64,000 nucleotides of DNA from Chrysemys picta bellii. Lineage: Eukaryota. The DNA lies in assembly GCF_011386835.1 (NCBI RefSeq), contig NC_088791.1:86428001-86492000 (forward strand), in the 5' to 3' direction. Positions 1-64,000 of the stretch are shown piece by piece. The notes beneath the pieces are model-generated. The model saw only the letters and a program-made list of their open reading frames with translations, ran no database searches and had not been told where the DNA came from. The position numbers were made by a program, and so were the translations under genes. Position 1 is the first letter of the stretch. The number at the start of each line of letters is the position of its first letter.

Positions 1-99
1 CAGGTTGGGTTTTGCTAACATGTCTGAGCTAATCCCAATTTATCCTCATCTTTTTTCATAGTGTAGATGCAGGTTAGCACATTTAATCTTGATTTAGTT

Positions 100-511
100 G
101 GTCAAAGTCAATTCTAGGCTCCGAAAGATCAAATTGTGACGAAAAGTCAATATTTCAAAAATAATAAAAAACAAACAAACACTTTTTTTTTTCATTTCGG
201 GTTACTTGAAACATCTCATTTAGATAATTTCAAAGCATTTTGTTTTGATTTAGACTTTTAAAAACCTTTTTTTCAGTCTAATTAGCTTACATTTCTAAAT
301 GAAAAACCATTTTGAACTGGAAAACTCAATTTTTTCATTTTGAAAAGGTCTAAATGAAACAGTCTGACAATTTTGAAACTTTTTTTTTGCCCAACATTTT
401 TTTCCAGTTGAGAAATTTGTCAAACCTAAACCTGTTTCAGTTTTGGGTTCAACAAATCAGCACTTTTCAATGAAAAACAATACCGTGGTCAAAAATTTCA
501 GATCAGCTCTA
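100..511. mobile_element. AT-rich non-autonomous DNA-transposon-like repeat (TAGAGCTGG-ended family)
   Basis: Ends in aaatttcagatcagctcta (511). Related termini at 17471, 48683 and, inverted, at 50763 (tagagctggctgaaattt). Left boundary approximate. Confidence 0.45.
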
Positions 512-780
512 ATAATAATGAACTAGGTATAAAAGTCAAGACTGAAATACAGAAACTTGGCTTATTGTTCGAAGACCCTACAGTCTTGGCCACACTGTAG
601 AATTTACCCCTTGTTGACAATGGGTGTTAGAAACAGCCAAACTGGTCCTGAACACAGTTTAGCTCCAAATGTAGGCATGGATAAACTGGTTTCAGTAACT
701 TTTCAAAAAACATGGTGAAAATCTACAAGTTAGTTGCACCCATTGTTGACACCTACTGTCAGCAATTGTAAGGTCTGCAG

Positions 781-2397
781 CATAAACAATAATAAGCCCG
801 CACGACCAGATGGTATATATCCAAGAGTTCTGAAGGAACTCAAATATGAAATTGCAGAACTACTAACTGTGGTACATAACCTATTACTAAGTCAGCCTCT
901 GTACCAGATGACTGGAAGACAGCTAATGTGACACCAATTTTTTTAAAAAGGCTCCAGGAGTGATCCTGGCAAATACAGATTGGCAAGCCTAACTTCAGTA
1001 CCAAGCAAATTGGTTGTAACTATAGAAAAGAACAGAATTATCAGACACATAGATGAACATGATATGTTAGGGAAGAGTCACAAAGGTTTTGTAAAGGGAA
1101 ATCATGCCTCACCAGTCTATTAGAATTCTTTGAGGGGTCAACAAGCATGTGGACAAGGGTGATCCAATGGACACAGCATACTTCAACTTTCAGAAAGCCT
1201 TTGATAAGAACCCTCACCAAAGGCTCTGAAGCAACGTAAGCAGTCATGGGATAAGAGGGAAGGTCCTTTCATTGATCAATAACTGGTTGAAAGATAGGAA
1301 ACAAAAGGTAGGAGTAAATGTTCAGTTTCCACAGTGGAGCAAGCTATATAGCAGGATCCCCCAAGGATCTGTACTGGGACCAGTAAATTATCTGGAAAAA
1401 AAGGGTAAACAGGAGGCAAAGTTCGCTGGCACAAAATTGCTCAAGATGGTTAAGTCCAAAGCAGATTACGAAGAGTTACAAAGGGATCTCACAAAACTGA
1501 ATGAATGGGCAACAAAATGGCAGATGAATTTCAATGTTGATAAGTGCAAAGTAATGCCCACTGGAAAACATAATTCCAAACATACATATAAAATGATACG
1601 GTCTAAATTACCAATAAAGAAAGAGATATTGGAGTCATCGTGGAGAGTTTCTGAAAACATTTGCCCAATGTGCAAAGGCAGTCAAAAAAGCTAACAGAAT
1701 GTTAGGAAAGGGATTGATAATAAGACAGAAAATATCATAATGCCACTACGTAAATCCATGGTACACCCACATCTTGAGTACTGCATGCAGTTCTGGTCAC
1801 CCCATCACAAAAAAGATATATTAGAATTTGAAAAAATATGGAGAAGGGCACCAAAAATGATTAGTGGAGGAGAAATTAAAAGGACTGGGACTGTTCAGTT
1901 TGGAAAAGAGACAACTAAGGGGAGATATGGCAGAGGTCTATAAAATCATGAATGATGCAGAGAAAGTTAATAAGGAAGTCTTATTTATCCCATCACATAA
2001 CATAGGAACCAGTGGTCACCCAATGAAATTAATATGTGACAGAAGGAAGTATTTCTTCACACAATGCATAGTCAACCTGTGGAACTCATTGCCAGGGGAT
2101 ATAGTGAGGGCCAAAAGCATAACGGGGTTCAAAAAAGAATTAGATAAGTTCATGGAGGATAGGTCCATCAATGGCTATTATCCAAGATGGACTGGGATGC
2201 AACCCCATCCTCTGGGTATCTCCAAACCCAGTCCCAGCTTCTAGCAGTCAGAGATGACAGGGGATGGATCACTAATAAATTGTCTTGTTTTGTTCTCTCC
2301 CTCTGAAGCATCTGGCACAGGGCACTGTAATAAGACAAGATACTGGGATAGGTGGACCATTGGTCTGACCTAGTATTGCCATTCTTATCTTCTTATG
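781..2397 (+). mobile_element. CR1 LINE, 5'-truncated and degraded (RT region, 3' UTR, terminal repeat)
   Basis: ORF fragments with CR1 RT motifs (PDGIYPRVLKELK, IPQGSVLGP, WQMNFNVDKCKVM, VHPHLEYCMQFWSP, NLWNSLP). Ends in attcttatcttcttatg. Confidence 0.93.
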
Positions 2398-3182
2398 TAA
2401 ACAAGCCCCAAGACTAGAGCTGGTTCGGTACTCAAAATCAGCATTCGTAGACATTCACTCAAATTCTGAGTCACTGTTTAACTCAGCCACATTCATATTC
2501 CCTTGTTATTCAACTGTTTGCAAACATTCCTGGTGAATGGATTTGTGTTTGCATAAATTTTGGGGGGAATGGCTGCTCTTTATACAAATACCATAATCAT
2601 ATGCAAATAAGGTTATTTGTGCCTGAACAAGAGAATTTATTCTTTGCAATTATGCTCTTTAAAAAGTTTCAGACATCCAATCAGAAAACAGAAATAACTA
2701 AGTAACTCAGATAACTAATGAGACACAACAACTAGCAAATACTCAGATTGGACAGTTCCTAAACAATAAAATAAAGTTTATCCATTCAAACTATCCAGTG
2801 ATTAGTCATGAATAATAAATATATATTTTTAAACTAAATTCGGTTCAAGAATAATTCACAATTTTTCACCAACATTATTAGCAATGAATAATTCAACAAA
2901 AACTATGGAGGACTTATATAATGCAACCAGTTCTAACTTGAATTAAGATGTAAAAGCATCAGGTGACATTTACCAGAAAAGCAAAGTTCTGGTAGTTTTT
3001 GTGGCACCATGGGTTATGAAGCAGAGACATTAAGTGGCACAGCAAGTATAACTCTCACAGGACCTTAGTGGATTCAGCTGCAAGGATTTATTAAGAAATA
3101 AACTGTCAGTAAACTGCTGATTGTAATGAGATGAACATGCTCTTATGTTAACGATCTGGGTCATAGAATTATAGATTTTAAA

Positions 3183-3322
3183 GCCAGATTTGTGTCCATT
3201 TATTCTGTTGTGTAGAGATTGTCCGGTTTGGCCAATGTATATGGCAGAGGGGCATTGCTGGCACATGATGGCATATATCACGTTGGTAGATGTGCAGGTG
3301 AACGAGCCCCTGATGGCATGGC
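3183..3322 (-). mobile_element. Penelope-like element fragment (GIY-YIG region)
   Basis: Minus frame reads GSFTCTSTNVIYAIMCQQCPSAIYIGQTGQSLHNRINGHKS, near-identical to the GIY-YIG domain at 14440-14570. Confidence 0.88.
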
Positions 3323-3529
3323 TTCTACAGTGTAATGCCAGCAGCACAATAGTCCAATTATTTATAATTTGTTCTATCAAATTTATATAATCCTAATGAT
3401 ATCTTCAGATGCATACAATATATTATGCATGTCATGTTCTCTGCAAAGAATGTCAAAGACCACACTTTATCTCATAAAAAGAAGAACAGGAGGACTTGTG
3501 GCACCTTAGAGACTAACAAATTTATTAGA

Positions 3530-3569
3530 GCATAAGCTTTCGTGGACTATAGCCCACTTCTTCGGATGC
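3530..3569 (-). ncRNA. Minimal type I hammerhead ribozyme motif (left-arm copy, CCGAAGA core variant)
   Basis: Reverse complement of 3879-3918. Confidence 0.7.
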
Positions 3570-3878
3570 ATATAGAATGGAACATATATTGAGGAGATAT
3601 ATATACACACATACAGAGAGCATAAACAGGTGGGAGTTGTCTTACCACCTCTGAGAGGCCAATTAATTAAGAGAAAAAAAACTTTTGAAGTGATAATCAA
3701 GCTAGCCCAGCACAGACAGACTAACTGTCTGTCTGTGCTGGGCTAGCTTGATTATCACTTCAAAAGTTTTTTTTCTCTTAATTAATTGGCCTCTCAGAGG
3801 TGGTAAGACAACTCCCACCTGTTTATGCTCTCTGTATGTGTGTATATATATCTCCTCAATATATGTTCCATTCTATAT

Positions 3879-3918
3879 GCATCCGAAGAAGTGGGCTATA
3901 GTCCACGAAAGCTTATGC
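3879..3918 (+). ncRNA. Minimal type I hammerhead ribozyme motif (CCGAAGA core variant)
   Basis: gcat-ccgaaga-agtgggctatagtccac-gaaagctt-atgc: stem I GCAU/AUGC, stem II hairpin, palindromic stem III AAGCUU. Minimal hammerheads are known in Penelope pLTRs. Confidence 0.72.
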
Positions 3919-4033
3919 TCTAATAAATTTGTTAGTCTCTAAGGTGCCACAAGTCCTCCTGTTCTTCTTTTTGCGGATACAGACTAACACGGCTGCTACT
4001 CTGAAACTTTATCTCATGTAATTTACAAACATA

Positions 4034-4546
4034 TGGACCTAATTCTCCATTGCCTCACACCTTGTGTAGTCATTTACACCTAAAACAGGTTTAAAATATA
4101 GCAATTCTGATATGGTAGACTTTTACATTCGCTTTACATGGGTGTAAATTAATATACTAGATCAGCGGTTCTCAAACTGTGGGTCGGGACCCCAAAGTGG
4201 ATCACAACCCTGTTTTAATGGGGTCACCAGGACTGCTTAGATTTGCTGGGGCCCGAGGCAGAAGCCCAAACCCCACCTCCTAGGGCCGAAGCCTGAGGAC
4301 TTCAGCCCTGGGCAGCTGTGTTCAGTTTACAGGCCCCCTGCTTGAAGCTGAAGCCCTCAGGCTTCAGCTTTGGTCCCCACACCCGGGGCAGTGGGGTTCA
4401 GGCTTTGGCCATCCCCCACCTAGGGCTCAGGCTTCCATCCCCGCTCCTGGGGTCATTTAGTAATTTTTGTTGTCAGAAGGGGGTCGTGGTGCAATGAAGT
4501 TTTAGAACCCCTGTACTAGATGTAAAGCAGAAGAGAATCAGGCCCA
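4034..4546. mobile_element. Older MITE with TIR tggacctaattctc / gagaatcaggccca, host of the hAT MITE at 4163-4513
   Basis: Imperfect TIRs flanked by TA at 4032-4033 and 4547-4548. Confidence 0.5.
4163..4513. mobile_element. hAT-type MITE
   Basis: TIR cagcggttctcaaact / agttttagaacccctg. Perfect 8-bp TSD tactagat (4155-4162, 4514-4521). Confidence 0.9.
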
Positions 4547-4899
4547 TATATGTCAGCCAATTCCTAAGTATTAGTGGTGATAAAGAGAAGAGTTCATAGC
4601 CCCACATTTTAAATAATTGGAAAACTCATATGGATATTTTATCTATAAATAACAAGTGACACAAGCTATCTGTGTACAATGTACAGCTAAGCTGGAGAGA
4701 TACATGCTGAATACTTTGCAATATTCATCCCATGCCTTATTTGAACAACTCATTTATCTCTAGATGAAGAAAACTATAAAATCTGGATATACAGTAATAC
4801 TTCTGGGAATTCTTACGCTATTTATTAGCCTCTGAGACTCCAACAGCTTCTCCTTTTTACATTAATAGTTGACTATATAGTCTCTACCTTCCCACACAC

Positions 4900-5335
4900 G
4901 CTATTCCCTCCCACCATTTAACCATCTTTCCTGTCACTCAGGCTCACAACCTTGTTGCCACATGCCACTTCTCTTTCTTCTTCTCAACCACCACCATCTA
5001 GGCTGTTGCTAAATTTTGCAGTTCCTTCCTCTAAGTTATCCCCCAAATACATCCCTTCCTGTATTGCTACAATTATGGCGTGATCATCTTTTGCAATCAC
5101 TTCTGCAACCTTGATCTCTGGCTTCTTGGCCTTATCAGGTCTCAAATTGCATTCCTCAGGTCTGTCCATGTTATTGCTGCTCAAACCGTATTTCTTGCCT
5201 CATATCCCAACTGTGTTACCCCTTGAGTATTTGTATTGGCTTTTGATTGCCATCTGTAACATATTCAGACTCCTCATCCTCAAACATTCCCCTGCCCTAT
5301 ATTCTCTAAATTTGGCAGACCTTTTACTCCCCTAG
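4900..5335 (+). mobile_element. Old L2 LINE fragment (C-terminal ORF2 region)
   Basis: PLEYLYWLLIAICNIFRLLILKHSPALYSLNL resembles the L2 motif PLL.SLHWLPI..RI.FKLL....KAL...AP.YL. Boundaries approximate. Confidence 0.6.
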
Positions 5336-6144
5336 CCTTCTATTCACATTACTGACTGCATGCATAGGTGCTGCCTCGCCCACTGCCTTGAAGTAGTAAT
5401 AACCCAAATACATGGTTTCTGCCTTCAGCACGCCCACTATAAAAATTGTTCCAGTACCCCTGACTGCATGAGCAAAATCCTGCTCTCATTTACACTCATA
5501 TAAATCCAGAGTAACTCCACTGACTTCCAACTGAGTTATTCCAAATGCATGCAGATGTAACAGAACAATTTTGGAACCTAGACTTTTCCTTATATCCCCT
5601 CACTTCCCATGACTAGACTATGCTCCCTGGCTCTACCTCACTCTTCTTAAAAATTCTCATAAAACTTTTGCTCAGTTTTGTATCATTGACCTTCATCCAT
5701 GTCTCAAAGACAATGGCAGTATATTTTAATATACTAAATTTTAAAAAAATAAAAGGAGCTAGGCAAGATACTTTGTAACAAGCATCTCTCATGAAATTTC
5801 ACTGTTATAACCTTCACATTCTCATATTTAAATTGTTGTTTGCCAAATACTGGGAGAAATTGTGAAATACCTCTTCTGTAATTATGGTGGGGGGAGCTTT
5901 GTTTTTATTCCCATTTATGTTTCAATTTTAAACCAAGTATAAAAAGGAGATCATTAAGTTATTGGTCTCAATAAGGTGGTCTCTTTTTTCATATATTGTC
6001 TGACCAAGTTAGATAGTTTTATTGGGCACCCAGTATTTCTATTCTAGTTCTTGTAATTAATTCCTATATATGTAGATTTCTGCTTCTGTTATCTTGATTC
6101 TTACCATTTATTCTTTTGTGTAGAGACACAAATCAGACACAAAT

Positions 6145-6671
6145 GAGACATCAAGAATTGTAACATTCAAAAACCAGTAGGAGAGCACTTCAGCCTCCCT
6201 GGACAGAATAACAGACCTAAAAGTGGCCATTCTTCAACAAAAAAACTTCAAAACCAGACTTCAACGAGAAACTGCAGAGCTGGACACTATCAAATTAGGC
6301 CTGAATAAAGACTGGGAGTGGCTGGGTCACTACAAAAAATAATTTCCTCTCTATTGATACTCACACCTTCTTGTCAACTGTTGGGAATGGGCCACATTCA
6401 CCATGATTGAATTGGCCTCATTAGCACTACAAAAAGTAATTTTCCTTCTGTTGATATTCACCCCTTCTTGTCAACTGGTGGTAATGGGACACATCCTCCC
6501 TAACTGAATTGGCCTCATTAGCACGGACCCCCCAGTTGATCAGGCAACTCCCATCTTTTCATGTGCTGTATATTTATACCTGCCTACTGTATTTTCCACT
6601 CCATGCATCTGATGAAGTGGGTTATAGTCCACGAAAACTTATGCCCAAATAAATTTGTTAGTCTCTAAGGT
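6145..6671 (+). mobile_element. Penelope-like element 3' fragment (end of GIY-YIG plus pLTR) with ~95-bp internal tandem duplication
   Basis: IQKPVGEHFSLPG and VAILQQKNFKTRLQRETAE match the element at 14.6 kb. Duplicated unit cactacaaaaa...gaattggcctcattag at ~6328 and ~6425. Confidence 0.88.
6605..6644 (+). ncRNA. Minimal type I hammerhead ribozyme motif, canonical CUGAUGA core
   Basis: gcat-ctgatga-agtgggttatagtccac-gaaaactt-atgc. The stem III palindrome is mutated (AAACUU). Confidence 0.7.
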
Positions 6672-6717
6672 TCCTAGTGGTCTAGGCCTCTGACCCCAGT
6701 ATTTCTGTTAGTTCAAG

Positions 6718-7918
6718 TAGGGTTACCATTCGTCCGGATTCTCCCGGACATGTCCGGCTTTTCTGAGTTAAAAATAGCATCCAGGGGGAATTTGTAAATG
6801 TCCGGATTTCCCCCCCATGCCGAGCGCGCACGGCTGACAGGGCAGCCGGGTGGATCGTGCCACTCGCACGGGGCTCCGGCAGCCAGAGCCCCTCCTCCGC
6901 TTCCCCCTCCTCTCCCCTGCTGCTTGAGATCACTCCCCTCCCCCGCACCCCCTGCACTCGCAGATCGCCGGACGTTCGCAATGGGCCTCTGGCAGTCTGG
7001 AGCTCCTTCCCCTGCTCCCCCCCCCAAGCTGCCCAGCACGCCGCTCCGCAGCACTCTGCGGGGACGGGGACCGGGCTGTGCGCTCCGCTGGGGAGCACGG
7101 TAGCATGTCGGGCTCCGCGTGGAGTCCGACACGCTGTTCTGAGCGGCATGGTAAGGGGGCCAGGGGGTCGGAGAAGGGGCAGGGGGGTTCTGGAGGGAGC
7201 AGTCAAGAGACAGGAAGCAGGGGGAGGGTTGGATGGGTCAGGAGTTCTGGGGGGGGGCTGTCTGGGGGTGGGGGTGTGGATAAGGTTTTGGGCAGTCAGG
7301 GTACAGGTAGGGGGTAGGGTCTCAGGAGGGGGGCAGTTAGGGTGGGGGGGTCTCAGGAGGGGGCAGTCAGAGGACAAGGAACAGGGAGGATTAGGTAGGG
7401 GGTGTGGTTCTGGAGGGCAGTTAGGAGCAGTCAGGGGACAAGGAGCGGGGGAGTTGGGAGTTCTGGGGGCAGCTGTCAGGGGGCAGGGTGGGGACAAGGA
7501 TCAGAGCAGTCAGGGGACATGGAGCAGAGGGGTTTAGATGGGTCGGGAGTTCTGGGGGGGGGCTGTCAGGGGGTGGGGAGTGGTTGGATGGGGCGTGGGA
7601 GTCCCGGGGGTCTGTCTGGGGGTGGGGGGAGATGGATAAGGGTTGGGGCAGTCAGGGGACAGGTAGGGTCCTAGGGGGCCAGTTAGGATGGGGGGAGGGT
7701 CTCAGGAGGGGGCAATCAGGGGACAAGGAGCAGGGAGGCTTAGGTAGCGGGTGGAGTCCTGGGGGGCAGTTAGGGGACAAGGAGCGGGGGGAGGGTTGGG
7801 GATTCTGAGGGGGGCAGGGAGTGGAAGGGGCAGGGGTAGGGCTAGGGCAGGATGGGGGAGGGGCTAGGGCGGGGCTCCTCCCGTCCTCTTTTTTGATTGT
7901 TGAAATATGGTAACCCTA
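6718..7918. mobile_element. hAT-type non-autonomous element with GC/G-rich interior
   Basis: TIR tagggttaccat / atggtaacccta. TSD (a)gttcaag, 7-8 bp, at 6710-6717 and 7918-7925. Confidence 0.88.
7150..7870 (+). repeat. G-rich degenerate tandem repeats inside the hAT element
   Basis: Recurrent units such as ggcagtcaggggacaaggagc, gggggcagttagg and ggtctcaggagggggc, with many G4-G9 runs. Confidence 0.85.
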
Positions 7919-9929
7919 GTTCAAGGTGTCCCAGCTTGCTGGATAAGGTCTTTCCTGGATTGACTTTTTTGATGGAAACTCCTAGCTCTGCCCTTCTTGG
8001 GAGCCAGGGTTTATAGTCTGGAGTAGATAGAGGGACCTGGGCCTTCCCACTCCACCGAGTCCCAACCCAGGGCCCTGAAAGTGAAATGCTGTGCACTGGC
8101 CTACGTACAACCATTCCAATTGCTCACTTTCCCCATGGCCACTTCCTGCTACCCCTTCATCTCAGTTTGGAGTGTGGTCATTGTAGACTTAAAGTCTTTG
8201 CTTCAAAATCCTCACGTTCTAGGGCCGATGCCCGTGGCATTCTCAAGCCCCTACCCCTGTTCTCCCTCCCTCTTGGGGAGTGTCTAAGAGTGGGGGACTC
8301 ACAGCCAGGTCTCATGGCAGAAGCTTCCTCTTCCCTTAATGCAGAGTGGGGCTTCTCTAGTAAATGGCCTCTGTCCTTCCCCACTGCCTGGGGGTGATGA
8401 AGTTCCTTCCCTTTATGCTGGTTTTCTCCTCAGAAGTATGCTCGGCGGTGCCTAAGGTGTCCCCGCCTTAGCATGGGATTTATTTATTTTTACTAAACCC
8501 CTCACATAAATTCTATGTATTCTCCTTTCAAGCTTACTTAATTCATGGTTGCATTATATCTCCCTATACTGTATGTGAGCCCCTCCATATATTTAATGAT
8601 CTTTTCTTCTTTTCTCGGGATCTTTTAAATCTGAGATATAGCTTTTTCAAGGAAAGACTTTCAAGTATAACCCAAAACCAGATTAAAAAAAAAATCATTG
8701 CTTTGAGATTAGACATTCAGTATATGTACCATGAGCATCTGAACTATTGTCTGTGTCTGACAGCCTGCAAACTCTTTGGGGGCAAGAACTGGGTCTTCTC
8801 TTGTACAGCACTGAGATGCCTGATAACTCTCAAAAATATTTATATAAAATATAAAACTATAAGGTGCTCTGACCAAAAATTAACAGAGTATTCAAAATCA
8901 GGAAATACTATACCATTGATTAATATACTACAGGAAGCTTTTTATTATTTTAGTCTCTTTATTAATTCACCCATCTACCCTGTTTTCTTTGTTTTAATTT
9001 CATTACCCGTTTAAAAATAGTTATGAACTACCTATGTATTTCTGTGGCAAATAATAAAATAAAAATCTCAAACCGAAGATAACTACTGAGGAGGAAACTC
9101 ATTTCAAGTGAGCTGCTAAAATTTGAGAGAACTTCCCAGTTACAAGCTGCATGAAAAGAAGAGGCAACCAGCCTACAGGGGAGTGCTGCATGTTATATCA
9201 ATGAATTGTGTGTGATAGCATAAACCTTTCTGACAGGGCCATATGACTAAAAATAAATCCACAAACTCCTAAAACATTTGCTGAAATGGTGGTGTAATAT
9301 ACTTGGGGAAAAAGGGGAAAATCTCTGCTCCTAGGAGAATAAAATTACACCTCTAAGAAAGAAATCTTTTTTCTAAGTGTGACAAATCCAGACTTCAAAA
9401 CCCCTCTAATGGTAAACACACATGGTGTTGTAATGGTACTTCGAGGTAAATGAAAGCCATCCTAAACCCATTTTGGACATCATAGATCAGATTAATTTCA
9501 AATGAAATGCCACTAAATTAGAGCAAAGTTACATCTGGAATGAATTCAGCCCATAAAGGAAAGCACATACATGTCATGCATATGCCCAATATCAGTAAAA
9601 CAAAAAATTAGTATTGGACTTATGATGGTTATCATCATCTATTTAGATGCCACTATAAATTTGCTATTGAACAAATATATTTAGGTGGAACCTCAAACAT
9701 TATAGAAATCCCTCCCCACCTCCAATTTCATCATACACTGGTTAGACCTTGAGACAAATTAAACATAGGGAGAATTAATTCAAAACCCAACTATACATAG
9801 TCTAGTGTTTTATTTAATGGGACAGCAGATTGCTGCAAAGTTACCGCTCTCAAACTAGTCTGTTAGTATGAGTTCTGTAGTGCATCAAACATAAGCTGTT
9901 TGTCTTCACTTTTGCAGTCTATCACCACC

Positions 9930-10375
9930 CTACCTATCACCTTTCATTCACTATCGAGTTGTCAAGTCCTGCCTCCAATTGGCCAATGAGAAAGCCTCCA
10001 TTGACCACTTGCTAATTTTTCATTCAGCATATCTGGGCTTTCACCCATGCTGCCCACTGTATTTGGAAAGAACTCCCTATAAACATCCACAAAGCTACCT
10101 CATTATCCTCATTCAAATCCTTCCTCAAAATTCTCCTTTGGTTGATGCATACAAAAAGGTTGACAACAGTTAGACTGCTCATGTGCTATGACCACTGCCT
10201 ATCATGCTGACTAATATTATCTCATTGTTTCCTTGCACCCCCCATCTATCAGTATGTATTCATCTGTTGTCTCTTGTCTTATACTTATGGTGTAAGCTCT
10301 TTCGGGCAGGGATTGTCCTTCTGTTCTGTGTTCATACAGTGCCTAGTCCAATGGGTTCTGGTCCTTGACTAATAA
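9930..10375 (+). mobile_element. L2 LINE 3' end fragment
   Basis: ttcaaatccttcctcaaaattctcc followed by the L2-type tail tgtaagctctttcgggcagggattgtc...tacagtgcctag. Confidence 0.65.
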
Positions 10376-10751
10376 TTTCCATGGTGCCAATGATTTCAGT
10401 TCGCCAAGTAAATGAACTTTAAGCCCTAGTTACTGGTCCACCTTATACCCATTTTTATAAGGATAAAGTGGTACCGTGACTTCATCCCAGATTCATCTCT
10501 AAAATTAAAGCACATATTGTCCTGCCAAGATTACTTTAATGTTCCTGTGGAATTTCTTCTCCATAAGTTTATAAGCTCACTGCACATTTAGCATCACTCA
10601 AAGTCCACCTAACTCTTTGTTTCTTATTTGTCTTTGTTTCTTCTAGTCATCAGGCAATGCTATTACTACAAGAGGACCACATCTAACGATATGTTTGACT
10701 GAATTTCACATTGCTATGACCTGGCTGGTCTGACTCATGTCAAGGCTCAGC

Positions 10752-10852
10752 TGGCTGGAATGATTTAGTTGGTTTTGGTCCTGCTGTTAGCAGGGGGCTG
10801 GACTAGCTGACCTCCTGAGGTTTCTTCCAATGCTAATCTTCTATGATTCTAT
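10752..10852 (+). mobile_element. CR1 3' terminal fragment
   Basis: ggtcctgc...ggactagctgacctcctgagg...tcttctatgattctat, the CR1 (ATTCTRTG)n end. Confidence 0.8.
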
Positions 10853-13058
10853 AAAAGATATTACCTCATCCACCTTGTCCCTCTAATGGGAGAAGCAGAC
10901 AGTTATGGTAAATCTAAACAAAGGAATACCGATGAGCAGAGCACCTCTCATTAAAGTACATGAACTGGATGCATTATATCACGGTGCTAAGTTTAACGAT
11001 GCTGTCAGTTAAAGAGAGGAAGCAATTGCTATAACCTAAACACACTAAACTACAATTAAAGTATAGCTTTGCAGATATATAACTAGCCACTGTGAAAACA
11101 GCCTTATGCCAACATGCCTACACATATCTAATTAAAATACTTCCTTAATTAAGTACTTATAATTTATCTGTTTTCTGCCATTGAGGAGGGAGGATATTAA
11201 CAGCTTTGGAGGAAGACTGCTTTGCCAAAGCTGCAACCATATGGCAGCAAACAGAGAAAAGGGCCAGTCCAACAAGTCTTCCTTCATACAAAGAAAGTTT
11301 GATATCTTTTAAGCCAAATTCTAGCAGAATTTACGAGCAGAAGCACCCTGGAGGAAGGGAAGAGTCCATGTTTGAGTATTGGTATCCCATTATTTAGCAA
11401 GTGCAGAACAGATGGGGGAAGGAGAGGAAGCTGGACTCCTAGCTTCTGGGAAGCATGGGTCTGAAAAGCTCACCTACAGGCTACAGTCTTATAGAATGTA
11501 GCATGAGCTCTTCTTGCTCTCATTCAGCTTCTTTGGCCATAGTCCCACCCTCACACTCCATTCCTTCCCAATGGGAGAACCTAGTGCTGCTATCTCCACT
11601 TTACTCCCCCACTCCTTGTGCTCAAGAATGTGTTTGGTCCCTGCAGAGTGGAAAGGTGGCTTGTTGCCATCTTTCCTCACCTGCAGCACACCCATTTGAC
11701 TAGGAGCAATCCAGACTTTTAAAAAAGAATAGTGTGTGCTATTCTAAACACCCACAGCCTAACTCTGGCAGGTGCAAACGATAGTGGGGAAATTTGGCTA
11801 TGGATATGCCTTTTTGCAGTAAGGAGCACCACCTAGTACATTAGCCAGCCAAGAAGTTTAATGCTCAAGGGGAAGATGCCTCTTGTATGGGTACATGGAA
11901 TATGAGAGAGAGGCTTCCTGCACCATTTCACACCCTCTTTCAATATATCTAGGCAGGAGCAAACACAATAACACTTATGATTATTAAACTGCAAATGAAC
12001 CACAACCTCTGAGACCTATTCTACACACGTAGGTCCCTCAAATGTCCAAGTGGACCCCAAGATGATTGGGAGTGCCAAACACTCAGTGGGGCCACTGTAC
12101 AACTGAGGTGCTAAAGGAGCACTCAGGGAACACAAGGCTGTGGCAGAGTAGCTAGATGAATTCTTTGCATCGGTCTTCACTGCAGAGGATGTGAGGGAGA
12201 ATCTCACACCTGAGCCATTCTTTTTAAGTGACAAATCCAAGTAACTGTCCCAGATTGAGGTATAGAGGACATTTTGGAACAAAGCAATAAATAAAACCGT
12301 AATAAGTCAGCAGGACCAGATGGTATTCACCCAAGAGTTCTGAAAGAACTGAAATATGAAATTTCGGAACTGCTAACTGTAGTATGTAACCTATTGCTTA
12401 AATCAGCCTCTGTACCAGATGACTATTGATAGGTAATGTGATGCTGATTTTTAAAAAAGGCTCCAGAGGCAGTCCTTCTAATTACAGGCTGGTAAGTCTA
12501 ACTTCAGAACCAGGCAAGATGGTTGAAACTATAGTAAAGAACAGAATTATCAGATATATACATAAATATGGCATTTGTAAAGGGAAATCATGCCTCACCA
12601 ATCTATTAGAATTCTTTGAGGGGGTCAACAAGCATGTGGACATGGGTGATCCAGTGGACACAGCATATTTCAACTTTCAGAAAACCTCTGATAAGGTCCC
12701 TCACCAAAGACTCTTAAGCAAAGTAAGCAGTCATGGGATAAGAGGGAAGGTCCTCTCATGGATCAATAACTGGTTAAAAGATAGGAAACAAAGGGTAGGA
12801 ATAAATGGTCAGTTTTCAGAGTGGAGAGTGGTAAATAGTAGGGACCCCCAAAGATCTGTACTGGGACCAGTGCTGTTCAACATATTCATAAAAGATCTGA
12901 AAAAGGGTTAAACAATGAGATGGCAAAGTTGGCAGTTTATACAATATTATGCAAGATAGATAAGTCCAAAGCAGACTACGAAGAGTTACAATGGGATATC
13001 ACAAAACTGGGTAACAGAGGGTCCTGTGGCACCTTTAAGACTAACAGAAGTATTGGGA

Positions 13059-13099
13059 GCATAAGCTTTCGTGGGTAAGAACCTCACTTCATCAGATGC
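13059..13099 (-). ncRNA. Minimal hammerhead ribozyme motif, canonical CUGAUGA core, same strand as ANKS1B
   Basis: Minus strand reads gcat-ctgatga-agtgaggttcttacccac-gaaagctt-atgc. Confidence 0.72.
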
Positions 13100-13536
13100 A
13101 AGTAATGGAAATCTCCAGAGGCAGGTATAAATCAGTATGAAGAAAACGAGGTTAGTTCAATCAGGGAGGGTGAGGTGCTCTGCTAGCAGTTGAGGTGTGA
13201 ACACCAAGGGAGGAGAAACTGCTTCTGTAGTTGGAAAGCCATTCACAGTCTTTGTTTAATCCTGATCTGATGGTGTCAAATTTGCAAATGAACTGGAGCT
13301 CAGCAGTTTCTCTTTGGAGTCTGGTCCTGAAGTTTTTTTGCTGTAAGATGGCTACCTTTACATCTGCTATTGTGTGGCCAGGGAGATTGAAGTGTTCTCC
13401 TACAGGTTTTTGTATATTGCCATTCCTGATATCTGACTTGTGTCCATTTATCCTCTTGCATAGTGACTGTCCAGTTTGGCCAATGTACATAGCAGAGGGG
13501 AATTGCTGGCATATGATGGCATATATAACATTGGTT

Positions 13537-14842
13537 TTATCCTCACGCACAATTATTTCAAATTTGGTGACAATATATACCTCCAGACCAGTGGCACCGC
13601 TATGGGCACCCGCATGGCCCCACAATATGCCAACATTTTTATGGCTGACCTGGAACAACGCTTCCTCAGCTCTCGTCCATTCATGCCCCTCCTCTACCTA
13701 TGCTACATTGATGACATCTTCATCATCTGGACCCATGGGAAGGAGACCCTGGAAGAATTCCACCATGATTTCAACAGCTTCCACCCCACCATCAACCTCA
13801 GCCGGACCAATCTATACAGGAGGTCCACTTCCTAGACACCACTGTACAAATAAGCGATGGCCACATTAACACCACCCTATACCGAAAACCCACCGACCGC
13901 TACGCCTACCTTCATGCTTCCAGCTTCCACCCCAGTCACACCACACGATCCATCGTCTACAGCCAAGCACTGAGGTACAATCGCATCTGCTCCAACCCCT
14001 CAGACAGAGACCAACACCTACAAGATCTTCACCAAGCATTCTCAAAACTACGATACCCACACAAGGAAATAAAGAAACAAATCAACAGAGCCAGACATGT
14101 ACCCAGAAGCCTCCTGCTACAAGACAGGCCCAAAAAAGAAACCAACAGAACTCCACTGGCCATCACCTACAGTCCTCAGTTTAAACCTCTCCAACGCATC
14201 ATCAGTGATCTACAACCCATCCTGGACAATGATCCCTCACTTTCACAGACCTTGGGAGGCAGGCCAGTCCTCGCCCACAGACAACCCGCCAACCTTAAGC
14301 ATATTCTCACCAGCAACCACGCACCGCACCATAACAACTCTAACTCAGGAACCAACCCATGCAACAAACCTCGATGCCAACTCTGCCCACATATCTACAC
14401 CAGCAACACCATCACAGGACCTAACCAGATCAGCTACAACATCACCGGCTCATTCACCTGCACGTCCACCAATGTTATATATGCCATCATATGCCAGCAA
14501 TGCCCCTCCGCTATGTACATTGGCCAAACTGGACAGTCACTATGCAAGGGGATAAATGGACACAAGTCAGATATCAGGAATGGCAATATACAAAAACCTG
14601 TAGGAGAACACTTCAACCTCCCTGGCCACACAATAGCAGATGTAAAGGTAGCCATCTTACAGCAAAAAAACTTCAGGACCAGACTCCAAAGAGAAACTGC
14701 TGAGCTCCAGTTCATTTGCAAATTTGACACCATCAGATCAGGATTAAACAAAGACTGTGAATGGCTTTCCAACTACAGAAGCAGTTTCTCCTCCCTTGGT
14801 GTTCACACCTCAACTGCTAGCAGAGCACCTCACCCTCCCTGA
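13537..14842 (+). pseudogene. Penelope RT (C-terminal part) plus GIY-YIG endonuclease, frameshifted near 13803
   Basis: GTAMGTRMAPQYANIFM and YIDDIFIIW (RT); LYRKPTD and HPSHTTRSIVYSQALRYNRICS; CNKPRCQLC...MYIGQTGQSL...GHKSDIR (GIY-YIG). Confidence 0.93.
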
Positions 14843-14903
14843 TTGAACTAACCTCATTATCTCCATACTGATTTATACCTGCCTCTGGAGACTTCCATTA
14901 CTT

Positions 14904-14944
14904 GCATCTGAAGAAGTGAGTTTCTTACCCACGAAAGCTTATGC
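14904..14944 (+). ncRNA. Minimal hammerhead ribozyme motif (CUGAAGA core)
   Basis: gcat-ctgaaga-agtgagtttcttacccac-gaaagctt-atgc in the pLTR. Confidence 0.72.
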
Positions 14945-17094
14945 TCCCAATACTTCTGTTAGTCTTAAAGGTGCCACAGGACCCTCTGTTGCTTTTTACA
15001 GATTCAGACTAACACGGCTACCCCTCTGATACTTGACAAAACTGGGTGACAGGGCAACACAAAGACAGATGAAATACAATGTTGATAAATGCAAAGAAAT
15101 GAAGAAGAAAGATTTTGGAGTCATCATGGATAGTTCTCTGAAAACATCTGCTCAATGTGCAGTCATAGTAAAAAAAAAAGCAAACAGAATGTTAGGAAGC
15201 ACAAGTAAAGGAATAAATATTAAGATGGAAAATATCGTAATGCCACTAGATGAATCCATGGTACACCCAGACCTTGAATACTGCATGCAGTTATGTTTGC
15301 TCCATCTCAAAAAAAGATAATAGAATTGGAAAAAAAATAGAGAAAGGCAACAAAAATGATTACTGGTATGGAACAGCATCCATATGAGGAAAGATTTAAA
15401 AAGGCTGGGATTGGTCATCTTAGAAAAGAGACGACTAACGGGGGATATGATAGAGGTCTATAAAATCATGAATGGTGTGAAGAAAGTGAATATGGAAATG
15501 TTATTTACCCCTTTCACCTAACACAAGAACCAGAAGTCACCCAATGAAATTAATAGGCAACAGGTTTAAAACAAACAGAAGGAAGTACTTCTTCACACGA
15601 CATACAGTCAACCTGTGGATCTCAGTGCCACGGGATGTTCTGAAGGCTAAAACCATAACTGAGTTAAAAAAAATAGATAAGTTCATGGAGGATAGGTCCA
15701 TCAATGGTATTAGCCAAGATGGTCAGGGACGCAACCCCATGCTCCGCGTGTCCCCAAATCTCAGATTGCCAGAAACTGGGATTGGATGGCAGGGGATTGA
15801 TTACTTTATAAACTGCCCTGTTCTGTTCCTTCCCTCTGAAGCATCTGGCACCAGACACTGTTGGAAGACAGGATACTAGGTTATATGGACCACTGGTCTG
15901 ACCCTCTATGGCTATTCTTATGTTCTTCAAACTTGCTTTGATGTGGAACCATCCAGGATTAGCCTAACTCATCACTCATTTAAATACTAGATCCCTGAAG
16001 CCTTCTAATTTCTAGTATGATGTACTTCCTATTCCTTGTGTTCAAGAATCATTTCTCCCCAAAGTGGCTAAGTCTCTTAGTTATTCCCTTTCAAGTAACT
16101 TTCAGAAATAAACAAACTCTGAGCCCCATATATCTGCATTGCTGCTGGGCAACCATGAATCTCTCATTAATCTGGAAACACTACTCTGCACTCTTTGAAA
16201 GAAAAAATTATGTAGAAAAATGTGCGTATAATCAGGCAAAAGAAAATGTGAATTTGAACTTTATTATTAATTATTATTATTATTTTACAGGGAAGTGCGG
16301 ATGGCTGATATTTCAGCTTATTTGCTTTTCTAAAGACTTGCAGGATGTATATTACTAATCAAATTTAAGTGTCTTGTCTGCCAAAAATAAAAAACAGCTG
16401 TTTAGTTGATTAAACTCCACCTCTAGATTGGCTGCAGTTAACTCACGTTATCATAATAATCATCACAGCGCAGATTTATATTTAGCCATTCAATGCAAAT
16501 CATATATTTCATACACAAAAATATCATTCAATGAAAGTGAGATACTATGCAATATCAAAAACCTTTTCATACTTGTTAAACCAAGTGTATGTGTGTGTAA
16601 ATTTCATTTAACTGCTGTCTCTACTAACATATATTGAAAATACCATATCATATTAATAAATGAAGACAAATAAAAATGAAGTGTACCATTTCATATTACA
16701 TTTCAGAGTGTATATTATTTGAATGTTTATTGATTGTTAAATTAAATTACTAGAAAAGAAAACTGATGTTTCCTGAAAATTATACAAAATAACCTATCCA
16801 CTTTTAAACAAATGAACGTAACATTTGTAGAAATCTTTCTGACTTCTACAGTGAACTCAAATAGTAATTCATCATTTTCAGTCTGCATCTCTATAACTCT
16901 CTTACAAAGATATTTAAATAAAACTACAGGAGATTTGCTATATCTATGAAATTTAGAAAATTCACTATTTTAAAATATGAGATTATATAAAACAATTGTC
17001 ACTTAGTATTATATTAATTTTCCTATATAAATATAGGCTTGAGCTGTATTCAGTGCAGGATCTGGGAGTGGGAGAGGAAAGACATGATGGCTTT

Positions 17095-17175
17095 CTTCTA
17101 CCTTTGTGCATGACTTGAACTTGGGTCTCTTACAACGTTCTAGGTGAGTGCCCTAACTACAAAGCTGTAGAGTCT
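17095..17175 (-). mobile_element. Degraded tRNA-derived SINE head
   Basis: Minus strand gtagttagggcactcacc...gacccaagttcaagtc has A/B-box-like spacing. Confidence 0.45.
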
Positions 17176-17234
17176 TATTCCCACACTCTATCCACTGCTG
17201 TAAAGCTTATAAGGAAAACAGCTGCAACACCACG

Positions 17235-17471
17235 TCTTCCTCCAGCTGTTTTGGGAATTCTTTGCTTTGTTCTTGTCAAAACACCTGAAAATCTAAATTT
17301 TTGGGGTCAAAACAAAACATTTCAGTTTGACATTACTGAAAAAATTTGACTTTTTTGGTTCAGCTCAAACATCTGGCAAACTCGACACTAATCTGCAAAA
17401 AGTTTCAGTCAACCTGAAACTGCATTGTTTGATGAATAAACTATTTGTCTGAACATTTTCACTCATCTCTA
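17235..17471. mobile_element. Second copy of the TAGAGCTGG-ended AT-rich repeat family
   Basis: Ends aacattttcactcatctcta. Interior resembles 100-511. Confidence 0.4.
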
Positions 17472-17479
17472 ATTATTTA

Positions 17480-17760
17480 TTATTTGTATCAGAGGGATAA
17501 ATACCAGGGAGGGAGAGCACCAATGTTGACACAAGAACAAATTCATATAAACTAGCCATCAACAAATTTAGGCTTGAAATTAGACAAAGATTTCTAAATG
17601 TCAGAGGAGTAAAGTTCTGGAACAGCCTTCCATGGAGAGCAGAGGGGGCAAAAAACCTACCTGGCTTCAAGACTGAGCATGATAAGTTTAAGGAGGTGAT
17701 GGTATGATGAAACTGCCTATGACATGTGGCTGATCTGCAACTGCTAACAGCTGGTGATGG
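17480..17760 (+). mobile_element. CR1 3' fragment
   Basis: aaatttaggcttgaaattagacaaagatttcta...ttctggaacagccttcc (CR1 ORF2 C-terminus, FWNSLP). Confidence 0.8.
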
Positions 17761-19089
17761 GACATTAGATGGAGAAAGCTCTCAGTTACTGCAGAGAATT
17801 CTTATAAAGTGAAAATTGTAATGGTGATGCTGTTTGTAGCAAGCTCTGAAAGAGACTGGCACTTCTTTAAAGGGAGCTTCGTTTGCATTAAAGATGGTTA
17901 GATTAGAAAAATATAGTCTTACTTTGTTCATTTGTATACTTCTGATGGAATTATATAATGGAGCTCAGCTGAACTTACACTGATAAAGAAAAGGTGGTAC
18001 AGGAAATGCTGAGTTGTCAGCCAGCTGCAAACTGAAAGGAAGGAAGCTGAGACCCACAGAGGCTCTTTTGGAACAGAAGAGTGAACAACACAGTAGATCT
18101 CCTGCCAGTTGAAAGGGCTGGAGAACCAAATGTCACATGTGAGTGTCAGGAAAGAGTATGGAACATAATAGCCACTGATAAGGCATAAAGCACATGTGCT
18201 CGATGGCTAGAATTATTGGGAGGCTTACCTGACAGTTTAAAAAAAAATCACAGGGAAAATGAATGTCTGGTCACAAGAAGTGATGGGGGCCTATCTGCAT
18301 ATAATGAAGTTATGTAACCTTATGTGCCTTTTAGCATTTCTTTTGTTGTTCCCTTTCCCCTAGCCCCCCCACCCCCATCCCTTTTCTTGTGTTTCTTCAT
18401 ATTGAGGCTCTGATTTTGGTTGAGGTCTCTGAGTGCTACTATAGTCCAAACTAATAACAATCATTGTCATCCTGGCTGGAGAAGCCTTACCATGGCGTAA
18501 GAAACAATTCATTGTCTAGAGGTCCTCTACCCATAATTCTGCTTAAGAGCAATACAAATTCTAGAAAGTCAGCACAACATGCCTTTTCAGTCTCTCTTAA
18601 TTTCACCTTCCTGGTTTTCCCACCATACTGATCATTCTCTTCCAGAAACAAATCTGCATGTGCCATATACTTTTTTGTAACCATATTTGCATTCAAGTCT
18701 GTTATTTTCCCAGATTTCCTTTTTACTGACTAGCAATTACTTCTGCCTAATTAATAAACTGCATAGTCTTCTCTAGTATAAACACCAGTATTGCTCCATG
18801 AAATAGCTAGCTATTGGAATACTCTGTTTTATTTTACCTAAATGATAAAATGCATAATCCCCGCCCAATACAGGCACGTGTTACGCCATGAAAGAGCTAA
18901 TGGGGATTTTCCAACAGTGGTGTGGCACCAAGTTCTTTCCCAAAGATCAAATTACTCCCCATGCAACTTTTTCTTCCACCAGCATTGGGAGTTGAAATGA
19001 TAATTTCTAAAAATCTGATCTCTCAGCTCAGTAACATAGATTTATACTGACATGTCAACATGGTAGCTACGACTTAGATACCTCAGGTT

Positions 19090-19327
19090 TGTCTATACTA
19101 GGAAAAGTTTGAAAAATTTCCCACTGTTGCTAACACCAGTTTCTGACTGTCAGCACAAGCTGTCAGGACCATTTTCGGTAGTGTCGAAGATTTGCTTCAA
19201 GCAGGGTTAGATAACATAGTGCTTAAAACAGCGTCACCAGCTGGTTGGCTGTCTACACTAGGGATCCCAACATTGACAACAAAGACTCATCTGAATGAGT
19301 TTTAAAATTTTTCCCTATTGAAGACAA
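19090..19327. mobile_element. Harbinger-like MITE (gtctacac-type TIR)
   Basis: ttgtctatactaggaaaagttt versus aatttttccctattgaagacaa (imperfect TIR). Internal gtctacactagg. Confidence 0.55.
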
Positions 19328-19587
19328 TAACTTTTTCTCTGCTAAGGTTTCAAAACAACATTAATGATTCCAATATGCCATTTACAGTGATGATTCTGGA
19401 ATAGCTGGCATACTGCATCTGTGAAAGTGAATGAAATGAATTCTGTCCACTGGTATTAAAATAAATATAAGATGATTTCAACATATTGGGTTACTTAGCA
19501 GAATTCTGTCACCAATTTTCCTAGGGGTCCTAAAAGCAAGCTTATTAAGCAATATTTAGAAAAGAAAAGAAAGATTTTCTTTCTTAC

Positions 19588-19660
19588 CTGCAGTATCATC
19601 ATTCATCTCCTCTAGCCCAGTGTTAATTCCAGCATCTATGGAACTCATTATTTTATCAAT
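19588..19660 (-). CDS. ANKS1B: ANKS1B coding exon (73 bp) immediately upstream of the first SAM-domain exon
   Basis: ctttctcttttgcag|ATTGATAAA...GATACTGCAG|gtaagaaag gives IDKIMSSIDAGINTGLEEMNDDTA plus 1 nt. Matches recalled human IDKIMSSIDVGINNELKEMNGETT. Its phase-0 start fits the 24235 donor. Confidence 0.96.
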
Positions 19661-19974
19661 CTGCAAAAGAGAAAGCAGGAAAAATATCTCAAACTTATCT
19701 ATTGTATTTTATTACAATTTTTCAAGCAGAGAAACTAGGGCATTATTATTGTTATAAAAAACAATAATACAATCATGAAGATCGCAAAGAAAAATGTAAA
19801 GGCCAACTTCTTCACAGTTGAATTTTTATTTTTCCTTTTTATTTTCCTATTCACAAACTCCTATTCACATATAACCGTATCAGTATATTTTCAACTACTT
19901 TGTCATACTTTAGATGTATGTAATATAAATAATGAATAAGTTAAGATATATAAATGGTGACAATTTAGCGTAAC

Positions 19975-20258
19975 AAACAGAAGGCTAAGAGGTGAATTGA
20001 TCACAGTTTATAAGAACAAAAATTTGATAATAGACTCCTCAGTGTAGCAGACAAAGGGATAACAAGATCCAATTCAGACTGGAAATAAGACAGTTTTTGA
20101 GCACTGAGAATAATTAACCATTTGGATCAACTTTCCAAGATGTGTTTTTTTCTAAATGATATGTTTTTGGAATTATTTTGGAGAAATTCTCTGGCTTGTG
20201 TTATACAGGAGGTCAGACTAGATGAACCCAATAGCCCCTTTTGCCTTTATAATCTATG
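19975..20258 (+). mobile_element. CR1 3' fragment
   Basis: aggctaagaggtgaattgatcacagttt...caggaggtcagactagatga...taatctatgaa. Confidence 0.8.
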
Positions 20259-20952
20259 AAATGGGAACTTAATTTGTAGGCTGCAATGAAGCACCAAGTT
20301 GTTTGATAATGTTTGTAAACCATTAGTGCACTATACAAACAGCAATGCTAATTGTTAGTCCATGACACCCATTATAGGCTATTGGCTCCTCAGCTGTCAC
20401 CTCTCTTGCGTGGAGACCTGCCTCTCTTTCCCACTTCACTGTGGCTATTCCAGACTGTACAGTTCCTTGCCTACACTGTGATATTCTCAGCAAGCCAGAA
20501 TGCCTAAAGAGGCCAGCATCTGTGCTTTGTTTTCTCTCTGAAGGCTTATGAACAGTGTAATTGACAGTGGTTATAAATCACCTCATGGACCTGTATAAAT
20601 AAGCACAGGTATTCTTAAGGTAAAAAGCATTACACAGAAAACATAAAAACAATAAAAAAATCCCTGCCCCACAATGATATGTAAACTTAATACAGTAAGA
20701 TCTCCCAAAGATATTGCAGGAAATTGACATATCTGTCACACTAATGGATAGAGATATTGGTTTGGGTTATTAAGCATCACCTTGCTTGTTCATTTAAAAT
20801 TGTAGGGTAATTTTCTGAATCCTCTATTTGTTTGTTTTTCCAAGCCTACTGATGGAAAATATAATTGTGCTGTGGCGTGATATGAGTTGTGAGGCCATAT
20901 TGCATTCCTTGCAAGATGCCTTTGCACATTTGTTAATTTGTAAGTTTTTACT

Positions 20953-22140
20953 AGTTTCATAGATTCCAAGGCCAGAGGGACCACTGTGATCCTGTAGTCT
21001 GACTTCCTGTATAACACAAGCCAGAGAATTTCTCCAAAATAATTCCAAAAACATATCATTTAGAAAAAAAAAATCCAATGTTGATTTAAAAATTGCCAGT
21101 GATGGCAATCCTTGGTTAATTGTTCCACTGATTAATTATTCTCACTGTTAAAAAAATGCCTTATTACCAGTCTCAGTTTGTCTAGCTTCAGATTCCAGCC
21201 ACTGGATTGTTTTATAGATTTCTCTGCTAGACTGAAAATCCCATTATTAAATATGTGTTCACTATGTTGGTACTTATAGACTGTAACAATCTTTTCTTTG
21301 TTAAGCTAAATAGTCTGAGCTCCTTGCATCTATCACTATAGGGTATGTTCTTTAGTCCTTTAATCATTCTCGTGACTCTTCTCTGAACCCTCTCCAATTT
21401 ATCAACATCCTTCTTGAATTGTGGGCACCAGAACTGGACATAGTATTCCAGCAGTAAAATAACCTCTCTACTCCTATGTGAAATTCCCCTATTTATGCAT
21501 CCAATTATTGCATTAGCTCTTTGGGCCACAGCATTGCACTGGGAGTTCATGTTCAGCTGACTATCCACCATAACCTCAAAATCTTTTTCGGAGACACTGT
21601 TTCCCAGAATAGAGTCCCCTATCCTGTAAATATGGCCTACATTCTTTGTTCCTACATGTATATATTCAGCAGTATTAAAGCACACCTTGTTTGCTTGTGC
21701 CCAATTTACCAAGCAATCCAGATCACTATGTATAAGTGACCTGTCATCTTTATTATTTACCACTCCCCAATTTTTATGTCATCTGCAAATCTTATCAGTG
21801 ATGATTTTATATTTTCTTTCAGATCATTGATAAAAATGTTAAAGGGCATAGAGCCACGACCCAGACCCCACTAGAAACACGCCTGCTAAATGACATTTTG
21901 AGATCTATCAGTTAGCCAGCTTTTAATCCATTTAATGTGTTCCATTTTAATTTTAAATTGTTGTTGTTTTTAAAACAAAATGTCATGCAGCACCAAGTCA
22001 AACCCCTTGCAGAAGTATATTACATCAACATTATTACCTATCTCAACCACACTTGTAATCTCATAAAAAAGAGACATCAAGTTAGTTTGACAAGATCTAT
22101 TTTTAATAAACTCATGTTGATTTTGATTAACTATATACCC
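20953..22140 (-). mobile_element. CR1 LINE 3' portion
   Basis: ORF 21227-21763 (EKDFEVMVDSQLNMNSQC, YVQFWCPQFKKDVDKLERVQRR). 3' end ttcatagattccaaggcc at ~20953. Confidence 0.92.
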
Positions 22141-22734
22141 TCCTTGAATTCTTTATTAATTTAATCCTATATTCTTCCCCCTGCCCCCTTCCAAGAAAGA
22201 CCATAAAATAAAAGGGGGTCCAAGGGCTGGCATGGTACAATAAGTGAGAAAGCATGAAGACAATAAGTAAAAAGTGTTTGGAAATAGAATAATTTTTTGT
22301 TTATTTGTTCATATATTTAATGTTAGGAAAGAAGAGTTCTACTTTTTCCTATGTGATAATACCAGTGACAGGAGAAAAATCAGAGTGATGATATAAAAAT
22401 CCCAGCATCTGCAATTTTAGAACCTACACAATTTTTGGTAAATGAAGTTTTCATTTTTAAAGGGTCAAATTTTGATCTCAGTAACTTCATGACTTCCCTA
22501 AAATGTATACCAGTGACTGAGATTACAATGTGACTTTAAGCATCTTTTCATTGAGAAGATATAGCCTTGACAATTCAAGCCACCTTGTTGGGACCCTATT
22601 AAATCAGCTGTAAAAGTGACCTGCAATAACCTTTTTAAAAATTGAGTTTTTTTCTGAGACAAAAGGAACGTGTGAAAGTTTTGGGGTTCTTTTCAATTTT
22701 TTTTGGTCTTTTTAATATTTTTAAATACCCTGGA

Positions 22735-22905
22735 GCTTGTCTCCACTGGAGTTAGTTCATGTAGTAGCATTACAGTGCAAACAGTGAGGGTAGATGATAG
22801 AGGTGCACTGGTGTAAAAAATGACCTGCCCCAGAAAATGGCTCAGCCCAGTTTCAAACCCTTGTATGCAAAAGAAGCAAACAAAACCTGAACGTAGACAA
22901 GCTTT
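22735..22905. mobile_element. Harbinger-like MITE
   Basis: TIR gcttgtctccact / acgtagacaagc. Confidence 0.5.
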
Positions 22906-24234
22906 AGAATATCTATCTCTGTTGTCCTTGGTTTTACTAGAGAAGCTAATGGGTATCTCTGAGGGTATGCAATGTTAGTTTTTACATTTTAATTGAAAAG
23001 AAGTGGTGGCATAACTTTAACTAAAATGTTCTCTCTCTATAATGTTAGTCAGTCATTGACATCAAATAGGTGATAACATTATTTTTAAAAGAATCTTTAA
23101 ACAGGGACTAAAAGGCCTCCCCCTCTCAACTGCTAAGTTTTCACCCTCTTGAATCTTGTGATATCATCACTTTACTAGTCATTAGAGAAGCTTCCAGGAA
23201 AGATAGGACATAAATTTCTAATTTTGAAAAACAAGTGTAAAAAATAAACCAAACCAAACCCCCAAGCCCCTCCACACCTTTCATGCCTTCTTTATAGGTC
23301 ATTAATTGGGGGACGTATGTGTTGGGAGAGATACTACCCTTAAAGAAAGGTGACTGCAGCTACACAACAGTTGCAAAATGGCAAATGTCCCCCTCTCCCA
23401 ACTCATTCACCACAATAAGATGGGAACTTCAGTGTCTACTGGGGACAATTTATATGCTTAACATTTGGCACAGCAGTAAGGAAAAAACTCAATTAGAGTA
23501 ACGACGTTATAAAAATATTGAAAACTTTAAACCAAATTCTGAAACTACAGAAAAATGTCCTTCAAACGCATCACAAAAGCAGCATTAACGCATACCCACA
23601 TCCCAAATCAAAACAGCCCCAGGAACAGCTCCCCTCCAACACCCCTCATTCCTGTAAGGACTAGGAATATATGAAGTGCTGTGTACAAGGGCAATTGAAT
23701 GTCAGAGGATGTGTTTATACATCAAGGGCTTGTGAAAACTCAACATGTTTTGTTCCACTTAAAGTGGGATCTACAGATTTTTCATATCTGCCATTTTCTA
23801 TTGTCCTCTGTGGGCATTCACTGGTGCCCTAAAGAGGCTAATGGAAATAATCAACAAGCATAGAAATAGCAACAAGGAGCAGCAATGTGAAGGTATTTTA
23901 TCAGGTTTATAAATTCCAGTAGTGAAGAGGTTTAGTAGGATATAATATGTGCTTTCTCCTGAACAACACAGAAAGTTACAGGATTACTTCTGGGTTGATT
24001 TAATTTCCTATGGAAACAATAGACTCCACTAAGTGTTTGGCACTGAGAGCAAAAGTGTATTCCATTTTGTCCCAGCTGTCAAACCACTATGTATTACCCC
24101 ACAATACACATTCCCTGAGGATTTGTTGTTGGGCATATTCACTTCATAATTTCTTCCCCCAGTAACTTTGATAAGAGAATAGTTTCTTCACAATTTTATG
24201 CATTTGTTTGTGTGTAAAGTGATCAAAGACTTAC

Positions 24235-24815
24235 TTCTTCCCATTCTGAAGTGAAGGATGGTGTTCTTTCAGAATTTCCTTTAGAATTTTGTTGGCTTGG
24301 TGTGGGTTCACTCCAGTTGCTTCTTGCTTTTTTCCCATTAGGTGGATAGGAGATGAGATTAGAGTCAGACTTTGAAACATTTTTGGATAAATGCATTTCA
24401 AGCAGCGTCTTTGGCAAAGATCGAATCCTCCCAAGTGTGCACGCTCGCTCCACAAATCCCCCAGTAGTAATAATCCATTGCTCGCCTATTCTTGTTTTTG
24501 TGCCAACCAATGTATGATTTTCTAATGGATTAATTTTAGTATGAAATATAGTTCTGTTTACAACTTGTGGTTTTTTTTTCTTAGCTGGAGGATCAGGGTT
24601 GTTTTCCTGCTGTAGCTGTCTCTGTTGTACTGTGTTCTTGTTTAAACTGCTTTCCTGTGGATCGCTGCAATGGTTTGCTTTATTATACAGTTGAAGTGGA
24701 TTTTCAGGTGGATCACATGCAGGTGAAGACCCATGAAGTAGACCAGCAAATTGCTCAGCGGGGTGTCCTTTGGGAAGCTTGTTTTCAGTGAATGTTTCTT
24801 GCTGACAAAGATTCT
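24235..24815 (-). CDS. ANKS1B: ANKS1B large linker coding exon (581 bp)
   Basis: ctattttgcag|AG AAT CTT...GAA TGG GAA GAA|gtaagtc: 2 nt plus 193 open codons, including EQFAGLLHGSSPACDPPENP, GGFVERACTLGRIRSLPK, SKNVSKSDSNLI and GNSERTPSFTSEWEE, which match recalled human ANKS1B. Confidence 0.97.
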
Positions 24816-25971
24816 CTGCAAAATAGTAAGGGTTTTTTTGTTTATAATTTTCATCAAATACCTTTTAAAATCATAATGGTCTGAACACAGGAATATTTTT
24901 GGTATGCTTTTTGGTACTTAAATATGTATGGAAACAGAAGCTTGATATTTCCTATAATAGCAGTCATGCACTGGTTTATTGTTAATCTGTTAGAAAGTTG
25001 TACTTTGTTTTTTTCTTGATAAATTTGATTAATTGGTCTGCTTTGGTTGGAAAATAAACATGAGTACCGTGGGAGTGCTGTAAATAACAGCTAGTAGAAA
25101 GGGGAATTGTTAAAATACTAATGGTCATTTTAATCTATTAACTTGATGGTTTCTCTAACTTTGCTGTTGAGAAGAAATAGGTACAAACTATACAATCTGT
25201 TATAAACTAAATTATTTGGGTACACTTTTATGTGGTAAAATGCATGTGCAACTATGATTGACACAGATATTGTACTGTCAATAATTACTCTTTCTACAGC
25301 CTAGTTAATAACTTTGCATCTAAACTAGGATTCATTTTTCCTGACAACAGCAAAAGAACAGTTCTGGCTTTTGTTTTTATTTCTTGCAAATTTGCAAGCA
25401 GAGTTTCAAAGTAACAGCAGCGATTGTAAAAAAAAGAATAGGAAATCAAATACATTTTATTGTCTCCAAAATATCCCATGTCTCTTCTCTTTTAACAATA
25501 AACTTTCTGTATGATTTAGTACCAAACATACTTTTTTAGCAACCACTAGGAATGTATTTGCCCTTGTAAACCTGTATCTACACAGGCCAAGAGAAAGGAC
25601 TGAGGGCTTCTTCACACACAAAAGTTGTACTGCTTTCACTATACTGGTAAAGTAAAAGCAGTACCACCCCCTTAGTATGGATGCAGTTACAGCAGTGAAA
25701 GATGCACCTTATTATTACTGGTGCTTTTATACCAGTATAACTGTGGCTACACTAAGGTTGTACCTGTATAACTATTTCAGTTAAAAAACCAACCAAATAT
25801 CACACCCCTAATGGAAATAATTGTATCAGCATAAAAACTATGTAAAAACCTTAAAAGTCGATTTGATTTTGCGCATAGTGAAGCTATCAGAAGGAATAAA
25901 ATTTATCACCATATCATAAATTGCATGAAAGTCCATCAGTTTCCTACAATTTGCTAAAGCTTGTCATAAAT

Positions 25972-26140
25972 CATGGTTCTCAAACTATGGTCCATAGAAA
26001 CCTTCCTGATGGTCCATAAAATGAAACAAAATTAGAGAAACAAGCAGTGGGAGATCTAGAGAGTTGGTAGAGGAGATTGAACACAAGAGGCCCTCTTCTT
26101 TCACTGGTCAATAGTCTGAAAAAATTGGAGAACTACTCTT
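25972..26140. mobile_element. Short degraded hAT-type MITE
   Basis: catggttctcaaactatggtcc ... aaaattggagaactactc. No clean TSD seen. Confidence 0.45.
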
Positions 26141-26699
26141 CCAAGCACATTGCTCAACACTATTGCACAATACTAAGCAGAACTAGAAAGAATATAATAC
26201 CCTGTTAACGAAAAAAGTACTTATCTCCTTTGAAAAGCAGATGCCTAAAATATATCTGTTAGGCAGACCTGAGCATTTTGGAACAGAGAAGGTGTAGGAT
26301 GTTATGGCAAAGAAGAGGACGTGGGATGTGATAGAGTTTGCAGAATCAAGGACATCAGGAAGGCTGTTTTGGGGGATAAAAAAAGAGGTCAACCCCCTTA
26401 TTTTCTTTCAACTTTTGAAATTTGCTGGGTGAGTTCTGTGGGGGTGTCACCTGGAGGGTAAATTCGGAAGGTGGCAGCTGTATATAAGCTGACTTACTTG
26501 ATTCTACTGAGAGAGCAGGAACACTGACTGTGCACCTAATAACCATGACAGTGAGATCTCTCTCTCTGGTTGTGTCTAATTTACTTAGAAGTGTTAGTTG
26601 GTAGTTTGCCTTTTCTTTTTTTAGGCATTTTCCTTTCTATAGTTTGCTTTAAATAGAATATTCTAATAGTTTGTTGTATACAATCCTTTCTTTTCCCCG

Positions 26700-26744
26700 T
26701 TTGAGTTGAACACTGAATAGTCTCTATTCAGTGTTCAACTCAAA
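26700..26744. repeat. Perfect 21-bp-stem hairpin
   Basis: tttgagttgaacactgaatag-tct-ctattcagtgttcaactcaaa. Confidence 0.95.
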
Positions 26745-26799
26745 TCCAATATATATAGATTTGCTTGGTTTTATTACTGCTCACTCTGAGGGTTTTTAG

Positions 26800-27295
26800 T
26801 GTAAGAGACCTGGGTGTAGATGGTCTGGCCTAGCAGTCACAGCTGGACTGTGGTCCGCACGTTAGGAACAGTAATTGGTGAGCAGGGGTTGGAAGAATCA
26901 CTAGAGCTGGGTTCAATAAGCAAGAGTCATGGTCAAAATCAGTCTGATATAGGAGACTGGAGATCAAAGGTAGTATGAGGCTGGAATCAGGATCAGAGTC
27001 AGGCTGGGATCGGAAGCCAGAGACCAAGAGACAAGGTGAGGTCTGGAGTCGCAGCAGGCCCAAAGTCTGTGTGGTTGCCAAGACAACTTCATGGGGCAAC
27101 CAGGGTTAAATAGGGCACTTGGCCAATCAGAGGCTCACAGGTTCTGTTACTCTGGATTTCTTGGGCTTCCTGTGGTGCCTACTCTTTACAATACTCACTG
27201 TCTGTGGCTTGGCATGGCCACCTGGGGGCACTGTGGGACTATCAACTATCCCAGGCTCTCCAGACCAAGGTTCTAATCCCTGCATCCTAGTTACA
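26800..27295 (-). repeat. 3' LTR of the Gypsy element (complete, 496 bp)
   Basis: tgtaag...gttaca termini. Minus-strand purine tract gaagaggtg abuts 27295. TATA-like TATTTAA on minus at 27112-27106. Confidence 0.88.
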
Positions 27296-27394
27296 CACCT
27301 CTTCAGGGGCACCCTTCCTCCAGGTGGGTGCTGGGCCTGGTTTATATGTGTGGTCTAGATTAAACCTTTTTACTAGGTCAGGGGCATGGACTTG

Positions 27395-27545
27395 GGCAGT
27401 GGACTCCCAGGAATGCTCTTTGGGATCATAGCCCCTCCTCCCTCAAGTCAAATAGTTAGTACAGTCTGCCTCTCTGCAGTTTAGAGTTGAGGATAACATG
27501 GACTATATATTCCTCATACCCATGGACCTGGACTGGCGGGGTAGC
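27395..27545 (-). pseudogene. Integrase C-terminal chromodomain remnant
   Basis: PPVQVHGYEEYIVHVILNSKLQRGRLY matches the chromovirus pattern PP.v.g.eeY.Ve.IldS...rgkl.Y. Confidence 0.75.
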
Positions 27546-28333
27546 TGTTGGGACTGATTGGGAAAGAGGTCCTCTGTATAACGCTTCAGCAGGGATATGC
27601 GGAAAATGCGACTTAAGAGCTCAAGAGAGCTTCAATTTGAAGGTGATGGGTTTTATTTGCTGAATTGGAGGTCTAACTTGCAAGATGTCTTGTTTGTATG
27701 GAGGTGTTCTGCTGCAAGTCAGAGCTTTTGGCCTACCATGAGAGCTGAGCCTTCCTGGAGTCGATGGTTTGTGTACCACTTTATAGTCCCATTTTGCATC
27801 TTTGAGGTGGTCGTTAAGCTCCTCCTGGATATGGTGAATTTGCTAGATCCAGTCAGCAGCTGCTGGGTTCAGGGAAGCTGCTGGCAAGGCTGCCTGGAAG
27901 CAAGGGTGTAACCCATAATTAGCAAAGAAGGGACTCTGCCCCATGAAGGTGTGGTTGGCATTGTATGAGAATTTGGAGTAAGGAAGGAGGGAGAACCAAT
28001 TATCTTGATGGTAGTTGAAAACACATCTTAGGCATTGCTCTAATTCTTGGTTCACCCTCTCTGTCTGCTCATCTGTCTGGGGGTGAAAGATAAAAGGAGG
28101 AGGTAAAAGTTCGAACTTCCATGAGCCAGACCACTTCATGCACAAAGCGTGACACAAACTGTCGGCTTTGGTCTGGAAGCCCACAAAGATGGATCATTTG
28201 AACCACCAGGAGTTGAGCCATTGTTTCAGCAGAGGGCAGGCTGTCGCAGTGAATGAAATGCACCATTTTGGTCAGTTGGTCTACAGCAGTCAAGACCACA
28301 GTGTGGCTATCAGAGTCAAGGACTTCCACTATG

Positions 28334-28516
28334 AAAAGAAGAACAGGAGTACTTGTGGCACCTTAGAGACTAACAAATTTATTAGAGCATAAACTTTCGT
28401 GGACTACAGCCCACTTCTTCGGATGCATCTAATAAATTTGTTAGTCTCTAAGGTGCCACAAGTACTCCTGTTCTTCTTTTTGCGGATACAGACTAACACG
28501 GCTGTTACTCTGAAAC
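28334..28516 (+). mobile_element. Penelope-derived mini-hairpin inserted into the Gypsy integrase
   Basis: 53-bp perfect stem (28334-28386 / 28428-28480), 41-nt loop and tail gcggatacagactaacacggctgttactctgaaac. TSD cttccactatg(aa) at 28323 and 28517. Confidence 0.93.
28387..28426 (-). ncRNA. Minimal hammerhead motif forming the hairpin loop (same strand as ANKS1B)
   Basis: Minus strand gcat-ccgaaga-agtgggctgtagtccac-gaaagttt-atgc. Confidence 0.68.
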
Positions 28517-31354
28517 CTTCCACTATGAAGTCCATCATGACTGAAGCCCAGAATCTAGGCAGGATCTACGAGGTGCTAGGGCACCAACAGACTTGAAACT
28601 TGATCTCTTAGTGGGCACACACAGCTCAGGAATCAACATAGTCCTGGACTTCAGTTCACAGATGGGCCACCAGAAGAAATAGAAAGCCATGTGGAAAGTC
28701 TTAAAGTGGCCTGCCATGAAGTGTCATGGCAGAGATGGAGCACTTCTAGCCAGGGGGCCCTGGTGGAACATATATGCACTCATTGATGTAGGTGAGCCCA
28801 TCCTGTGTGGAACACTGCATTTTGGTTCTGGCTCTCATTTGCTCAGGCTGTTCCATCACCTCCTGAGATAACAGATTGCACCGTGAAGTGGATCAGATTA
28901 GATCAAGTAGGCCTCAGCATGTTATGGCACTAAGGAAGTTGCAAGGTTTTAGGAGAAAGGGTGGTTCTTAGTTGCTCCTTGCTTCCTTGGTGGAATTCCC
29001 CCTTTCAGGATAAGGCTTTGGCTTTCCCATTCCTGGTTCCCAGGTAATAGGTGATGACAAAATTGAATGGAGAAAAGAATAACACCCATCTGAGCTGCCT
29101 TTGGGTCAAGGCTTGAGCCTTCCATAGATATTCAAGGTTCTCATGATCAGAAAAAACTTGCACTGGGTGGGCGATGGTGCCACTCTTCGAATTCAATTGC
29201 AAGTAAATCCTTATTTAATATTTCATAATTCTGTTTGGCAGGGGTGAGTTTTCAGGAGTAGTAGGCATAGGGGCACAACACTTGCTGTGGACTATACCTC
29301 TGAGAGAGAGTGGCCCCAGTGGCCACCTTGGAGGCATCAGCTTCCATTATGAACACCTGGGCTGGGTGCTGGTGTGCTAGAATGGAAGCAGTGGTGAAGG
29401 CAACTTTGAGCTATTTGAAAGAATTGTGAGCTTTGGGTGTTTAAACAACTTTGGCAGCCTTGCAGATGGGGTTGGTAATGGGGGCTATTTGTCCTGAGAA
29501 GCCTGGAATGAACCATCAGTAAAAATTTGCAAAGCCCAGGAAGCACTGTAACTCCTAGCGGGTCCTGGGCATGGCCCATCTGCAGCCAGCCTCCACCTTC
29601 TGGGGATTCATCTTGATGTCTTCTGGGGAAAAGATGTAACCCAAGAATTCTGTTCATAATCTTTCCAGGATGGAATGAACATCGTAACAATGCTGCTCAG
29701 GATTATCTGAAAAGACAAGTATGTCATCAAGATAGCTGATTACATACTGGTCCAGGATGTCTCTAATTAAGTCATTCATGAAGTGTTGAAAGATTACAGG
29801 AGTGTTGTTGGTCAGCTGGAATGGCATAACTGAATTTTTGAAGTGCCCAAGCGGGTTTGAAAGGCAGTCTTCCATTTGTCTCCTGCCTTGATGCGCACTA
29901 GGTTATAAGTGCCCAAGGGGTCCAGTTTGGTGAAAATTCTGGCAGATCAGAAACTCCAAGATCATGTGGCGAGGATACCTGTTTCAGACCGTCACCTGGC
30001 TTAGGGTCTGATATTCTATGCAAAGGCATAGCGTTTCATCCTTTTTCTTAATGAAAAGGACTGGAGTCCCTGCTAAGGAGATGGTGTGCCAGCTGAAGTC
30101 CTAGGCCAGGTTTTCCTGGATAAACGCATGAAAGGCTCCTAACTTGGGCTTGGACATTACATAGATCCATCCATAAGGGACCTTCACCCAGGTTCCACGT
30201 CTATGGGACAGTCATAGTCCCTGTGCGGAGGTAGTGTGTCTGCGCTCTTCTTCCCTAAAACGTCCACATAAATCCTCATACTTTTCAGAGAGATGGGGAC
30301 TCAGGCTTGGGAGTGACTTTCTGGCTAGCTGCTGCCATCTGGCATTCCCAAACAGGTGCTGTCACTTCTGATCGGCTGAAGGAGTCCTGGACTAGGGGGT
30401 TGGGACCACCTGCATGTAGGCAGGTGAGGCCACTTGGGGCAGCATTCAGAGGAGAAGCTGATCTTCTTTTCTTACCAGGAGTTGCAAGGATCCATGCTGC
30501 TCCAGCCAGGTGATGCCAAGAATTAGGGGGAAACATGGAGAATGCATCACATTGAACTGTAGCACTTTTCAATAGCCCTAGATTACGGCCTCTAGAAATA
30601 TTGTTTCCTGTATCACTGGCCCCAAGGACAGGAGGAACCCCTCTATCATTTCTATGAGAACCAATGTGAGCTTTAAACGGAAGTGAATTTGTAGTGCTTA
30701 AGCAGCTTTGGCATCTATGAAGTTATCAATAGCCCTGAAATCAATCAAGACTCAGGGGAGGGGAATTGGGTTGGCCCCATCCATGGTACATAATTCTATT
30801 CCTTCTTGGAAGTGTGGGGAGGACCTGCATGTCCTATATTGGATTTCTCTTGAGGGCTGGGGGTGGTTTCAGTGCATAGTGCCTTGGTGGTGGGCAGGCT
30901 ATACCTGTCATATGTCCTAGGCTCACTCATTTCCTGATTGCTTGCAGGTCGAGGTCCATGACGTGCATGAGGTGAGGGCATGTCCTGGTGCTCTGCAATT
31001 AAAAAAAAGCCAAACAAACAGGTTATTGTGCTGTCACCGTTCCTTTTCTTCCAGGATCTAGTGTCGGTGGACCAGATCAACCTGCAACAGTTCATGGTTG
31101 GACCCTGGGGATTTTGGTATGGGTGAAGCAGTGGCAGGGTGCCCCTCTCCTCCTTTTGCTCGCTCAGCCAATTGTCAATGCAGAGAGAGAGAGAGAAGTC
31201 AATGAATGCATCCAAATGGGACAGGATCTCAACGTGGGTTAGCTCATCATTTACTTCCTCACTAAGTCCACACTGAAAATGATGCAGTTGGGCTGCCTCG
31301 TTCGATTCAATGTCAACTGCGAGCATATGAGGCAGCTGGCCCTTGCTGGAGCCT

Positions 31355-31840
31355 TCATAGTGCAGCTTCCACTGAGCGAGAGTGATGAGGATAATCAAAA
31401 ATGGCTGAAAATGCTTGCAAAAAGGAATTCCAGACTGGGCTGTTCTGCTCCAGCAGGGGAGAAACCCAATCCAGCACTTTTCTAGCAAGTAAACTGATAA
31501 CTAGTCCCACCCTGGCCTCATCAGTGGGATGCATTTGAGGGCAGAGCAGGAAAAGAAGATGGCATTGGTCCAGAAACCCCTTGAATTTCTGGCAGTTCCC
31601 ATCAAAATGTTCATGTAGTGGTACTGCAAGGTCCTGTTTAGAGGGCAATGGCCCAACCTGAGCCTGGAGCATGGTATTCTCTTCCCGGGACTGTGCTAGC
31701 TGTTTGTGAAGTGCCTGATTTTCTGCTAAGAGCTGCTCTACTTGGGACCACAGCAGATGGTTCACAGTTTGGAGTTGCATGATCTGCTCCTGCAGATTTA
31801 GTATCCCATGGGATCCAGTGGGTGATGGTAGACCTGCCCC
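31355..31840 (-). pseudogene. Sushi-like gag (PEG10/RTL/LDOC1-related capsid N-domain)
   Basis: HEHFDGNCQKFKGFLDQCHLLFLLCPQMHPTDEARVGLVISLL...WVSPLLEQNSP...FSAIFDYP after a coiled-coil-like stretch. Continues by frameshift into 30796-31488. Confidence 0.85.
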
Positions 31841-31898
31841 TTTCATATACCTGTTAAAGGGCTCCCACAGAGGGGGTTGGAAGTAGGTCTGGGTAAAA

Positions 31899-32184
31899 TG
31901 TAAGGGACTGGAGCTTAGACAGTCTTGCCTAGCAGTCACAGTTGGGCTGGGGTCCACATGTCAGGAACGTAGTTGGTGAGCAGCAGGTGAAGGAATCACT
32001 AGAGCCAGGTTCAATAAGCAAGAATCAGGATTAAAATCAGGCCAGGGATGGAGATCAGAGGTAGTAAGAGACTGGAATCAGGGTCAGGATCAGGCTGGAA
32101 TCAGAGTCAGGCTAGGATGGGAGGCTGGAGATCAGGAGATGAAAAGATGTCTGAAGTCGCAGCAGGCCCAAAGTCTGTGTAGTT
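31899..32184 (-). repeat. 5' LTR of the Gypsy element, truncated (U5 and most of R only)
   Basis: Aligns to 26800-27076 (roughly 75-80% by eye). Homology stops after gcaggcccaaagtctgtgt. Confidence 0.88.
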
Positions 32185-34014
32185 TATTAGCCCCACAGAG
32201 TAACATCAGTTACATCGACTTAAGCGGCAGTATAGACAAGCCCTGAGTGTGCTTTTGTGTATTGAGCATTGAATTCTTTTCTCTGTACTTTTCAAGTACA
32301 AAGTGCAAGAAAAGTAGGAAGATTTCTATGATTTTAGCCTTCAACACTTCCTCTAGTGTGGTTTACTCAAATAACAAAATTATTGAACATAACTTCCCAA
32401 ATGTAAAGGGTATGGGGCTACCACAGGTTAAAAATAGCTGAGTGATTAGGAATAAGATTCAAATATTCTTACAGCCACTCCTTTTGTCAGAGGGTAGGGA
32501 ATTTCCCTCACTTGTGAATCTTTTTATGTAAATTTTTTGATGACTAGCAAAGCATTGGTAGTCCTGATGCATCCATCTTTCACTAATGAAGTCCAAACAC
32601 AAAAGAAAAAGAAACAAACAGCAACTACATTCATGCACTCATGTAGATATCTGCATTTGTCTGTCAAAAGGTCAAAGCAGGGTCCGTATCTGATGTAGCC
32701 AATGTGGGGCGGCCACACTGGTATGTAAAACTACTGGTACATAAAACATTGGTGGAAGGGTGCTCACTTCTTACCCAATGAAGATTTATTATGGGAGAGG
32801 AACTGAAAAGCAGATTTTTGTTTTTACATACCACTTATGGTCATTGATGTTACTGAAGTGTAATGTGAATATTTAATATAACAGTTTCACCTGAATGTCA
32901 TTTTAGTATAGTGTGCATTATAGGCAAGGATGGTAGCACTGCCTATCGTTAAGACTCTGCAACACTTCCTATGATAAGACACTGTTTTCAGATGAGTATA
33001 ACTTTGCCAAACTTTAACCATTTGGGCTGAAATTTGCTATGCTGGCTGTCTGCCTCCAGCTGATTTTTTTTTTAATGTTAAAGTCAAAATGATTCAACTG
33101 TTTCCAAGAACAAGGCAAGGGGAAAAATAAGTTCTGACATTTAACAACATGTAACAACCTTTTTCAAATAGCTCGTGCCCCCATGCTTTAGAGTAAGCAC
33201 TGGAAATCTTGCAGAGAAGTGGCCCTTGTGCCAGGCAAGTGTCTTTTGTTGTTCCTGTGAAAATCAGCCCACATTTGGCCAAGTTAAAAGCCTTTGAAGA
33301 AATCTTAGTTTGCATATATGCAGTAGAGACATTTCAGATTTCAGCAGCTAAAATCTCTGAAGATTTCATCCTCACTGCATGCTTCAGGCCCCCACAACTC
33401 TTAATGCTGACCAGATTGCTCATGCACCCTCCACACAGAGGAACTGAGCATGCTCCAGTCTAGGCTGTAGGGATCATGCTGGATTTTCTCTGTAACTGTT
33501 ACTCTGGGCAGCTCTGGGCCATGGTGGGACCAGGGACCACCAGTGAGAGCGGGGAGCATGTCTCTCCCATGCTATCAAGAACACCCTCCTGGTGCCCAAG
33601 CAGTGTGAATGAAGAAGCTGCCTGACTTGAATGCAGGGAAGATAAGAGCTGAACTAGGGGAAGGGAAGAGAATAGATTGAGACAAGAGGTGAGAGAGAGA
33701 GAGTGGGTGGTGGAGAGAAACTGTGACTGGGGAGAGGAGACTATGATTGCTCAGACAAAGAAACTGGGACTGGTAAACAGTAGGGGGTGGAATGGAGCAG
33801 GAGAGAGACCACTTGAGGCCAGGAAAGAGGGTAAAGACAGATAAGACTAGAAGCAGTCTGATCAGGCAACCTTAAATCTGGCATTTCCTAACTTTTGAGA
33901 GCTTGATTTTCAACCTTATTTATCTTTTAACACAGTTCTTTGTGTGTAATACATTATTTTGCTATAGCATCAGTATTGTGGGTGCTTAGTGCCATTTTGT
34001 TGAGGGAATATAGG

Positions 34015-35990
34015 AAGTTCAACAGTGGACTAGACCAGTGCTCTATCTAGTACAATATCCTCTCCCTGCCCGATTCTTGATGCATCAGAGGAAAGCACAA
34101 GAAAGCAAGTAATGGATAATCACAGAATAACCTGACCATATGGGAAGTTTCTTCGGAACGCAAAACAGCTAGTCATTAGCCTGAAACATGAGGTTTAATA
34201 TAAATCGTTAAATGTTATTCCATCTAATATAGCTGTGGATGTTCTCATTATCCATATTAATGTCTGATTTTTAAATCCCTTTTTTGAGCTCTTGGCCTCA
34301 ATTATATTTAGCCACAAAGAGTTCTACTGGTTAATCATATGTTGTACGAAATAGTATTTCCTTTAATCAATTTTAAATTTTACCTTTTGGCTTCATTGTG
34401 CATCCCCATATTCTTGAATTATGAGAGAAGGTATATAGGAGTGCCAGATGTAACATCTCTATACTTTCCTTATTTTAAATACTCCTATATAATGTCCCTC
34501 TTTTCTGTTTCTCTCCAAAATAAGCAGTCCTATTTTTTTCAAACACTCTCAGAAAGAGGTCTTTCCATAGCTCTTAATAATTATCATTTGTCTTGAAAAC
34601 CCTCCTATTTCTATTTAATCATATTTTGGATGGATGACCAAAATTGGACACAGTATTCTAGACTATACCTATAAAGGCTGCTCAAAATGCGATATTTTAC
34701 ATATTATTTCCTATCCCATTATTTATACATACCAATATTTTGCTTGCCCCTCTTCAGGATGGATTATTTAAAAATAAATTTAAAAAATTGATTTTTAAAT
34801 TTAAATACAGATTTATTTATTTTTTAAATTAACCCATTTAAAAATAAATTTGAAATTGGCAACTTATGTTAAGACCTAAACCCTTATTATAATCTATTTA
34901 AATTAAATACAAAAATAATATTAAGCAATACATGTTTGCAACCAAGTTTTAAAGAAAGTCAAACCATTGAACTGATGGAAATCACTAAGTATTTGGAACC
35001 AGAATTTGTTAAAGTGCTAAACCAGATTTGACAGCAGTAGCTTGTTATGCAGGTACAGAGAGAATATTTTCTTCATTTCAGTTAATTCATGTAGTTCAAT
35101 TCAATGATTAGTTGATTCAAAGTTAAGATACCAGTGGGAGTTGAAAAATCAGAAACGCTTGTTTTCCTCTTCCAGTCTGTGAATAAAAACTGGGTTTGAG
35201 AGGATGAGATCTACTAGTTTTAAAAGCTTGAAGAATACGGTGACTGGAAACAATCAGTTCAATTTACTAACTACAGATAATACTTCCTTTGTTTAATAAA
35301 TCAATTTTAAATGCAAAACATTTTTAAACATATGTATCCAGCATATTTGTTTAATTAAAAATATGCTATTTTTGTACTTTTTACTTTGCATTTGAGTTTC
35401 CAAACAGAGCAGACTACAAATCACAAGTAAAAATTAATCATTATGAATAAGAAATGCATCATTCATTATTTTCTAACTTAATATAAACAAACTTACATTT
35501 ATTCAGATTCTTAATTTTAAATTCATGTAATTGTGTAAATAAATGTGTACAGAAATAATGTATCCTCCTGGTTAGCAAAAAGCAGCACCAACTTTTGTGT
35601 GAAGGCTATGTTTAGTTGCAGATCAATATGTTTTAATGGTTTCCAACCAATGATAATCAACCTTACTTCAGAGAAAGAACTTAAAAGTATAAATGCAATT
35701 TAAATCAAGGTTTCCTGCTTGCTGCTTTAAATCAATCCACCCTGCTTTTTGACTGCTGTTGTGCACTGAAAAGGTGTTTTCACTGAGTTGTCTATAGAGG
35801 CCTAGAATTGTTTCTTGAATGGTTACAGTTAATTTTAAATCCATCACATATGAACAGTTAAAATTGTTCTTCCCAATGTGCTCAATGCCCTAGTTTTCTT
35901 AGGCCCCTCTAAAGCTCTTCAGTCTTCACTCCGTATTTATAACTATCTTTAATTGTTGTTTCAACCTGTTTAATTGGCATTGATGTAAGG
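34015..35990 (-). mobile_element. Old CR1 fragment interrupted by a hAT element
   Basis: CR1-like antisense sequence on both sides of 34755-35744 (tttgactgctgttgtgcactga..., ttttcccaatgtg...). Confidence 0.7.
34755..35744 (+). mobile_element. hAT deletion derivative retaining the transposase C-terminal (dimerisation) coding remnant
   Basis: TIR caggatggatt / aatccaccctg. 35030-35190 reads TAVA..AGTERIFSSF...SKL..GVEKSETLVFLFQSVNK. Confidence 0.78.
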
Positions 35991-36308
35991 GCATTGTTTT
36001 GTCAGAGGGTTACCATCACCAGCCCAGCCTTCCCTACCTTTGCACAGGTACTCAGAGGAAGATCTATATGAGCAGGTCCTTGGGATATCCAAGAAAGAGA
36101 ATACTTGGAGAAGGCTGAGTTCCTCAGCTGAATCTCACCTGGAGGAATTCTGTTTATGTTAAACTATTTTCTTTTCTTTCTAATCCTGAAGAAAAAACCT
36201 TGAGGAAGAGATCTTGCTTATGAAGAGGATATTGTTTTTAATGCTGCTGTGCCATTCCACAAGCTTACAGTCATGAACAATGTCTGAAATGCAAAAATAC
36301 ATATAGGT

Positions 36309-36584
36309 CAGTGTTTCTCAAACTGGAGTCGCTGCTCGTGTAGGGAAAGCCCCTGGCGGGCCGGGCCGCTTTGTTTACCTGCCCCGTCCGCAGGTCCGGC
36401 CGATCGCGGCTCCCACTGGCCACGGTTCGCCGCTGCAGTGCAGCCCCCATTGACCTGCAGCGGCGAACCGCAGCCAGTGGGAGCCGCGATCGGCCGGACC
36501 TGCGGACGGGGCAGGTAAACAAACCGGCCCAGCCCGCCAGGGGTTTTCCCTACACGAGCGGCGACCCCAGTTTGAGAAACACTG
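36309..36584. mobile_element. Fold-back hAT MITE, CpG-rich
   Basis: TIR cagtgtttctcaaact extends to ~125-bp inverted arms. TSD atataggt / atatagat. Confidence 0.92.
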
Positions 36585-38404
36585 ATATAGATGTACTTAT
36601 TTCAGCACCTCTGATGTCATCATTATTCTTAGGTGCAGTGCATGTATTGCCTGCCTATCTGACTGCCTTTGTTATGGAAGTGTCCATGATATTACTGTGT
36701 GCGCAGTGCATGTAAAACATTTTAGAACATATTTCCATTTACAGACACTGAATAATCTAGGTTTGCCATTATCTCACAGCCTCATATTGCTATTTTGCTG
36801 GTATCACGAGGGTATATAAAACCAGTTTTTGATTTAGACAACAGTTTGCAATTTAAACACCTATTTACACATGGGTGCACCACAGTACACCTCCTGTGGT
36901 ACAAATATGGATTTTGGCTGACTACCATTTCCTGCTTACACTGCTTGAGTGGTGTAACTTACAAATACCTCATCAGACTAACGCGACATTCTGAATCTCA
37001 CTCAGAGACTGCAGAATTTATTAAACAAAGTTCAGGAGTATTCTAAATTCAAATACATCATGTGAATTTCCTATTCTGACTTATTATAACTGACTTATTC
37101 ATACTTGCATCCCAAGAGATGCCCATTTCAAAACAGAAGTAGACTTAGCAAAAGAGTAGTGCCTATTAATAGGGGTGAAGAGAAAGGAACATGTTCAAAA
37201 ATGTAATGGATAAATTCTGTCTACCAAGTTACATCTTTAACAAGCACTGTTGTTGCCATGGCAAGGGTTTCTAATGTAGAATAAAAATCTGCTGTTAGAG
37301 ATTTGTGTATAGCTATGGTAACAACCAAATTATGACACCTGTGCTTCTAATCTCTTCAAATTCTGCTTGTGTTTGATCTGGAAAGATGCTTTTAGCAATA
37401 TACTCTGCACATGTGTAATAGCTATCCAAAACTGTATCCTCAGCACTGAATTCCACATAATCACTCAGTTGACAAACCTGGCAATCCAATTTCAGTGATA
37501 TTAGTAGCGTATCCAGTGAGCTTTTCTTGTGCTTTCTTACATATTTATGCAAGTTGGAGCCACCTGCTTAGGAGGATGGTAGGAGGATGGCACCTTGTTT
37601 GGCAAAAAAAATGGCTTTGACATACTGGGATACTTTGAGTGTCAATGATATCACTTGTATTTTCAAGGTGATAAAACATGATGATAAGCCAGATAAAGTC
37701 ACAAATTTCCAGTATTTTAGCTCTGAAATGGAAAATCAATAGAACAGCAACCCATTACTTCATACGGCAGACAACAGTGCTCTGAACAAGTGTCAGCTAC
37801 TGGAAGGCAATGTGGTAGCTGCAGATTTCTTTAAAGAGGTGCTGCAGTATGTTCTCACTCCAGTAAATGTTATAGATAGGTACACTGGATCTGCATGGGA
37901 GATGTAGTAATGTGATTATTAAGCAGTTTATCAAGAACATGGGATATTGCACAACCTTGTATTTTCTCTACTGTGAAACTCTAGTCACCAATAGCAACAC
38001 AAATAAGGAGCAGCAATGGCCAGCTGTGTTACCTCAAACTCTCCCACTAGAACCAAAGGGACCTGACTCCAAGGGAATCTGCTCTCAGTGCCCCAAAATG
38101 CTATGTACACAAACATCAAATGCCACTGACAGCACAAGCCTTTCTGAAGCCCTTAAGTTTTCCAGAGGTCACTACCAGATTTTTTGAGCCACCAATAATA
38201 TTTTGTTTTGCTTCATCCCACATCATTTTAGTCTTCGTTTTAGATGCACTTTGGCACCTGACTGGACTCCTCCACCTAACTACTGGTTCACTACTGACAT
38301 CTATCTAACGGCATTTACTGCCACCATTTTTCTCTTGTGCCTCATCTTGACCCTTGTCTTTGTCCTTCTGGTATGTACTAGTACTCTTTTTCATCACTCA
38401 TAAC

Positions 38405-39071
38405 TAGGGCCCTACCAATTTCACGGCCATGAAAAATGCATCACAACTGTGAAATAAGCCCTTTCCCATGAAATCCAATGTCCTCTTGTTCCTAGGAGCA
38501 CCCCAGCAAAAGTGGCTCCTAGCTCTGGCTGGGTTATGGAGGGACAGGACTTGTCCATCCCTTGCACAGCCGCTTGGGGGGATGGAGGGACTAGACCCAC
38601 CTCCAGGTGCCTCCACCTGCTGCAGGACGCTCTGGGACTGGGCAGCAGAACCAGAGGCTCCTGCAGCTGGAGGAGACTTGTGGAGTTGGGTTCGATCCTC
38701 CCTGTGCTGCTGGGAGCGCCCCAGCAAAGGGGGCTCCTACCTGCTAGTCCAGGCAGGACTGCGGAAGGACAGGACTTGCTCTTTCCCTGCAGGGCTGCAC
38801 TTGGGTATCTCTCCCAGCTGCAGATAGCTCCGCGTCCCTTCCTCGCCACTCTGCCAGCTCTGAAGGCAGCACAGATGTCAGGGTGGCAATCCCATGACCC
38901 CCCTACAACAGGTTTGTGGCCTCCCCATAATCCCCTTTTGAGTTGGGAGCCCCATGGTTACAACATCATGATATTTCAGATTTAAACATCTGAAAACATG
39001 AAATTTACCAATTTTTAAATCCTATGGCTGTGAACTTGACCATAATGGACTGTGAATTTGGTAGGGCCCTA
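38405..39071. mobile_element. hAT-type MITE
   Basis: TIR tagggccctacc / ggtagggcccta. TSD ctcataac / ctcatgac. Confidence 0.9.
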
Positions 39072-39289
39072 CTCATGACCATCTTCTCTGCATCACTGAC
39101 CTCCCTGTTTATCCTTCCCTGTGTCTCCTGCTCTTTAATCCAACCAATTAGTAACCTCTCTTCTCCACACAAAAAAATCATTTCCCTTATTACAGAAAAT
39201 AAACTCAGTCATTTTAAAAAAATTACCGATCAAATCAATCAGTTAAAAAGGTGCTGTAGAGTTATATTCATCTTCAAGATCTGTTCATG

Positions 39290-39430
39290 ACATCCCTAGA
39301 TTTCAAAGCCAGAAGGGGCCATTATAATAATTTAATCTGACCTCCTGCATAACATGACCAGAGAATTTCACCCAGTAACTCCTGCATTAAGACCATAATT
39401 TCTGGTTGAGCTAGATCATCTCTTCTAGAA
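39290..39430 (-). mobile_element. CR1 3'-end fragment
   Basis: tagatttcaaagccagaaggggccattataataatttaatctgacctcctgcataac, the antisense CR1 tail. Confidence 0.7.
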
Positions 39431-41559
39431 AGCTGCTCAATGCCCTTCTTTTAGTAACCTTTGTCCTCTCTTCCCACAATCCCTCCCTATTATTTGTTTT
39501 CTCCTAGTCATTCTTCTCTAAACTTTGCTTTTTGGGGTACAGACCATAACCCTGATTCTCCAATATGTTCGAGTTCTACCCAGACTCACTCAGGGCTGCC
39601 CAGTCCCAGCATAAATTAGAGTGGAAAGATCCTGTAGCAGATTGAGTACAGCAGAGCTCAGCTCTCCAATGCTCCTTCGCATCGTGGATACACCCTCAAC
39701 CTGTCCTGATTCTTCTACATTAGGGATGGAAGGATGGCTGATGAAGAAGTCAGCTATGTTATCTCTCCCAGCTCTATGCCAGTGGAGATTTCTCCAACAG
39801 AGTAGGAATTCTCTACGGGAAATCTCTGGCATGTTTAGAGCCACTTTGTGCTGCATAAAGTGCAAAGTGGCCTTAGCAGACCATAGACTCTGTTCCCATT
39901 ATAGAGCCTACCATACTTTGGAACATGCAGTGAATAAATATTAACGAGAAAATTGCCTTAGATGGTCTTGAAGGTAAACCAAACAAACAAAAAATAGAAT
40001 TACTTTACACAATTCCCTAAAAAGGGGCTCAGAATTGGGGTTCAGGTTCATGAAGTATTAAATCTTCCCTGGAGAGACTGGGGAAGGATAAGGGCAGCAG
40101 CATAAGGATAATGGATGGACAGGACTTCACACAAAAACTCCACTTACATGTCACAGTGCACTGATGCAATTATATGAAACGGACAAATGCTGGTCAAAGC
40201 ATGCAGCCCTAATGTTACAGAGAGGGTAAAAGATTAACATATTTAAGGTATGCATGCTGGCAAAAGATTTTAAAAAATTACACAACCCTGCTGGTTGCAA
40301 GATTCAATGTCACTATGGAATAGCCAAAAGTTATGGTCAATTGCTCCTTCAGTCTGCAAAGATCAGTATATGGATGGGCTAAGATTCACAGCAATCACAG
40401 GCTGGTTCCCAAGGAATCTGTGTATCTGTGTTCCCCCTACAAGTTCACAACACTGGCAACATGGCAATCTGCCCTGTAACGTGCACATATGAAACCTCAA
40501 TATTGATGCAAAAATGATTTTTCATTAATAAATTAATGATACCATGCAATAACCATATGATTATGATTAAGGCATTTTAGTGTTTGTGGTCCTGAATTAG
40601 AGTAAACTGATTTTTAAAGACACCTTTGGTCTTCTGCCCCCGTGTCATGGTCTGTTGCCTGTCACTACAGGGCAGAATAAGGTTGCTTGGGCATCCCAAC
40701 TTTGAATTTCCATATTGTAATATGTTTGTATTTCTTACTTTTAAACATAACTCTGAAATTTCCTAGGTTTATGATGTTTATTTCTGGAATAATTACAATG
40801 CCCCTGTAATGTATTTTACCCCATCTCATTTTCCAGCACCACAATCCCTCATTTATTGCTTTTGAAAATGTAATATTCTGAAGATCATGAACAAGCACAT
40901 TATAGTGCAGTTTAAGAAGCACTGATATAAAGAAATAAAGCTGATTTTGGATATCCAGTGCATGAATTTCATCACTGCTCACATCATAGCTCACATCATT
41001 TCAGATAGATGAAATATTGCACAATATCACCCATGATAAATACACATTTCAATAACTTGCTGATGTTAAAGTTCTGACTGAGTAACTCAACTCTGCACTA
41101 CAGCAAGAGGAAACATTTATTTTTTTCTTTGCAAATTTGTGAGAACATTTGCAAAATGAGTGAAAATTGTTGCAAAATATTATGCATATTGCAGAAAGTT
41201 AATACACAGTATAAATGCATTAAGAAGTTCTGTCAGCTTGTCTTGCTTGTGGGAGAGAGAAGGTTGAGTAGGAAGCAGTTATGCTCAGAGAGTGCAGTTT
41301 ATTCTTTACTATGTAGTGCATCAGAGAATAGCAATGGAGGAAGAAAGGTCAGTAGCACTTAACAATCAATCCAATGATGCATACCAGTGTGGACAACTTA
41401 TGCTCCTGGGGCCAAATTCTTCTGTGAACAGCTCCAGTGAAGTCCAATGAATTTGCCCCTTTACTGATAACCCATCATCACAAAACAAGTGAAAATAAAG
41501 AATAAGTCTTCCTCCAAGTAGATACCAAGATTAATCACCACCACCATGGGCAAAATAGA

Positions 41560-44150
41560 GATTAGAAACTAGTGGTGGTGAGGTGGGGGGTTTCACACAT
41601 TCCATGTTTTAAGGAAGAGTATGGCTAAGTAGTGCCCACAAGTCTTATCTTGAAGGAAAGCCTTGTCTTCTACAAATTCCAGGATAGCTCCAATCAAGGA
41701 CATGTTCTGGTTAGGGTAGATTTTCCCCAGTTTTTCTGCAGACCTAAGGACTGAAACAGACTGTATATTTGCTTCAAAGATTCCTCCCAAGACTCGATAT
41801 GTCTGAGTTTGAAACAGTCAGTTGTCCAGATATGGGTGCATGTGGATTCCATGACATGTGAGAGATGCTGCCACTACTGCCAAACACTTGGTTAACACTC
41901 CTACTGCTGTAGCAAGACTAACGGGTAAATCTTAGTAATGACAGCTCATAGGCAAAAACTTAAAATATTTTAGGTGGTCTTGATTGACTACAGTATGAAA
42001 ATATGCACTTTTTAGTTTGTGAGTCCAGAACCATTTTCAAGGCAAGAATAAGTTCAAACTTTGAATGCTTTCTGGTGTAACTGGTCAATTTCCTTAAGTT
42101 CATCATGAGGCAAAGGTTTTTTTTTTTTTTTCTTGAAATAAAAGTAACTCAGAAGCAGCTCTTCCTTTTGTACTACTCCAGGACTATCCTTCTGTCCAGC
42201 CTATGCTTAATAAGGAATCCACTTCTGATCTGACCAGTGCTTCCTGAGATGAATCCCTGGAAAAGGAGATGTGGGTGGAGGGTTAGTTGGAAGATGGCAT
42301 GGAATGCAACTGGATTGGGTACTGAACTAAATCATTTTCAACAATTAAAAATCTGTGGTAATTCCACTCCATGAAGCTAGTAAATGGATGAATCAGTTTC
42401 CAAAATGAATTAGAGACAAACTGAACCTTCTGTCCTGGGCAACTTGTCAGACTGGCTGTTTAGAAGCAGAATAACTCCATCTCTGTTTGAAGTGCCTTTT
42501 CTTTACCCCATCTCCTCTGCTGCTGGTAATATTAAGAATTCTAAAGAAGGATAAAAAATATCCAATGAAGGGTACTGACTGGTATCTAAAGGAAGACTAA
42601 GTAAAGCTTGTTTTCCTCTGAATAGATTGAGTCAGTCTGAGAGACCTTTCAGTAGATCTAGCTTCCTTCATCTTTCCAAGGCTCTCACCAGCTTTAGATT
42701 GGGGGGGGGGGGGGAGAAAAAAAAAAGGAAATTTCCATCAAAACAGAAATTTTCCACTCAGGCGTGTACTTCAGCTGATTCCCAGAATACCTGAGAAGTA
42801 GACTGTACTCCCTAAGAAATCAATCATTTTAATCTCTTTCTCACATGGGACAGTTTGTGAGACAACTTATTGACTTCATAATGCATCAAAGATCTAGAAG
42901 GAGGGTGAGTGAAGAAATACTGAAAGGCCTGCTGACAAACCTGGTTTAAGTTATTTACCTTCATGACAACTGCAGGTGCAGATGCTGGGGTAAACCAGAA
43001 ATCACTAGCAGGGTAGAACAAGCTCTTGGAAGGGTTGCCTTCCCTTGCTATTAAGTCTTCAAAATATGGAAGAGATGATGTGTCTTCTCTTGAATCATGG
43101 TGCTGTCTGGCTCCAAGGATTTTATAACACTTCATAAAATAGCCTGTAGGTACCAGGAGGGGACTACTACACTGATAAAGAAATGTTATTTTAATGAAAA
43201 GTGGTAGATGCTGTACCATCCTGACCAACATAAGATTGATTGTCATTACCTCTTCTTCATCTGAAACAGATAAGTAACCAGAGCGGAGAGAGAAAAACAG
43301 TGTCTATAATTGATGGTGGCAATGAAGAAAGTGGTCATTCCTCCTAGCAATTTGGGAAGGGTCAGAAGAGTGAGTTCCAACAGGGTTGTGAGCTGGCCTC
43401 TTTTGGTCTCCTGGTGTTGAGAGGCTTTTGCTAATATGGTCACATACCCCAAAGGTTAATCTGAAGGCAAGTAAAGAATCTCCAAAGGGTTGCACCAAGA
43501 GGCATGAGAACCCTCTGAATAGAAAGAACATGTACCGCCTGGAGGCTGAAGCTCCTTTGTCTCCAAAAGCTGCTTAGCTGAGCCCCAAAGTACATCCCAA
43601 ATGATGACAAGGCCCACCTAAATGGCTCCCAGAACCAAGTTACTGAACAAGAGTCTTGCTCATCCCTTCAGATCAAAAAGAGGGTTTCTACCAGATCATG
43701 CCAATGAATAATGAACATCCTGAGGAAGCTGGAGCCTATGGCACAGCTGATGATCTCATATGACCTTCAAAAGACAGAGAGCCTCCCCCGGTCCTAGGGA
43801 TTGGACAGCTGGTGACACCATGGGAGCTGATGAAGCCAGAACTAAGGTTTCCAAATCAGCCCGTGCGCGCCTTGGATCCATGGTTTATGAAGCATCTCAA
43901 GTTTTCCAAGAGTGTGACTGGTCAATGAGACATGGACTCTCACCTCATGCTTGTGGGGATGTATCATCCCTACACCAACCTAATGGAAAGTTCCATGAGG
44001 AGGTAAGGGTCACGATGGGACGCCACAGGTGTTTATCAAGTTTTCCAATAGGTGGCCTTTGTTCAAACAATGCTGGTAGTTCAGGAATCTCGTTGCCTAA
44101 TATTTTCCTAATATCTCTTAAAAATAACTTTAATACCATTAAAGCTGCAT
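41560..44150 (-). mobile_element. DIRS (tyrosine-recombinase retrotransposon) copy B: degraded gag and RT
   Basis: Minus frames: DDTSPQA, FWFTPASAP, YFFTHPPSRSL (gag); ISFSRDSSQEALVRSEVDSLLSIG, VLTKCLAVVAASL, MHPYLDN*L, IYPNQNMSLIGAILE (DIRS RT). Confidence 0.85.
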
Positions 44151-44766
44151 GAAGTTCTTTATATATCACCAGTTTACATAAGTTTTAATTCTTTAAGCAC
44201 AGAATAGCTATTTTCCAACTTTCTGAAGATTTTCATTTGTTCTGTGTTGAAGAACTTCATTTCTACATTAATTTGGTGTGGCTAAGCTTGTACAGAATTC
44301 AGTTTTACTCCAAAATGTATGGTCAACATTTAAGTTGTTTCCCTCTAACCTCATAACATATTTGGTAATCACACACATTATTAATAATTAGCATATCCAT
44401 GCCATTATTTGGTGTTTAAAACTAAATATATCAAACCACATTGGTCATGTACTTTATCCGCTCCGCATGGAACCCCACACATGCTCTGTTTCCTCTTACT
44501 GTTATGTTTACAAGGCAGGCAAGAGAAGAATCAATGCCCCCTCTAAGAGCTAGAAACAAATAAGACCCCAAATCCAAAAGGCTTCATTAACTAGAGGTTT
44601 CTCTGGTGCCAAGAAGCATTAAGAAATTTCTCTCACCAGTTGATTTTTGGTAGGTAGCAGGAAATAAAGCCATCAGCACAAAAGATGTCTCTGTACCAAC
44701 AGTGTTCAGAATTGGTTTCAGACTGGGGTCTAGAAGTCTTACATACTCCCTTACATATTCAGACCT

Positions 44767-45130
44767 GTCACAGATTCACAGGGTTTGGTCTATACCCTGA
44801 CCTTTAACCAGTCTCATGGGAGTACCCCTTTAGTATGCTGGACCCCAAGGATCCCCACAGGGACAGGCCCATGAACTGTACAACACCAGAACAGGGGCTT
44901 TAGGCACCAGAAATGCCTGCCTGTGTCTCTCTGTGGCTCCTTGCAGCAAGTCCAGCCACTCCAGACTCCTGCAAGAGACTTTTCCCACCTTTTCAGGGCA
45001 CAATGCTCTCAGTCAGTATCTGCAGCAACACCAGTCAGCCTTTTAAAAACAAGGTAACAATTAATTAGTTACCTGGAATACAGAATTTGAAAGTCCTTGG
45101 GTTAGCAGGAGAAAGGCAGAAGCTAGGTGC
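44767..45130. mobile_element. Probable LTR remnant
   Basis: Begins tgtcacagattcacagg with LTR-like composition. Right boundary and TSD not identified. Confidence 0.35.
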
Positions 45131-46188
45131 AACACAGGGCATTATTCATTCCCTGCTTCCTTGTGCTCCATTCCTACTGTCTCTGTCCCCTTTGTCTCCA
45201 GAATGCCTCTGTGAGCCCAGTCCTTAATACAGACACCTAACACTTTCCGCCTTTGTTTTCTAGCTCTGCTTCCCTGCGGAAAGGTAGAGGGAACATCCTC
45301 CTCTTGGCTATTGTTCCTAGATGTGAATGTCCCAGCCATTGAGGTTTTTATTGTCTTTTCCAAATCCTCCATTCACATTCATAGGCTCTATTCAGTTTGT
45401 TAATGATTCTGATCTCCAAACAGATGGATATGTGAGTCAAATATCTCCTCCCTTCCCTTTACACTCAGTACACAGCAGTACAAAGCACAGAGGGAAACTG
45501 AGGTGTGCATATGAATCATAAAAATATTACCAAAATTCCAACATTTTTCACAGTATCCATAGCTGCAAATTTTGTGCAACTCCATGTGATATTTTATGCA
45601 AATTTAATGAACTAATTTACATATATCCATAAACATTAGCTTAAATGTATCATTGGAAAAGCTGGGAGTGGAATCACAGTCTTTTGACTTGCTGCTCACT
45701 GCACATTCCCCTAGGCTATGAAGCATTGTGTAGGGAAGACAAAATGAAATTTAATGTGCACAACTATGCAGAACCTCTCTAAAAATGGTTAAAATTCTAA
45801 TCTACCTTAAAAAAATCCATCAAGCTACATAAATATATTATCAGGGAATTGGCTAAAACATATTGATTCTCTGGACAAAAAGAGTAAAGTTCTCTAAAAG
45901 AATGGTTACTTAGCCACAGTGGCTATGGTTCTTAAAGATGCGTTGTCCATATATATTTCACTCCTGGTATGCATGCATCCCATGCATACAAGATTAGATT
46001 CCTTTAGCCAGCAGTGTCTGTTGGGGCCATGCCTGTGCACTTAGAGGCCCTCATGTCTCCCCACCAAAGGACGGAACAGGCCCTCAGTTTCTTTGCCCCC
46101 ACAGAATCCAGGTTTCATAAGACTATGTAATAATGAGGAAGGCACGCATGTCATGGAATACATGTGGAACTACATCTCAAAGGACACT

Positions 46189-46357
46189 AGTACTTGTGGC
46201 ACCTTAGAGACTAACAAATTTATTAGATGCATCCGAAGAAGTGGGCTGTAATCCACGAAAGCTTATGCTCTAATAAATTTGTTAGTCTCTAAGGTGCCAC
46301 AAGTACTCCTGTTCTTTTTGCGGATACAGACTAACACGGCTGCTACTCTGAAACCTG
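46189..46357 (+). mobile_element. Penelope-derived mini-hairpin inserted into the DIRS terminal repeat
   Basis: 39-bp perfect stem (46189-46227 / 46269-46307), 41-nt loop and the same tail. TSD tcaaaggacact at 46177-46188 and 46358-46369. Confidence 0.93.
46229..46268 (+). ncRNA. Minimal hammerhead motif forming the hairpin loop
   Basis: gcat-ccgaaga-agtgggctgtaatccac-gaaagctt-atgc. Confidence 0.72.
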
Positions 46358-46602
46358 TCAAAGGACACTGTTGCTGTTGGGTAAGTAACTGTTCTTTGTT
46401 AGAGTGATTGTCTAAAAATTTCCACTTCTGCTGCCTCAGTGACCTCGGAGACATGAAGTGGGTGCTTGCAATCTGTTCAAATAATAATTACAGGACAGTA
46501 CTACCAACTTGGGTATCAGATCTTCATGCTTCAACTAAGTGCTGAGTCAAAGTGTGCACTGATCCCCATTTAGCTGCCTTACAAATTTCCAAAACAGTTA
46601 TG

Positions 46603-47321
46603 TGTGGAGAACATAGGATCTTGCTAATAAGATAATCAGTCCATAGCTATAATGGGTTATTGGAATGTACTGGTTCAATTTAATAGTGGCCTGTTGGACA
46701 ACAAGCAGGAAGGTAACACAATAACTCAGACAAGGAACAGCAGTAGAAACAGTTGAGAGACAATTGCCATGCTATCAGCTGTGAAGAGGTGACTTCCAGG
46801 ATCCAACACAAATGACACAGCTGCTTTGCCAAGGTGATGAGCCACCAGATAGAAAGGACCCCCTACAGAAAAGGAGGAGGAGTGAGTTGTCAGCAGCTGC
46901 TCTATGGGAGACATTGATGGGGAGCCTCTGACAGAGGCAAAGACTATGGCTGGGGAGTTTGTTACCAAAATTTGCAAGGAAGGATTAAGATTTACGCAAG
47001 ATCAGATGTGTATAGACTTTGGTTGTTTTAATCCTTTTCTCTGATTGCTACGTATCTTTATGTGAATAAACATTGTGTTTGTTGTGAAGAAGCTGTTTTG
47101 AGTCACTTTAATCAACTGCTCCTTGCGGGAAGTTTCTTGTAGGTGCCAAATAGAGTTGGTTGAAACAGGGGGTCTATTACCATGTGAACCAGACTAAGAC
47201 TGGTAGAATTCTGGGGTTCCACCCAGAGAAAGATGAAAGTAGCAAAACCTGTCACCTGAGGGGTGTACTTGAGAGTGACTGCAGAGGGGGGTGAGAGGCA
47301 GGTCTCCCTGTAACTGTGACA
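46603..47321 (+). mobile_element. Solo LTR inserted into the DIRS recombinase
   Basis: tgtggagaaca...tgtaactgtgaca, with AATAAA at ~47066. Homologous to 51265-52079. DIRS YR sequence resumes on both sides. Confidence 0.7.
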
Positions 47322-48289
47322 GTAGGTTTCTCAGGGAAACCACAGAAGCTGCCTGAATCCTGGTGGAATGGGCTGTAACCCGCATGGATGGATCTAATCT
47401 AGCTAGTGCATAGCATGATTTAATGCCGTTAGAAATCCATTTAGATTGTCTTTGGGTAGATATTGCCTGACCTTTCCCTACAAATAGCCTAGGGAAGCTG
47501 CTGAATGGCTCAATTCTTTCAAGGTAATATGAAAAAGCCTTAACTACATTATAGGGTATCCAGTCTGACTTCCTCCTGGTTGGAGTGGGGCTTGGGAAAG
47601 AACATTGGCAGGTGAATCTTCTGTTTCAAATGAAAATCTGAAACAAGCTTAGGAAAGGATTTTGGATGACATTTAAGAGTCACTTTGTCTTTATGGAACA
47701 CTGTGTAAGGTGGATCTGCCATAAGTGTCTGAATTCCTCCTACCCTTTGGGAAGATGTTATACCTACTTTTAAAAAAAGGTCATTCTCATGAATAGATGA
47801 AACAGTGAGCATGTTGCTTGTGGCTTAAAAGCAGAACCCATTAAATTGGCTAAAACTATATTAAGATCCCAGGAAGGGGGGATTTCCCGGACCAGGAGAA
47901 AACATGAATTAGGTCCTTAAGGAATCTAGCAGCTGTAAGGTAAGCAAATATGGTGTGTCCCTGAATAGGGGGATTGTGCACTAATATTTCTGCTAAGTAT
48001 ACCCTTATAGACCTGATGTATAACTGTACATTCTTTAGGGATAGAAAATAGTTCAGAACAACAGGGATTGGAGTCTGAAAGGAAGACTGGTGGTACTGTG
48101 CTGCCCAGACACAGAATCTCTTTCATTTAGCTGCATAGATCAGCTTAGTAGAGTCCTTCCTACTGTACACTAATATATTCTGAACTTCAGTAGCTTCTTT
48201 CAATGGGAGTTAACCAGCCAGTGTCCATGCTGTCAGAAGCAATGATGCTGGGCGATCACACTGGGTAAAACCAGGAATGTTATCTGGGG

Positions 48290-48683
48290 CTAAGCTGACA
48301 ATTAGATTTGTTGAAACTAAAAATTTTCACAGAAATGTATCGGCTTTAAAAAAAACCACATTTGTTGTTATAGTTGCTCAGGTCCAGAATGGAATTTCTG
48401 GTAAAAAACAGAGAGAGGGAGACACTGCAGAATAGCCAGTAGCACAGCAGTTATGGCACTCGTGGAATAATTAAGAATCAGGGGTCTCCCACATACCAAG
48501 TGAGCATCCTAACCACTGGGCCATTGGGTGTGTGTGTGTGTGTGTGTGTCTGTTTGTCTGTCTCTCTTCTCTTTCATGACACATTTTGAAAGGTTGCCAT
48601 TTCAGCCTGATGTGGAACAGGAAAGGTTTTTGAAATCTTAAGATTTTTCATGGGACAGGAAAAACATTTTCTGACCAGCTCTA
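48290..48683. mobile_element. TAGAGCTGG-family DNA repeat containing a tRNA-SINE
   Basis: Ends aaaacattttctgaccagctcta. Confidence 0.5.
48425..48527 (-). mobile_element. tRNA-derived SINE head
   Basis: Minus strand tggcccagtggttaggatgctcacttggtatgtgggagacccc (A-box). A (TG)n tract is adjacent. Confidence 0.6.
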
Positions 48684-49734
48684 ACCACTATTGCAGAGTT
48701 CTGTCTGAGTTTCCTCAGGACCCTCAGGATTAAAGGACTTGGTGGGTGAGCGTATGTTATCCCTGGACTCCACAAGATGATGAAAGCATCCAACAGAGAA
48801 CTTGGGCTCAGGATTCTACCACCGCCATTCCCCCCAACTCCCCAACACACACACCCATTGAACAGGATGTTCTGCACTTCTTGTTCTGGTCTGTAGGAAA
48901 CAGGTCTGTTGATGTGTATCTCCACCTGGAGAAGATGCTCTGCAGAATTGAGTTCTTGATAGTCCATTCATGATCACGTGTGAATTGCCTATTAAGCTGG
49001 TCTGCTAGGACACTGTGTAACCCTGGCTGGTGCAGAGCTACTTGTGAGATTTGGTGACAAATCCAGTTCTAGGGACAGGTTTTTTGTTTTGCTTTTTAAA
49101 GAGGGATGACTGGGGTCTTCCCTGTCCATGACATAAAATGTTGTTGTGTTGTATGTCATGACCTGTACTGTTTGTCCACATAGCATGGGAAGAAATGCAG
49201 TACACACTAAATGAATAGCTCTGAGCGCTAGAAAGTTTATGTGAAGGTGAGTCTCTTTGTGAGTTCAGATATCTTGAGTCTGTATGTGATCCAGTCCAGG
49301 TGGACTCTCCATCAGAGCATAGAAGCATTGATCACTAATGTATTGGTAGGTAGACATGGAGAAAACAGTACCCCTTTACATACCTGAAGAGGGTTCCTTA
49401 CGCCAATTTAACAATGAGAGAGAAGGCTTCTCTGGGGACCTGCATTCTCATTTCCATGTGATGTCTGTTTGGCAGATACACAGATTTCAACCGCCCTTGC
49501 AGAGAAAACAGGTGAAATCTGGCATGCTGTTTGATATTAGTACAAGAGGCCATATGACCCAGAGGTCTGAGACAAACCCTTATCAATGTTTGAAGCTGAG
49601 CCTGCAGCTGGTTGATGAAATCCATTAAGGTGTTAAACCTATCCATTACTTCAGGATTCAAATGGCTTATTTAAAATTTAATTTTGAATGTTCAAATAAC
49701 TGTGGAAAAAATAACTCTTTACATCTATAGCTAG

Positions 49735-50406
49735 TGTGACAAAGTTCCTCTTCTATCTTGGTGGGTCCTGCGCTTATTGGCGGATTTTCTTGCCTCAGAG
49801 ATTCACCATGTGGGTTGGGGAACAGCCCAGAGACCTTCCTCTCTGGAACAACCCACAGTCCAGATCAATTGAGAGGTTTGGGGGGAACCGGGCCCACCCT
49901 CTACGCTGGGTTCCAGCCCAGGGCCCTGTGGACTGCAGCTGTCTATAGGGCCTCCTGTAACAGCTGCATGACAGCTACAACTCCCTGGGCTACTTCCCCA
50001 TGGCCTCCTCCAAACACCTTCCTTATTCTCACCACAGGACCTTCCTCCTGGTGTCTGATAACACTTGTGCTCCTCAGTCCTCCAGCAGCATACCCTCACC
50101 CACACCCTCTCAGCTCCTTGTGCCTCTTGCTCCCAGCTCCTCACACTCACACCACAAACTGAAGTGAGCTCCTTTTTAAAAGCCAAGTGCCCTGATTAGC
50201 CTGCCTCAATTGATTCTAGAAGTTTCTTCTTAATTGGCTCCAGGTGTCCTAATTAGCCTGCTGACTTAACTGGTTCTAGCAGGTTCCTGATTACTGTAGT
50301 GCAGCCCCTGCTCTGGTCACTCAGGGAACAGAAAACTACTCATCCAGTGGCCAATATATTTGCCCTCTATCAGACTCCTGTACCCCACTGGTCTGGGTCT
50401 GTCACA
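49735..50406. mobile_element. Solo LTR (672 bp)
   Basis: tgtgaca...tgtcaca termini. 4-bp TSD ctag at 49731-49734 and 50407-50410. Confidence 0.88.
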
Positions 50407-50762
50407 CTAGGTTAAACTGACCCTTTATTGCAGATTTTATAACCTATAACTGCAGTGATTCGGGATCATTCTGCTTTGAAATGAGACTAACTGTTCCAAT
50501 GCTTTCTTTGAACCGAACATGAACTGCTAGCTCTGACAAATTGCTCTAACCTACCAAACGTGTAGGAGAGACTGAGCATGTGGCAGAAGTTTATTGAATC
50601 AATCATAATTAACAAATAATTGCAGAAATAATATTACAGTTGATTAATTAGCATTTTCTTCATTTGGAACAAATTGGAAATCATATGATCGCAGTTTCCT
50701 GAGATCTTTCACAAAAGCTACTTTTTCAACAGATACCACAGGGGTGGGCACCAATACATAAC

Positions 50763-51120
50763 TAGAGCTGGCTGAAATTTTTCATTTAGTTTTTTTAATG
50801 GCCTTTTAAGAAAAATCAAAAGTGTTTTTGAAAATTTTTTTTTAAATAAACCAGTTTCTGAATAAAACTGGAAAAAATAGCAGTTTTCTAAATTTATCAT
50901 TTTTCTTTCCCCTCCCTTGCCCCATCTCCCCTTTTCAGTGGCAAATGGAAAAAAGAAAAAACTGAGGAAAAGGGGAATAAAGAAAAAAGAAGGTAAGGAT
51001 GGTAGAAGTGGAGGAAAAACTGCCTGAAATTCCTAAAATCAAAATTTTTAAATGAATGAAAAAAGCTTTTCAAAAATCAGTGGAACTGAAATGACAAGTT
51101 TTCACAAAAATGTTTTACGT
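50763..51120. mobile_element. TAGAGCTGG-family DNA repeat
   Basis: Starts tagagctggctgaaattttt. Right end approximate. Confidence 0.45.
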
Positions 51121-51264
51121 TTTTGATAGTTCTATGCAAAACTAACAAACCTATAAAATTGTGATTCTAAGTATTCTGCATGTGTTTGAACTTTGAGAAT
51201 TTAATCTTAATATATAGGCATCCACTGTAAAATGAATGAATAGAAATTTGTGCATATGGTCATT

Positions 51265-52079
51265 TGTGGAGAACAAGGTAGATATCTATTATTTTGTATG
51301 AATATTATCTGTACCTAAGTTTACTTCTTTGACATTATTTTGCCAGACTGCATGGAATCCAAGGAGGCTATTAAGAGGAAACAAACAGGACATGAAACAA
51401 TGACAGAGAAAATACCCAGGGTCTATAAGAGAACAATGAGAGAACTATTAATTGGGACATGCCTACCTGCCTGTCTCTTTCCAGGTGAACAGGCTATTTT
51501 TCCAAGGCCTGAGCCTAAAATCAAATGAACACTGAGCTGTTAGTAACTCCTGCCTGGAGAGTAAGAGGAATGGTGATCAGGCAGCAGCTGTTCAGCGAGA
51601 GAGAGAGAGAAAAACTGCAGTAGGGCAGTGCAGTTTGCCTTTCTCAGCCCACAGATGGAGGTAGCTGGGCTAAATGAAGTTTACCAAAATTTGCAAGAAA
51701 AGGATAACATTTAGGTGAGACCAGACACATATTGGCTTGCAGTGTTTTAACTTTCTCTCTATTTGCTATGTAACCATAAGTGAATAAACAATCTTCTGTT
51801 TTTCTGTTTGAAAAAGTTGTTTGGAGTTACCCAGCGGTTTTGGTTTGGAGTTACAGGCTCCCGAGAGAACTTTCCTGCAAGTGCCAAATACAGTTAGGGC
51901 AGCTGTATTAACATGACTGGTAAACAGGGGGGCTGCAACCCAGAAATCCAGTCCCACAGTGGTTGAGCTGTGGGGTTCCATCTTGGAGAGAAATGAGGGA
52001 AGCGAAGTCTGTCACCCGAGGGATACATTTCAAACTGTGAAAAGGGGTGTAAGACGCAGCTTGCCCTGTAAACATGACA
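51265..52079 (+). mobile_element. Solo LTR, same family as 46603-47321
   Basis: Shared tgtggagaaca start, ttaccaaaatttgcaag, gtgaataaaca and ctgtcacc.gagg; ends tgtaaacatgaca. Confidence 0.7.
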
Positions 52080-54692
52080 TCCTTGCATGTAAAAACATGT
52101 ACAATACCTCTAAATATCTAAATGCTTAAGCAATTACACTTGTATGAGCACCTTAAATGGCTGTTTGAGCATGCAAATACGGATTTTGTCAACCCAATAG
52201 ATGGATGTGCAAATTAAGCCTACAAGAAATTACCTGCAGCAATATTTTCTCAAGAGAAGCCAGAGAGCACTCAGCATCACTTCCACATCTGAGGATGGAA
52301 TGATGCAGCTCTCCTCTCCCTCCTTAAAGCAAAGAATCAACATCTCACAGTATCTTTCAAGGTTTCTAGAGAATAAGATTATATTCTGAGCCTGCAGCCA
52401 GAAGTACCTCTCTCCAACCTATAACTCATCAATATACCAGCCAGGAACTCTCTCTGTACTCCTCACTATGGCAAACCAGAAGTTCTTTTTTCCATGTAAG
52501 TACTTAATCAACTACAGTGCAGGATTGACAACCTTGGAGACAAAAGTCACTGTACATCAACCTTGACCCGGCTGGACTGAGTATCTAATTTAGACTCTAT
52601 TCCCATTCTGTTTTTGCATGGTTAGGAGATGGGCGTGGGTTGTTTATAAAGTTTCTGATGCATTCTGGTGCATTAAAGATACCAACAATTTTCACCCTAC
52701 GCAAGTTACTTGATATCTTTTGGACTACTGAGCTATGCTGTCTCTCTCCTATACAAATTACTTTATACCTTTGAGATTTAAAAAACTTTACTTAGAACAT
52801 TTGAACATGCCAGTTGGGCCTTGAAAATGGCAGTTGTCTAACATAAATAAACCATTATATAGTTCTTTCCATGTATAGAACTCAAAGCACTTTACAAAAC
52901 AAGTGGAGGTAAGATGCCGTCTGTATTCTTGCACACATCATGGTATGTTGATTATGAAACAAACTGTGCTGTTAAAGTTGTATTTCAGACACAAAAGTGC
53001 AATCTGTTATATTTACATAGATAATTTAAAGTGGCATTATGCACTTGCTTTTTTACTTGCTTACTAGAAACACAGAACTATTTCTGAATAGACAAAAGCA
53101 TTTCCAAATATCAAATATTAACTGAGTAATACTATAATGGCAGTGTTAAGAAATTACCTAATTTTGGCCTCTTTTGTATATCACCTAATCGATAGAGCAC
53201 AGTCAACGTAATCCCAAGGACGATGAAGACACAAATGACCTTTCAGAGGAGATTCCAATAATAAATCCTTAAGGGCTTTTAAAGATAACACTGACTGGGT
53301 TAACAGCATATTTATTATATTCAGAATCACTAGTTCAAACTATGACATTTGAAAAAAATAGAACATTTGAGTCTGATGACGTTGTAAAAAGGATTATACC
53401 AGCTATGCAATAGTTATTTAGAGGTCTTTAATGTACCTCTCTCCAATGGTTCTATATAATAACAGTAATTCATAAATAAGTCTTTTGTGTGGCAATGAAA
53501 ACTTTCTAATGAGAGTTACATATATAAATTTAGCAGTCTGTGTTTTATGGGGTGAACATGCCACATGCTTCCATGAGGAAATGAACTTTATTTTAAAGAT
53601 TGATTAAAAGAAATGTTGGCAGCATAAAGAAAAAGCAGGCATATAATACATTTGCAAATGGCATCTAAATATTTCTACCCAATTCTGAGCTTTCATTATT
53701 ATTTATTATTTTACAGCACCAAGATGTGTACTAGGCACATCAAAGAGCACAACACAAGACAGCTCCCTGCATCAAAGCACAAACAATGCAACTGCTTCTA
53801 AAGGTTTTTCTACTAAAATGTAATTGGTCTTATTCTAATACCATCTGATTCAAATGTTGTATGTTCACATTTTTACTACTTGCAAAGAAAGACTCAGTAT
53901 AACTTGGTCATTTCCATGTTCACCATTAAACCAAACTTGGTGTCCAACTCTACCCCTCTGATATACAAATGCAGCTCCCACTGGCTCCAATAAGATTGAA
54001 CGTGCACACAGTGGTCACCATTACAATGTTAACATTGACCAAACCGCATCAGAGATATCATAGTTATTCCCTGTCCTTAGGGATACACTAAGAGTTAACT
54101 GTTGGTAAATGCTGATGGCTCCTAATTCTGAGTTATAGGTTGCAGAGTCCACAAGGGGAGGGTTCTACATGAGGTCTCCAGTCTATTTCATTTCCATTCA
54201 GGCCAGAAACACTGTAAGAACCACCATCTTGTGGTATATTGACACTTTTGCTCCAAGCCAGAACTCAGAATTACAAAGATGTGATGGGAAAAATTTTAAA
54301 AAAACAACAACACACAATTGGGAGAAGTAGCTGAAGTTTTTAGACCACAAAGTAGGTTGGGTTTAGGTTTGATTTGAGTTTTTAATATTTTACAGACTCA
54401 GTGCAAAAGATATTTTTAAAATGTTTGTAAGGTACCCAGCAAAATATAACGTAAACCTTGACTGGGGCCTGCCTGCACTTCCGAAAAAAGTAATAATAAT
54501 AATAATGGGAGAAGGTTTGAGGTTGTGGTATATTTTGATTGTATCCAAATCAGTTCACACATCCCTAATTTTAAACCCATGTTGCTGTTTATTATCCTTT
54601 CAGATTTGTATCTGGAATAACAGAAAATAGGTAATATTTAATATTACTATCAAACTACTATGAACACATTTCAGACTATGTAGTATTCGAGA

Positions 54693-56346
54693 TAGGGTGA
54701 CTATATTTCCCTATGCTGAATTTGGGACACCTGGTACAATTACTCGTATTCAAGCGAGTTCAATGGCAATTAATCAGAATTATGCAGTACCAACATTCAA
54801 ATTAACATCAAGTTGACTGAGCCCGTTAAAAAAACAACAACTGTGTACTTGGATTGTTTTTATTTACCTTCTTATCTTTAAGGCTTTAGGGTTCACATGG
54901 GAAGGGTGAAACACACACACACATCTCTCACAGAGGGAGGGTGACTGACTGACCCGGTGCTCTCCACCTGCCTCTCCTGGTTCCTGGCACCATGTCTTCC
55001 CGAGGCAACATGTGGGAGGGCACGCAGGGTCACATGCACCCTCCACTCCAGATTTCTTCTAGGGTTCACACCATAATGTGACCAGCAGCAGCCTTTTGGC
55101 ACTGTGCGGGAGGGAAGGGACAGGAGCTGCTTCCAAGCCGCAGGGGAGGAGGAGTGGGGCAGGGGGAGGATGACCTGGCTTGTGTCTTTGCAAAGCTCAT
55201 CTCTTCCCCACCCCATGCCCCTGCATGTTCCCCTGTGGCTGGAAGCAGCTTATCCCTTCCTGCCCACACAGTGTCAAAAGGCAGCTAACACCTCCAGGCT
55301 GCTGCTGGCCACCGACATAACCCATCTGCCTCCTGTTGCCCGGCTACAGTGCGGGCAGGAAGGTGTTAAGCCCTAAGGATGCTTTGTGTACCAGGGCCCA
55401 GGAAACCGGACTGCAGGGGCTTCAGAAAATCCGGCCAGAGAGGTGGCTCAGCAAGGGAGGGTACCTAGGGGATGGCGCAACCCTGCACTCCCTGGGGGTA
55501 CGACCCAGGGCATGGTTGTGTGTGAAGAGGGTGCTAAGCCCCTGTCCGGGGAGCTGCTGTAGAGCCTGCAGGGTCGAGGTGCGAACAGGCTGGAAATCAC
55601 TTCCCAACTGCCACTCCAGAGCTTAGCTGAGGGGTGCAGAGAGGCTTCCCTGTGTCAGTGCTGTGTGGAGCTTTGGCACAAGAAGGGCTTGGCTCCTCTT
55701 GGCCAGCATCCTGGGCTGGAGGGTTTGGGGCTTTCCCAGGGTGCCAGCTCAGCTAGAGGCAGGGGGGAAGGAAGAGCCTGCTGGCCAGGCTGATGGTGAG
55801 CTGAGCGCTCCGACCAGGGGCTGGTTCTCCCCACAGCACTAGGAGTGGGATGAATCCCACTGAGGGGAGATGGAGAAGCAGTAGGGCTAGGGTGCTGAAG
55901 GGGCAAAACAGGGAGAGGACAACGAGGGGGGACCATGTAAAGGGTGGATGGGTGGGCAGCAGAGGTGACACATAACTGGCTGCCGCCTGGCACCTGCCCA
56001 TACTCACCAGCTGCCGCAGCTCGCAGCCAGCACCATTCGGAAATGGGACAGGGGGCTGTACTGATGGATGAGCAGGGGAAGTGCCCAGCCCTGTGCATTG
56101 CATCTTCGTCCTGCCACCAGCTTTGCACACCGACCCCCATTGTCTTACACTGGACCCCCACCACTCTCTGCTGGTGGGCAGGTGGCTGGTGAGCAGGGAT
56201 CTGGCCAGCAGCAGGACTCGCTAGTACTGATGAGGGGAAGACAGAAAATATGGGACAATTTCCCCGTTTTTAAGAAAAAGTCGGGACAATGGCAGGAGGG
56301 CTTAAATCAGACTGTCCCTTTAAAAATGGGATGTTTGGTCACCCTA
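54693..56346. mobile_element. hAT-type non-autonomous element (1.65 kb, GC-rich interior)
   Basis: TIR tagggtgac / gtcacccta with subterminal gggaca repeats. TSD attcgaga / attagaga. Confidence 0.88.
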
Positions 56347-57329
56347 ATTAGAGAAAGCAAAACAAGATCAATCACCAAGAAATTAAATACATGACTTTCA
56401 AAGAGGATTTTAAACAATGTTGCAAAGAAATATCGCAAAAGTATTTACATTTTGTTTTTAATAGTAACCTCCATGATATACAGGTCACAATATTATTTAA
56501 GACCCACTAATGTTGTATTTTCCATAGCATTTTTCTTCAAGTTTTCCACCTTGCATTTCCAGTGATTTAGCTCTACTGATTTTAGCAATGGTGTCAACAT
56601 TAATGTAAATCACCTGCCCACATTTTAGTCACCACGTCCCTCAAACCCAAACCCAAGTCTAGATGATTGTGGTTAGAATCCTAGTGGCTTGTCCACAGTA
56701 GAGTTCCTGCTGTTTGCTACGTTTGGTGGAGCTGCACCAGTGGTAGTACAGTGGCGGAAAATGTAAAGACAAATGTTAGTGTAAACTAAACCCATAGAAT
56801 TCAAATGCTTGTTGTCATGTCTTTTTGCCAATTCTGGAAGCTGGTTCAGTAATAAAAGCTGTCTGTCCCAGTACAAGAAACTGTACATCAGTACTTGCTG
56901 ATAATTTTGCAAGTCTCATTTGAAGTGTGGCAGAGAGATATAATTTTCTCCCTAAAATCCTTGTTGAGGGTGAAGAACTAACCCTTTAGTGGTTTGACTA
57001 TTCATTAAATTACCTTAACAACCAGAAAGCCTGACTTGGAGTGAGTATAAACATTTATCAGATCATCATAGTGGACCTGGTGAAGTCTCTGCACATATTT
57101 GGATATGAGCAGGATAAAGGCAGGCATTAGCTAAAGGGTCCCAGCTGGTGAAAGGAGATTCAGAGGAACAGCCAATCTGCTCTTTTGCTGGAACTCTAAG
57201 ATACCAAATAAATAGAAAAATGTCTAAAAAAAAGTTCAATATCTAATCATTTAGATTAATAGATTTTAAGGCCAGAAGGAACCATTATGATTATTATTTA
57301 CATAACAAATAATACTTTGTCCTTTTATA

Positions 57330-57480
57330 GCACCTTTGCAATATAAAGAATCCTCTGAAGAACATTGCAAAGGTGATTAAGTATTGTCTTCCTGCACACA
57401 GAGGCTAAGACTGAAGATCATACAGCAGGTTAGTGGCAGAGTCAGGAACACAATCTCTGTCTTCTGACTTACAGTTTTTT
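57330..57480 (+). mobile_element. MIR/CORE-SINE-like remnant
   Basis: acagaggctaagactgaagatcatacagcaggttagtggcagagtcagga resembles the CORE domain. Confidence 0.5.
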
Positions 57481-58989
57481 TCTTTAATATTAGGTCATTC
57501 TACCTCAAAGTTTGCATGGCTCTTCAAAAGTGTATTAAAGACACTTACATGAAGGGGCTTACAATGTAACTCACATTTCTATGATACACCAGATATCAAT
57601 TCTACAAAGCAGATGTTATTAAAGAGAAATGTTGGAAGAATTTGCAAAGCAAGAGGATTATAAAGAAGGATTTGAAACTGAAATTGTTTGGTGCATCAGA
57701 ATCAAGACGGCATTCCAGGCATAGGGTATCATATATAAGAAGCTGAAAGTGGAAGAACTCAAAAATAGCAGTTAAGGAAGACTCTTAAAGGATTCTAAAT
57801 TCCTATTCCTAACCATCCATACACATTTCTGGCTCTCATCTAAGCAAGGGATAAATTAAGAACTTTATCCATATACAGGCTGCATTCAAGCAAAACTTGT
57901 ATACTTTGCACATACTTTTAGCAATTGGAATACTACACTTATATCTCCTGCTAAGTAACTCATTTGATTAACAAAAATTGAAATTAGCTGTCACTGACTC
58001 TTTCAGCCACTCTCTTCCATCATCTCCCACATCTGTTGTAAATCATTGTCTAGGGGCAAACCGAGGCTTTCAAATACTTGTTTAATAGTCAGTCTCCGCC
58101 TGTGTCTTTGTAGCTGAAGTGCATTGCATGGGGTCATTAGTTTCACTATGTACTTTGCACATGTTTAATTATGCTATTATGCAACTTTTTCTTTTCAAAT
58201 AATAATGGCATTATTTTCAGTATTCCATTTTATTTCATCTGCTATAAATTCAGGCTGTGGATTTGACATGGACAATTTTGTGGATGAGTCATGATAACAT
58301 TGTCAATATCACAGCTCTTGGGAATCCTGGGGAAAATTATAAAAAGTCATAGAAAGGTTTTGTAGCAGCTAAACTGCTTTTGCAAAACCAGGGGTATCTG
58401 GTTCTTTTAAAAACATGTTTTTGGAGAACCACAAGACTTTCTGGATACTTAGCGATATGTTGCGTTGGTTTCTTTCCCTAGGCAAAGGGTAGATCTCTTT
58501 GTAGACTCTGAGGCTTTATCTTCATTGGAAATTTAATTATGTTCCCACCAGGAATTTTCTCTTTAACGCACTCCCCATTCATACAACACCCCTCAGTCAT
58601 GCCATAGTTGTGCCACGTGACAAGGCAGCCACCATGCCCTGAGGGATACGGCAGAGCCTGAGTTAGCTTCTCTCATATTTTGTTAACCCAAAGAAACTGA
58701 AGTGAAAATATATGATCAATGACAACAATCGGTAGATGACGGTTCACCAATCCCTTCTCACAAGCCCTGTGTGTGCCTAATCTTGGGTACAGTATTGTCA
58801 TCTATCTGTGTGCTGACCAGAAGTCAACTACCTTCATCTGCCTCTTCTTAGGGTCTTCAGTCCCATGCTACTTCTGCTGCTTTGGTTGTCTTTGGTCTCT
58901 GGAAGACTGTCTACTAACAAGCCCCTGTATCAGCATGCAGTCATCTGGCTGGAGGCTGACACCAAATCTTGGGTGATCTTTGGGCTGAA

Positions 58990-59230
58990 GCATGCAAAAC
59001 CCATGATTTGGATCCTTGAAGAGGAACCTTCACTTCAACTGTATAACAATGAGCATTGACAACCACTAGCTGATCATGGGGTCAACTGTACCAGACAACA
59101 ATGAAGGGGGAAGATTAAGAATATCAGGGTGAGCTACTAGAAAGCCAAGGATAACAATCACAAGTCCAGTTCTGCCTTGATGAGCTCCCCATTTTATGAG
59201 GAGATGACTGCATGTTGAGCAGATCCCTGA
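58990..59230 (+). pseudogene. Harbinger Myb/SANT (trihelix) protein remnant
   Basis: HGVNCTRQQ*RGKIKNIRVSY*KAKDNNHKS and PFYEEM match the pattern G..R...QCR.KIK.LR..Y.KAK..N..SG...CPFY.E. Confidence 0.72.
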
Positions 59231-59612
59231 GCATAGAGCCCCACTACAGCATGGACTCCTTTGTGGAACGAGTACAGGAGTGGGTTTGAAACCCAGATGT
59301 CTTCAGGGATACAGAATCCATCCCTCCAAACAACAACCCCGCTGGAAGAAGACCTTAGTCCAAGTCACAGGGACTTTTAAGAGGTTCGGACCAGGAAGAG
59401 CACAGTGGTTTTGAGGGGATCCTCATGGAAGAACCAGAGGAGAACACAGCATCTCAGCTGAGATGGGTGCAGCCATTGTATTATTATTTGGAATATTATA
59501 AAATATGTGGACAGGTTTTAGCCCTTTTACCATGTCCTCTAACCTATAGACAACAATGGCTGTGCGAGCCAGTCACTGAGGCAATCAATAAGCCATGGAA
59601 ATGCATCACCAG

Positions 59613-60221
59613 TGTTGACGTCACTAGGCCTCACCCTAGGTAACTTGGGAGGGTGGAAGGCCACTAAGTGTCAATGAAGCCTTCCTGCACTAGGCCTAAA
59701 TGAACCAAACTCTATCCTTCCATGTTTAAACTCTAATCAACCTCAAAAGCCAGGTGCAATTGGAATATGTAAGCAACCAGTTATCTGTGTGCAACCCCCT
59801 GCTCAAGCTGTAATAATGAGGTCTGCATGTTTCTGGCTGAAGGGAAAAAGGACAAGATAACGGTTTAAAGAAGTTACTAACAAGCTAGGCTTATAGCTGC
59901 CAAGAATGATTTAACTGCTTAAATGTAATCATTATTTGCTTAGTAACTATTACCAGGGACGGGAGGGGTAGAGGGAGGAATGGGGGGGGGGGGAGAAAGG
60001 GAGGGCTAGAGGGGAAAGGGGGGGTGAGGCTTAACTGCAAAATGTATAAAAGAAGAAAAACTGTTCCTGTTAGTGATCTGAGACGTGCCTATCTCCTAGC
60101 ACCGCTTTGGGATCCCAAATAAACTTTGTTTGCTTCTTCCCCTGGTGTGTTGATTGGCGCGAAGCACACCGGGCAACGAACCCCGCTGTTGCTTTGCCTC
60201 GGGCACTCTGTGCTGGCAACA
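59613..60221 (+). mobile_element. ERV-type solo LTR (609 bp)
   Basis: tgttg...caaca termini. TSD ccag at 59609-59612 and 60222-60225. TATAAAA at 60045-60051 and AATAAA at 60118-60123. Confidence 0.9.
59616..59623. promoter_or_regulatory. Perfect CRE palindrome TGACGTCA at the start of LTR U3
   Basis: Sequence match only; function untested. Confidence 0.4.
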
Positions 60222-60699
60222 CCAGTATCTGCTGCACTCCATGCCCATTCCAATGTGGGTAATAGAACAGATGCACTGATGATGTGCAGTTTCATTATTT
60301 GTAATGCATCAAGGTTTTGTGTTATGTCTGGAAGGTTTGTTTTGCAATTGTTCCTCCTCCTCTCCCATTTTTAAACTGTGTTAGGGCAGCTGGACTGCCT
60401 ACATATGTTTACCTTCAATGAATGTAAGTAAAGAAAAAGAAAAATGCCAAATGAACCATATTTCTTTCTTTAATTCATGTTCAAACACTACATTTGATTT
60501 CAAGGCAACAGCCCCAGTTTGCCAGTCCCATCAATTATCCTCTGAGTACTCTCTATTCAGTGCAGGAATGTGAGTGCATGAGGCATCTCTTATGTCCTTT
60601 GCTGTAACAGACCCTGCACCAGCATCAGCAGGCACAAGGCGATAGTCTCTAAGAGACCCCCAAACCACCACTGTCCTCACATATAGTGGGAAGCACACA

Positions 60700-61400
60700 A
60701 CAAGCCCCCATCCCATGCATGGGATTATATATACTACAAAACCATAAGCAGTGCCACATTGCTTTCAGTGGCCAAATGCACGTTCCACCACCATCTTGCA
60801 CCTTCTCAGCATATAGTTAAACTGCCTCCTGCCCAGTGGGTACAATTCAGGATAAACCTTCATCAAACCAGGGTAACAGAAAATAAGACTGGATCACCTA
60901 AAATCACAATTTTCACAGACATCCCAATAATGACAGGCAGAACAATGTATCAGCTTTTCCATGTCAAAACAGGCCAGACCTCGAGATCACCCTGGCACTA
61001 TGCATTTGGACAGCACATCCTATGTGGGTATCCATGAATATGCCACCAGAGTCTGTTGTTGTTGCGCTTTTGCTTGTAACTGCAACTCACTATCTCTGCC
61101 CTCTCTGGGCAAAAAGCTGCATCGGAAACACCCACCACTGTATCTTGGCAGCAGCTTCTGCAGAAACATGCCAAAGAAACATTTCCTCCATGAAAGTCAG
61201 CAGTGGTTGGTCCCAGATCTTATGATAGCGGGATCTATAGTTTCAGCACTAGGACACAATGCACACCACTACAGCACTTTAGGTCTTACCCATATGCCCA
61301 ATGCATTTCCTGGCCCTAGATAGTTTCCTCTCACAATCCCCAGAGTGGGCAGACAAGTTGTCCCACAAAAGCACACATGGAGCAGGATAGTGAGTTGTAG
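60700..61400 (-). pseudogene. Harbinger DDE transposase (HARBI1-like) remnant
   Basis: FMDTHIGCAVQMHSARV (cf. FTDINVGWSGKVHDAR), VILGDP, FNYMLRRCKMVVERAFGH (cf. FNYRLSRCRMVVECAFGRLK). Confidence 0.85.
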
Positions 61401-61531
61401 TACTATGAAACACAAAATATGCACCCAGGTATCTGTACTGCCTCTCATGACCCAGATACATCACCAGTGCAGATACAGGTGTGACAGCAGCATGAGGAAC
61501 TAGACAGAACTAACTAGTGAGTTAGACTACT

Positions 61532-61940
61532 CATAGGCGCCAACATTCTCTGGCGCCGGTGGGTGCCTGCGCCCCCCTGCCCCTGGCCCTGCCCCTGGCC
61601 CTGCCCCTGGCCCTGCCCCTGGCCCCGCCCGACTCCACCCCATCCCCGCCCCATTCCAACCCCATCCCCAAAGTCCCCGCCCTAATTCCACCCCCTCCCT
61701 GCCCCTATTGGATACCTAATTCCACCCCACCCCAGCCCCGCCTCTTCCCCCCAGCGCGCTGCGTTCCCCCTCTTCCCCACCCCACGAATCAGCTGTTTTG
61801 CGGCGCAAGCTCTGGGAGGGAGGGGGGAGAAGCAGGACGCGGCGGCGCGCTCGCGGAGGAGGCGGAGGCGAACTGGAGCAGGGGGCGGGGCCACAGGGAG
61901 CTGCTCCAGCCCCAGGGCACCCACGGAGTTGGCACCTATG
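61532..61940. mobile_element. hAT-type MITE, GC-rich, with (ccctggccctgc)n tandem
   Basis: TIR cataggcgccaac / gttggcacctatg. Perfect 8-bp TSD agactact. Confidence 0.93.
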
Positions 61941-62007
61941 AGACTACTATGAGATGATTACCCACAATTGCCCAACTTGTAATTAGCCTGCAATGAGGAC
62001 ATAACTT

Positions 62008-62240
62008 AAGGCCTTTTCTTCACTAGAAAAAAGGTGTGTTCCTAACCCGAGGTAACTAGCAATCCTAGTGTAGATAAGGCAGTTTTAGTTTACAAATGAG
62101 TTAGCAGGTCCAGTTAGACTACAGTTTACCTTCATCTGCTAACTCATGTGAAAACTACAAACTGCCTTGTCTACAAGGATTTTACTTCCTGTTAGCTAAC
62201 ACAAGTTAAGAACAACCCTTTTTTTCCTAGTGAAGGTGCA
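62008..62240. mobile_element. Fold-back Harbinger-like MITE
   Basis: cttcactagaaaaaaggtgtgttcctaac versus gttaagaacaaccctttttttcctagtgaag. Inner arms gtgtagataaggcagt / actgccttgtctac. Confidence 0.6.
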
Positions 62241-63173
62241 CCCTGAGAGTGTAGTTGGGTCCAGTGAGAGTGTGCATGGGTGCCTGAGATGTTTTGCTTG
62301 CAATTAGTGATTGAAGGTTGTGGGCAGGCAGTGGAGAGAGAAGAGGATTAGATGAAGGGAAGGAAAGAGCTTGAGACAAGATAAGAAAGAAGAAAGTGGG
62401 GACTGAACAGAAGGAAGAGTTCTCAGCAATGAACAAAAGAAAGGTGTGGGAGAAAACAGGAGAGAAACAAGAGGGAAAAGGGAGAGAAAAATTATTGTTA
62501 AAGGAACCAGATAGTGGAAAAGAAGAAAGATGGTGGATTCTAGAAAGAAAAATAAAACACTAAAAAACAAAATGGAAAAAGGAAGAAAGACAAAAACATA
62601 GGAAGACAACGCAAATTGAAATAATTATTCCAATTTTAATGCCAAAATATTACAAATACAATGTTTTGTTTTATATGCAAGAAGTATCTTTGGTGCAATC
62701 CACGGAGCATTATCACGAGACCCCCTCCATTTACCAGCATATGTGCACTTAATATATGCACAGTTGGTTCTGGTAAAGTTAGGGGAGTTACTATCTGGGA
62801 GAATTTTGTGACTGCAAAGAGATGTTGCCACAGCTACTTGCTAGTCCATCCCTGGAGTGAGTTTCTTCTATAGGTAGGTGAGGAAGGGATTCCTTAATTC
62901 CACTGCAATCAGTGCAATGGGATGCTAGGTCCTACCACTGGGTCCACTCCAGTCAATTTGTCCATGCTTTCATCCTTAAATATGCAGTGAAGGTTAGTCT
63001 ACTTGTAACCCACACACCTCCTGGGTGTGGTGTTCTGTCCCATCTAGTGCCACTGAGACAGATAAATGAATGTGCTTTACAGCCTTAGCTAATAGCCATT
63101 TGGGTTTTGGCTCATGCACTAAGCTCCAGAGGCCCCAGGTTTGATGACGACCAAGGTCTGTCAGTGTTACAAG

Positions 63174-63191
63174 TGGGAGCTCATCCAGGAT
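63174..63191 (+). promoter_or_regulatory. tRNA-Pro primer binding site
   Basis: TGGGAGCTCATCCAGGAT versus PBS-Pro TGGGGGCTCGTCCGGGAT: 15/18, and two of the three mismatches are CpG-type transitions. Starts 2 nt after LTR1. Confidence 0.85.
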
Positions 63192-63353
63192 TTCAAGAGA
63201 AGTCTCTGAAGCTTGGGACACGCTTCCTCAGCTAGGGGAACTATGTAACCCACACACCTCCTTGGTGTGGTCTTCTGTCCCATATAGTGGCAGAGTGCAA
63301 GAGAGAGATTAATGAGTTTGCTCTACAGGCTCAGTTAACAACCAGTTGGCATT

Positions 63354-63409
63354 TAGCTCACGCAGTAGAGGCTCATGCACTAAGCTCCAGAGGTCCCAGG
63401 TTCAATCCC
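63354..63409 (+). promoter_or_regulatory. tRNA-Ala-like internal Pol III promoter (A box and B box) within LTR2
   Basis: A box TAGCTCACGCAGTAG and B box GGTTCAATCCC. Compare tRNA-Ala TAGCTCAGTGGTAGAGCGCATGC...GAGGTCCCGGGTTCGATCCC. Confidence 0.75.
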
Positions 63410-64000
63410 ACTCACCAGTGACAGGGTCTGTTGGTGTTACATTCTATGTATATTGTTCAGGGTGTTAATAATCATGTTGCTATTGTTACGGATATTATAT
63501 CTAGATCTATGTGTTTGTCCCCTTCTGACAAAAAACTCCCCTTCCACAATTTCAATGGGTGACTACCGTAATGCATTTCTGTCACTCACTATGATATAAC
63601 TTTCTCCTCAATCTGTCATGTCAATTTTCCATTCCCCTGATTTAACTTCATCCTTAAGAGTAACAGCTTGCTTTGCTTGATGAATAAGAAACCCATAGGT
63701 GCTTTCCTGCAAGTTCTCTCTTTTATAGTATCAAACAAATTGATCATTTAAATAAAGTAATTAATTCCTTTCAACTCTACTTTCACCAGAATGAAGAAAT
63801 TCATTTACTCCTTTTTCTAGTGAAAGAAAAAATGCAGCTAAGCTAATTTTTTTCTTGTAAGAACAGTAATCAAGCAACAATTGTCCAAGCAACAACTGAA
63901 GGAAGCTATTAGGTCTTAGAAAGATAGTTGATTGCACATATTTCACACAAGTGGAATCAAATTGCTTGGAAGACAGCAATTATCTATTACATTTTGGCAA

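Follow-up and report, generated by a model that had tools for sequence, protein, structure and literature searches.

Helenus, Cassandra and the copy in the window

TRIMs with a tRNA-derived promoter were named Helenus (TRIMp3) by Kojima in 2024 (Biology 13:119; PMC10886601). Their motifs are given there as TRGCY and GGTTC, the PBS regions of animal Helenus are found to resemble only those of Gypsy, and neither a target-site preference nor a terminator is given. According to that paper and its Table S1, vertebrate Helenus is known from the coelacanth, sturgeon, paddlefish and ostariophysan fish; the vertebrate families have LTRs of 162–227 bp, interiors of 43–112 bp, and the tRNA for His, Leu, or Lys as primer. 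In Table S1, a tRNA-Pro primer is entered only for the bivalve family Helenus-1_TeGr, and no tetrapod is found among the 235 rows. In Cassandra, each LTR holds a Pol III promoter and a terminator, the transcript runs from the 5' LTR to the 3' LTR, and the terminal repeat is 18 bp (PMC10886601). Cassandra is derived from 5S (A, IE, and C boxes), is plant-specific, has another PBS, and forms long tandem arrays, as far as it is described in the available part of PMC7215508.

The window, i.e. the whole 64-kb stretch of DNA analysed here, contains a TRIM copy of 438 bp (63004–63441), and no second copy was found within it. The parts of this copy are as follows.

63000..63003, + strand: left copy of the target-site duplication (TSD), TACT; the TSD of the family is 4 bp
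63004..63171, + strand: 5' LTR (LTR1), 168 bp, TGTAAC...GTTACA
63105..63108, + strand: T4 run of LTR1, intact, where the tRNA-like part begins; candidate position of a Pol III terminator
63108..63144, + strand: tRNA-like module of LTR1, damaged, the 5' half of the A box being fused to the anticodon-arm region through a 15-nt deletion
63138-63144, + strand: B-box core of LTR1, decayed
63172..63243, + strand: interior, non-coding, 72 bp, where most members of the family have 74 bp
63174..63191, + strand: PBS for tRNA-Pro, 15/18, preceded by a 2-nt spacer, AG
63234..63240, + strand: polypurine tract (PPT) AGGGGAA, ending 3 nt ahead of LTR2
63244..63441, + strand: 3' LTR (LTR2), 198 bp, TGTAAC...GTTACA
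63340..63354, + strand: small hairpin of LTR2, then the T-run site, which reads ATTT here and TTTT in the family
63354..63409, + strand: tRNA-derived module of LTR2, with the A box from 63354; it lacks an acceptor stem and is not a tRNA gene
63399-63408, + strand: B box of LTR2, GGTTCAATCC, 45 nt from the start of the A box
63442..63445, + strand: right copy of the TSD, TTCT, with one change relative to TACT

The layout given in the original prediction was recovered: TGTAAC begins at 63004 and 63244, GTTACA ends at 63171 and 63441, and the interior, the purine tract, and the 4-bp TSD with one change are in place. In four other organisms position 63443 is C, which still leaves one mismatch to TACT. 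The alignment of LTR1 with LTR2 has gaps of 6, 15, 10, and 1 nt and shows 140 identities in 167 aligned bases; deletions of 6, 15, and 10 nt explain why LTR1 falls short of the usual ~204 bp. The 15-nt deletion lies between two 8-nt direct repeats; the A box of LTR1 had been thought to be lost altogether, but only its 3' half is gone and its 5' half is kept. The missing 10 nt lie behind the B-box core. At the T-run site of LTR2, position 63351 is A here and T in other copies. Compared with the tRNA-Pro site in the available part of Fig. S2C of Kojima 2024 (PMC10886601), the PBS has the predicted three mismatches, all G to A; those at 63183 and 63187 are of the CpG type as proposed, and that at 63178 is not. 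The window copy is a dead member of its family.

Like Helenus, this family consists of elements below 1 kb, with two LTRs that carry a tRNA-derived A/B-box module, a PBS, a PPT, a 4-bp TSD, solo LTRs, a non-functional tRNA-like part, and a presumed Gypsy helper. All features of Helenus that were testable here (size, non-coding nature, tRNA module, PBS, PPT, TSD, multiple copies, and non-functional tRNA) are found in it. With LTRs of ~204 bp, an interior of 74 bp, and a total of ~480 bp, it falls inside the vertebrate range of Table S1, and differs from the vertebrate families listed there in its tRNA-Pro primer.

Two groups in the available part of the Helenus supplement are closest. LTR-11_DR and related ostariophysan families share the TGTAAC...GTTACA ends, an LTR of ~190–205 bp, and a number of LTRs in the thousands; by eye, a short hairpin, a T run, and the A box follow one another at a corresponding place in the LTR. 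They differ in a PBS for tRNA-His, a 43-bp interior, T3 instead of T4, reported tandem arrays, and LTR bodies that look unlike. The coelacanth families LTR1_LCh and LTR2_Lch have LTRs of 197–199 bp ending in GTTACA and, by eye, a hairpin and T run before TAGCTCA and, close to the 3' end of the interior, a word like the CTCGGGGACG of Gypsy type, as in the window family; they differ in a PBS for tRNA-Lys, a 112-bp interior, and a tRNA module that comes earlier within the LTR.

The original prediction had called the element Cassandra-like. This is analogy only, since Cassandra is 5S-derived, and no 5S match was found in an Rfam scan of 13 loci. What Cassandra shares with the mechanism proposed below is a Pol III promoter and terminator within each LTR and a very short terminal repeat, with the start in the 5' LTR and the end in the 3' LTR; the window family, unlike Cassandra, has a tRNA-derived module, and no tandem arrays of it were found. 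Nor is the element of a new kind, as had been suggested: TRIMs with tRNA promoters were named Helenus in 2024, vertebrates included (PMC10886601). The turtle is probably a new host group for this known kind of element. No record of a Helenus-type TRIM in turtles or other reptiles was found in the open literature, including the available parts of PMC5753468, PMC5381603, PMC12859917, PMC10946416, PMC12486564, and PMC7215508 (subscription papers, Dfam, and Repbase being outside the scope), in agreement with the prediction that a reptile description was lacking. It is quite possible that the family has been deposited in Dfam or Repbase but not described.

It appears, with a probability of about 0.8, that the family is a Helenus-type TRIM, likely transcribed by Pol III and likely mobilised by the proteins of an autonomous Gypsy element that uses tRNA-Pro. 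If this is true, the range of Helenus extends from fish and the coelacanth to amniotes, and a tRNA-Pro-primed family is added to those of vertebrates.

Copies, insertion sites and LTR pairs

In the turtle's own genome (2.37 Gb), a search found 3,257 candidates, of which 40 were scored and 30, including the window copy, were fetched (the search set). The interior is LTR-flanked and 72–74 bp long in all 30. The second set was anchored on a 21-mer at the 3' end of the interior, so that it was not selected by LTR. This 21-mer has 150 exact matches in the genome (reversed control, 0), and the first 100 places listed, minus 10 duplicated segments, make up the 90 loci of the anchored set, in which the interior is 72–74 bp in 58 of the 64 measurable copies. 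An LTR 21-mer has 832 exact matches (reversed control, 0). Because the interior 21-mer is kept in 11/30 search-set copies and the LTR 21-mer in 31/130 LTRs, the family may be estimated roughly at 400 units and 3,500 LTRs. Most copies are now solo LTRs, as are 26 of the first 30 loci listed for the LTR 21-mer. The LTRs amount to thousands of tRNA-like A/B-box modules, which are at risk of misannotation as SINEs or tRNA pseudogenes. The genome survey agrees with the original prediction of a TRIM: there are many copies, the short interior is of fixed length, TSDs and solo LTRs occur, and the A/B-box module is tRNA-derived. Neither a missing fixed interior nor missing TSDs were encountered in it.

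The LTRs of a pair differ by ~17% (median identity 0.83), and the family is therefore old. Beside the 438 bp of the window copy, three other copies measure 471–484 bp, and the longest ATG frame is 8–57 aa. The PBS matches tRNA-Pro at 18/18 positions in two and at 15/18 or more in 25 of the 30 search-set copies, and the AG spacer precedes it in 44 of 56 readable copies; no tRNA-Pro gene is among the 24 distinct tRNAs taken from the same genome. The tandem arrays for which a check had been proposed are absent from 114 loci (two split matches are not arrays), and a genome-wide tandem-array pattern gave one match, which is not an array either.

Among the 20 search-set units with both ends readable, the TSD is 4 bp and exact in 13 and within one change in 17, where swapped flanks give 1.8% and 12.6%, respectively; exact 5-bp TSDs are found in none of the 20. 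The corresponding values are 14/24 and 21/24 in the anchored set (three loci being also in the search set), and 9/19 and 14/19 in complete solo LTRs. The sequence at the sites of insertion was tabulated for the 35 non-redundant units whose TSD has at most one change. TG lies directly left of the TSD in 18 (p ~ 1 × 10-11) and CA directly right of it in 21 (p ~ 2 × 10-15), against a background of 7.5%. The flanks of solo LTRs agree (TG in 8/19, CA in 9/19). In four other organisms, where 145–402 contigs have a loose end at the start of the LTR, the summarised flanks also show TG before the four TSD letters. The target preference of the family is TG-NNNN-CA.

At least half of the words of the window stretch are present in 14 runs under seven organism labels; no RNA run is listed among them, which speaks neither for nor against expression. 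In four other organisms, contigs pass from unique flank into the window element on both sides; when 31 letters are required, three of the four have contigs bridging the 3' junction, and none has any bridging the 5' junction.

In a comparison of 85 units, non-CpG variants along the whole LTR were common to both LTRs of the same unit (positions 39, 71, 72, 101, 107, 108, and 144; p < 0.002 for each), whereas CpG sites are not shared. Such sharing is expected if one reverse transcription makes both LTRs. About a fifth of the units, however, differ between their LTRs at diagnostic transversions (14/60 at position 101), which exceeds what simple decay explains.

The 15-nt A-box deletion is unevenly distributed between the LTRs. 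Of the 90 anchored loci, 71 could be scored on each side (19 could not), and the deletion is present in 13 of the 3' LTRs, with shifted breakpoints in three or more of these, but in only two of the 5' LTRs (p = 0.005, Fisher's test chosen post hoc). It is also present in 4 of 24 scorable solo LTRs. Patterns of the deletion junction gave 25 genome-wide matches to the 3' LTR, only partly readable, and seven to the 5' LTR, two of which are other changes; both sets overlap with the anchored sample. The anchors of these patterns survive in 21/30 and 15/30 copies, and p is 0.03 after allowing for this. The deletion was found in both LTRs of the same unit in 0/58 cases, which is uninformative, since only ~0.3 are expected. 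Post-insertion decay should strike both LTRs equally and does not explain the 3' bias; one guess is slippage in the last plus-strand synthesis, that of the 3' LTR. An apparent 5'-specific deletion in the search set (10 versus 0) was an artefact of a query that itself carried the deletion, and the anchored set shows the opposite.

One TRIM copy with a foreign solo LTR in its PBS has multiplied within a duplicated segment, mostly on contig C4 (loci L068, L131, L136, L141–L143, L148, L150, L297, and L298). Nearby, L068 carries a stretch that looks like a VKORC1-type first exon. The foreign LTR ('LTR-B') was considered as a template-switch partner of the TRIM and rejected, because it is a solo LTR that was later inserted into the PBS of one copy and then duplicated. 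LTR-B also has 14 matches on C34, about every 30–37 kb and with identical flanks, and occurs with identical flanks and regular spacing on the small contigs C722, C913, C990, C4366, and C6023. The regular spacing suggests a long tandem repeat unit, for which an rDNA-like array is a mere guess.

The tRNA-like module and the predicted transcript

The boxes of LTR2 begin at 63354 and 63399 with the spacing of a tRNA, as had been predicted. When the LTRs were compared with 24 distinct tRNAs of the same genome, representing eight isotypes only, the best mean scores on the sense strand were those of Cys (48.7), Phe (48.2), and Ala (45.4), against ~24 ± 4.5 for shuffled tRNAs and 25–30 for Cys, Phe, and Ala on the antisense strand; the sense-strand score is ~5 S. 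D. above the shuffles. Judged by its sequence, the module is a tRNA-derived A/B-box unit. The proposed donor, tRNA-Ala, is not singled out, since Cys and Phe score higher among the eight isotypes sampled. No functional tRNA was found in the window by ARAGORN.

Among 64 intact LTRs, TAGCTCA is kept in 51, GGTTYRA in 52, GGTTC in 46, and the full GGTTCRANNCC in 21. The YGG position of the A box is a decayed CpG, with GG kept in 13/64 and RG in 38/64. Column agreement is 0.90 in the A box and 0.85 in the B box, compared with 0.82–0.92 in the rest of the LTR. The boxes are no better conserved than other parts of the LTR, which fits dead copies and is no proof of function.

The check for a run of four or more T, suggested in the original prediction, revealed one conserved position. 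Directly ahead of the A box, such a run is present in 120 of 130 LTRs; elsewhere in the LTRs there are just 15 runs, at scattered positions, and only two of 88 interiors contain one. The T-run columns agree at 0.99 against 0.82–0.92 elsewhere, although T columns escape CpG decay. The distance from T-run site to T-run site is 265–291 nt in 19 units. The hairpin before the run has a mean of -5.6 kcal/mol, against -1.8 ± 1.7 when shuffled (104 related copies, which are not independent). By eye, and in the available part of the Helenus supplement, a hairpin is followed by T4 just ahead of the A box in the sturgeon and paddlefish LTRs and by T3 in those of the coelacanth, cyprinids, and several bivalves, while some bivalve families have a T run behind the tRNA part.

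Conservation of T4 at a single position in the LTR, together with a path between the two sites that is nearly free of T4, fits read-through from the 5' LTR. Pol III would start a few bases ahead of the A box of the 5' LTR, where the T4 would be too close to stop it, and the transcript would take in the tRNA-like part, then the PBS and PPT, and lastly the first half of the 3' LTR, to stop at the corresponding T4. The predicted RNA would be ~280 nt long, with a terminal repeat (R) of only ~10 nt. It would be packaged in a Gypsy particle, where tRNA-Pro would prime the minus strand and the PPT the plus strand; the Gypsy integrase would insert the copy at sites of the TG-NNNN-CA type, and most copies would later collapse to solo LTRs. 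Transcription could, however, be aborted by a T4 so near its start, inside the first ten bases, and as a terminator a single T4 is weak. Most of the listed fish, coelacanth, and bivalve families of Helenus have T3 only at this place, and some bivalve families have their T run behind the tRNA, so that such a terminator may not apply to Helenus generally. The ends of the Helenus transcript, which were left open in Kojima 2024, may now be tested against the prediction of ~280 nt ending at one T4.

Two other readings of the element were weighed. If the family were an ordinary Pol II TRIM, in which a SINE or tRNA fragment had landed in the founder LTR and was carried along without serving as a promoter, the lack of excess conservation in the boxes would be accounted for, as would the absence of any Rfam tRNA match (RF00005) from 13 loci at E ≤ 1; Kojima 2024 (PMC10886601) also states that the promoter function of Helenus has not been validated. 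A landed fragment, on the other hand, does not account for the placing of the only conserved T4 of the sense strand exactly where read-through by Pol III needs it, nor for a clean A-to-B-box unit with tRNA spacing and without a SINE tail or second TSD, nor for the like layout seen by eye in unrelated animal Helenus families in the available part of the supplement, and this reading seems improbable to us. The chance that the structure arose when a full-length element suffered a single internal deletion, or by a chance tandem duplication, is next to nothing, as the copy survey refutes both: the copies with the interior of 72–74 bp each have their own TSD, the junction of the PPT with the LTR has three matches, all of them in TRIMs and never with another LTR, and no coding interior is present in nine checked loci. 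These are the nine anchored loci that apparently lack a 5' LTR; it is displaced by later insertions in five, one carries a 140-bp insert, and none is present within 9 kb in three.

Candidate helpers and neighbouring repeats

PBS-Pro sites without the TRIM interior behind them gave 123 and 19 matches, of which 30 and 19 loci were read; 38 long stretches were analysed (in one batch 18 of 20 were read, L106 and L108 being left out). In the loci read, no LTR or interior sequence is common with the TRIM beyond the junction of LTR end and PBS. No coding parent with the 3' end of the TRIM was found among the anchored and PPT-junction loci, and the autonomous element with the same LTR ends and PBS, for which a search had been proposed, is represented by partial matches only, with no family fitting throughout. 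The PBS-Pro loci fall into three groups: ERV-like, SCAN-gag, and PNMA-gag Gypsy. Two loci bear on the last group.

C1:33936110-33946109, minus strand: L105, a young PNMA-gag Gypsy with a 1,850-aa frame containing RT, RNase H, and integrase
L348:515-2357, on C8 near 61.89 Mb: chimera of Gypsy LTR and TRIM, joined exactly at the PBS

L105 has 1.5-kb LTRs that are 99.8% alike, a PBS-Pro, the GTTACA end, and a 4-bp TSD, and at least 40 LTR starts match at 100%. In solo LTRs of the PNMA-gag Gypsy, a sample biased by the query to one flanking base, the TSD is 4 bp and exact in 6/11 and within one change in 9/11, and 5 bp in 0/11. Its 3' end resembles that of the TRIM, with 5 of 200 shuffles reaching the score (eight ends tested). 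Its flanks prefer TA (TG 3/20, CA 3/20), and the young family is therefore not itself the helper; with these flanks and a far younger age, it can at most be related to the helper.

In L348, an older LTR of the PNMA clade (85% to the young one) is represented by its final 177 bp, which are followed by its T spacer, the PBS, and the TRIM interior and LTR. The chimera sits inside an inverted old solo LTR of the same Gypsy family, which has a 4-bp TSD, the 177-bp piece being in forward orientation. This fits strand transfer at a common PBS in one particle; as L348 is a single locus, later recombination is possible as well.

The helper had been predicted to be a tRNA-Pro-primed ERV or Gypsy, and the Gypsy half of this prediction is favoured. 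Two ERV-like PBS-Pro families account for 13 of the 30 PBS loci, and a gamma- or epsilon-type ERV using tRNA-Pro as helper would agree with the 4-bp TSD of L282, but the TSD is 5 bp in L284, the LTR ends are unlike those of the TRIM (...CAACA, ...CTTCA, with the start TGAAGG), and the 3' interiors are no better than shuffles (125/200 and 151/200 reach the score), so that an ERV helper is very unlikely. Two Gypsy lineages have both a PBS-Pro and TRIM-like ends: PNMA-gag with the right TSD length and other flanks, and SCAN-gag with the wrong TSD length. A SCAN-gag (Gmr1-like) helper, with the element otherwise as proposed, is a less likely alternative. The SCAN-gag elements, identified by Pfam PF02023, start with TGTAAC or TGTAGC, end with GTTACA, and have a 2-nt spacer before the PBS-Pro; their PPT stops two bases short of the LTR. 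In L093 the LTR-end/PBS junction is identical to that of the TRIM over 26/26 nt, a better match than that of PNMA-gag. One SCAN-gag 3' end scores as high as that of PNMA-gag (2/200 shuffles; eight ends tested), and Gmr1-like elements, according to the available part of bioRxiv 10.1101/2025.03.03.638093, abound in turtles and fish, while mammals and the other reptiles are depleted of them. Against these likenesses stands the TSD, which is 5 bp in all eight SCAN-gag elements with readable ends (six exact, two with one change) and 4 bp and exact in none, compared with 4 bp in the TRIM. The length of the TSD is set by the integrase.

Taken with a Gypsy helper, the PNMA-gag clade would be the nearest helper lineage found in the turtle's own genome, and the exact helper family was not found. 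The identity of the Helenus helper, left open in Kojima 2024, may now be sought by a signature of a 4-bp TSD and TG/CA flanks. A fuller account may be offered tentatively, with the odds somewhat against its holding in every part: the family would be the first Helenus of tetrapods, with a hairpin-T4 terminator, one LTR providing the promoter and the other the terminator, and an R of ~10 nt; the 3'-biased A-box deletion would be a strand-specific footprint of replication; and the chimera would tie the family to a PNMA-gag Gypsy whose integrase prefers TG-NNNN-CA.

Several further repeats were observed along the way. L092–L098 and L272–L275 contain several SCAN-gag families of ~1.7–1.9 kb that look non-autonomous, with PBS-Pro, LTRs of 370–410 bp, and 5-bp TSDs. 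L110, L282, and L284 belong to one ERV-like PBS-Pro family with LTRs of ~845 bp. A hairpin repeat at L012:1368-1443 and L019:1386-1471 matches Rfam mir-1677, mir-1803, and mir-1784 below the gathering scores, and is likely the transposon that gave rise to these families.

Within the window, positions 13161-14842 hold open frames that face each other from the two strands and that we take to be GIY-YIG/Penelope-like, and the window presumably also carries CR1-like frames. Nested inverted repeats occupy 62014-62235, with arms of 38 nt (62083-62160), 17 nt (62069-62175), and 15 nt (62018-62235), and probably represent a MITE-like element; an 18-nt arm of these repeats is matched at 63812-63829.
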